Notes under the pieces: generated by a model
Told to the model about the DNA's origin: nothing
Database searches by the model: none
Seen by the model: only the letters and a program-made list of their open reading frames with translations
Part shown: piece by piece, positions 1 to 32,000 of the stretch
How positions within the stretch are numbered: position 1 is the first letter of the stretch
How the letters are laid out: every line of letters starts with the position of its first letter
Translations under genes and position numbers: made by a program
Assembly: GCA_046497275.1 (NCBI GenBank)
Contig: JAWOFX010000053.1
Coordinates: forward strand, 22,124 to 54,123
DNA length: 32,000 nucleotides
Source: Promethearchaeia archaeon
GTDB taxonomy: Archaea > Asgardarchaeota > Lokiarchaeia > Sigyniarchaeales > SOKP01
Direction: 5' to 3'

Positions 1-285
1 ATCAACCAATAAAGAAATAATTACTATCTATAGGTTATGTAGAAAATTATAAAATTTAGAGTTTTAGATTTTTATTCTCTTGATATATTTTTATAGCATT
101 GTAAAAAATCTAAATTTTTCACACTTTTTGAGAGGATTAATTGAAATCTTTTCAACTGAAATAAGGAGATCTATAATAATTTTTCATTGTAATATGGGGA
201 TCATCATCATTTCTATTAATTAAAAAAAAATTTAAAATAGAATCGTTCAATATTCAAGTTAGAAAAATAGAGAGAATTTAAAAAA

Positions 286-1674
286 ATGGAATTTAATATA
301 CTAGAAAAGACACCATTATACGACACTTTTTCTCATTTGGGAAAACGGATTTTCTTGCCTGATGGAATATTCTATTGGTCGAAAAGAGCTAAAAAAGAGG
401 CTGAGCTCATTGGGACGATTGGTTCAGCATTTTCTTATGACTATGATATTGTGAATGGTGGTTCTGATGAATGGGTTCCTTGTTATTTGGAAGAAATCAA
501 AAAGTATACAAATTTAAACATAAAAGATATAGTGCCTTACGCATCTATAGGAGGCTTATCGGAATTAAGATCTATTTGGAAAGAGTGGATAATCTATAAA
601 TCAAATATAAATCCTAACACACAAGAAGATGAATTATCTCATCTTAGAAACTTTATTACAGAACCAATTGTTACAGCAGGGGTTACTAATGGAATATATA
701 TGGCGTCCTTATTATTTCTGAATCCAGAAGAATGTATAATCTGTCCAAATAAAAGATGGGGAAATTATGATAATATCATTGTGAAAAATCTTGGTGCTCG
801 AATTAAATCGTTTGATTTTTTTAAAGATCAAAAAATCAATTTAGAGGGTCTGAAAAACTCGATTATTCAAGTTTCAGAATCCCAAGATAAAGTCATCATA
901 TTGCTTAATTTTCCCAATAATCCCACCGGATATGTCCCTACTCTCAACGAGGCAAATCAACTGATAGAATTATTAAAAAATACACAATCAAAATTAAAGA
1001 TTCCATTTATAATATTTATTGATGATGCCTATGAACCTTATGTATATTCTGAGGGAAGAGAAATATTGGAAAGATCATTTTTTTATGAACTCCAACAACT
1101 CCCAGAGGATATTATACCTGTTAAATTAGATGGAATTACAAAAGAACTCTTGTTTTATGGAGGGAGAATTGGATTTATCACCATCGGTTTGAAAGCAAGT
1201 TGGGTAAGACATGATGAGGATTTGAATAAATTAAAGACCCAGATTAATAATAAGTTAGAAGGAGTCAACAGAAGCACAATATCGAATGCAAATCACTTTT
1301 ATCAGAAAGTTGCTATTAATATGTTCCAAGATTTTGGGATGGAAAAAATAGTTAGATCTCGAAATAAAGTAAAAGAGATTCTTAGAGAGCGATTTGAGAT
1401 AATAAATCAAGAACTAACTAAGATAAAGTCGCGTGATATTTCCATCGATCCGAACTCGGGAGGGTTCTTTTTATTTATGAATCTTAATAGCAAAAAGATA
1501 AAAGCTAAAGAGTTTGCTGATTATCTACTGAAAAAATATAAGGTGGGAGTAATTCCAATTGAAAATCCAAATGAAAATATTAATGGAATTCGGATAGCAT
1601 ATTGTTCTATTCACAAGGATCATATAGCAGAGTTTATCAACCGTATCAAAAAAGCGTTGAAGGATATGGATTAA
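286..1674 (+). CDS. PLP-dependent aminotransferase, class I/II fold
   Basis: Motifs LNFPNNPTGY, IDDAY and DGITKELLFYGGRIGF (Schiff-base Lys plus downstream Arg), and a C-terminal IRIAY Arg; 462 aa. Substrate not assignable. Confidence 0.9.
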   Translation: MEFNILEKTPLYDTFSHLGKRIFLPDGIFYWSKRAKKEAELIGTIGSAFSYDYDIVNGGSDEWVPCYLEEIKKYTNLNIKDIVPYASIGGLSELRSIWKEWIIYKSNINPNTQEDELSHLRNFITEPIVTAGVTNGIYMASLLFLNPEECIICPNKRWGNYDNIIVKNLGARIKSFDFFKDQKINLEGLKNSIIQVSESQDKVIILLNFPNNPTGYVPTLNEANQLIELLKNTQSKLKIPFIIFIDDAYEPYVYSEGREILERSFFYELQQLPEDIIPVKLDGITKELLFYGGRIGFITIGLKASWVRHDEDLNKLKTQINNKLEGVNRSTISNANHFYQKVAINMFQDFGMEKIVRSRNKVKEILRERFEIINQELTKIKSRDISIDPNSGGFFLFMNLNSKKIKAKEFADYLLKKYKVGVIPIENPNENINGIRIAYCSIHKDHIAEFINRIKKALKDMD

Positions 1675-1790
1675 TTCAAAATTTAATCTTTTTGTCGCAA
1701 ACATTCTTTTATTTTATTTATTATCATTTTTCTTATTCAAAATAAATAATATACTTCAATAAAATTCTCTTTTTTTTAACACGAAATTTT
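1675..1790 (+). terminator. Probable archaeal oligo-T terminator region after the aminotransferase
   Basis: Several T-tracts (tctttttg, cttttattttatttta, ctttttttt) right after the TAA. The background is AT-rich, so this is weak. Confidence 0.35.
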
Positions 1791-1868
1791 TGATAACTCA
1801 ATATTTTTATAACGGTTTATTTATATTTATAATAATTATATAAGTAAAATTTGTGTTGAGGAATTAAT

Positions 1869-2882
1869 ATGAAACTTTACCTAGTAGATAAAGGTGAACT
1901 GAAAGAAATCAATAAACCAGTGTTTTCAACTGGAGATGTGTATATCTTAGACAATAATCATACAATTTATGTTTGGATTGGAAGTAAATGTAGTGTTGAT
2001 GAAAAGACTTCTGGAGCAGCTCAAGCACGAACATTGGATCAAGAACGCGGGGGTGCTGCCAAAATAATTACTATAGATCAAGGACAAGAAACAGATGATT
2101 TCCTTAAATTAATAGCTGATATGGGAGCGATGAAGATCGTAAACAAAAACATCGCAAAAACTATGTTAAAGGATGTATACACTGGAGATTTTGCTGGATT
2201 TACTGAACATAAAAATGTTCTCTATCGTGTTAGCTCCGAAGAATTTGAAGATATTAACACGATGAAGATGGTACAAGTTCCTTACTCTGAGGACTCTCTG
2301 GATTCCGAAGATTGTTTTGTTATGGATTTAGGAACAAAAGTTTATGTATGGCAAGGAAATGCATGTAATGTTAAGGAAAAGGTGAAAGCGGGACAATGGG
2401 CAAGAAAGATAGATGTTGATAGAGCAGGATCTCAAAATGAAGAGATTTTTGAGGAAGGAGATGATATGCGATTCATTGAAGCTCTGAAAAAAGGAACAGA
2501 TTATAAAGAATCTGATGCGGTTCAGTTAGAAGCTGAATCAGTGATGGAAGAAGAACCTCCTGAACAAAAAATCGAGCGTGAACATAAATCAGAGATTCGA
2601 GATGCAGAACCAGAAGAAAGAGTGTCTATAAAGCCAGAAGCACCTAAGATTAAGGAATCTGCTGCTTCAAAAGCCAGTCCTGGAATACCTGGTCGACGGG
2701 ATGATTCCATCCTAACTATAGAAAAGACAGAGGGTAGGAGAGTATGTCCTAACTGTGGAGAAGAGAACCCGCATATGTTACATGAGAGCATCGATAAAAG
2801 CAATGTTATAATGGATTATCCACGCGTGTATGGAAAGAAGTATAAGTGTGGCTCTTGTGGAACCGAATGGCGTGAAAAGTAA
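1869..2882 (+). CDS. Asgard two-domain gelsolin-family protein with charged linker and C-terminal Zn ribbon
   Basis: Two gelsolin repeats: STGDVYILD...IYVWIGSKCSVDEK...DQGQETDDFL and LDSEDCFVMDLGTKVYVWQGNACNVKEK...EEGDDMRF. These are followed by a Glu/Pro/Lys-rich linker and CPNC...CGSC. SD-like GAGGA lies just upstream. Confidence 0.9.
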   Translation: MKLYLVDKGELKEINKPVFSTGDVYILDNNHTIYVWIGSKCSVDEKTSGAAQARTLDQERGGAAKIITIDQGQETDDFLKLIADMGAMKIVNKNIAKTMLKDVYTGDFAGFTEHKNVLYRVSSEEFEDINTMKMVQVPYSEDSLDSEDCFVMDLGTKVYVWQGNACNVKEKVKAGQWARKIDVDRAGSQNEEIFEEGDDMRFIEALKKGTDYKESDAVQLEAESVMEEEPPEQKIEREHKSEIRDAEPEERVSIKPEAPKIKESAASKASPGIPGRRDDSILTIEKTEGRRVCPNCGEENPHMLHESIDKSNVIMDYPRVYGKKYKCGSCGTEWREK

Positions 2883-3024
2883 ACCTAATTTATTTTTTTA
2901 ATTTTTTTGTTTTTCTAATTCTTATAAATTTTCAAATCTCGTCTTAGAAAGTTTATTCGTCTATATTTTTTATCCTTTATTTTTTTAAATTAGTTATTGA
3001 TATTTTTTAGTCTTTAATGGATTC
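2883..3024. terminator. T-rich interval between convergent genes, likely terminator(s)
   Basis: Long T-tracts on + (ttatttttttaattttttgtttttc) directly after the gelsolin stop; the next gene converges. Confidence 0.4.
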
Positions 3025-3519
3025 TTATAATTTAGATAGGAAATCTTCAATATCCTTAATAAATTTCAAAGTTCCTTGTTCAATCTCCTTCGTAAGGTTA
3101 TCTAAATCGCGAAAATTAGGGTTTTTAACTAAAATATACTCGACTATAGAATCAATTCCCTTTATATTCGAAGGAATGGTATATTTATTCAAATTACTTT
3201 CTTTAAATAAGTTCCAGTATTCTTCTTGAACAGTTTTATTAACGCCTACTAACCACACATCAAATCTGAACGCTTCGTAAAGGAAGACTATGGCAATTTT
3301 CAATTTTCGGGATTTTAATGTGGGTGTAAAGATGGCAAAATATGACATATCCATATAGCCTTGATATAAATTTCCGGATATGGTATATTCACGATAAGTG
3401 TTCATAAAATAGGTTCTTAAGGTCCTTAAGTATTCCATCAATCCTCTATATGCTTCAATGATGATGCCCTTGTCCAGCTGTTTTTTATATTCCATCATGT
3501 TTTCATGAAAAGAGTCCAT
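3025..3519 (-). CDS. Conserved hypothetical protein (resembles a family I recall from bacteria, DUF7000-like)
   Basis: 164-aa ORF with YQGYMDMSYF, LKIAIVF, FDVWLVGVNK and QEEYW blocks. The family name is from recall only. Confidence 0.55.
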   Translation of the reverse strand: MDSFHENMMEYKKQLDKGIIIEAYRGLMEYLRTLRTYFMNTYREYTISGNLYQGYMDMSYFAIFTPTLKSRKLKIAIVFLYEAFRFDVWLVGVNKTVQEEYWNLFKESNLNKYTIPSNIKGIDSIVEYILVKNPNFRDLDNLTKEIEQGTLKFIKDIEDFLSKL

Positions 3520-3628
3520 TTTTAATTCTCAACCAAAATCACTATTTATGTTGGATACCAAAAAGAAATAGAATTAAAATAATTATGTAATTTTTAAAGA
3601 TCCTAGTTAATTAAAAAAGAGATTGATA

Positions 3629-4792
3629 TTAAGATTTTAACGTTTCTCTTCGTAAGATTTTGATTCTTTTCTTTAAATCTATAATTTCTTTGTCCTTTTT
3701 TTCTACTTCAGATTCGAATTTTAGTTTTTCATCTTTTAATGTTTGAAGATCGGTAAGAATTTTATCTTCAATCTGTTCGGCTTCTGATATTTTATCCTGA
3801 AATTCTTTTTGTTTCTCTATTAACTCCTTAATGCGATTATCTTTTTCCTTTAACCTATATTGCATATTTGAATATTCTAATTCAAATTTTCCCGTTAATT
3901 CACCTGATTTATGCTGAGTCTGCTCGAGTTTATCTTCAAAGCGAGTTATTATTTCTTGATTTGTGATATCTTTCTGTTTTAACTTTTCGATTTCCAAGAC
4001 CAGTGATTCGATGCGTTCTTCTTTTTTTTCTAAATCTTTTTTTACTAGACTAAATGTTTCCATTTGCTGCTCTAATTCATTAATTTCTTTCTGAGCGTCT
4101 GAGAGAGAATTTTTCAATTCAAAAATGTCCTTTTCTTTTTGGGTAATTAGTTCATCTTTTTTTTCAACCAACACTTCTAATTTATCAAACTTCGATTTCG
4201 GTATAGTATCATTCTGTAAATATTGTAATTGTTCATTTAACTCTTTTATCTTCTCATCCTTTTCTTTTATTTTTTCTGAAAGATCACTTGTTTCAGCTGT
4301 TCCAGACCTTAATTCTTCAACAGTGTCTTCTAAACTATTGAGTTCATCTTGAATGTCGGTTATTTTATCTGTTTGATCCTGTATTATTCTTTCTTTTTCT
4401 TTTAGCCTTTCTTCTAAGGAGTCAATTATTTGATCTTTCTCTTCAATGGTGAGACTTAATTCTTCAAAATCCTCTACTTGAGATTCTTCCAATTCGGTGT
4501 GTTTCTCCAACTCTGCAATTTTTTCGACTAATTCTTGGTTATGAGTGGATAAGTTTTGAATCTTTGAGTGCAAATTTTCTTTTTCTTCTTTTAATTCAAT
4601 TACTCTTTGATTTAGTTCAGCATTTTGTTCTCGAAAAAGATTTATTTGTTCCATAAACTCTTCTTCATCTGATTCAATCTCTGGCTCTTCATCACTCTCT
4701 TCGACCCAACCAAGTGATGAAAGTGCATCCACAATCGGTTGATCCTCATCCTCCTCAGGGTCGTTCTTATCTTTATTATTTGGATTTTGCAT
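3629..4792 (-). CDS. Long coiled-coil protein with acidic N-terminal head
   Basis: About 330 aa of E/K/L/Q-rich heptad-like sequence with almost no Pro. No Walker A motif or hinge, so not an SMC ATPase. Acidic N-terminal ~45 aa. Confidence 0.8.
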   Translation of the reverse strand: MQNPNNKDKNDPEEDEDQPIVDALSSLGWVEESDEEPEIESDEEEFMEQINLFREQNAELNQRVIELKEEKENLHSKIQNLSTHNQELVEKIAELEKHTELEESQVEDFEELSLTIEEKDQIIDSLEERLKEKERIIQDQTDKITDIQDELNSLEDTVEELRSGTAETSDLSEKIKEKDEKIKELNEQLQYLQNDTIPKSKFDKLEVLVEKKDELITQKEKDIFELKNSLSDAQKEINELEQQMETFSLVKKDLEKKEERIESLVLEIEKLKQKDITNQEIITRFEDKLEQTQHKSGELTGKFELEYSNMQYRLKEKDNRIKELIEKQKEFQDKISEAEQIEDKILTDLQTLKDEKLKFESEVEKKDKEIIDLKKRIKILRRETLKS

Positions 4793-4874
4793 GGTTAAGG
4801 GAATTGTTATTTATAATATAACTAAAATATTTTCTTGTTTTTAAAGTAATATTAGGAACTTTCTCTAATAATCT

Positions 4875-5360
4875 TTACTCATTATAACTAGTAAAAACAT
4901 ATTTTCGATCAAGGAAAAATTTGGTGATATATCCAATAGAGAGAGCAACGATTAAACTTATTTCTAAGGGAGCAAAAAAGAAATTTGTCAATAGGAATTG
5001 GATTCCAATATTTTCAATGGTGGTAATAATCGCAAATCCAAAGTATTTCAAAAATTCCATTGAAGTTTCCTTGACTTTTACTTCTTTTTTTTGAAATACA
5101 AAAAATTTATCTAGAATATATTTAATAATATACGTGATTGCTACAGCAAAAATAGAACCTACTAATTCTCTCATGTTATAAGGTGAGAAAGCGCAATAAA
5201 AAGTATATATAAATCCTAAAGTACCAAAATTTGCGCAAATCCAAGGAGCTAAGACGATTTGGTTTAATTTTTGAATTAAATAATTTAAGAGAATCATTAA
5301 TAAAGCAAAAAATAGATACAGCGTTATTTGAGTTTTAATGTTATTATTGACTTCCTTCAT
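4875..5360 (-). CDS. GtrA-family membrane protein (putative lipid-linked glycan flippase)
   Basis: Four hydrophobic segments with the duplicated GtrA-type ends YILDKFFVF and FFLDRKYVF. Confidence 0.75.
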   Translation of the reverse strand: MKEVNNNIKTQITLYLFFALLMILLNYLIQKLNQIVLAPWICANFGTLGFIYTFYCAFSPYNMRELVGSIFAVAITYIIKYILDKFFVFQKKEVKVKETSMEFLKYFGFAIITTIENIGIQFLLTNFFFAPLEISLIVALSIGYITKFFLDRKYVFTSYNE

Positions 5361-5373
5361 TCAATACTCCTTC

Positions 5374-5700
5374 TTAAAATCGTTTTTGTAATTTTGCCCC
5401 ACAATTGGGACAATAATTTAAATTTGGATATTTTATTAATTCTCCACAATTAGGACAAGAATCATATAGTTTATTCTTTTCCGAAATATTTTCTCTCCTG
5501 AGATTTTTATCTTCGTTTCTAGAATCAAATAAAGATTGTTCTTGCTCATTTTCCTGAGAATTAGCATTATTGGATCGACATACTGAAGGTAGTACACAAA
5601 ATAGAGGAACCAGGAAAAGCTCCCCGAAGAAAAGGCTCAAAATAATACTAATTAAGGCGATAATTATCCCAATAATAATAGAAAGTATATTCCATTTCAT
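5374..5700 (-). CDS. Small membrane-anchored protein with C-terminal CPxCG...CPxCG zinc ribbon
   Basis: N-terminal hydrophobic hairpin, polar linker, then CPNCGELIKYPNLNYCPNCGAKL. Confidence 0.75.
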   Translation of the reverse strand: MKWNILSIIIGIIIALISIILSLFFGELFLVPLFCVLPSVCRSNNANSQENEQEQSLFDSRNEDKNLRRENISEKNKLYDSCPNCGELIKYPNLNYCPNCGAKLQKRF

Positions 5701-5764
5701 TATAATGATTAGTTAAGAGTTATTTAAAATAAAAAAATTTTGCTAGTCTTATTGGTTTAAGACT

Positions 5765-6400
5765 TTATAAATCCAATTTATCTTTCCAATTATCTTTCTT
5801 TTCTAATTTCTTAGTTTTAGTCCCTTCTTCGGGATAGTTTTTTGTTGAGCCTATATTTTCAGGTCTACTTGCTGTTGAATAATCCATAATCTCTGAACTT
5901 GTGTCTTGATTTGGCGATAACATCTGCATCATGCCTCCAGTTAAGCTGGATTTTTGCTTGCCGGTAGCTTTTCTATAAATATATTTAGATACAAAATATA
6001 TAACTGAAAAGCTTAATGAAAATAAGAGATAAACAGCTACCCATCCATCTCCGAATAGAGGTACTTTAAAAGGTAAAATTCCCGAATTATATGGAGCATA
6101 AATTAAACCTAATAAAGCAAATATACCAAGAAATATCACGCATCTAACACATAAAGGAACCATTTGCTTTTTCATCATATCCTTAGTTAATTCCATTGAT
6201 TCTGATTGGATCTGTTGCATCATTTGGGGATCTCCAATGAGTTGAGCGTTTTTCATTCTTTCTTGAATATTTCTCGCTTTTTCTTGTAGTTTACTCATCT
6301 CTTCTCTGTTTAATCCAAAGAAATGATTGAATAATAAGCCAATAAGAAACATTCCTAATGTTATAAAAAAGATTTGAAGTATAATTCCACCGACTGCCAT
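5765..6400 (-). CDS. EMC3/TMCO1 (DUF106, Oxa1-superfamily) membrane insertase homologue
   Basis: TM1, then a Met/Gln-rich cytosolic coiled-coil hairpin (EMSKLQEKARNIQERMK...MMQQIQSESMELTKDMMKKQMVP), TM2, LPFKVPLFG loop and TM3 GWVAVYLLFS, matching the DUF106 layout. Confidence 0.8.
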   Translation of the reverse strand: MAVGGIILQIFFITLGMFLIGLLFNHFFGLNREEMSKLQEKARNIQERMKNAQLIGDPQMMQQIQSESMELTKDMMKKQMVPLCVRCVIFLGIFALLGLIYAPYNSGILPFKVPLFGDGWVAVYLLFSLSFSVIYFVSKYIYRKATGKQKSSLTGGMMQMLSPNQDTSSEIMDYSTASRPENIGSTKNYPEEGTKTKKLEKKDNWKDKLDL

Positions 6401-6503
6401 ATAATATCACTATCTAATTAAATTCTGAATCAAAATTAAAATTTGCTATTATTTTAATTACATCTAACAATTTAAACTGAAAGGAATTTAAAATAATGAG
6501 AAT

Positions 6504-7583
6504 TTATCGTAAATTACCTCTAAAAATAGATTTAATATACTTCTCATAAATACTCGGCCATCTCGCAGTTAACGAGGCTACGATTGAACATCCTAATCGA
6601 CAATGATCACAGAAATCGTAAGAGTCGTGTTCGTTCATAATTTCAATCACTTTTTCTGACCTATAGATATCGGATAAAGGATATTTTAACGCATCAAAAC
6701 TAATAATCGGATGTATTTTGCATGGAAAATCGATAAAACCGTTATGCCGTATGAAAAGATAGGCTTCCGCCACATGGCATCGAATTTTGTCTTGATATTT
6801 TGGATTTTGCCCAAATCCGCCTAGCTCAATTGCCTCAATACTAAAAAGATCTGTGAGCACATTTTTATAATCCTTTCGTAGAGCTTTCACCAACTCTGCC
6901 CATAGATGAAGATCGGGGATTAAATCGTTCACCCCATTAGCCCGAAATTCCTTTCCATCATAATTTCTTATGATATCTTCACATGGATATAATTCAATTG
7001 AACAATCCAATTTTTCGGCTAATTCACAGATTTCGGGGAGATATTTTAGATTCGATTTCATAACATTAGTGCTAATTATCACATTGATATTATGCTTATG
7101 GGCCAATGCTATCGATTCTATAACTTTTTCAAATACGTTCAAACCTCTCATTCTATCATGATGTTTCGCATCAGGAAAATCTAAAGATAGTAAGATATAA
7201 TCTAATCCCGTTAGAGAATTATGTTTAAATAAAGTTGGAAGATGATATCCATTAGTTGCTAATCCCGTTGTTAAATTATTACGATATCCCGCATATCTTA
7301 TTAATTCTGGAAGATCCTCTCTAAGAGTAGGTTCCCCTCCCGTAAAGGAAAGTGCTACAACTCCTAAATCAACGATCTTATCTATTATAGATTTTACTTG
7401 ATTTGTATTCATTTCTGGATTTTTTAAAGACTTCGGGATTGAAGGGATGGCACAGAATTTACAATTTGCCATGCATTGTAAAGTTAATTCTATTTGAGCA
7501 GAGTAAGGCGTTTTAATATCAGAAAAGTAATTTACAATAAAGTTCTTCAAATAAGAAAGGCCTTTAAATTTCCAGAATTGCAT
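6504..7583 (-). CDS. Radical SAM protein with C-terminal SPASM/twitch-like Cys cluster
   Basis: CxxxCxxC (CMANCKFC), SFTGGEP and ATNG motifs; auxiliary Cys in RCH...FPC...CDHCRLGC. Confidence 0.9.
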   Translation of the reverse strand: MQFWKFKGLSYLKNFIVNYFSDIKTPYSAQIELTLQCMANCKFCAIPSIPKSLKNPEMNTNQVKSIIDKIVDLGVVALSFTGGEPTLREDLPELIRYAGYRNNLTTGLATNGYHLPTLFKHNSLTGLDYILLSLDFPDAKHHDRMRGLNVFEKVIESIALAHKHNINVIISTNVMKSNLKYLPEICELAEKLDCSIELYPCEDIIRNYDGKEFRANGVNDLIPDLHLWAELVKALRKDYKNVLTDLFSIEAIELGGFGQNPKYQDKIRCHVAEAYLFIRHNGFIDFPCKIHPIISFDALKYPLSDIYRSEKVIEIMNEHDSYDFCDHCRLGCSIVASLTARWPSIYEKYIKSIFRGNLR

Positions 7584-7721
7584 GATTTAGAGAATATTTA
7601 GATTAATAACTAAAATAACTTTAAATTTCAATTAAGATAGCTTTTTTGATTAATTTATACTATTGAGAGTATCGTTGGTTTTTAATAAAATTATTTTTTT
7701 ATGAAGTACTTTAGAGATTAA

Positions 7722-9533
7722 ATGATAAAACAAGCGAGAGAAGAGTTCTTTAAAAGAAGAGAACGGTTTTTATCTCATGAATATAAATCCAGTTTAAGAT
7801 TAGTATTGAGTTATTTGTGGGATTACAAATATCATTTCATTTTAGTTGTGTTCTTGGGAATAATCCAATCTATATTATTTTTATCCCTTCCCGTACTTGT
7901 TGGACCAGCATTAGATATATTGGTTGATCCATCTAGCTTGATTAGCAATGTTTTACCTTTGTTCCTCTTAATGATAAGTTTGCAAATTAGTGTGGGATTT
8001 GTTTTCGCCATTCGAATTTGGACGAATAGATGGGTTGGTACGAATATTATTTATAAATTAAGAAACGATTTATTTTCAACTATCCAATTAATGAGTTTTT
8101 CCTGGCTTGATGAGCATAAAACGGGAGATTTGCTTTCAAGAACTACGAGCGATGTAAATTTACTAAAGGAATTTTTGGGTAATAATTTGCAGCTATTCTT
8201 CAGACAAGCATTTACATTTATACTCAGTTTTTTAATTTTATTTCTAATAAATGTTGAATTGGCCTTATATATTATAGGCGTCTCTCCAGCGCTATTTTAT
8301 GTATTATTTAAATTTCGTAAGAAGATGAGACCAGTCTTTAAAAAATCAAGGGAGACTTATTCAGATTTGACTCATAAAATTCAAGAAAATGTTCAGGGTA
8401 TTAAGGTGGTGAAATCATTTTCGAGAGAAGACCATGAAATCAAAGAATTCACTAAAATTAATGATGATTACTATGAAGATTCTATGAATATAATTACCCT
8501 ACAAGCAACTTTCGATCCTATAATCTATTTAATTGATAATATTGCATTCTTGTTGGTCATTCTTGTTGGAGGAACTCTAGTTCTAAGAGGAAGAATGACA
8601 TTTGGAGAATTATTTTCGTTCATATTAGTTATGAATTTTTCTGTTGAACCACTTTATTTTGTAGCTAGGTTTTTAGCAAATATGCCCCAAATTAGCGAAA
8701 CAAGTGAGAGAGTTGCTCATATTTTGAAATCTGAAATCGATGTTAAAGAAAGTCTCGCAAAGAAGGAAATGCCTCCAATTAAAGGCAAGGTTGAGTTTAA
8801 TAATGTGTCATTTTCTTATGATTCAGATGGCAAGCAAAGAGTCTTAAAAGATGTTAATATTGCAGTTAATCCAGGTGAAACCATTGCAATTTTAGGCGCA
8901 ACTGGATCTGGAAAATCTACATTGATTAAATTAATCCCTCGTTTTTATGAGGTGACAGAGGGAGAAATTTTGATCGATGGAGTTAATATCAAAGATGTAT
9001 CTTTCAAATCATTACGAAAACAAATTGGCTATGTGTCTCAAGATCGTATCCTATTTTCTCGGAGTATTAAAGAGAATATTGCGTTTGGAAAAAGAGATAT
9101 TAATGAAAGAGCAATAAAAAATGCGGCTAAAATTGCTCATATTGATGAATTTATTGAAGATGAATTACCTAAAAAATATGAAACCAAAGTAGGAGAACGA
9201 GGAATGACATTAAGTGGAGGGCAAAAACAGCGTGTTGCTATTGCGAGAGCTCTTGCGGTTAAGCCACGCATACTTCTTTTGGACGATTGCTTCAGTTCAG
9301 TTGACGTTGACACGGAGTATGAGATTCAGAGATTATTAAAAGATGTAATTGAAGATACCACTACATTCTTAATTACACAACGCCTAAGCACAGTAAGACA
9401 TGCAGATAGAATTATGGTTATGGAAAATGGAAGAATTTCACAGTTAGGAAGTCATCAAGATTTAATGAACCAAGAAAATGGGATATACAAAAAGCTTTAT
9501 TTAACCTTAAAGGTGGAGGAAAGATCTCAATGA
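7722..9533 (+). CDS. Heterodimeric ABC exporter, subunit with degenerate catalytic residues (TM287/TmrB-like)
   Basis: TMD plus NBD. Walker A GATGSGKS and signature LSGGQKQ are present. Walker B LLLDD has Asp for the catalytic Glu, and ITQR has Gln for the switch His. Confidence 0.92.
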   Translation: MIKQAREEFFKRRERFLSHEYKSSLRLVLSYLWDYKYHFILVVFLGIIQSILFLSLPVLVGPALDILVDPSSLISNVLPLFLLMISLQISVGFVFAIRIWTNRWVGTNIIYKLRNDLFSTIQLMSFSWLDEHKTGDLLSRTTSDVNLLKEFLGNNLQLFFRQAFTFILSFLILFLINVELALYIIGVSPALFYVLFKFRKKMRPVFKKSRETYSDLTHKIQENVQGIKVVKSFSREDHEIKEFTKINDDYYEDSMNIITLQATFDPIIYLIDNIAFLLVILVGGTLVLRGRMTFGELFSFILVMNFSVEPLYFVARFLANMPQISETSERVAHILKSEIDVKESLAKKEMPPIKGKVEFNNVSFSYDSDGKQRVLKDVNIAVNPGETIAILGATGSGKSTLIKLIPRFYEVTEGEILIDGVNIKDVSFKSLRKQIGYVSQDRILFSRSIKENIAFGKRDINERAIKNAAKIAHIDEFIEDELPKKYETKVGERGMTLSGGQKQRVAIARALAVKPRILLLDDCFSSVDVDTEYEIQRLLKDVIEDTTTFLITQRLSTVRHADRIMVMENGRISQLGSHQDLMNQENGIYKKLYLTLKVEERSQ

Positions 9534-11398
9534 GTCCAGATCAATCTAATCAAGAAAATGAAAAATATAATATTAAGACTCTCTACATAATAAAGCGTTT
9601 GTTTAAATATATAGGATCTAAAAATCGAAAATATATTTTGCCGTTAGTTATAATCATTATTTTGAATATTTTGTTTAATTGGTTCTCTCCTCTCATCTTT
9701 CGATATTTGATTGATGAGGGATTGGGTGGATATTTTGGAACGGGAAGTGGTGGAGAAATAGAAATCATTATCACCGCAGGAGTGCTTTATTCTGTTGTCA
9801 CGATTTTAAGCGTGTTAACGAGAATCGCACAAGGATTTATAATACAAAAATTAGCAACAATTACAATGTTTAACTTAAGATATGAATTATTTACAAAATT
9901 CCAACTATTAGGATTAGATTATCATGACAATCCTGAAAAAACAGCAGGGAAAAAAGTATCTTATTTAACTAATGATGTCAATACTCTACAAGAGCTCATC
10001 AATAGTGGATTATTGGCAGTAATAGGCAATTTTTTTCTTATATTCGGTGCTGTAGTTTTTATGTTGATTTTAAGTCCTCAATTAACTCTAGTTGCCTTTC
10101 TTATTATTCCAATTATTTTTGTAGTTGGGGGCGTTGTTTTAGGCAAAGCCAGAAAATATTTTCAAGAATTAAGAGAACGAGTCTCAATAGTTACGAGTAC
10201 GTTAGATGAGTCTATAATGGGAATGAGAACTATACAATCTTTTGCTGTAGAGGAGGAAAGTTACGAAGAGTTTAATAACGCCACTTTAAAAGAACGAGAA
10301 ATAACCTTAAAATCAGCAAAATTATTTGCGATTATTCCTGGATTAGCCTTATTAATTATAAGTTCGGGGTTAATGGCATTATTTTTCACCGGAGGAATTT
10401 TAATTAGAGATGGAATAATTACAGTTGGCACATTAGTGGCTTTCATATTTTATATTTTCCAATTTTTTGAACCAATCATTGCGCTAATAGGGTTTTTTAC
10501 TTTACTACAAAACTCCATAGCAGCAGGAGCTCGGATGATCAATCTTTTAGATTTAGAGCCATCTATAAAAGAAAATAAAAATATTCAACAAATCGAAAAA
10601 ATAAGTGGAGAAATCAAATATAAAGAAGTTTCATTTCATTATGAAAAAGATCAACCCGTTTTGAAAAATATAATTGTCCATATTAAACCAGAAGAAAGAC
10701 TAGCCCTTGTTGGCTATACGGGAGCTGGAAAAAGTACTTTCATTAAATTACTCAGTAGGTTTTACGATCCAAATGAAGGGAGCATATATCTTGAAGGAAA
10801 AAATTTAAAAGTGTTGTCTTTAGACATAATTAGAAAAAATATGGGAATTGTTTTGCAGGAAAATTTTCTCTTTTCTACAACTATAATGGAGAATATACGA
10901 TATGGAAAACTCGAGGCATCAGATGAGGAAGTGATCGAAGCAGCCAAAAAAGTGAGTGCTCACGAATTTATAATGGAATTAGAAAACGGATATGAAACCT
11001 TAGTTGGTGAGCGTGGAAATAGACTATCCGAAGGTGAGAGACAATTAATCGCATTCGCAAGAGCATTGATAGCAGATCCCCCTATATTAATTTTAGATGA
11101 AGCAACCTCATCAATTGATCCGTATAGTGAATTACTTATACAACAAGCCTTAGAAACCCTATTAAAGGGCAGAACAAGCATATCTATCGCTCATAGATTA
11201 TCTACGATAATTAATTCTGACAGAATTTTGGTATTAGAAAAAGGTAAAATCATAGAAGAAGGATCTCATAAGGAACTAGTAGATAAAGGAGAATTTTATA
11301 AACACCTATACGACATGCAATTTAAGGATCCGTTCAAAAAGGAAAAAATTGAAGATAAAATTTCTATCGATGATTTAGATGAAGAAATTTTATCTTAA
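9530..11398 (+). CDS. Heterodimeric ABC exporter, consensus-site subunit (TM288/TmrA-like)
   Basis: GYTGAGKS, ILDEATSSID and IAHR are intact; signature is non-canonical LSEGERQ; 4-bp ATGA overlap with the partner gene. Confidence 0.92.
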   Translation: MSPDQSNQENEKYNIKTLYIIKRLFKYIGSKNRKYILPLVIIIILNILFNWFSPLIFRYLIDEGLGGYFGTGSGGEIEIIITAGVLYSVVTILSVLTRIAQGFIIQKLATITMFNLRYELFTKFQLLGLDYHDNPEKTAGKKVSYLTNDVNTLQELINSGLLAVIGNFFLIFGAVVFMLILSPQLTLVAFLIIPIIFVVGGVVLGKARKYFQELRERVSIVTSTLDESIMGMRTIQSFAVEEESYEEFNNATLKEREITLKSAKLFAIIPGLALLIISSGLMALFFTGGILIRDGIITVGTLVAFIFYIFQFFEPIIALIGFFTLLQNSIAAGARMINLLDLEPSIKENKNIQQIEKISGEIKYKEVSFHYEKDQPVLKNIIVHIKPEERLALVGYTGAGKSTFIKLLSRFYDPNEGSIYLEGKNLKVLSLDIIRKNMGIVLQENFLFSTTIMENIRYGKLEASDEEVIEAAKKVSAHEFIMELENGYETLVGERGNRLSEGERQLIAFARALIADPPILILDEATSSIDPYSELLIQQALETLLKGRTSISIAHRLSTIINSDRILVLEKGKIIEEGSHKELVDKGEFYKHLYDMQFKDPFKKEKIEDKISIDDLDEEILS

Positions 11399-11544
11399 TA
11401 ATATTAGAGAGAAGTTTTATTAATCGATTTTATTACATTTCTGATAAATTTGGTTTAATATTTTTAAAAAAAGAAATAAATAAAATGGATAAACTTTACG
11501 ATAAGTGATATTGTTTAATTTTACTTCAAAAAAGTTTTGATTAT

Positions 11545-11898
11545 TTATGTGGGGAATTCATACCCACATTTTTTACAGATTGTTTTTTTTGCATATATCT
11601 TTAAACCGCCCTGTTGGTGGAGGACGTGAGACTTATCTTCAACTTCGTTAAAATCCGTGCTACCGCAAGAGGGGCAAACTCTCCGACCCTCAATTGGGGG
11701 CTTTTCTTTTAATTTTTCCTCCTCTTCTTGCTTTTCAACCACAGCTGATGGTTTGACAGAACCTTGTTCTGTTTTTGAGGCTCTAGAAATTACACTGTTT
11801 CCAGAAGCCCCACCAGAATTAAGAAGTTTATCCAATTTAGTATTTATAGTCTCAAGTAGATCAATTACTTTCTCTTCAAATTCAGACATATTAATCAA
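11545..11898 (-). CDS. Small protein: N-terminal short coiled coil, flexible linker, C-terminal Zn ribbon paralogous to the gelsolin tail
   Basis: FEEKVIDLLETINTKLDKLL helix, G/S-rich linker, then EGRRVCPSCG...DKSHV...IYAKKTICKKCGYEF. Start may be the second Met (MSEFEE). Confidence 0.8.
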   Translation of the reverse strand: MINMSEFEEKVIDLLETINTKLDKLLNSGGASGNSVISRASKTEQGSVKPSAVVEKQEEEEKLKEKPPIEGRRVCPSCGSTDFNEVEDKSHVLHQQGGLKIYAKKTICKKCGYEFPT

Positions 11899-12036
11899 AT
11901 TCTCTTATTTTAATGTTATTAGTAAATACTTTTTACTAATAGATCTAAGATTTGTCTTAAATATTTTGGTAAAAATGAAATTTCGCTTAATTAGAAATGA
12001 CTCTCTATTAGTGTTCAAAATCAAGAATTCTATCAT

Positions 12037-14373
12037 CTAATTTCTTTGTTTTACTGGTACAAAAATCTTAAAAAAATTCTGTTTTACGTTTATCCCACCT
12101 TGAAACTTTACAATAATTTTGTTACCTGAAAGAGTTGTAGCGTGAAGATTGTTATATGAATTACCAAATCCATTAAAAAGAACGATTTCTCCATCGCTCA
12201 AATTTGAATCTAACGTTTTTGAATCCTTAATCCGTAAGTACATTCCTGGTTTAATATCATCTAAACTATTTACATTATGTATACTTGAGAAAGAATAGGT
12301 TCCAGCATAATTCTCCACCACGTAATCATACAATTGTTTTAAGGGTTTTTTTTGGATTTCGATTATCTCTCCTTTAATACCTCGTTTTGCAATTAGTAAA
12401 GCAGCAATCGCATGATCTACAAATCCTTTACTCTTAACCTCGCTTACGAGTTCACCATTTTGTAATCTAAATAACGCTTCTTTTGTAGTTTTGAATTCAT
12501 CTACTAAAAAAATATTTGGAGGCTCAAAACTAGGTTTAGATAATTGTTTTTGATCTTCTTTCTCATTTGTTTCTATGGTATTATAATCAGAAATTATACA
12601 TTCATTATTCTCACAAGGGATATTAAAGTATTCAATTAAGAAATCGATGATGAAACTGGAACCAGGACCGTGTCCTACAAATATTTTATTAATAAAATCT
12701 TTCTCGTCACCGAGAAATAAGTCTAATTCTTCCCGAAGTTGTTTTTTCGCACTTTTTTGCGTTTTCGTATTTTTAATAGTGTCCTTGAGATTCACATACC
12801 ATAAGGATGGAAGTTCGGAAGGTTCGATTAGGCAAAACCCGAAATGTCTCGTCCCTGGATCAACAGAAAAAATTTTGTCTGTTTGGTCGAAATTAAAAAG
12901 ATTGATATCTGCTCTCCCATTTGAGATTTTCATCAAGGAATTAAAAAACTTTTCAAACTTTTGATTATTTACTTGGAGAAAAAAGACATTAGCTTGAGAT
13001 TGATATAACACTTCTATATCATATTTTTCAATAAGGTCATAAATTTCATGATAATTCTCTACCTTTACTAATACATCTTGATGAGGTATAATTTTAATTA
13101 ATCTCACTTTCTCAATTGCTTTTGCAACTGCTTGAGCAATGTCATCTTCATTCTTACCTGAAAGGATATCCACAAGGAGCCCATCAAGATGGAAAGCTTC
13201 ATAGGCTGTGGTGGCTCCTAAAATATCATACAATCTCTTATTTTTTTTACCTTGACGAGTTATAGTTATTTGTTTTTTAAATCGGGGAGCAATACGTACT
13301 CTAGCAGAATTATATCTTGCTTTAGTTTTTTTATTTATGGTAATTATTCCTTTCACTTTTGACTTAGTTATTTTAAAATTAATAAGAGTCTCAAGGTTTT
13401 CCTTAATAAAATCAAATTGTACATTTCCTAATACCTGAATAATAATTTCATTTTTCTCAATGTAATAGTCAAACGAGGGAATAATTTTTTTAAGCTTTTC
13501 AAGGATTTCAATTCCTGTTTTAAATTTTACTGGATCTTCAATTTCTATATAGAATTCTTTTCGTGGTTGAATTTCTGATAAAAGACTATCAATTTTAGGT
13601 GAGAAGAACTTTCCTTTATAATATTTTGTTCCCAAATCGGATTTCAATTCTATATTAAGTGAAGCTTGGACGATTTGTCCTTCAAACGCTTCTTGTAGAG
13701 GTTTTCCTTTTAGGGAAAATAATCTTCGTACACTTACTTTATCCGAAATATAACTATTAGATTTTAAAGTACCAGAAAAAATTCCAATATTAATTAATTC
13801 ACCAATTCCTTTTTTTATATCATACCCGAGAATAATGAATCCAAGATCTTGCTCATAATTTTCTCTATGCCTAACATAGAGACAGATCTTCTCTATTAAT
13901 TGCTCAATCCCAAAAAGTTCTTTTGCTGAAGTTTCTATAATAGGGTATTTTCTATCAGTTATCTTTCTTAGGTCTTTTTTGATCCTAGATAAATTAGCAT
14001 TATTAAGATCCATCTTAGTAGCGGCTATGATAATGGGTATTTCATTTTCAATAGCTTTTTCATATAACCAATAAGTTCGCGCTTGAAAACCTTCATTACC
14101 AGCTATTACTAAAACTAAAAGATCAGCGAATTCAAGTCCTAAAGCAATACTTCCTTTAAAATCAGCATGACCAGGACTATCTAAAAAATTAAGTAATATG
14201 TTTTTTTGCTTGAGAACAAATTGAATAACTTTCAAACTGACTGTTGTGCCATGATTGAGTTCATAATCAAGGTTATCAGGAAATTTTCCGATTATTGTGC
14301 TAATTAATGAACTCTTACCATGTTGAGAATGCCCCGCGACAAGAACATTAATAATCCTCTGTTTTTTTTCCAT
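12037..14373 (-). CDS. EF-G-like translational GTPase fused to YqgF/RuvX-like RNase H-fold domain and an unassigned C-terminal domain
   Basis: G1 GHSQHGKS, switch I ELNHGTTV, G3 DSPGH, G4 TKMD, G5 TSAK. EF-G domain III-like LEKLKKIIPSF...IIIQVLGNVQFDFIKENL; domain IV-like YNSARVRIAP; domain V-like FFNSLMKISNGRADINLF. Nuclease motifs SVDPGTRHFG, FVGHGPGS, LVDEFKTTKEA and VDHAIAALLI. Confidence 0.8.
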   Translation of the reverse strand: MEKKQRIINVLVAGHSQHGKSSLISTIIGKFPDNLDYELNHGTTVSLKVIQFVLKQKNILLNFLDSPGHADFKGSIALGLEFADLLVLVIAGNEGFQARTYWLYEKAIENEIPIIIAATKMDLNNANLSRIKKDLRKITDRKYPIIETSAKELFGIEQLIEKICLYVRHRENYEQDLGFIILGYDIKKGIGELINIGIFSGTLKSNSYISDKVSVRRLFSLKGKPLQEAFEGQIVQASLNIELKSDLGTKYYKGKFFSPKIDSLLSEIQPRKEFYIEIEDPVKFKTGIEILEKLKKIIPSFDYYIEKNEIIIQVLGNVQFDFIKENLETLINFKITKSKVKGIITINKKTKARYNSARVRIAPRFKKQITITRQGKKNKRLYDILGATTAYEAFHLDGLLVDILSGKNEDDIAQAVAKAIEKVRLIKIIPHQDVLVKVENYHEIYDLIEKYDIEVLYQSQANVFFLQVNNQKFEKFFNSLMKISNGRADINLFNFDQTDKIFSVDPGTRHFGFCLIEPSELPSLWYVNLKDTIKNTKTQKSAKKQLREELDLFLGDEKDFINKIFVGHGPGSSFIIDFLIEYFNIPCENNECIISDYNTIETNEKEDQKQLSKPSFEPPNIFLVDEFKTTKEALFRLQNGELVSEVKSKGFVDHAIAALLIAKRGIKGEIIEIQKKPLKQLYDYVVENYAGTYSFSSIHNVNSLDDIKPGMYLRIKDSKTLDSNLSDGEIVLFNGFGNSYNNLHATTLSGNKIIVKFQGGINVKQNFFKIFVPVKQRN

Positions 14374-14398
14374 CTCGATTAAGAAAATATAAGTTAAA

Positions 14399-14429
14399 AT
14401 CTAAAATTTTTGATAGAGATCTAAAATTT
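14399..14429. repeat. 11-bp direct repeat ATCTAAAATTT x2, 20-bp period, in the divergent GTPase/heliorhodopsin intergenic region
   Basis: Copies at 14399-14409 and 14419-14429, read directly. Function unproven. Confidence 0.4.
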
Positions 14430-14553
14430 CAATATATTTTTTTGGATTATAAATTCGATTTTATTATCTTTATAAAGCTATTAAAAAAAGCTATAGCATT
14501 CTTTTTGAATTATTACCAAATTGTTAATATAATACGAATTCTAATGCTTTATC

Positions 14554-15378
14554 ATGGAATCTACTAAAAAAGATGAAGAATGGTTAATTCCAAAATCAGA
14601 GATCTCATTTGAATATCTTACCCATTTCAATCGAAATATGATGATATTGCATTTAATACAAGGAATAATTATGGTTATCTTTGGGTTATTACCGTTTTTA
14701 CAGTATCCAGCAAATATATATACCACTTATCCCAATTATTTTGCTGGTGTAATACCGACCGCAGAGATTTTATTCGAATTCAGTGCCGTGGGAGCATTAG
14801 TTGGAGTATTTCTATTGCTTTCAGCACTAGCTCATTTCCTTATTACCTATCCTCTAAATAAAATGTATGTGAGAGATTTGAAGAAAGGAATAAATAAAGT
14901 ACGTTGGTTTGAATATGCCTTATCAAGTTCGGTGATGATTGTTTTAATAGGGATTTTTTTTGGGATTCGTGATTTCTGGTTGTTATTTACGATATTTGTT
15001 TCTAACGCGTTAATGAATATGGGTGGATTGTTGATGGAACAAATGAGCGTCTATACAAGGAGACTCGGAGAAAAACCTAAATGGGGTGCATATTATGTTG
15101 GTGTAGTTGCAGGTGCTGTCCCTTGGATTGTAATCACTGCTTTTTTCATTGTCGCTGGTTTAAATGCTGCAGGAGAAATACCTTTGTTTGTTTATATAAT
15201 TTACATAGTCCAATTAGTGTTCTTTAACACATTCGCTATAAATATGATCCTTCAATATAAGAAAATTGGGAAGTGGAAGGATTATCTTTACGGTGAGCGA
15301 GTATACATATTATTAAGTCTTATATCGAAAACATTTCTCGCATGGCTAGTATTCGCTGGTGTGTTTCAACCTGCTTAA
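14554..15378 (+). CDS. Heliorhodopsin
   Basis: Seven TM segments. FNRNMMILHLIQ (H33), SALAHF (H94), GINKVRWFEYALSSSVM (counter-ion E120), MGGLLMEQ, and LSLISKTFLAW (retinal Lys K259) match heliorhodopsin rather than type-1 motifs. Confidence 0.95.
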   Translation: MESTKKDEEWLIPKSEISFEYLTHFNRNMMILHLIQGIIMVIFGLLPFLQYPANIYTTYPNYFAGVIPTAEILFEFSAVGALVGVFLLLSALAHFLITYPLNKMYVRDLKKGINKVRWFEYALSSSVMIVLIGIFFGIRDFWLLFTIFVSNALMNMGGLLMEQMSVYTRRLGEKPKWGAYYVGVVAGAVPWIVITAFFIVAGLNAAGEIPLFVYIIYIVQLVFFNTFAINMILQYKKIGKWKDYLYGERVYILLSLISKTFLAWLVFAGVFQPA

Positions 15379-15467
15379 GCAAATATAAAACTAAATAATA
15401 TCTTTTTATTTTTTTATTTCTATTTTCTATTAGAATTTCCTTTTATTTGGAAATATATTAACAATTT

Positions 15468-15917
15468 TTATCCAACTCCATGTTTTCCAGCATAAATTGA
15501 TGCAGCTAATTGAAAAAAATAAGTCCCCATTGTAATAAATCCAAATAATGCTCCAATCGTCCAAGTAAGGCCCCACGTCAAAATTAGGCCTACATAATAA
15601 AGCAATAAAAAGGGTATTAAGATTTTATAATTTTTGGGATTTCTAAATTCTATTTTTTTAATAAAATCTACTACTAATGTATATATAATAAAAACAAGTA
15701 AAATAGAAGGAAAGAGCCAATACCACCATTCTCTTAAAAGTAGGCAATTAAAAATTATTATAATAAATAATGGAATTCCAATAATAATGAATAATTTTCC
15801 AGATAATTCAGATAAGATTTGTTTTTTAACACGTCCAATAAACATTAAACCAGCAAAACTATTTGCTAAATTTATAATAATAAATAAAAAGAAATCTAAT
15901 ATAAAGTATATAGCCAT
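15468..15917 (-). CDS. Uncharacterised multi-pass membrane protein
   Basis: About four to five hydrophobic segments with the loop VDFIKKIEFRNP. ATG at 15917 preferred over the track's GTG at 15932. Confidence 0.65.
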   Translation of the reverse strand: MAIYFILDFFLFIIINLANSFAGLMFIGRVKKQILSELSGKLFIIIGIPLFIIIIFNCLLLREWWYWLFPSILLVFIIYTLVVDFIKKIEFRNPKNYKILIPFLLLYYVGLILTWGLTWTIGALFGFITMGTYFFQLAASIYAGKHGVG

Positions 15918-16003
15918 TTTGCAAACACTCACTCCAATTGAGTATTTAAAAAATTTTATTTTTTAATAGTTAGATATAAAGTATTAAATTAGAACTTATT
16001 AAT

Positions 16004-16462
16004 CTAATCTCTTCTTTTTCCTTCGATCTCTTCAAAATAATCTAATATTGACTCTTTAATCTCAATCGCAGGATAAATTAATCTTGATTTGTACACGTAG
16101 TCTAAAGCATCATCCCATGTCCAATTGGGATGTTCCTTTAGCAACCATGCCATTATAATACCCCCACTTCGTGAGATGCCCATCGCACAATGTACCAGAA
16201 CCTTTCCTTTTTCAATATGCTCATCAATAAATTCTAAAATATCTTTTAAATATTTATGAGGAGGGTACCAATCATCAGGAAAACCTCGAAAAAGATAATC
16301 AAACCCCAATGGAACGGGATTATATAAATTATCTTCCATTAAATTTACTATTGCTGTGATACCAATCTTCTTAAATTTTTCAAAGTTCAAACGAGGCCAA
16401 TAGGCACCTATATACAAATTCTTATGAACTTTATAAATTTGATCTAATTCTGGCTGCTTCAT
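16004..16462 (-). CDS. Dual-specificity phosphatase (CX5R family)
   Basis: VLVHCAMGISRSG active site, LYIG and ITAIVNL N-terminal motifs, FPDD general-acid loop. Confidence 0.92.
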   Translation of the reverse strand: MKQPELDQIYKVHKNLYIGAYWPRLNFEKFKKIGITAIVNLMEDNLYNPVPLGFDYLFRGFPDDWYPPHKYLKDILEFIDEHIEKGKVLVHCAMGISRSGGIIMAWLLKEHPNWTWDDALDYVYKSRLIYPAIEIKESILDYFEEIEGKRRD

Positions 16463-16492
16463 TTTTTAAAATAAGAATGATATGATTTTGAT

Positions 16493-16891
16493 TTATTCTT
16501 TAATTGCTTTCAAATCTCTACTTGCAATTAGATTTGCCTCATCATCAACTATTTTTTCTATCAATATATCCCCCATTTTAAGTGGAGCTTTTACAACAGT
16601 GTTAGCGATTTTATCTAAAGCCTCCTCTAATTTTTGTTTTGGAATCGCTTGATCTACTCTTACGGGAACTAAGGGAAGAAATCCATTTTCAACTCGAATT
16701 GTAGTGGTCAAAACACGTTTTGGTTCATAAAATTCTTGTTTCGCGTATTCTAATCCTCTTCTACAAGTATACCCTTCGAAATTTACCTCTCCTTCTGGGT
16801 TTTCCTTCACTTTAATTTCACAACCAGTAGGACAGACAATGCAACGAATGGTTTTTATTACTTCGGGATCACCACTAGTTTCTGTACTCAT
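16493..16891 (-). CDS. DUF1667-type small metal-binding protein of GlpA-like operons
   Basis: CIVCPTGC, GYTCRRG and PKRVLTTT motifs; 4-bp overlap with the upstream gene. Confidence 0.85.
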   Translation of the reverse strand: MSTETSGDPEVIKTIRCIVCPTGCEIKVKENPEGEVNFEGYTCRRGLEYAKQEFYEPKRVLTTTIRVENGFLPLVPVRVDQAIPKQKLEEALDKIANTVVKAPLKMGDILIEKIVDDEANLIASRDLKAIKE

Positions 16892-18195
16892 GATTGATCC
16901 TCCTCATCTATTAATGGTTCTGGTTGGGGTACCACATCTATTATTAATTCCTTACATGTAGGACTAATTTCTAAGCTACTCATATCTAACTTAAATTCAA
17001 TCATTTCGCTTGGTATTACATAACGTTTCCTTCGTGTGTAGATTACTTTATTTGTCTCATCTTTGATTTGAATTTGAATTCTCCGGTCAGGACTCTTGAC
17101 TCGAAAAGTAAAAATAACTTCTTTAGAGAGATCATTAATATTAATTAGATCTGGTTTAACATAGTTAACATTTTCTCCGGGGAGACAGAGAATTCTTTTG
17201 ACTTTTTCCACTTTTTTTTTATACCTCTCTTCTATATATTCCACTGCTTTTTTTCCGGCTCTTTTTGCTTCAGCAGATACAAGATCAACTAAATCATGGA
17301 CCTGTAAGACATTTCCACAAGCAAAAACACCCTCAAGAGTTGTTTCAAGATTATTGTCTACAATGGGACCCCCCATATTGGAAATTTCAGCTCCCGCTTG
17401 TTTAGTTAATTCATTTTCCGGAATTAATCCCACAGAGAGTAAAAGGGCATCGCATTCAATAAATCTGTCTGTTCCTATAATTCTATCAAAATTCCTATCT
17501 ACTCTGCTTATCGTCACACCTTTTAATCTGTCTTTCCCATGAATTTTAGTGACTGTATAACTAGTAATTAATGGGATGTTATAATCTTCTAAACATTGAA
17601 CTTGATTTCTGATAAGACCACTTACATAAGGTTGAATTTCAACTACAGCTTTTACTTTGCAACCCTCCCAGGTCAATCGTCTTGCCATAATCATTCCAAT
17701 ATCACCACTTCCTAAAATTACATATGTTCTTCCAGGAAGATATCCTTCTATGTTTACAAATCTTTGAGCTTGGCCTGCCGTGTAAATTCCTGCGGGTCTA
17801 AAACCAGGAATATTAATGGCTCCTCTCGTGCGTTCTCGACATCCCATCGCAAGAATAATTGCTTTAGCAGTAATTTCAATGATTCCTTCATTTTTATTTA
17901 TTGCATAGATCTTTTTTTTAGGAGTGATTTCAAGTACCATTGTGTCTAATTTGTAAGGAATATTCAATTCTTCAACTTCATTTATAAATCTTTGAGCATA
18001 TTCCGGTCCCGAGAGTTCCTCATCAAATTCTGTAACTCCAAATCCTACATGAATACATTGTAATAATATCCCACCGAGCTCAATATCTCGCTCTAGTATA
18101 AGTGCTTCGTATCCTGCTTTTTTCACTTCAATCGCAGAAGCTAATCCAGCAGCTCCTCCTCCAATCACAGCTACATCTGTCTCATATTTATTCAT
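16888..18195 (-). CDS. NAD(P)/FAD-dependent oxidoreductase (pyridine nucleotide-disulfide family), partner of GlpA-like enzyme
   Basis: IGGGAAG, GGILLQCIHVGFG, MGCRER, ILGSGDIG and FACGNVLQVHDLVD motifs; 4-bp overlaps at both ends. Confidence 0.9.
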   Translation of the reverse strand: MNKYETDVAVIGGGAAGLASAIEVKKAGYEALILERDIELGGILLQCIHVGFGVTEFDEELSGPEYAQRFINEVEELNIPYKLDTMVLEITPKKKIYAINKNEGIIEITAKAIILAMGCRERTRGAINIPGFRPAGIYTAGQAQRFVNIEGYLPGRTYVILGSGDIGMIMARRLTWEGCKVKAVVEIQPYVSGLIRNQVQCLEDYNIPLITSYTVTKIHGKDRLKGVTISRVDRNFDRIIGTDRFIECDALLLSVGLIPENELTKQAGAEISNMGGPIVDNNLETTLEGVFACGNVLQVHDLVDLVSAEAKRAGKKAVEYIEERYKKKVEKVKRILCLPGENVNYVKPDLININDLSKEVIFTFRVKSPDRRIQIQIKDETNKVIYTRRKRYVIPSEMIEFKLDMSSLEISPTCKELIIDVVPQPEPLIDEEDQS

Positions 18196-19676
18196 AATTC
18201 CGTTGAACCCTCCTTAAATTCTTTTAATCGAACATCTTTTGTTTTAGCCATCAATAGATTTGTATCTTCCCCTTTTTTTGTGATTGCTTGGTATGGTAAA
18301 TGAAGCTCTCTGGATAATATCTCCATTACACGAGGACGACAGAATCCTCCTTGGCATCTGCCCATACCCGGTCTACACCGAAATTTTATTCCATCAACAG
18401 TTGTTGCTCCAACAGGAGAATGGATAGCATTTAAGATCTCTGCTTCTGGGATTGTTTCGCATCTACATATAATTCGTCCCCAGGCAGGGTTCTCTTTGAC
18501 TTTTTTATCTAACTCTTTTTTAGTCATATCAGCAAGGCGTTCTGGCTTGGGTCTATTAGGATTATAGTCCTCTTTTTCTTTTAACTGAACACCTAATAAT
18601 TCCAAGAAATCTAAGACTTTTTCTGCGATCGCTAAAGATGATGTTAATCCTGGAGATAAAATACCTGCTACATTAATGAATCCATAGATATCAGTATTAT
18701 CAATTATAAAATCATATGTATCAGGTACAGCACGAAGTCCAGCAAAATTTCGAATAGACGCCCTTAAAGGCAATTTTGGCACCAGATCCCTTCCACCTTC
18801 TAAAACTTCTTTTAAACCAGCTGTTGTCGTTGCAGTATCTTCTTTATCTGTAATATTTTGAGCGTTAGGTCCCGCAAAAGTATTTCCGTGTAATGTTGGA
18901 CAAACAAGAATACCTTTTGAGATCTTCGTGGGAACTGGAAATAAGATTTTATTCAATTGAAGCATATTTCGATCAAATAACACATATTCTCCCTTTCTAG
19001 GCATAATATCAAAATAATCTAACCCTAACATCTTAGAAATCTTTCCTGCATAAATTCCAGCACAATTAATTACATTTCGCCCTTTAAATTCCCCTCTTTT
19101 GGTGGTAACAGTGAATACATAATCTCTATGATTAATCTTAATTACTTCATTATTTCTAAAAAATTTCACGCCATTCATAGCTGCATTTTCAGCCAATGCA
19201 AATGTGAATTCATATGGACTGACGAGCCCTGCAGTTGGGGCATGCAGAACACCTATAACATCATCTGTGATATTTGGCTCCATTTTTTTAATCCTATCCT
19301 TATCAAGAATGAGTTCTAATCCATGAATTCCATCTTCAATTCCTTTTTTTCGATCTTCATCTAAATCTTTTATTTGACCGGGTTCTACCGCAACCACAAA
19401 AGATCCAATTCTTTTAAATGGAAAATTTAGTTCTTTAGCTGCTTGAGTAAATAACTTATTTCCACGAATACATAAATCTCTTTTAACAAATCTTCTATCA
19501 GAAGCGTATCCTGCATGCACCACTCCAGAATTCCCTTTAGTTGTCCCCATTGATATATCCGCTTCTTTCTCTAAGAGACACACTTTCAAATCATATTTAC
19601 ATAATGCTCTCGCTATACTGCATCCGATAACTCCGCCGCCAATGATGATTATATCATATTCTTCTGATGATGACAT
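18192..19676 (-). CDS. FAD-dependent oxidoreductase with BFD-like [2Fe-2S] tail (glycerol-3-phosphate dehydrogenase GlpA / L-2-hydroxyglutarate oxidase-like)
   Basis: IGGGVIG, TTKGNSGVVHAG, PRKGEY, FAGLRA and SPGLTSS motifs; C-terminal ICRCE...GMGRCQGGFC. Confidence 0.85.
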   Translation of the reverse strand: MSSSEEYDIIIIGGGVIGCSIARALCKYDLKVCLLEKEADISMGTTKGNSGVVHAGYASDRRFVKRDLCIRGNKLFTQAAKELNFPFKRIGSFVVAVEPGQIKDLDEDRKKGIEDGIHGLELILDKDRIKKMEPNITDDVIGVLHAPTAGLVSPYEFTFALAENAAMNGVKFFRNNEVIKINHRDYVFTVTTKRGEFKGRNVINCAGIYAGKISKMLGLDYFDIMPRKGEYVLFDRNMLQLNKILFPVPTKISKGILVCPTLHGNTFAGPNAQNITDKEDTATTTAGLKEVLEGGRDLVPKLPLRASIRNFAGLRAVPDTYDFIIDNTDIYGFINVAGILSPGLTSSLAIAEKVLDFLELLGVQLKEKEDYNPNRPKPERLADMTKKELDKKVKENPAWGRIICRCETIPEAEILNAIHSPVGATTVDGIKFRCRPGMGRCQGGFCRPRVMEILSRELHLPYQAITKKGEDTNLLMAKTKDVRLKEFKEGSTEL

Positions 19677-19913
19677 AATATTAGAAACTTAGTGGTTAGT
19701 AATTTTAATTATGATATACAAACTTCTTAATTTAATTAATTAAATAATAAGAAATCTTTAAATTTATTTAATAAAATGGAATAACTACCATTTCATTTAG
19801 AATCTCAAAAAAGAAGGATATCTCTGAGTTTTTTTGTGAACGAGAATAAGAAATTTCCTTATTTAATAATTATAAATTACTAAATAGAAGTAATGTCTAG
19901 AATTTTACGTATT

Positions 19914-20219
19914 TTACAATAAATATTGTAAACTAAACCATATTATATTAAACACGATTGTTATTATAACAAGAGCTTTAGTAATAGGATTAAACATCGT
20001 ATTTTTTATCGAATGATTAACTTTATGTTCAAGCTCAGCTTTAATCATTCTTTCAAGAGATGGATCGTTTTGCATATTCTCTTTATTCATATGAATAGAT
20101 CCTAAAAATCGAGGATGAGACAAATTCTTAATAAAATTATCCAAATCCTTGGAAGAAAGTAGATTTATTCTTATATTTTCTTTTCCGGCTTCAGTTTTAT
20201 TAATTTCAGTTTCTTTCAT
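19914..20219 (-). CDS. Small protein with a single C-terminal TM helix (tail-anchored topology)
   Basis: Hydrophilic N-terminal ~80 aa, then ALVIITIVFNIIWFSLQYLL at the extreme C-terminus. Confidence 0.65.
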   Translation of the reverse strand: MKETEINKTEAGKENIRINLLSSKDLDNFIKNLSHPRFLGSIHMNKENMQNDPSLERMIKAELEHKVNHSIKNTMFNPITKALVIITIVFNIIWFSLQYLL

Positions 20220-20328
20220 ATGTAGGGTTTCATAAAAAATTCAATTAATCTTAATATATTTTAATTGTTTTAATCTTAAATTTCTTTTTATTATAAAACA
20301 GAAAAAAATGAGAAAACCTTTAATGACA

Positions 20329-20739
20329 TTACCAAAAAGCTTTTTTAAATTTTTTAACTGTGTCTTGTAAGGAATTTTTTATCTTTTCTTCAAATTCAGA
20401 AAAAATCGAAACATCTCCATCCCATTTCTCCAATTTATCAGAATAAACTTCAAAAAATTTATCAGAGATATTAGAAAGTTCTTGATTTATTCGTTTATCT
20501 TTTTCTTCAAGATCCGCATTAGCAACAAATAAAATTTCATTTTTTTTTATGATGCTAAATTTGATATCGCTTAATTCAAAACTTGAAATCCCTCCATCTG
20601 CGATTTGCTCAGCGAATTTGTTAATTGCAGACATGATTGCTCCGAATAATTGCTCATTTACTTTAGGGTTATAAACACGACTGTACATAGTAATTCCATC
20701 ACTACTTAATATCCAAAGATCTCTGAGTATTTTTCCCAT
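20329..20739 (-). CDS. Stand-alone longin-like domain protein (Asgard eukaryotic-signature type)
   Basis: LWILSSDGITMYS strand-turn-strand, helix LFGAIMSAINKFAEQI, three-strand sheet, helix ELSNISDKFFEVY and WDGDVSIFSEF tail. This is the pattern of Asgard longin/adaptin sigma-like domains. Confidence 0.75.
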   Translation of the reverse strand: MGKILRDLWILSSDGITMYSRVYNPKVNEQLFGAIMSAINKFAEQIADGGISSFELSDIKFSIIKKNEILFVANADLEEKDKRINQELSNISDKFFEVYSDKLEKWDGDVSIFSEFEEKIKNSLQDTVKKFKKAFW

Positions 20740-20888
20740 CTATCTAAATAACCCTTATAATATACTTTTCTTTTTACTAATCAACATAAAATAAATAACA
20801 TTTTAGTTTTAAATATTTATTTTAGGAATTAATAAATGTTTTTATCCCTGAATTGTGTCAAGAAATATTTAGTAAAAGTGGAACAATA

Positions 20889-21773
20889 GTGAAATGGAAA
20901 ACTAAATTTACAGAGATAACAAAAACTCGCTATCCAGTAATAATGGGAGCATTTGCAGGATTAGGAAGAGCAGAATTTGCTGCTTCTTTTTCAAATGCTG
21001 GAGGATTAGGAATAATCACGGCATTGAATTTTAATACTCCAGAAAGATTCAAAAAAGAATTAAAATCGATGAAAAATCTAACCAAAAATCCTTTTGGAGT
21101 AAATTTCACTATAGCCCCTCCAATGATGGCAGAAAAAAATCCCAAAGCGCGAACAGAAGAAACTTATTTTGAATTTCTAGAGATAGCTATTGATTTGGGG
21201 GTGAATATTTTTACAACTTCTGCTTATCAAGCAACTCAATTAGGACAACGTATCCATGATCATGGAGGGTATTGGTTTCATAAATGCGCGATTATGGATC
21301 ATGCAATTTCAGCAGAAAAAGCAGGTGCAGATATGATTACATTAGTAGGGGTAGAGGGAACAGGATTTAAAAACCCTCTACAGCAAAGTACTTTGGTTAA
21401 TATTACAATGGGAATTAAATTATTAAATATCCCTCTAATCGCAGCGGGTGGGATTGGAGATGCACATGGTGTTTTAGCATCCCTAATGATGGGAGCTTCA
21501 GCAGTATGTTTTGGCACAGCACTTATGGCTACAGAGGAGTGTCCTGCCTCGGAAAAAATAAAAAGAAGATTAATAAATCAAGATATATTTGAGGAGGCCT
21601 ATTATCAGCAAATTTATCATCATCAGTTAAAAGATAAAAGTATTTGGAGTCCAGCTGCTGGTCTTATAGATAAAGTAATTCCAATGAATAAATTTATTAA
21701 TTCCATTTTTGAGAATGCTGAAAATATATTAAGGAAATATGGTTTCAAGGGAGATGAGTTTAATACATTATAG
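20889..21773 (+). CDS. Nitronate monooxygenase / FabK-like FMN oxidoreductase
   Basis: YPVIMG, FSNAGGLG, PFGVN, EGTG and PLIAAGGIGDAHG...MGASAVCFGT motifs. GTG at 20889 (MKWKTKFTE) preferred over the track's TTG at 20853. Confidence 0.85.
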   Translation: MKWKTKFTEITKTRYPVIMGAFAGLGRAEFAASFSNAGGLGIITALNFNTPERFKKELKSMKNLTKNPFGVNFTIAPPMMAEKNPKARTEETYFEFLEIAIDLGVNIFTTSAYQATQLGQRIHDHGGYWFHKCAIMDHAISAEKAGADMITLVGVEGTGFKNPLQQSTLVNITMGIKLLNIPLIAAGGIGDAHGVLASLMMGASAVCFGTALMATEECPASEKIKRRLINQDIFEEAYYQQIYHHQLKDKSIWSPAAGLIDKVIPMNKFINSIFENAENILRKYGFKGDEFNTL

Positions 21774-21845
21774 AGAATAATAACTAAAATTTTTAATTCT
21801 GATTCTTTTTTAACACTAAGTAATGTTTAGTATTTATCAAATTTT

Positions 21846-23585
21846 ATGAGATCATCTTATAAAGCCATATCTAAGGATTTATCAAATGAATTCAAAGAAA
21901 TAGTTGGGGAAGAAAATCATTATGATGAATTCGAAATTAGATGGTGTTATGCATTTGGGGGCACTATTTTTGAGAGAGAATGGATACCGGAATTGGTTTT
22001 AACCCCCGACACAAAATTTCAGATATCTAAGATTTTGAAGTTAGCAAATAAAGAGAAGATACCATTAACCGCTCGAGGAAGCGGTACTAGTTTATCTGGA
22101 GGTCCCATGACACCCTATCAGGGAATTGTATTAGACCTTTCTAAAATGAATAAAATACTCAAAATAGATATTGAAAATAACTTAGTAGAAGTAGAGCCAG
22201 GTGTTATATGTGACGAACTTAATGAAGATTTAAAAAAATTTAATTATTTTTTTCCACCAGATCCAGGCTCATCTTCCGTAGCTACCTTAGGAGGGATGGT
22301 TGCAACAAATGCCGGAGGGATTCAAGCTTTTAAATATGGAGTCACTAAGCAATATGTTATGTATCTTGAAGTGGTATTAGCAAATGGTGAGATTTTAGAA
22401 TTAGGAACGGATGTCCTTAAATCTGTCTCTTCTTATAATTTAAAAGATTTATTTATTAATTCTGAAGGTACTTTAGGGATAATAACTAGGATTGGATTGA
22501 GAATTCGACCCCTCCCTCATTTTAGAAAATTAGGATTATTTATTTTTGATGAAATTCAAAACCTTGCAAAAGCAGCAATTGATATTAGAAAAAGTGGAAT
22601 AATCCCAAATCTGTTAGAATTTATGGACAAAGTAATTTTAGAAGCCGTAACAGATTATTTAGGTGGGGAATTTTATGATTTCCCAAATGGTTATGTTTTG
22701 CTTGCAGAAGTGGATGGAGAATATAAAGAACAAGTTGATAAAGAATTCTCAGATTTGTATAAAATCGTGATGACTCAAAATCCAAAATTTAATAAAATAG
22801 CGAAAAATGAAAATGAAAGAGAGAGATTAATTCAAGCGAGAAAAGCTAATCTTCCGGCATTATCAAGAATCTCTCCAACATGTTGTGTAGAGGATTGTAC
22901 AATTCAAGTTACAAATTTTTCCGATGTAATAAAAAGAATTGAAGAAATTCCAGAAAAGATAAATTCTGACAACCTTAAAATGGCAATTATTTGTCATATG
23001 GAAGGAAACCTACATCCAACATTCTTATTTAATGAAAATAATCCGAATGATGTAAAAGATTTTGAAAAAGCAATAGATTATCTCTATAAGGAAATTATAA
23101 TTCCTGTTGGAGGATCTATAACAGGAGAACATGGAATTGGAAAGATCAAAACTCCTTATATGGAACTTTCTGAAGGAAAAGATGTAGTGCAAAAGATGAC
23201 TGAAATAAAAAAATTATTCGATCCAAATTTAATTCTTAATCCAGGGATAGGAAAAGGGGATAAAAGAAGAATAAAAAAGGTAAGTATTGAACGAAAATTA
23301 AAAAATCAACAAGATAAAATTTTAGAATTAAAATGCATGCGTTGCGGATTTTGCTTAACCACATGTCCATCTCGGAAAACTTTTTTTACCGAAGCTTATA
23401 GTCCTCGAGGGAGATTAAGTATATTAAATGGATTAGTATATGGAGATTTAAAACCAAATCAATTAATAAATGATATCCTTCATACATGTACCTTATGTGG
23501 AATTTGTCTTGAGAAATGTCCTTCTGGAGTTCAGACATATGAGATATTCGAAAAAGCAAGAGAGATATTACATAAAAATGAGTGA
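21846..23585 (+). CDS. FAD-linked D-2-hydroxyacid (D-lactate/glycolate, GlcD-like) dehydrogenase with fused C-terminal 2x[4Fe-4S] domain
   Basis: ARGSGTSLSGG, FPPDPGS, TLGGMVATNAGG, EGTLG, GNLHP and GEHGIG motifs; C-terminal CMRCGFCLTTCP...PRGR...CTLCGICLEKCP. Confidence 0.9.
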   Translation: MRSSYKAISKDLSNEFKEIVGEENHYDEFEIRWCYAFGGTIFEREWIPELVLTPDTKFQISKILKLANKEKIPLTARGSGTSLSGGPMTPYQGIVLDLSKMNKILKIDIENNLVEVEPGVICDELNEDLKKFNYFFPPDPGSSSVATLGGMVATNAGGIQAFKYGVTKQYVMYLEVVLANGEILELGTDVLKSVSSYNLKDLFINSEGTLGIITRIGLRIRPLPHFRKLGLFIFDEIQNLAKAAIDIRKSGIIPNLLEFMDKVILEAVTDYLGGEFYDFPNGYVLLAEVDGEYKEQVDKEFSDLYKIVMTQNPKFNKIAKNENERERLIQARKANLPALSRISPTCCVEDCTIQVTNFSDVIKRIEEIPEKINSDNLKMAIICHMEGNLHPTFLFNENNPNDVKDFEKAIDYLYKEIIIPVGGSITGEHGIGKIKTPYMELSEGKDVVQKMTEIKKLFDPNLILNPGIGKGDKRRIKKVSIERKLKNQQDKILELKCMRCGFCLTTCPSRKTFFTEAYSPRGRLSILNGLVYGDLKPNQLINDILHTCTLCGICLEKCPSGVQTYEIFEKAREILHKNE

Positions 23586-24876
23586 TTTAAAAAAAATAGT
23601 ATTAGATTATGGAAAAGATGGATTAGAAGTACCCTTAGATCCAGACTGGGATGTTGATATCATAAAACCAATTCATCAAGAGCCTATAGAAGAACCGATC
23701 AAAGCACTTCAATCTGCTATAAGGAATCCCATTAATTCCAATTCCTTAGAAAAAATTGTTCAAAATAAAGGGGAGATTAATAGAGTGTGTATAGTCGTAA
23801 GTGATGCGACTCGTCCAGTTCCATCCCATCTTATTCTGGATGCACTTATTAAGGAATTAAATGAATACGGGGTAAAAGATGAAAGGATCAATATTTTAAT
23901 AGCAACTGGTCTACATCGTAAAACAAGAAACGAGGAAAAAGAAAGGATAATTGGAGAAGAATTATTAGGCCGAGTAAATATTATAGACCATATTGCAACA
24001 GATGATTCATTATTTTCAGATTTAGGCAAAACATCTGATAGTGATCCGATTTTAATTAATAAATTCTATATTAACAGCGATCTTAAAATAATAACGGGAT
24101 ATGTTGAACCACACTTCTTTTTTGGTTTTTCTGGGGGTAGAAAGTCGATAGTTCCAGGAATATCCGGAGAGGGAACAATCCTTAGTAATCATTCTGCGAA
24201 AAATATTCATTCACAGTATGCTAGATTTGGTGTTTATGAAGAGAATCCAATGCATAAACTTGCGATGGAGATCGTTAAAAAAGTGGGAGTTGATTTTATG
24301 GTTAATGTGTGCATTAATGAGCATCATAAAATTATAAAAATAGCTACTGGTGATTATATTAAAGCTCATGAAAACCTGGTTGAATATCAAAAAAACAAAG
24401 TATTTGAAGAAATTGATTCCCCCTATGATATCGTAATTTGTGGAAATGGAGGATATCCACTTGATTTAAATTTATATCAAGCAGTAAAAAGTATGGCAAT
24501 AGGAGAAATGGCTGTAAAACAGGGGGGAACTATTATTTCTGTAAATGAATTATCAGATGGAATTGGTATTAGTCAAGATAATTTTAAAAATTTAATTTTT
24601 TCTGGGATGAATCCAGAGGAGATTTATGAAAAAATTCTCAAAAGAGAGATTGATGTTCCTGATTTATGGGAAATAATGGTACTTGTTAGAGTTCTAATGA
24701 AAGCAGATATTTTTGTGATTTCCAGTTTAAAACGAGAAGATCTCGGTAATATAGGTTTACGATATGCGAGTAATGTACGTAGTGCTATTCAAAGTAGCTT
24801 AGAAAAATATGGAAAAGACGCAAAAATACTTATCCTACCTAATGGCCCACAAATTTTACCAAAATTAAGAGCTTAA
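23578..24876 (+). CDS. larA: Nickel-pincer-dependent lactate racemase LarA family
   Basis: VSDATRP, IATGLHR, DH, EPHFFFGFSGGRKS, NHS and YQAVK motifs. True start is likely ATG 23578 (MSDLKKIVLDYG), overlapping the upstream gene by 8 bp. Confidence 0.88.
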   Translation: MSDLKKIVLDYGKDGLEVPLDPDWDVDIIKPIHQEPIEEPIKALQSAIRNPINSNSLEKIVQNKGEINRVCIVVSDATRPVPSHLILDALIKELNEYGVKDERINILIATGLHRKTRNEEKERIIGEELLGRVNIIDHIATDDSLFSDLGKTSDSDPILINKFYINSDLKIITGYVEPHFFFGFSGGRKSIVPGISGEGTILSNHSAKNIHSQYARFGVYEENPMHKLAMEIVKKVGVDFMVNVCINEHHKIIKIATGDYIKAHENLVEYQKNKVFEEIDSPYDIVICGNGGYPLDLNLYQAVKSMAIGEMAVKQGGTIISVNELSDGIGISQDNFKNLIFSGMNPEEIYEKILKREIDVPDLWEIMVLVRVLMKADIFVISSLKREDLGNIGLRYASNVRSAIQSSLEKYGKDAKILILPNGPQILPKLRA

Positions 24877-25167
24877 TTAAATAAATGCGAAAATTATATT
24901 ATTAGCGGAAACTATTATTATTAAAAAATTAATAGCAGTTTTATATTGTAAGAATAATATTACTCAATCCCAGATGTTTCCCATTATTTGTCTGTTCTAA
25001 CTAAGGTAACATTCAAAAAGTGATTAAAATTTTAAATAAGAGTATATCTTAAAATGGTAATATGCATTGAATGGAAAAAATGAATTGAAATCTTACAATT
25101 ACTATATTTATATTTTTTATAAATTTCTGCTTATTCGAACTTTCCTATGTAAGAAAAACGAACTATC

Positions 25168-25183
25168 AAAGTAAGTTTATATC
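25168..25183 (+). promoter_or_regulatory. Candidate BRE/TATA for tfb
   Basis: Purine-rich AAAGTAAG followed by TTTATATC about 40 bp upstream of ATG 25221. Confidence 0.35.
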
Positions 25184-25220
25184 AAAATGCATCGAATCTT
25201 TGAAAAAAAGGATAAAAAAT

Positions 25221-26150
25221 ATGACAAATAATTATAAAGATCGATTAAAAAGTAAGAAGGAGGGGAATAATGATAAAAAGGAGATCCCTCAATGCTGTGA
25301 AAATCCATGCATCGAACGAAAAGATGGAAATTATGTTTGTTTAAACTGTGGGATGATCTTTGGGCGTGATTTTGTCGGAAATGAGAGGCGCGCCTATACT
25401 GCTGAGGAAGTCAATAAAAGAAGAAGAACTGAACCACGATGGAGAGAATTTGGACCACGGACAATGTTGCCTAATTCTAAAACCGATTCGAAAGGACGTT
25501 TGATTGGAGCAAAAGGAAAAACTCTTTTCTCTCGTTTATCAAAAATCCAAAACTCACTAATTTCAAGTATTGAGCGGAACTTCTGGGAAGCAAAACCGAA
25601 ATTAAAAATGCTTTGTTCAAAATTGAATATTCCTGAATATATTAAAGAAACAGCGTGGAAGATTTATTCGGTTGTTGCGAAAAAGAAGCTCACTATGGGA
25701 AGATCGATTGATGGCTTTATCGCAGCAGCTTTATATGCTGCAATTAGGGTACATGAATTTCCACGTCTAATGGAGGAAGTCTGTGAAGCGGCTATGACTC
25801 CAAGAAGAACTGTCCATCGTTCATTAGCTATGATTGTAAAAGATGTACTTCCATTAATTGGACTAAAATATAAACCCATAACTGCAGAACAATTAGTATT
25901 TAGATTCGGTAATGATCTGAACCTACCCATGGAAGTTCAGAAAAAAGCTATTGGGTATTTAATTAATGCGTCAAAAAATGGTCTCATGCGAACAGGCAAG
26001 GATCCTAAAGGACTTGCTGCGAGTGTTATCTATATGGCAGCAAAATCTACCAATTTAAGGAGGACTCAAGCAGAAGTGAGTGAAATAGCCAAGATAACGG
26101 AAGTGACACTAAGAAGTCGTTCAAAACAAATAAAAAGTCGTTTAAAATAA
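25221..26150 (+). CDS. tfb: Transcription initiation factor IIB (TFB)
   Basis: Zn ribbon CCENP...VCLNCG, B-reader GNERRAY, two cyclin folds (KETAWKIY...MGRS...AAALYAAIR; GKDPKGLAASVIY) and the HTH RTQAEVSEIAKITEVTLRSR. ATG 25221 preferred over TTG 25200. Confidence 0.95.
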   Translation: MTNNYKDRLKSKKEGNNDKKEIPQCCENPCIERKDGNYVCLNCGMIFGRDFVGNERRAYTAEEVNKRRRTEPRWREFGPRTMLPNSKTDSKGRLIGAKGKTLFSRLSKIQNSLISSIERNFWEAKPKLKMLCSKLNIPEYIKETAWKIYSVVAKKKLTMGRSIDGFIAAALYAAIRVHEFPRLMEEVCEAAMTPRRTVHRSLAMIVKDVLPLIGLKYKPITAEQLVFRFGNDLNLPMEVQKKAIGYLINASKNGLMRTGKDPKGLAASVIYMAAKSTNLRRTQAEVSEIAKITEVTLRSRSKQIKSRLK

Positions 26151-26296
26151 TCATTTTTCATTTTATATTAATCAATCTACTCATTTAATTTGAATTTTGT
26201 TTGAAATTATTAGTTCAATAATTGTGTTTTATATTCTCTATTTTCTCTAAAATGTTATTTAATTAAAAATAAATAATGCTATTTTTATTATATTTA

Positions 26297-27031
26297 ATGA
26301 TGTCGTATATTGAGAAAAAATATCTCAGAAAAATCTATGATACATTTGATGAACTTACCAGAATTGATGAAACACTTTTAGAACTCATAGAATATAGATC
26401 AATTAATAAGGCAGATGAGATCGCGAAGAGTTTAGCGAATCTAAATAAAAAAATAAATCTTATTCTCCGGCAATATTATCCCGAAATAAAAGAAATGGAG
26501 GAAAAATTAAAAATTAAATCTCGTTTGAAATTTTATTATGATTTACTTGATAAATTAACTGATTTTATCCGAAATGTAGAAAATTTTCGAAGCTTAGATG
26601 ACAAGTATTATCAATTTCTCATAGATTTCATTCAAGAAAGGGAACAATTAATTGATAATAAATATAAAGGAATTGTTACAAGAGAATTAACGAGTTTTTA
26701 TGATAAAAAATCACGGGATAATTTAGAGAAGATATTAGAATCAAAACTTAAACTACGAGATAGGGAATATTTTACTTTTGGAAGTTTAGAACAAGAATTG
26801 AAGAAGATTTCTGGAGCGGAATCCTTGTTAATTAAATCTGCTGATCCTCACCATAAGGAAATTTTAGACTCCGCAGAAACTATTATTATAATAAAAACTC
26901 AAGAATCTTTTGAAAAAGGAAATTTATATATTGTCTTAAACCAATTGAAGAGTTTCTTAGAGTCTAAGGGTTATGAAGTGGAAATCAATCAAAATTTCCT
27001 TATTACTAATGTTAAATTTTTTATAGATTAA
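26297..27031 (+). CDS. Hypothetical protein (helical N-terminal part, alpha/beta C-terminal part)
   Basis: Long open frame with protein-like composition; no family recognised. Start is uncertain (26276, 26297 or 26300). Confidence 0.65.
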   Translation: MMSYIEKKYLRKIYDTFDELTRIDETLLELIEYRSINKADEIAKSLANLNKKINLILRQYYPEIKEMEEKLKIKSRLKFYYDLLDKLTDFIRNVENFRSLDDKYYQFLIDFIQEREQLIDNKYKGIVTRELTSFYDKKSRDNLEKILESKLKLRDREYFTFGSLEQELKKISGAESLLIKSADPHHKEILDSAETIIIIKTQESFEKGNLYIVLNQLKSFLESKGYEVEINQNFLITNVKFFID

Positions 27032-27078
27032 ACAGATTAATAAGTTTTATATAGTGGGAGATTTTGGAAAATATTTTT

Positions 27079-28299
27079 TTATTCTTCAAGCATATCCTCA
27101 ATGTGGTTACCTTCTTCAAAGATAGCTTTTACTTTATTCATCATTATAGGAATATTAATTTGTTGAGGGCATTTTTCTAAGCATTCTCCACATTCAATAC
27201 AAAGAGTAGGAGCTCCTTGAGCTTCTTCGCCTGAATTTCTTCTCTCTTCTAATTCTTCTGGTGTTTTAGCGAGGCGATCATAAAATGACTTCCAACGTTC
27301 AGATTGAGGATCTCCCCAATATGCTAGTTCATTAAGTATAAGCATTATAGTAGGTATAGATACTCCTTGGGGACAAGGTATACAATATCCGCAACTTGTA
27401 CAAGGAACTACATCATATTTTTTATATGCCTTTCTTAAATCTGAAATTGTGTCTAATTCGGATTGTGTAAGATTATTAATTCCTGAGTTATTAGCAGATT
27501 TTACGTTTTCAATTACATGCTCCATTTTACTCATTCCACTAAGAACTACTGAGACTTCTGGTTGATGCCAAAGATATTGAAGTCCCCAGTCTGCCATAGT
27601 TCTTTTAATTTCAGAATGCTCTAATACCTTTTTTATCTCTGGTTTTTCTTCAAGTTTATTTTCCGGGATTGTTAGTTTTCCACCCCTTAGAGGTTCCATT
27701 ATGATAACAGCGGTATTATTTTTACCAGCATATCTTAATCCCTTCATTCCCGCTTGATAATTAATATCTAAATAATTTAATTGGATTTGGCAACAATCCC
27801 ACTCATAGTAATCCATTATTTCTTTAAAAATGTCATATGAATCATGGAAGGAAAATCCGAAATGTTTAATTTGCCCCTCATCACGGAGTCTTTCCATTTT
27901 TTCAATTAGGTTTAAATCTTTAATTTTTTCAAATCGATATTCATTAAGTCCATGAAAGAGATAAATATCAGGGTTACTTTGAAGTCTCTTTACTTGACGT
28001 TTGAAATAACGTTCGAAATGTCTTTCCTTATTAATTAACCACATAGGCAATTTAGTTGTTAACCATACCTTTTCTCTATAGCCATTTTTTAATGCCCTTC
28101 CTACTAAGGGTTCGCTATTTTGTTGGTGATAAGGAAATGCTGTATCAATATAATTTACTCCATGATCTATTGCATAATGAATCATTTCAATTGCTTCTTT
28201 TTCTTTTATTTTGTTATCTTTATCAACTGGTAAGCGCATAGCCCCAAAACCTAAAGCAGATACTTCCCACCCTAAAGAACCCATTTTTCTATATTGCAA
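27079..28299 (-). CDS. Aldo/keto reductase with C-terminal 4Fe-4S domain
   Basis: VSALGFGAMRLP, GVNYIDTAFPY, LTTK, GFSFH and IMEPLRGG motifs; CTSCGYCIPCP and CIECGECLEKCP; TTG start. Confidence 0.92.
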   Translation of the reverse strand: MQYRKMGSLGWEVSALGFGAMRLPVDKDNKIKEKEAIEMIHYAIDHGVNYIDTAFPYHQQNSEPLVGRALKNGYREKVWLTTKLPMWLINKERHFERYFKRQVKRLQSNPDIYLFHGLNEYRFEKIKDLNLIEKMERLRDEGQIKHFGFSFHDSYDIFKEIMDYYEWDCCQIQLNYLDINYQAGMKGLRYAGKNNTAVIIMEPLRGGKLTIPENKLEEKPEIKKVLEHSEIKRTMADWGLQYLWHQPEVSVVLSGMSKMEHVIENVKSANNSGINNLTQSELDTISDLRKAYKKYDVVPCTSCGYCIPCPQGVSIPTIMLILNELAYWGDPQSERWKSFYDRLAKTPEELEERRNSGEEAQGAPTLCIECGECLEKCPQQINIPIMMNKVKAIFEEGNHIEDMLEE

Positions 28300-28360
28300 T
28301 ATTTTCCTCTCTTAGAAATTCATGATACAGAATTATTTCTTCTATATGAATTAAATTGCT

Positions 28361-28380
28361 TAAAATAAAAAGTTTATACA
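28361..28380 (+). promoter_or_regulatory. Candidate BRE/TATA for proS
   Basis: A-rich run followed by TTTATACA about 100 bp upstream of the proS ATG, in a divergent intergenic region. Confidence 0.25.
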
Positions 28381-28479
28381 ATTAAAGATGATTTTTATTA
28401 TTAATTTTGCTTGTCAGAATTAGTAATAGTTGTCTAAAAAATTATTTAATTTTTGGAATATTATCTTGTATGATTATTA

Positions 28480-29955
28480 ATGTCAAAAAAGGAGAAAGCG
28501 CCTGAAACGGGAATAACCGTCTCAAAAGAAGAGGACTTTTCTGCTTGGTATACAGAACTTCTTACAAAAGCAGATCTAGCGGACATAAGGTATAATGTGA
28601 AGGGATTTGTAGTTTATAGACCATGGGCTACAATCTCTATTAGACGAATGTATAAAAAATATGAAGATATTTTAGATAAAAATGGACATCTCCCTTTAGT
28701 GATGCCTTCCTTAATTCCAGAAAGTAATTTCAAGACAGAAGCTGAACATGTAGAGGGTTTTGCGCCAGAAGTTTTTTGGGTATCCGAAGTGGGAAGTGAA
28801 GGAGAGAAGCTCTCCGAACGATTAGCTTTACGTCCAACAAGTGAAACGGCTCTTTATCCTATGTATAGTTACTGGATTCGGAGTTATAAAGATTTACCTT
28901 TTAAAAGATACCAATCATGTCAAGTTTGGCGCTATGAAGGTAAAATGACACGACCCTTTTTTAGAGGGCGTGAATTTCATTGGATTGAAGCACATAATGT
29001 ATTTGCCACAATGGAAGATGCTCAAGCACAGGTTAAAGAAGATATGCAAATGACATATCAAATGTTACAAGACGAATTTTGCATCCCGATTATTTTTTTT
29101 GAACGGCCCCAATGGGATAAATTTTCGGGTGCAGAAAAAACTTTTGCGGCAGATGCCCTCATGGGATCTGGGAAAGTTTTACAACTTCCCTCAACGCATT
29201 TACTTGGACAAAATTTCTCCAAACCTTTTAATGTCACATTTATGGACGAAGATGGGGAAGAGAAATACGGATTCCAAACGTGTTATGGTCCTGCAATCAG
29301 TAGAATTTATGGAGCAATGATCTCATATTTAGGAGATGATAAAGGATTAGTTCTTCCCTTCGATTTAGCACCAATACAGATATTAATTGTTCCGATTATA
29401 TTCACAGATAAAGAAAAAATAGTTATGGAAAAAACCCAAGAAATTTACGAGAAATTAAAAGATAAATATTACTTAAAAATTGATGATTCAGATGATTCTC
29501 CGGGTCAGAAGTTTTATTTCTGGGAAATGAAGGGTGTTCCATTCAGAATTGAAATTGGCCCAAGAGATATTAAGAAAGAGCAAGTGGTTGTTGTAAGAAG
29601 ATATGATGGGAAGAAATTTTTTATTAAAGAGAAGAACCTCGAAGAGAAATTAACCGAATTAAGTTCAAGCTACACTCAAGAGCTTTGGAAAAAGGCATTT
29701 ATTGATTTCGAAAGCGAAATTGAGGTTGCGTATGAAATTGATTCAGCGAGGGATGCAATTGAAAAGGGGAAAATTGTTGCGTGCGGATTCTGTTCGATAG
29801 ATAAGGATGGTGAGTCATGCGCTGAGGTTATTGAAAAAGATGTAGGAGCATTTGTCAGGGGAAAAAGAGTAGATGAAGAAAAACATGATTTTGCGACTTG
29901 TTTAGTCTGTGGTAAACCAGCAAGCTGTACAGTTTATTTAGCTAAAAGTTATTAA
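28480..29955 (+). CDS. proS: Proline--tRNA ligase, archaeal/eukaryotic type
   Basis: FSAWY, EAEHVEGFAPE, LRPTSET, YEGKMTRPFFRGREFHW, HLLGQNFS, anticodon domain WEMKGVPFRIEIG, and C-terminal Zn-binding C...C...CLVC...AKSY. Confidence 0.97.
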   Translation: MSKKEKAPETGITVSKEEDFSAWYTELLTKADLADIRYNVKGFVVYRPWATISIRRMYKKYEDILDKNGHLPLVMPSLIPESNFKTEAEHVEGFAPEVFWVSEVGSEGEKLSERLALRPTSETALYPMYSYWIRSYKDLPFKRYQSCQVWRYEGKMTRPFFRGREFHWIEAHNVFATMEDAQAQVKEDMQMTYQMLQDEFCIPIIFFERPQWDKFSGAEKTFAADALMGSGKVLQLPSTHLLGQNFSKPFNVTFMDEDGEEKYGFQTCYGPAISRIYGAMISYLGDDKGLVLPFDLAPIQILIVPIIFTDKEKIVMEKTQEIYEKLKDKYYLKIDDSDDSPGQKFYFWEMKGVPFRIEIGPRDIKKEQVVVVRRYDGKKFFIKEKNLEEKLTELSSSYTQELWKKAFIDFESEIEVAYEIDSARDAIEKGKIVACGFCSIDKDGESCAEVIEKDVGAFVRGKRVDEEKHDFATCLVCGKPASCTVYLAKSY

Positions 29956-29983
29956 ATAATTATGACTATTTTTAGTTTTTATT

Positions 29984-30142
29984 ATGGAAAAAGAAGTAGA
30001 AAACCGTCTGCATAGAGTAAAAATTGCATTAAATACGAATAATATTAGATGTCCTTATTCTAATAGTTGTAGTAAAAAATCTGAAGGAGGAAGATGCAAT
30101 ATTTATTATAAGAAATGTTCATTATTCAAAGAAAAAGACTAA
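29984..30142 (+). CDS. Unannotated 52-aa four-Cys small protein
   Basis: My translation: MEKEVENRLHRVKIALNTNNIRCPYSNSCSKKSEGGRCNIYYKKCSLFKEKD*. It fills an otherwise empty gap and is shorter than anything in the ORF track (about 60 aa minimum). Confidence 0.65.
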   Translation: MEKEVENRLHRVKIALNTNNIRCPYSNSCSKKSEGGRCNIYYKKCSLFKEKD

Positions 30143-30261
30143 TTCATTCCTATTCCATAAAAATTTTTAAGATAAATTTAAGATAATTATCCAAAAAACA
30201 ATAGTTTAAATCTAAAAAGATTAAAAATAAAATAAGCATTAAATTTTCATTAAAGAATAGC

Positions 30262-31056
30262 ATGAATACTCAAAAAGTTAAAGAGACCATCAAATCGTAT
30301 CTTGGTTTAATTTTAATTATTTTTATTATCTTATTCTTTATTATTATTGGATTAATGGGGATTAATTTCGGTCAATTATTGGGTAATTTAGTTATTAATT
30401 TTTATAATCTTTCTGGTGAATTTGGAATATATTTTGGAGTGTTTCTTATTAGTATTTTTGGAAATTTCACCATAATCTTTCCCGTTCCGTATGTGGTTGC
30501 TCTTATAGTCATTTCTGCTTTTATCGGCTTCCCGGGAGTAAATCCTATTTTAATGGGGATCGTGGGAGGATTTGGAGCCAGTATAGGGGAAGTGTCAGCA
30601 TGGTTAATAGGAAAAGGGTCTCAAAATGCTTTAAAAGATAGTGAAAAAATGAATAGGATGAAAACCTATGTAGAAAAAGGCTGGGCTCCCTTTTTGATAT
30701 TTATATTTGCCGCAACACCTCTCCCGGATGATGCATTTCTGATAGTTTTAGGTCTCGCGAGCTATAGTATAATAAAAACACTTGGATATTGTTTTATCGG
30801 AAAATTTGTTTTATGTTTTTTGTGCTCTGCATTACCAATCTGGTTAGCAGATACACAATTGGGTGACTTCTTATTTGGATTATTTGGAATAAACTTAGAA
30901 GCTGCTGATCCAGGAGTTATTCCGCCAAGTACACCAATAGAAATCCTAACCAGTACGATAATTTGGATCCTCACAATCCTAATTATATTTTTACTCGTAT
31001 ATGTCGATTGGGGAAAAGTATTGAATAAAATTATGAGAACCGAAAAAAATGAATGA
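30262..31056 (+). CDS. DedA/VTT (SNARE-associated Golgi protein) family membrane protein
   Basis: FGNFTIIFPVP, GFGASIGEVSAWLIG, FAATPLPDDAF and GKF motifs. Confidence 0.85.
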   Translation: MNTQKVKETIKSYLGLILIIFIILFFIIIGLMGINFGQLLGNLVINFYNLSGEFGIYFGVFLISIFGNFTIIFPVPYVVALIVISAFIGFPGVNPILMGIVGGFGASIGEVSAWLIGKGSQNALKDSEKMNRMKTYVEKGWAPFLIFIFAATPLPDDAFLIVLGLASYSIIKTLGYCFIGKFVLCFLCSALPIWLADTQLGDFLFGLFGINLEAADPGVIPPSTPIEILTSTIIWILTILIIFLLVYVDWGKVLNKIMRTEKNE

Positions 31057-31954
31057 TTCCTTTATATATAGCATATCAGACGATTTAGATGATGTGTATT
31101 TTTTAGAGGGTGAATTAAATGGTAAATATCCATATTCCCATTCTATATTGATAAAAGATGTGTTGATCGACACGGGCATCTCAACGAGATTTTTAAGAAA
31201 ACTGAAGAGACAAATAAAAATTAACAAAATAATACTCTCTCATTGGCATGAAGATCATATAAGTGGGAATAGAATTTTCCCAGAAGTTCCTTTTCTTTGT
31301 CACCCTCTTGATAAAGTTATTATAGAAGATATCTCTAAAATGAAAAAATATTATGATTTAATCGGAACCTCTTTTGAGGAAGAATTTGAAGATTTGATGA
31401 AATCTTTCAGATTAAAGAATGTCTCTGTATCTAAAGATCTAAAAAATGGGGAGATATTAAATCTAGGAAATGGATATGAATTAGAAATAATTCATACACC
31501 TGGACATACGGCCGGCCACTGTTGCTTTTATGAACCAAATTATAAATTTGCTTTTTTAGCGGATATTGATCTTTCAAGTTTCCCGTTTTATGGAGGAGTT
31601 GATTCAAATCTTATTGAGTTTGAAAATTCAATTCAAAAAATCAAAGGATATGATATCAATATTGCCATTTCAGCACATAAAGGTATTATCAAAGGAAAAA
31701 AGAACATCTTACAAGGAATTGAACAATTTGAACATACAATTACATCTAGAGATAAAACTATTTTAAACAATTTAATGGAGAGACAACCTATTAATAGTGA
31801 GGATCTAGTGGGAAAAAACCTCATTTACAAAAAATATTCAGATTTTAAGGAATATGAATTAATCGCAGAAAGAATTATGATTGAAAAGCACTTTCAAAAA
31901 TTTATGGAACAAAATATAATTGAAAAAAAAGAGGCAGGTTATATTCTAATTTGA
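31049..31954 (+). CDS. MBL-fold metallo-hydrolase
   Basis: IDTG, SHWHEDHISG, HTPGHTAGH, ADID and SAH metal ligands; 8-bp overlap with the DedA gene. Confidence 0.92.
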   Translation: MNDSFIYSISDDLDDVYFLEGELNGKYPYSHSILIKDVLIDTGISTRFLRKLKRQIKINKIILSHWHEDHISGNRIFPEVPFLCHPLDKVIIEDISKMKKYYDLIGTSFEEEFEDLMKSFRLKNVSVSKDLKNGEILNLGNGYELEIIHTPGHTAGHCCFYEPNYKFAFLADIDLSSFPFYGGVDSNLIEFENSIQKIKGYDINIAISAHKGIIKGKKNILQGIEQFEHTITSRDKTILNNLMERQPINSEDLVGKNLIYKKYSDFKEYELIAERIMIEKHFQKFMEQNIIEKKEAGYILI

Positions 31955-32000
31955 ATTAAGGAATTTTAAAGGGATTATAATAAAAAAAAGAGATAAAAAT

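Follow-up and report, generated by a model that had tools for sequence, protein, structure and literature searches.

The question raised by this locus is why a gelsolin and a small protein encoded about 9 kb away on the opposite strand end in the same kind of cysteine-rich module, and what such a module could do in a Lokiarchaeial cell. The two genes lie in the window (the whole stretch of DNA that was analysed, 32,000 nucleotides) and have the following features:

1869..2882, + strand: two-domain gelsolin with linker and C-terminal Zn domain, 337 aa, Loki2DGel orthologue (Pfam)
1869..2483, + strand: gelsolin domains D1 and D2, aa 1-205 (Pfam PF00626)
2484..2708, + strand: acidic, Pro-rich linker of variable length and sequence, aa 206-280 (orthologue comparison)
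2709..2879, + strand: gelsolin Zn domain, aa 281-337 (AlphaFold2, profile match to Loki2DGel)
3629..7583, - strand: co-directional block between the ribbon genes, encoding a 387-aa unknown, a GtrA-like protein, a 108-aa unknown, an EMC3/YidC-like protein and a radical SAM protein (Pfam)
11545..11889, - strand: helix-linker-ribbon protein, 114 aa (orthologue starts)
11548..11691, - strand: Zn domain of the small protein, EGRRVCPSCG ... CKKCGYEFPT (BLASTP against the gelsolin tail)
11818..11883, - strand: predicted N-terminal amphipathic helix of the small protein, EFEEKVIDLLETINTKLDKLLN (AlphaFold2 and conservation)

A preliminary description of this DNA held that one Zn-ribbon module sits on both proteins, and that observation is confirmed. 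Alignment of the two tails by BLASTP gave 21 identities over 49 positions (43%, E 8e-11), the translations reported for them read exactly as given, and the synonymous differences listed (agg/cgg, gta/gtt, tgt/tgc, cct/ccc) are present in the DNA alignment. Both are four-Cys zinc ribbons, CPNC...CGSC in the gelsolin and CPSC...CKKC in the small protein, and both genes reach their stop codon 4-7 residues past the last Cys. A profile built from the two tails recovered four further copies in the same genome (E 2.6e-28 to 1.7e-6), six in all, which places the similarity far beyond chance. In a tree of the tails, a branch with 98% support separates the two window copies into different major clades, the Zn domain of the small protein falling in its own seven-member clade apart from the gelsolin-type clade. 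This supports the old paralogy that had been proposed.

The ~9-kb spacing of the two genes turned out to be ordinary family-wide synteny. The gene order of the block between them is kept in six genomes (G016, G010, G018, G022, G007 and G012), the ABC-transporter genes that also lie between the ribbon genes are a variable insert, and a special linkage was rejected because both genes sit in one syntenic block with variable inserts. The block at 3629..7583 keeps the ribbon genes linked across the family and is not part of the module.

The gelsolin was recognised by Pfam Gelsolin (PF00626) over two stretches (E 9e-29, 99.6 bits against a cut-off of 21), and 15 related genomes encode an orthologue, 315-371 aa long. 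Comparison with 14 orthologues revealed mean identities of 70% and 77% for D1 and D2. Identity of the linker is only 41% versus 73% for the Zn domain, which indicates that the latter is under selection, as had been suggested from the codon differences. Depending on the orthologue, the first Cys of the tail lies anywhere from residue 271 to residue 327. The Zn domain runs from a strand (ILTIEK) through CPNC, a long beta-hairpin bearing D309, Y321 and K323, and CGSC to EWREK, and was modelled by AlphaFold2 as a 60-residue fragment with a pLDDT of 89.4 and strands at 5-7, 27-38, 43-50 and 56-59.

The small protein has an open frame of 117 aa, and its true start was placed at the ATG at 11889-11887 (114 aa) because all of its orthologues begin MSEFE there. 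These orthologues (106-141 aa) are conserved in the genomes of its family. The AlphaFold2 model, made with seven orthologues, comprises a single 22-residue helix (residues 6-27 of the 117-aa frame, pLDDT 76-91, kept in six of seven family members), a disordered linker and the ribbon (pLDDT 80-90). On this model the protein does not appear to be strongly a coiled-coil protein, and the "oligomerising" coiled coil once attributed to it reduces to one predicted helix. The C-terminal placement of both ribbons behind linkers, which are variable, does hold. The helix-linker-ribbon protein is a further, previously undescribed carrier type of the Zn domain. A 778-aa GTPase that adjoins the small gene in the source genome was considered as a partner and rejected, being present in only 13 of 41 genomes; it lies beside the small gene in six (G000, G001, G002, G012, G014 and G024) and apart from it in G022.

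Profile comparison placed the two tails in the Lokiarchaeal Zn domain family of Loki2DGel, whose members are ribbons of ~57 residues with a single putative zinc site. A profile of 149 tails, headed by the two from the window, matched residues 279-333 of 7whg_G (chain G of PDB 7WHG, Loki2DGel, KKK44901.1) with an E-value of 9.6e-24. The family layout combines a lead strand with two CxxC knuckles and a long beta-hairpin. Every one of the 149 tails keeps the four Cys, which form the putative (CxxC)2 zinc site, and the Pro of CPxCG, D32, Y44 and K46 are likewise invariant or at least 90% conserved. In the hairpin the Asp is invariant, the Tyr and Lys are near-invariant and a neighbouring Lys is usual (E-x-x-D-K, Y-x-K-K), with Y44 carried on an extended loop where AlphaFold2 places hairpin strands 27-38 and 43-50. 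This Zn domain was named in 2022 (Akil et al. 2022, Commun Biol 5:890, PMC9433394), in a study that reported it at the C-terminus of unrelated proteins and as free mini-proteins such as TFG08877.1, put the calculated pI of the Loki domain at a basic 8.8 and suggested a cellular feature or complex as its binding target. Both the shared tail module and the idea of docking are therefore already published and not new.

The Zn domain is widespread in the order to which the source genome belongs, with 3-12 copies in each of the 41 genomes sampled, and 511 clusters were matched at E<=1e-3 among 1.8 billion representatives, nearly all of them with the Zn domain at the very C-terminus. Of the 149 representatives listed, the great majority end 4-21 residues past the last Cys. 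The fusion partners are mainly coiled coils, with Pro-rich segments and multi-pass membrane proteins also represented. In other Asgard families there is exactly one free copy per genome, of 48-66 aa and without fusions, which suggests a small ancestral protein as the source of the expansion; D-K and Y-x-K-K are mostly kept in these single-copy proteins. A scan of all species genomes with the non-Loki form returned only Jord- and Freyarchaeia records and two doubtful bacterial matches. On Jordarchaeia-type contigs the neighbours of the ancestral free gene were unrelated housekeeping genes, with no conserved partner. Concerted evolution of the free and gelsolin-borne ribbons was also considered and set aside as too weak, identity being 74.5% within genomes and 69.8% between them, with the tree unresolved on this point.

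Published proteomics from Lokiarchaeum ossiferum provided evidence on what the carriers associate with. We identified eight Zn-domain carriers in this genome, only one of which has a gelsolin domain, and sought them in the published Lokiactin co-immunoprecipitation table of ~1,500 rows (bioRxiv 10.1101/2025.11.30.690169). Six were found, at ranks 6, 9, 18, 31, 47 and 54, with log2 actin/IgG ratios of 3.97, 3.85, 2.53, 2.10, 1.91 and 1.74, and five of the six had an adjusted p<0.05. Five of the six also lack gelsolin domains. The hypergeometric p for this enrichment was 4e-8 to 3e-11, and 9e-7 or lower with the gelsolin left out. UYP47813.1, UYP47583.1 and UYP44320.1 were confirmed by exact look-up, GNAMCCOK_04980 and GNAMCCOK_05159 were assigned by molecular weight and genome order only, and UYP46080.1 and a 511-aa carrier were not located among the rows listed. 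As the cells had been fixed with formaldehyde, carriers may associate with actin indirectly, and profilin could account for the recovery of one enriched carrier, which is Pro-rich. L. ossiferum has no orthologue of the small helix-ribbon protein, and these data do not concern that protein directly.

Taken together, we favour, at a probability of roughly 55%, the reading that the Zn ribbon is a portable docking tag into the Lokiactin cytoskeleton, direct or indirect. The ribbon would have originated as an unfused protein of ~50 aa, which many Asgard lineages have in single copy, and in the order of the source genome would have multiplied and become fused, always at the extreme C-terminus and behind flexible linkers, to the two-domain gelsolin, to numerous proteins with coiled coils or Pro-rich segments and to some membrane proteins. 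Through the conserved face of its hairpin it may bind one common ligand that is part of, or attached to, the Lokiactin cytoskeleton, thereby bringing different cargos to actin structures. Fused and free ribbons would share this binding site, and the small protein of the window would deliver its conserved N-terminal amphipathic helix there. The published C-terminal-only position, free forms and Tyr-bearing loop match the Zn domain seen here and support the family assignment. The "address tag" on a common receptor that the preliminary description envisaged thus gains indirect support from the co-immunoprecipitation and loses its novelty, and that description's interpretation is partly supported overall. 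More tentatively, and with clearly less confidence, the ribbon could be a direct Lokiactin-filament tag or the ligand of one filament-bound receptor, a functional counterpart of the villin headpiece descended from a free ancestor of ~50 aa, with free copies acting as competitors that tune the cargo on actin. Two results speak against docking: the purified Zn domain of Loki2DGel failed to co-sediment with rabbit F-actin (PMC9433394), and a GFP-tagged Loki tail was diffuse in human cells.

Other readings of the ribbon were weighed against docking. An unlikely one is that it is a peripheral membrane anchor, FYVE-like on EEA1-type tethers, whose hairpin enters archaeal membranes and brings cargo to the cortex with actin. 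Tyr, Arg and Lys abound at the tip of the hairpin and in its second strand (YPRVYGKKYK), a coiled coil with a C-terminal zinc module is the layout of a membrane tether, and cortical co-localisation could also yield a cross-linked co-immunoprecipitation with actin. However, multi-pass membrane proteins that would need no anchor (P0016, P0046) end in the ribbon, the GFP-tagged Loki tail was diffuse in human U2OS cells (though archaeal lipids differ), and a FYVE domain has eight ligands, two zinc ions and motifs that are absent here, against only four Cys and a single zinc site in the ribbon. We consider it rather unlikely that the ribbon binds nucleic acid, polymerase or the ribosome in the manner of TFIIS, Rpb9 or NrdR, which would link the proteins that carry it to RNA, DNA or the machinery of transcription or translation. 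The ribbons of TFIIS, Rpb9, RPA12 and NrdR are the nearest solved folds, PF01096 (the TFIIS-type ribbon) scored 13.9 bits on the tails (cut-off 21) and TIGR01384 TFS_arch 17.1-17.7 bits (cut-off 64.75), the pI of 8.8 is basic, and automatic JGI annotation uses names such as "RNA-binding Zn-ribbon" and "ribosomal protein S27AE". Yet the structural matches are all weak and typical of any zinc ribbon: the best Foldseek match, 1tfi, had an E of 0.085 and a TM of 0.50, VIA-align gave Z 3.1-3.4, and the fold searches returned only generic ribbons, TFIIS-like ones nearest and none significant (Foldseek E>=0.085, Z<=3.9). In addition, no Pfam-A or NCBIfam model reached its cut-off on the window tails, the free forms of the same genome or five non-Loki free proteins, the acidic hairpin motif of TFIIS was not seen in the tails, the GFP-tagged tail was not nuclear, the ribbon is joined to gelsolin, coiled coils and membrane proteins, and carriers are enriched with Lokiactin.

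That the ribbons instead bind each other, homo- or heterotypically, so that carriers are networked, free ribbons act as caps and actin is reached through the gelsolin member only, seems improbable. The gelsolin gene does have a free ribbon gene beside it in G013, G023, G032, G038 and L. ossiferum, the closest paralogues of free ribbons are the gelsolin-borne ones and vice versa, and the six co-purifying carriers include free ones; but identity within genomes barely exceeds that between them, and the single unfused copy of non-Loki Asgards points to an external ligand in the ancestor. Very improbable, in our judgement, is a ubiquitin- or ESCRT-binding finger like the NZF of Vps36 that would link the carriers to the Asgard ubiquitin/ESCRT system: Asgard ESCRT-I/II-like proteins bear several zinc ribbons (Makarova et al.), and P0008 and P0022 pair ribbons with a domain that looks winged-helix-like by eye, but Pfam did not recognise that region of P0008, and ESCRT genes stood beside ribbon carriers at none of six loci of the source genome.

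To our knowledge, the established Asgard actin regulators are profilins and gelsolins only. If docking into the Lokiactin cytoskeleton is correct, the carriers of this order amount to a list of 3-12 candidate actin-associated proteins per genome, membrane proteins and proteins with coiled coils or Pro-rich segments that are otherwise anonymous would be tied to that cytoskeleton, and one small, readily made domain could serve as bait for the receptor. The value of the present analysis is narrower: a new carrier type, a single-copy ancestor in other Asgards, and a docking idea made testable with existing proteomics.

Among known systems, the ribbons of TFIIS domain III and Rpb9-RPA12-TFS (PF01096) resemble the predicted Zn domain in that two CxxC knuckles would hold one zinc, a long hairpin belongs to a three-stranded sheet and the C-terminus reads "CG..W", whereas the Zn domain has a longer spacer (28-30 residues) and different carriers. 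EEA1 is a membrane tether that joins a coiled coil to a C-terminal zinc module, and the commonest carriers are built in the same way, from a long coiled coil followed by a flexible segment and, at the C-terminus, a small zinc module that would set the location; however, the EEA1 FYVE domain has eight Cys, two zinc ions and PI3P as ligand, whereas the Zn domain, with four Cys, also ends integral membrane proteins. The villin headpiece, which adds a second actin-filament contact, is likewise a small, linker-tethered C-terminal module found on a gelsolin-family core and on unrelated proteins. The analogy is one of function only, since the headpiece is three-helical, zinc-free and not homologous to the ribbon, and direct filament binding has been shown for the headpiece. 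The closest counterparts are the Zn domains of Loki2DGel and MKD1-2DGel, which have the same (CxxC)2, Tyr loop and C-terminal position behind a linker as the window tails, that of Loki2DGel likewise being found in gelsolins, in unrelated proteins and as stand-alone mini-proteins (PMC9433394). Akil et al. (PMC9433394) described neither the helix-linker-ribbon subfamily that the window shows nor in-vivo association data and found no reliable Zn domain outside Loki, whereas here one free copy per genome was identified in many other Asgard families.

The window encodes two proteins with a C-terminal zinc ribbon, a gelsolin and a small protein, which lie among the following genes.

Genes of the window considered here
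1869-2882, plus strand: gelsolin-ribbon protein (Loki2DGel orthologue), 337 residues: two Pfam gelsolin repeats (E 9e-29) are followed by ~75 residues of linker and, at the end, the CxxC...CxxC tail (2730-2882)
3025-3519, minus strand: DUF7000 gene (E 1.4e-56), directly after the gelsolin gene
3629-4792, minus strand: 387-residue protein, no real Pfam domain, facing the gelsolin gene in convergent orientation
11545-11889, minus strand: small ribbon protein, 114 residues, whose actual start is the ATG at 11889, where all orthologues begin MSEFE
12037-14373, minus strand: 778-residue protein with an N-terminal GTPase domain matched by EF-Tu, Ras and Roc models

Re-translation reproduced exactly the two tail sequences of the preliminary description, and the synonymous DNA differences it had listed between them are present. 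The tails, which it had taken to be shared, are identical at 21 of 49 residues (BLASTP E 8e-11), and this similarity is real homology, with chance excluded. In a tree of 154 tails, whose few columns leave many forks unresolved, one branch with 98% support splits an 89-member clade (YPRxYGKK...EWR), which includes the gelsolin tail and a free 63-residue copy, from the remaining tails. Outside that clade are non-Loki single copies, the coiled-coil type (IPKPIYAKK...CTKCGYEF) and the 7-member clade into which the small protein falls. Since the two ribbons of the window lie in separate clades, they are old paralogues, as had been proposed. Identity of 14 gelsolin orthologues to that of the window is 73% in the Zn domain, 70% and 77% in the gelsolin domains and 41% in the linker.

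In the small-protein family, a conserved N-terminal helix (MSEFEEKVLDLLEKINxKLDxLL) is followed by a variable Ser/Pro linker, then by an acidic stretch, also conserved, and by the ribbon; this architecture was seen almost only in one family (f1) of the window's order. Its model predicts a single helix (residues 6-27), disorder and the ribbon, so that the coiled-coil oligomeriser earlier envisaged for it exceeds the evidence. The orthologue in one related genome (G019:C35:12421-12588, plus strand) has a TGA within the ribbon match, which could reflect an error, a pseudogene or recoding of the codon.

A profile built from both tails identified four more ribbon copies in the own genome (3.85 Mb): free proteins of 63 residues (83-84% identity to the gelsolin tail) and 55 residues, a 305-residue protein in which a Pro-rich segment and a coiled coil accompany the ribbon, and a 303-residue coiled-coil protein with a 30-nt insert breaking its ribbon. 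This insert (L006:1609-1638; contig C17, about 13150-13179) contains a TAA in frame and a hairpin of 8 bp (TGTTTTCT-AACTC-AGAAAACA), and its deletion restores the ribbon as ...YAKKHVCKKCGYEF.

Among 1.8 billion representative proteins, the ribbon profile matched 511 clusters at a threshold of E<=1e-3, of which 206 remain at E<=1e-10. The ribbon is C-terminal in the large majority of the 149 listed representatives, with the last Cys 4-21 residues from the end. For the 99 representatives of at least 150 residues, non-ribbon Pfam matches were almost all to coiled-coil models (ATG16, TMF, DivIC, crescentin), and ten among the longest had no real domain match. Reading of the sequences revealed Pro-rich tracts in carriers (the proteins bearing the ribbon), two membrane proteins (P0016, multi-pass; P0046, with Pro-rich repeats) and carriers holding two ribbons, and the N-terminal domain of P0138 looks Ras-like by eye only.

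Across the phylum, 156 of 301 sampled genomes have a ribbon match, and all 41 sampled from the window's order have 3-12 copies. Several copies per genome occur in f1 and f2, families of that order; in every other positive family outside the class the count is exactly one (apart from a weak second match in G046), mostly with per-genome E of 1e-10 to 1e-16. The five such single copies examined are free proteins of 48-66 residues in which D-K and Y-x-K-K are mostly kept, and the named records belong to Jordarchaeia and Freyarchaeia. These copies widen the range given in 2022, when the domain could not be detected reliably outside Loki (Akil et al. 2022, PMC9433394). Because these other Asgard families hold single free copies, the ancestor of the ribbon is suggested to have been a small free protein that was expanded and fused later.

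The preliminary description had also noted the ~9 kb between the two ribbon genes, a linkage that proved to be plain synteny. Six relatives keep the block as aminotransferase, gelsolin-ribbon, 387-residue unknown, GtrA-like, (108-residue unknown), EMC3/YidC-like, radical SAM and small ribbon protein, whereas an ABC-transporter pair and the 778-residue GTPase are in only some of these blocks. The 387-residue protein holds its position in all six (39-49% identity). The DUF7000 gene is absent from the block in all six and therefore looks like a recent insertion. The 778-residue protein, with ~600 residues after its GTPase domain lacking a Pfam match, was found in 13 of 41 related genomes only, as a rule directly upstream of the gene for the small ribbon protein. 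Several genomes have a free ribbon gene adjoining, or within ~4 kb of, the gelsolin-ribbon gene (G013:C27:441581-442163; G023:C18:7591-8173; G032:C1:4004442-4004920; L115/L116 in Candidatus Lokiarchaeum ossiferum); the own genome's free copy sits on a separate contig, C186.

The L. ossiferum genome (6,035,313 bp) encodes eight carriers: the gelsolin 2DGel1, free ribbons of 62 and 57 residues, a 404-residue coiled coil, a 374-residue Pro-rich protein, and proteins of 330, 341 and 511 residues. Lokiactin co-immunoprecipitation data from three formaldehyde-fixed cultures with an IgG control are available in a crawling-motility preprint (10.1101/2025.11.30.690169, Supplemental Table 2; Nature version PMC13716822), with the full data set in PRIDE as PXD068820; the text of the paper contains neither "zinc" nor "ribbon". 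With contaminants excluded, its ~1,500 rows were sorted by actin/IgG ratio.

Ribbon carriers in the Lokiactin co-immunoprecipitation (log2 ratio; adjusted p)
Rank 6: GNAMCCOK_04136, 2DGel1 (3.97; 0.015)
Rank 9: GNAMCCOK_05159, 43.78 kDa (3.85; 0.066)
Rank 18: GNAMCCOK_03900, 6.54 kDa, UYP47583.1 (2.53; 0.004)
Rank 31: GNAMCCOK_04980, 44.64 kDa, 538 spectra (2.10; 0.001)
Rank 47: GNAMCCOK_00612, 36.98 kDa, UYP44320.1 (1.91; 0.012)
Rank 54: GNAMCCOK_04132, 7.37 kDa, UYP47813.1 (1.74; 0.029)

Six of the eight carriers are thus in the top 54 rows (p = 4e-8), as are five of the seven non-gelsolin carriers alone (p = 9e-7). Three carrier rows were assigned by molecular weight, genome order and exact accession offset in the paper's own identifier table, GNAMCCOK_04980 and GNAMCCOK_05159 by weight and order only. 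The abundant GNAMCCOK_04980 is the orthologue (L118) of the 303-residue carrier of the own genome, and its ribbon is uninterrupted. Four proteins (GNAMCCOK_00333, 02751, 04250 and 04085) outrank Lokiactin itself, with no discussion of them seen in the paper's text, and the enrichment extends to several proteins of 13 kDa (01291, 01578 and 04077); each is a candidate for a receptor or for another actin-associated protein. The own genome has two Lokiactin paralogues, 81% identical (L054 and L055, on contigs C156 and C84), and three more distant actin-family proteins, and genomes of the window's order share 85-99% identity in their main Lokiactin.

This enrichment represents association in cross-linked cells, short of proof of direct binding, and stands beside the published finding that the Zn domain showed no association with rabbit F-actin (Akil et al. 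2022, PMC9433394). In the same study a GFP fusion of the Loki tail spread evenly through human cells. We favor, at slightly better than even odds (roughly 0.55), the reading that the ribbon docks its carriers into the actin cytoskeleton. Lesser weight is given to a membrane anchor, to pairing of ribbons with each other, to binding of ubiquitin or ESCRT, and to binding of nucleic acid.

The AlphaFold2 model of the ribbon, from an alignment of 149 family tails (pLDDT 89.4), begins with a short strand (the conserved ILTIEK ahead of GRR) that leads into the first knuckle, CPxCG; a long beta-hairpin (model residues 27-38 and 43-50) separates this from the second knuckle, CxxCG, and a final strand ends the model. 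These tails all carry the four Cys and D32, and conservation is at least 90% for Y44, K46 and the Pro of CPxCG; the conserved non-Cys positions, Pro excepted, all map to the predicted hairpin. Searches of solved structures returned generic ribbons only (those of TFIIS, Rpb9 and RPA12 at the top, with Foldseek E>=0.085; structure-comparison Z of 3.9 for NrdR and 3.1-3.4 for TFIIS), and no Pfam or NCBIfam model attains its cut-off on any ribbon form. Hence the family does not collapse into a ribbon family already described, part of the outcome that would have told against the preliminary description. Public annotations of its members are "hypothetical" or mistaken automatic names (S27AE, L37E, Elf1, transposase).

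The closest known system is Loki2DGel, described as having, beside two gelsolin domains and a "Link", a "Zn" domain with potential zinc binding (Akil et al. 2022, PMC9433394). That study also found the domain at the C-terminal end of unrelated proteins and in mini-proteins made solely of it, and suggested that some cellular feature is its ligand. Our family profile matches its deposited chain (PDB 7whg_G, residues 279-333, E 9.6e-24). The shared tail and its reading as an "address tag" restate work that appeared in 2022; within the family, the small helix-linker-ribbon protein is a member without earlier description. Together with the single-copy form found Asgard-wide, the co-immunoprecipitation reading makes the binding partner of this Zn domain a directly testable question.

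Follow-up and report, generated by a model that had tools for sequence, protein, structure and literature searches.

An archaeal EF-G-like translational GTPase fused to an apparently intact YqgF/RuvX-type nuclease domain

The fusion of an EF-G-like translational GTPase (trGTPase) with a YqgF/RuvX-type domain is real and conserved in archaea, and we have analysed one such protein, P0001, encoded in a 32,000-nucleotide stretch of DNA (hereafter the window) from a Promethearchaeia archaeon. From its N-terminus to its C-terminus, P0001 reads as a trGTPase G domain, domains II and III, a short domain IV, domain V, a YqgF/RuvX RNase H-fold domain and a basic SH3-like barrel. A sequence-only reading of the window had singled out this gene, and had proposed a ribosome-docking, GTP-gated nuclease for rRNA maturation, for quality control or rescue of stalled ribosomes, or a defensive ribotoxin. 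The explanation that we place first, and to which we give about half of our confidence, is that the fusion is a GTP-gated nuclease acting on ribosome-bound RNA; we infer, for the fusion protein, binding to ribosomes, gating by GTP and activity as a nuclease. More tentatively, and with clearly less confidence, it can be read as a translation-factor mimic with its own nuclease: an endonuclease under GTP control that would cleave mRNA or rRNA while sitting at the factor-binding site. If this were true, the protein would be the missing nuclease of ribosome quality control, or of the no-go-decay type, in some archaea; it would also be the first case of a catalytic effector joined covalently to a trGTPase.

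Every translational GTPase characterised so far works, to our knowledge, through binding and a change of conformation, and we know of none with an enzyme domain able to cut RNA. Elsewhere, docking together with cleavage needs separate proteins, such as Nob1 and eIF5B, or Cue2/SmrB on collided ribosomes. An EF-G-shaped protein with an intact YqgF site would be a new kind of link between RNA cleavage and ribosome docking that is checked by GTP. The hosts of the family are Asgard archaea, the closest known relatives of eukaryotes, and the hyperthermophilic Methanopyrus, whose proteins should suit biochemistry and cryo-EM. Since the gene is accessory (see below), naturally occurring genomes with and without it can be compared at loci that are otherwise identical. 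A full-text literature search, in which most subscription-journal papers lay outside the scope, returned no description of the fusion.

Gene structure and domain architecture

The gene is a single open frame on the minus strand (Table 1); the plus-strand reading of the same interval was rejected, as it contains stops throughout. Its start is secure, because only nine codons separate it from an upstream stop and the N-terminus is in line with those of all homologues. The host genome carries the gene as a single copy and also encodes a canonical aEF2, so the fusion protein is an extra factor. The whole protein is basic (pI 8.9), and its AF2 model has a pLDDT of 76.5.

Table 1. Features of the fusion gene, in positions of the window and residues of P0001
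Feature	Residues	Positions	Strand	Basis
Full CDS of P0001, 778 aa and stop	1-778	12037..14373	minus	single open frame
G domain, without G' insert	1-172	13858..14373	minus	Pfam GTP_EFTU, motif tallies, hhalign to LepA/EF-G
Codon of catalytic His69	69	14167-14169	minus	
Domain II, beta-barrel	176-260	13594..13848	minus	all-beta in model; inside LepA hhalign range
Domain III, alpha/beta	270-341	13351..13566	minus	TetO profile match; LepA hhalign to residue 341
Short domain IV-like module	342-431	13081..13350	minus	predicted structure only
Domain V-like module, LMKxSxGxA motif	432-486	12916..13080	minus	model alignment to EF-G
Low-confidence linker, EF-G-like body to nuclease	487-499	12877..12915	minus	pLDDT <50 at 486-497
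YqgF/RuvX-type RNase H-fold domain (predicted)	500-668	12370..12876	minus	relatives' Pfam RuvX, hhalign, fold matches
Putative catalytic triad codons	D505; E626; D653	12859-12861; 12496-12498; 12415-12417	minus	
Variable insert within nuclease domain	591-617	12523..12603	minus	alignment; 18% mean identity; pLDDT <50
C-terminal region: helical connector, then SH3-like barrel (704-778)	669-778	12040..12369	minus	pLDDT 72-87

The translational GTPase body

Pfam GTP_EFTU (PF00009) matches residues 6-167 of P0001 with an E-value of 7.6e-28 (97.8 bits; cut-off 26.5), and the G-domain motifs are AGHSQHGKSS (G1), T44 (G2), DSPGH (G3), TKMD (G4) and SAK (G5). Thr replaces the canonical Asn in G4, where 30 of the 34 family sequences have TKMD; G14, H15, G19, K20, S21, D65, G68, H69, K120, D122 and S149 are invariant in all 34. 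Profile alignment with hhalign to E. coli LepA is colinear across G-II-III (E 1.7e-23; profile columns 10-341 against LepA 3-365), and that to EF-G ends at residue 169, ahead of G'. The G domain without a G' insert that the sequence-only reading had recognised in residues ~1-170 is thereby borne out.

Domains II, III, a shortened IV and V, which had been aligned to EF-G by eye, were also recovered, the last two only from the predicted structure. The profile of the 170-500 stretch matches TetO (4v6v) 265-407 over residues 193-331 (E 1.5e-5), and the Methanopyrus member P0125 matches EF-G_D2 with 31.4 bits (cut-off 27). Domain III is modelled with the element order beta-alpha-beta-beta-alpha-beta, and a weak Pfam RF3_C match falls in this region of P0001. 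The domain IV-like module is basic (median pI 9.6) and is predicted to consist of four strands followed by alpha-beta-alpha-beta. In VIA, the model up to residue 427/428 aligns with residues 4-612 of EF-G, i.e. up to the end of domain IV, in many ribosome-bound EF-G structures, and the alignment extends to model residue 471/474 and EF-G residue 658/672, within domain V. The LMKxSxGxA motif of the domain V-like module is in register with LRSLTKGRA of EF-G, the hhalign of domains IV-V being not significant (E 0.34); the same module has a weak EFG_C match in P0125 and SBDS_C matches in P0095 and P0122. The profile of the domain IV-V region returned chance Mx1 matches only when searched against PDB sequences. 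As a whole, the P0001 model matches aEF2 6u43 in Foldseek with an E-value of 1.3e-26, and EF-G, aEF2 and Snu114 in VIA with Z 33-34. The order G, II, III, IV, V thus appears to be that of the five-domain factors, and structural inference supports a ribosome-factor body of EF-G type whose GTPase centre is probably intact.

Within the trGTPases, P0001 falls below every curated cut-off tested, i.e. those for EF-G, aEF2, LepA, TetM, BipA and IF2. It scores 34.8 bits against a cut-off of 659.4 for TIGR00484 (EF-G), 69 against 533.9 for TIGR01393 (LepA), 73.4 against 775 for tet_protect, 49.6 against 757 for TypA, 38.4 against 467 for prfC, 76.5 against 424 for IF-2 and 61.7 against 242 for selB; aEF-2 (TIGR00490) does not appear in the list of the 25 best-scoring families for the protein. 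No LepA_C domain (PF06421) was found in Pfam scans of P0001 and its relatives. By sequence, G-II-III is closest to LepA, BipA, the Tet-protection proteins and IF2 rather than to EF2 or Snu114; the top PDB sequence match is 2ywe (LepA), and LepA also makes up the majority of the nearest outgroup proteins. Since all the curated trGTPase cut-offs are missed, we read the fusion family as a separate trGTPase subfamily.

The YqgF/RuvX-type nuclease domain

The four motifs on which the YqgF assignment had first been based (VDPGTRHFG, VGHGPG, VDEFKTTKEA and VDHAIAALLI) all stand at the residues named for them, and D505, G567/G569/G571, E626, D653 and H654 are invariant in the 34 sequences. Of the acidic pair D625/E626 that had been put forward, only the second holds as a candidate catalytic residue, because D625 is Asn in four of the 34 sequences. 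In YqgF, the triad consists of an Asp on beta1, a Glu at the end of beta5 and an Asp in alpha3, and the RNase activity of the Deinococcus radiodurans enzyme is impaired by D22A and abolished by E106A or D122A (PMC9601230). The AF2 model places D505 on beta1, E626 at the end of strand 620-624 and D653 in helix 653-662. No other segment of the protein is as well conserved as residues 618-668, which hold two of the three carboxylates (81% and 51% identity; the G domain has 65% and 44%), and the triad is invariant even between clades that are only 31-35% identical; together, this is the pattern expected for an active site.

With the insert-free clades, hhalign to E. coli YqgF covers 117 columns with all four motifs in register (E 5.1e-5), while that of the whole C-terminal part covers the last two motifs only (E 0.068). 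Three relatives exceed the Pfam RuvX (PF03652) cut-off of 29.2 bits: P0095 (32.4 bits) and P0121 (30.7) match end to end, P0122 (31.1) over a C-terminal stretch. P0123 (23.4) and P0125 (18.2) stay below it. P0001 itself scores 14.6 bits over model positions 88-128 only, because the insert at residues 591-617 breaks the alignment, and its putative RuvX assignment rests on homology to the relatives above the cut-off. This insert of 27 residues belongs to the Loki clade and is missing in the Odin-type and Methanopyrus clades; neither it nor the C-terminal region 669-778 with its SH3-like barrel had been noticed in the sequence-only reading.

That residues 500-665 would take up an RNase H-like fold agrees with the Foldseek and VIA matches of the model, which are to RuvC, RuvX 7ess, YrrK 1vhx (Z 6.5, 21% identity), MOC1 and the YqgF domains of Tex/Spt6; AFDB gave YqgF entries and entries named 'pre-16S rRNA nuclease'. 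The fold by itself does not distinguish YqgF from kinase-type (ASKHA) half-domains, which have it as well (PanK-III, Z 8.8), and the catalytic half (residues 626-668) has pLDDT <50 in both predictions. When the C-terminal part was folded alone, its pLDDT was 69.5 with the conserved residues 626-692 disordered, and the whole-protein fold is equally weak there. Searched against PDB sequences, the profiles of the C-terminal part and of the insert-free nuclease domain gave no RuvX, only weak matches to kinases, Pelota and RuvC-N; an ESM Atlas feature search with residues 495-778 gave no usable match, and when stand-alone homologues of the nuclease domain were sought, only fragments of the fusion family came up. 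An identity with RuvC was rejected, as hhalign to E. coli RuvC spans 19 columns of strand 1 only and the strand equivalent to beta4 ends in the invariant G-x-G-x-G, without the catalytic Glu that RuvC has there. Structural inference thus supports a YqgF-type nuclease domain in which the published triad is intact, and which is apparently active.

Whether the domain cuts, and what it cuts, can also be read in two other ways. It is unlikely, in our view, that the protein is a ribosome-associated GTPase with a non-cutting YqgF domain, i.e. an assembly, hibernation or remodelling factor whose RNase H-fold module is only RNA-binding or structural, as in Tex and Spt6. The YqgF domains of these two proteins are structural neighbours (Z 6.3-6.7), the fold motif is common to Pelota, eRF1 and Balon-type A-site factors, and the three carboxylates of YqgF are too few for chelating two metal ions (PMC9601230); however, the invariance of the triad and the outstanding conservation of the segment that holds two of its members speak for catalysis, and the same triad supports the RNase activity of D. 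radiodurans YqgF (PMC9601230).

Rather more doubtful is a nuclease for DNA branches (Holliday junctions, flaps or R-loops) that works off the ribosome, with the GTPase body as a regulatory switch or clamp. Junction cleavage is reported for some YqgF homologues (PMC9601230, PMC11466669), and resolution of such structures for the mycobacterial and Helicobacter pylori RuvX; the first-strand motif IDPGTR is RuvC-like, an RNase H-fold core followed by an SH3-like barrel is reminiscent of integrases, and one partial Odinarchaeota copy has been auto-named 'Holliday junction resolvase RuvX' by NCBI. Yet the N-terminal 490 residues have the architecture of a ribosome factor, including the His that is activated by the sarcin-ricin loop, the likeness to RuvC is confined to the short strand-1 alignment described above, and the loci examined show no conserved neighbours with a role in recombination or repair.

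The C-terminal barrel is basic (median pI 9.9). In VIA, residues 213-283 of the C-terminal part match the integron cassette protein 3g1j (Z 7.0) and the Csk SH3 domain (Z 5.9), which suggests an SH3-like barrel that may bind nucleic acid.

Distribution, loss and gene neighbourhood

The concern that the fusion might be a chimera of one assembly is dispelled by about 95 full-length homologue clusters from Lokiarchaeia and Hermodarchaeota, together with deeply divergent copies (31-35% identity) in Odinarchaeota/Asgardarchaeum and Methanopyrus, as the fusion is conserved across deep archaeal lineages. Within the Asgard archaea, the gene is present in 36 of 400 genomes and is missing from relatives that are 98-100% complete; a genome of the same genus has the identical syntenic site with the gene cleanly missing, and in one MAG it has decayed. 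Apparent 'split gene' forms were rejected, P0126 being cut by a contig end and P0269 with its upstream ORF being this decayed copy. The gene is therefore accessory, and having been lost by close relatives it cannot serve an essential core step.

The genes around it are housekeeping or transport genes, and orthologues of 64% and 82% identity share the syntenic housekeeping block, in agreement with vertical inheritance and loss. There is no fixed partner gene across the loci examined. The downstream gene for a 114-aa zinc-ribbon protein, although itself conserved, was rejected as an operon partner, because other genes intervene in one relative and the two are not adjacent in the Odin-type clade. 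In Methanopyrus, the gene lies in an operon-like run with genes for a dCTP deaminase and a metallo-beta-lactamase-fold protein.

These observations bear on the defensive ribotoxin of the sequence-only reading, i.e. a ribosome-targeting toxin or antiviral abortive-infection effector whose nuclease, triggered by a stress or infection signal, would attack ribosomes, tRNA or mRNA. Ribosome-directed nuclease toxins such as colicin E3 and RelE do exist, and patchy presence in close relatives along with a decayed copy is typical of accessory or defence genes. However, a PADLOC-DB 2.0 search with P0001 gave nothing at E <= 0.001, no defence island, immunity or antitoxin gene or mobile-element genes were found nearby in the loci examined, and both the stable housekeeping locus and the Methanopyrus operon-like run point away from defence. 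We therefore disfavour this explanation and regard it as improbable.

Proposed function

As a GTP-gated nuclease acting on ribosome-bound RNA, the protein might work as follows. The EF-G-like body in its GTP form would dock at the ribosomal factor-binding site, where the sarcin-ricin loop would position the invariant His69 for hydrolysis, a positioning of the catalytic His that is common to all trGTPases. Through docking, the nuclease, tethered behind domain V by a flexible linker of 13 residues, would reach RNA bound to the ribosome and cleave it with the three-carboxylate site D505/E626/D653, which probably binds Mn2+ or Mg2+; GTP hydrolysis would then release the factor.

The likeliest substrate would be the rRNA of immature or defective small subunits, either for end-trimming or for surveillance, and the next option would be mRNA or tRNA on stalled ribosomes. 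E. coli LepA is annotated in RefSeq as a 30S biogenesis factor, and E. coli YqgF processes pre-16S rRNA only within 70S ribosomes (PMC9601230), so relatives of both halves of the fusion act on late small-subunit particles. A core, essential role in rRNA maturation is disfavoured because of the accessory status of the gene, with its low genome count, clean absence and decay; the best explanation would be a dispensable quality-control or condition-specific factor.

Further points weigh against our main reading: such an accessory and patchy distribution is unusual for rRNA-maturation factors, and proteins of EF-G type can also act away from the ribosome, Snu114 matching the model as well as EF-G does. 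It is nevertheless very improbable that the protein is an EF-G-like GTPase on a non-ribosomal RNP, parallel to Snu114 with Prp8 and its RNase H-like domain in the spliceosome, as hinted at by the match to Snu114 (rmsd ~4 A over 440-470 residues, like EF-G and aEF2), by the Asgard host lineage and by a hypothesised composite nuclease site of the Prp8 RNase H-like domain and bound RNA (PMC9601230), for G-II-III is not nearest to EF2 or Snu114 and is without the G' insert that both carry, the family also occurs in Methanopyrus, and no other spliceosome-like components were seen nearby.

Comparison with known systems

The fusion shares its domain order with EF-G and aEF2 (its model superposes on aEF2 6u43 with Z 33.6 and an rmsd of 4.3 A over 449 residues), as well as a P-loop, the DxxGH motif that contains the catalytic His, and a sequence similar to LRSxTxGRA in domain V. 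It differs from them in being without G', in having a domain IV of ~90 rather than ~120-130 residues, in the G4 motif (TKMD, not NKxD), and in the extra 290 C-terminal residues of nuclease and barrel. LepA/EF4 is the best sequence relative across G-II-III, and both proteins are without G' and have a family-specific extension after domain V; however, LepA lacks domain IV and has LepA_C at its end, neither of which is true of the fusion. LepA also belongs to bacteria and organelles, where it is near-universal, while the fusion family is archaeal and patchy.

RelE, Rae1, SmrB/Cue2 and Nob1 need to be docked on the ribosome in order to cut mRNA or pre-rRNA, and cleavage by Nob1 is stimulated by eIF5B, a translational GTPase that acts in trans; we know of none of them that is covalently fused to a GTPase. 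The RelE, PIN/NYN and SMR nuclease folds are unrelated to RNase H, so that these proteins are analogues of the fusion by function and not by homology. Tex and Spt6, on the other hand, are themselves large RNA-associated proteins of several domains, in which other nucleic-acid-binding domains come after a YqgF-fold module. Their YqgF domains are not known to have the catalytic carboxylates or to be nucleases, in contrast to the invariant triad of the fusion, and the surrounding domains are wholly different. With YqgF/RuvX, finally, the fusion shares the RNase H-like fold, four motifs in register and the positions of the Asp/Glu/Asp triad. Its motif 1 is the RuvC-like IDPGTR, and its motif 2 is G-x-G-P-G rather than G-L-P; and whereas YqgF/RuvX is a stand-alone bacterial protein of ~140 aa, it is here a domain of a 778-aa archaeal GTPase.

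Reality of the fusion and its relatives

The GTPase-nuclease gene is a single unbroken frame of 778 codons on the minus strand of the window, and the plus strand over the same interval is closed by many stops. An upstream stop lies only nine codons before its ATG, and the N-terminus of the product (P0001) aligns with all homologues. The genome, which is 98.9% complete with ~30% G+C, carries one copy. Searching 5.8 billion proteins by word index recovered ~95 full-length clusters with 57-82% identity to P0001; all come from metagenome bins of Lokiarchaeota/Promethearchaeota or Hermodarchaeota, and 'GTP-binding protein' is the most that any is called. When 1.84 billion cluster representatives were searched exhaustively by HMM, only 12 proteins reached E <= 1e-30, of which ~6 are full-length 50%-identity clusters; below these 12 the scores drop abruptly to the level of generic translational GTPases (trGTPases). 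Divergent clusters, from sources named Odinarchaeota, Asgardarchaeum abyssi and Methanopyrus sp., share 31-35% identity with P0001 and are colinear with it along their entire length, and the Methanopyrus sp. members (RefSeq WP_457615329.1, four clusters) lie outside Asgard. The ~95 full-length clusters and the colinear divergent ones establish that the GTPase-YqgF fusion proposed in the sequence-only reading is real beyond one assembly. Its component parts are known families; to our knowledge, their union, with a catalytic effector domain attached to a translational GTPase, is undescribed. The sequence-only reading knew of no characterised protein joining both halves, and a full-text literature search found no paper describing a GTPase-YqgF fusion; databases likewise call the protein 'GTP-binding protein' only, or leave it unnamed.

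The GTPase body

Residues 6-167 match GTP_EFTU (E 7.6e-28), and among 34 sequences G14, H15, G19, K20, S21, T44, D65-x-x-G68-H69, K120/D122 and S149 vary little or not at all, with G4 reading TKMD in 30 of the 34, where a non-canonical Thr replaces Asn. In hhalign comparisons the family profile is colinear with E. coli LepA over G, II and III (E 1.7e-23), and its alignment to EF-G ends short of the G' insert; P0001 lacks this insert, as had been claimed. The mid-region profile matches TetO domains II-III (E 1.5e-5), and the Methanopyrus member matches EF-G_D2 over the cut-off and EFG_C weakly. The whole-protein AlphaFold2 model of P0001 (pLDDT 76.5; VIA Z 33-34) is matched in Foldseek by archaeal EF2, LepA, EF-G2, EF-G, TetM and Snu114 (E 1e-26 to 1e-23). 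Model residues 1..427/428 align to EF-G as far as ~612, the end of domain IV, and the stretch ending at 471/474 aligns to EF-G ..658/672, domain V. These ranges bear out the proposed order of II, III, a shortened IV and V, with IV and V assigned on predicted structure only. None of the NCBIfam equivalogs was approached (bits/cut-off: EF-G 35/659, lepA 69/534, tet 73/775, TypA 50/757, IF-2 77/424); LepA makes up most of the nearest outgroup proteins, followed by BipA, Tet-protection proteins and IF2, and a normal aEF2 is encoded elsewhere in the genome. We read the body as a separate trGTPase subfamily.

The YqgF/RuvX-type domain and the C-terminal barrel

P0001 itself matches Pfam RuvX over the last third only, at 14.6 bits (cut-off 29.2 bits), and a 27-residue variable insert (residues 591-617) interrupts its domain. 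Two insert-free divergent relatives exceed the cut-off with matches spanning RuvX from end to end, P0095 at 32.4 bits and P0121 at 30.7; a third divergent member, P0122, passes at 31.1 bits on a C-terminal stretch (model 75-127), and P0123 and P0125, the latter from Methanopyrus, score under it. The alignment of the insert-free profile with E. coli YqgF spans 117 columns (3-130 of 138, E 5.1e-5) and puts four motifs in register, i.e. D-x-G-T, the G-rich strand-4 turn, DE-x-x-[ST][ST]-x-EA and D-x-A-x-A-A; alignment with E. coli RuvC is confined to the first strand (19 columns). Structure searches point to an RNase H-like fold, with RuvC, RuvX (7ess), YrrK (1vhx), MOC1 and the YqgF domains of Tex and Spt6 as neighbours; because kinase-type (ASKHA) half-domains and the central domains of Pelota and eRF1, with a common motif, also match, the fold supports the YqgF assignment without discriminating. 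Taken together, these matches sustain the YqgF/RuvX assignment made earlier.

The YqgF active site comprises an Asp on beta1, a Glu at the end of beta5 and an Asp on alpha3, and in D. radiodurans YqgF the D22A substitution impairs RNase activity, while E106A and D122A abolish it (PMC9601230). The equivalents D505, E626 and D653, all previously picked out, are invariant in 34/34 sequences; D625, proposed beside E626, is Asn in 4/34. No other segment of the protein is as conserved as residues 618-668 (81% identity in the main clade and 51% to divergent clades; G domain, 65% and 44%), which have pLDDT below 50 in both models. Judged from sequence, triad invariance and this conservation argue for an active enzyme. 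A non-cutting module as in Tex and Spt6, both fold neighbours, is unlikely beside the invariant triad, and a DNA-branch nuclease acting off the ribosome, which the 19-column RuvC alignment hardly favours, is rather less probable still.

Residues 669-778, unmentioned in a domain map whose GTPase body and YqgF segment stand, form a helix and then a well-predicted SH3-like barrel (structural matches 3g1j, Z 7.0; Csk SH3, Z 5.9). The median pI of the barrel (9.9) and of domain IV (9.6) would fit nucleic-acid binding.

Distribution and genomic neighbourhood

The gene occurs in 36 of 400 species genomes of the phylum, namely that of the window, 33 of the 134 others in its family and one each in two other families. 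It is missing from several genomes of 98-100% completeness, even in the same genus. In the same-genus genome G277 the order of radical SAM, zinc-ribbon, dual-specificity phosphatase, DUF1667 and two FAD oxidoreductase genes is kept, and the GTPase-nuclease gene, the heliorhodopsin gene and two ABC exporters are absent between them (locus L031). In one Promethearchaeota MAG the customary syntenic block contains the gene in decayed form (L021, also L062): domain V is gone altogether, as is most of the end of domain IV, and the copy is split into an ORF of 426 aa, diverging after ~residue 414, and one of 251 aa, restarting at ~residue 481, with a scrambled C-terminus and no SH3-like barrel. Since orthologues 64-82% identical occupy the same block, the distribution fits vertical descent with repeated loss. 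The gene is accessory.

Features of the window and of loci in other genomes
Feature	Locus	Position	Strand	Remarks
GTPase-nuclease gene	window	12037-14373	-	
Heliorhodopsin gene	window	14554-15378	+	PF18761, E 4e-81; divergent neighbour
114-aa protein	window	11545-11898	-	conserved; acidic middle, C-terminal CxxC...CxxC zinc ribbon
ABC exporter gene pair	window	7722-11398	+	membrane and ATPase domains fused
DAO/BFD-[2Fe-2S] oxidoreductase, Pyr_redox_2 oxidoreductase, DUF1667	window	16493-19676	-	three-gene cluster
Dual-specificity phosphatase	window	16004-16462		after the three-gene cluster
Gelsolin-repeat protein	window	1869-2882	+	eukaryote-like; E 9e-29
Longin-domain protein	window	20329-20739	-	eukaryote-like; Fuz_longin_1 26.5 bits, barely over cut-off
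EMC3/TMCO1/YidC-like membrane protein	window	5765-6400	-	eukaryote-like
ARMT1-like (DUF89) gene	L017	10239-11144		Odin-type contig
ARMT1-like (DUF89) gene	L018	4395-5378		Odin-type contig
Three genes after GTPase-nuclease gene	L019	10229-11921		Methanopyrus sp.
Decayed GTPase-nuclease gene	L021	3721-5756		JARRLT010000029.1

The gene stands alone, with no fixed partner and no defence context: no neighbour is kept across clades, PADLOC gave no match, and no defence or mobile-element context was seen around it. A ribotoxin or defence effector, entertained in the sequence-only reading, is quite improbable. The 114-aa protein has 82% and 60% identity in two relatives, and its zinc-ribbon part has several paralogous matches in 240-420-aa ORFs of every Loki genome searched. 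The exporter pair recurs in the 82% relative, is absent at the G277 site and has other genes in its place in the 64% relative. The oxidoreductase/DUF1667/phosphatase block is kept in all Loki contexts examined, and its three-gene cluster resembles a gene set for an anaerobic glycerol-3-phosphate dehydrogenase. The ARMT1-like gene, adjoining or near the GTPase-nuclease gene, may owe its position to synteny within the lineage and not to a functional link. The three co-directional Methanopyrus genes (227-aa unknown, dCTP deaminase-like and small metallo-beta-lactamase-fold) have overlapping stops and starts, and the run headed by the GTPase-nuclease gene looks like an operon.

Possible function

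The architecture is conserved, and the catalytic residues are intact in both enzymatic halves. The EF-G-like body in its GTP form would dock at the ribosomal factor site, the tethered nuclease would cut ribosome-bound RNA, and hydrolysis through His69 would release the protein. A role in an RNP other than the ribosome, like that of Snu114, one Foldseek match among the ribosomal factors, is very improbable. For the ribosome-bound nuclease, the dispensability of the gene argues for a quality-control or condition-specific role, not a core maturation step. By analogy, rRNA trimming or surveillance may rank slightly above mRNA/tRNA cleavage on stalled ribosomes, because the bacterial relatives of the two halves, LepA and YqgF, both work on late small-subunit particles. 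For YqgF the setting is the 70S ribosome, outside which the E. coli enzyme does not cut pre-16S rRNA (PMC9601230).
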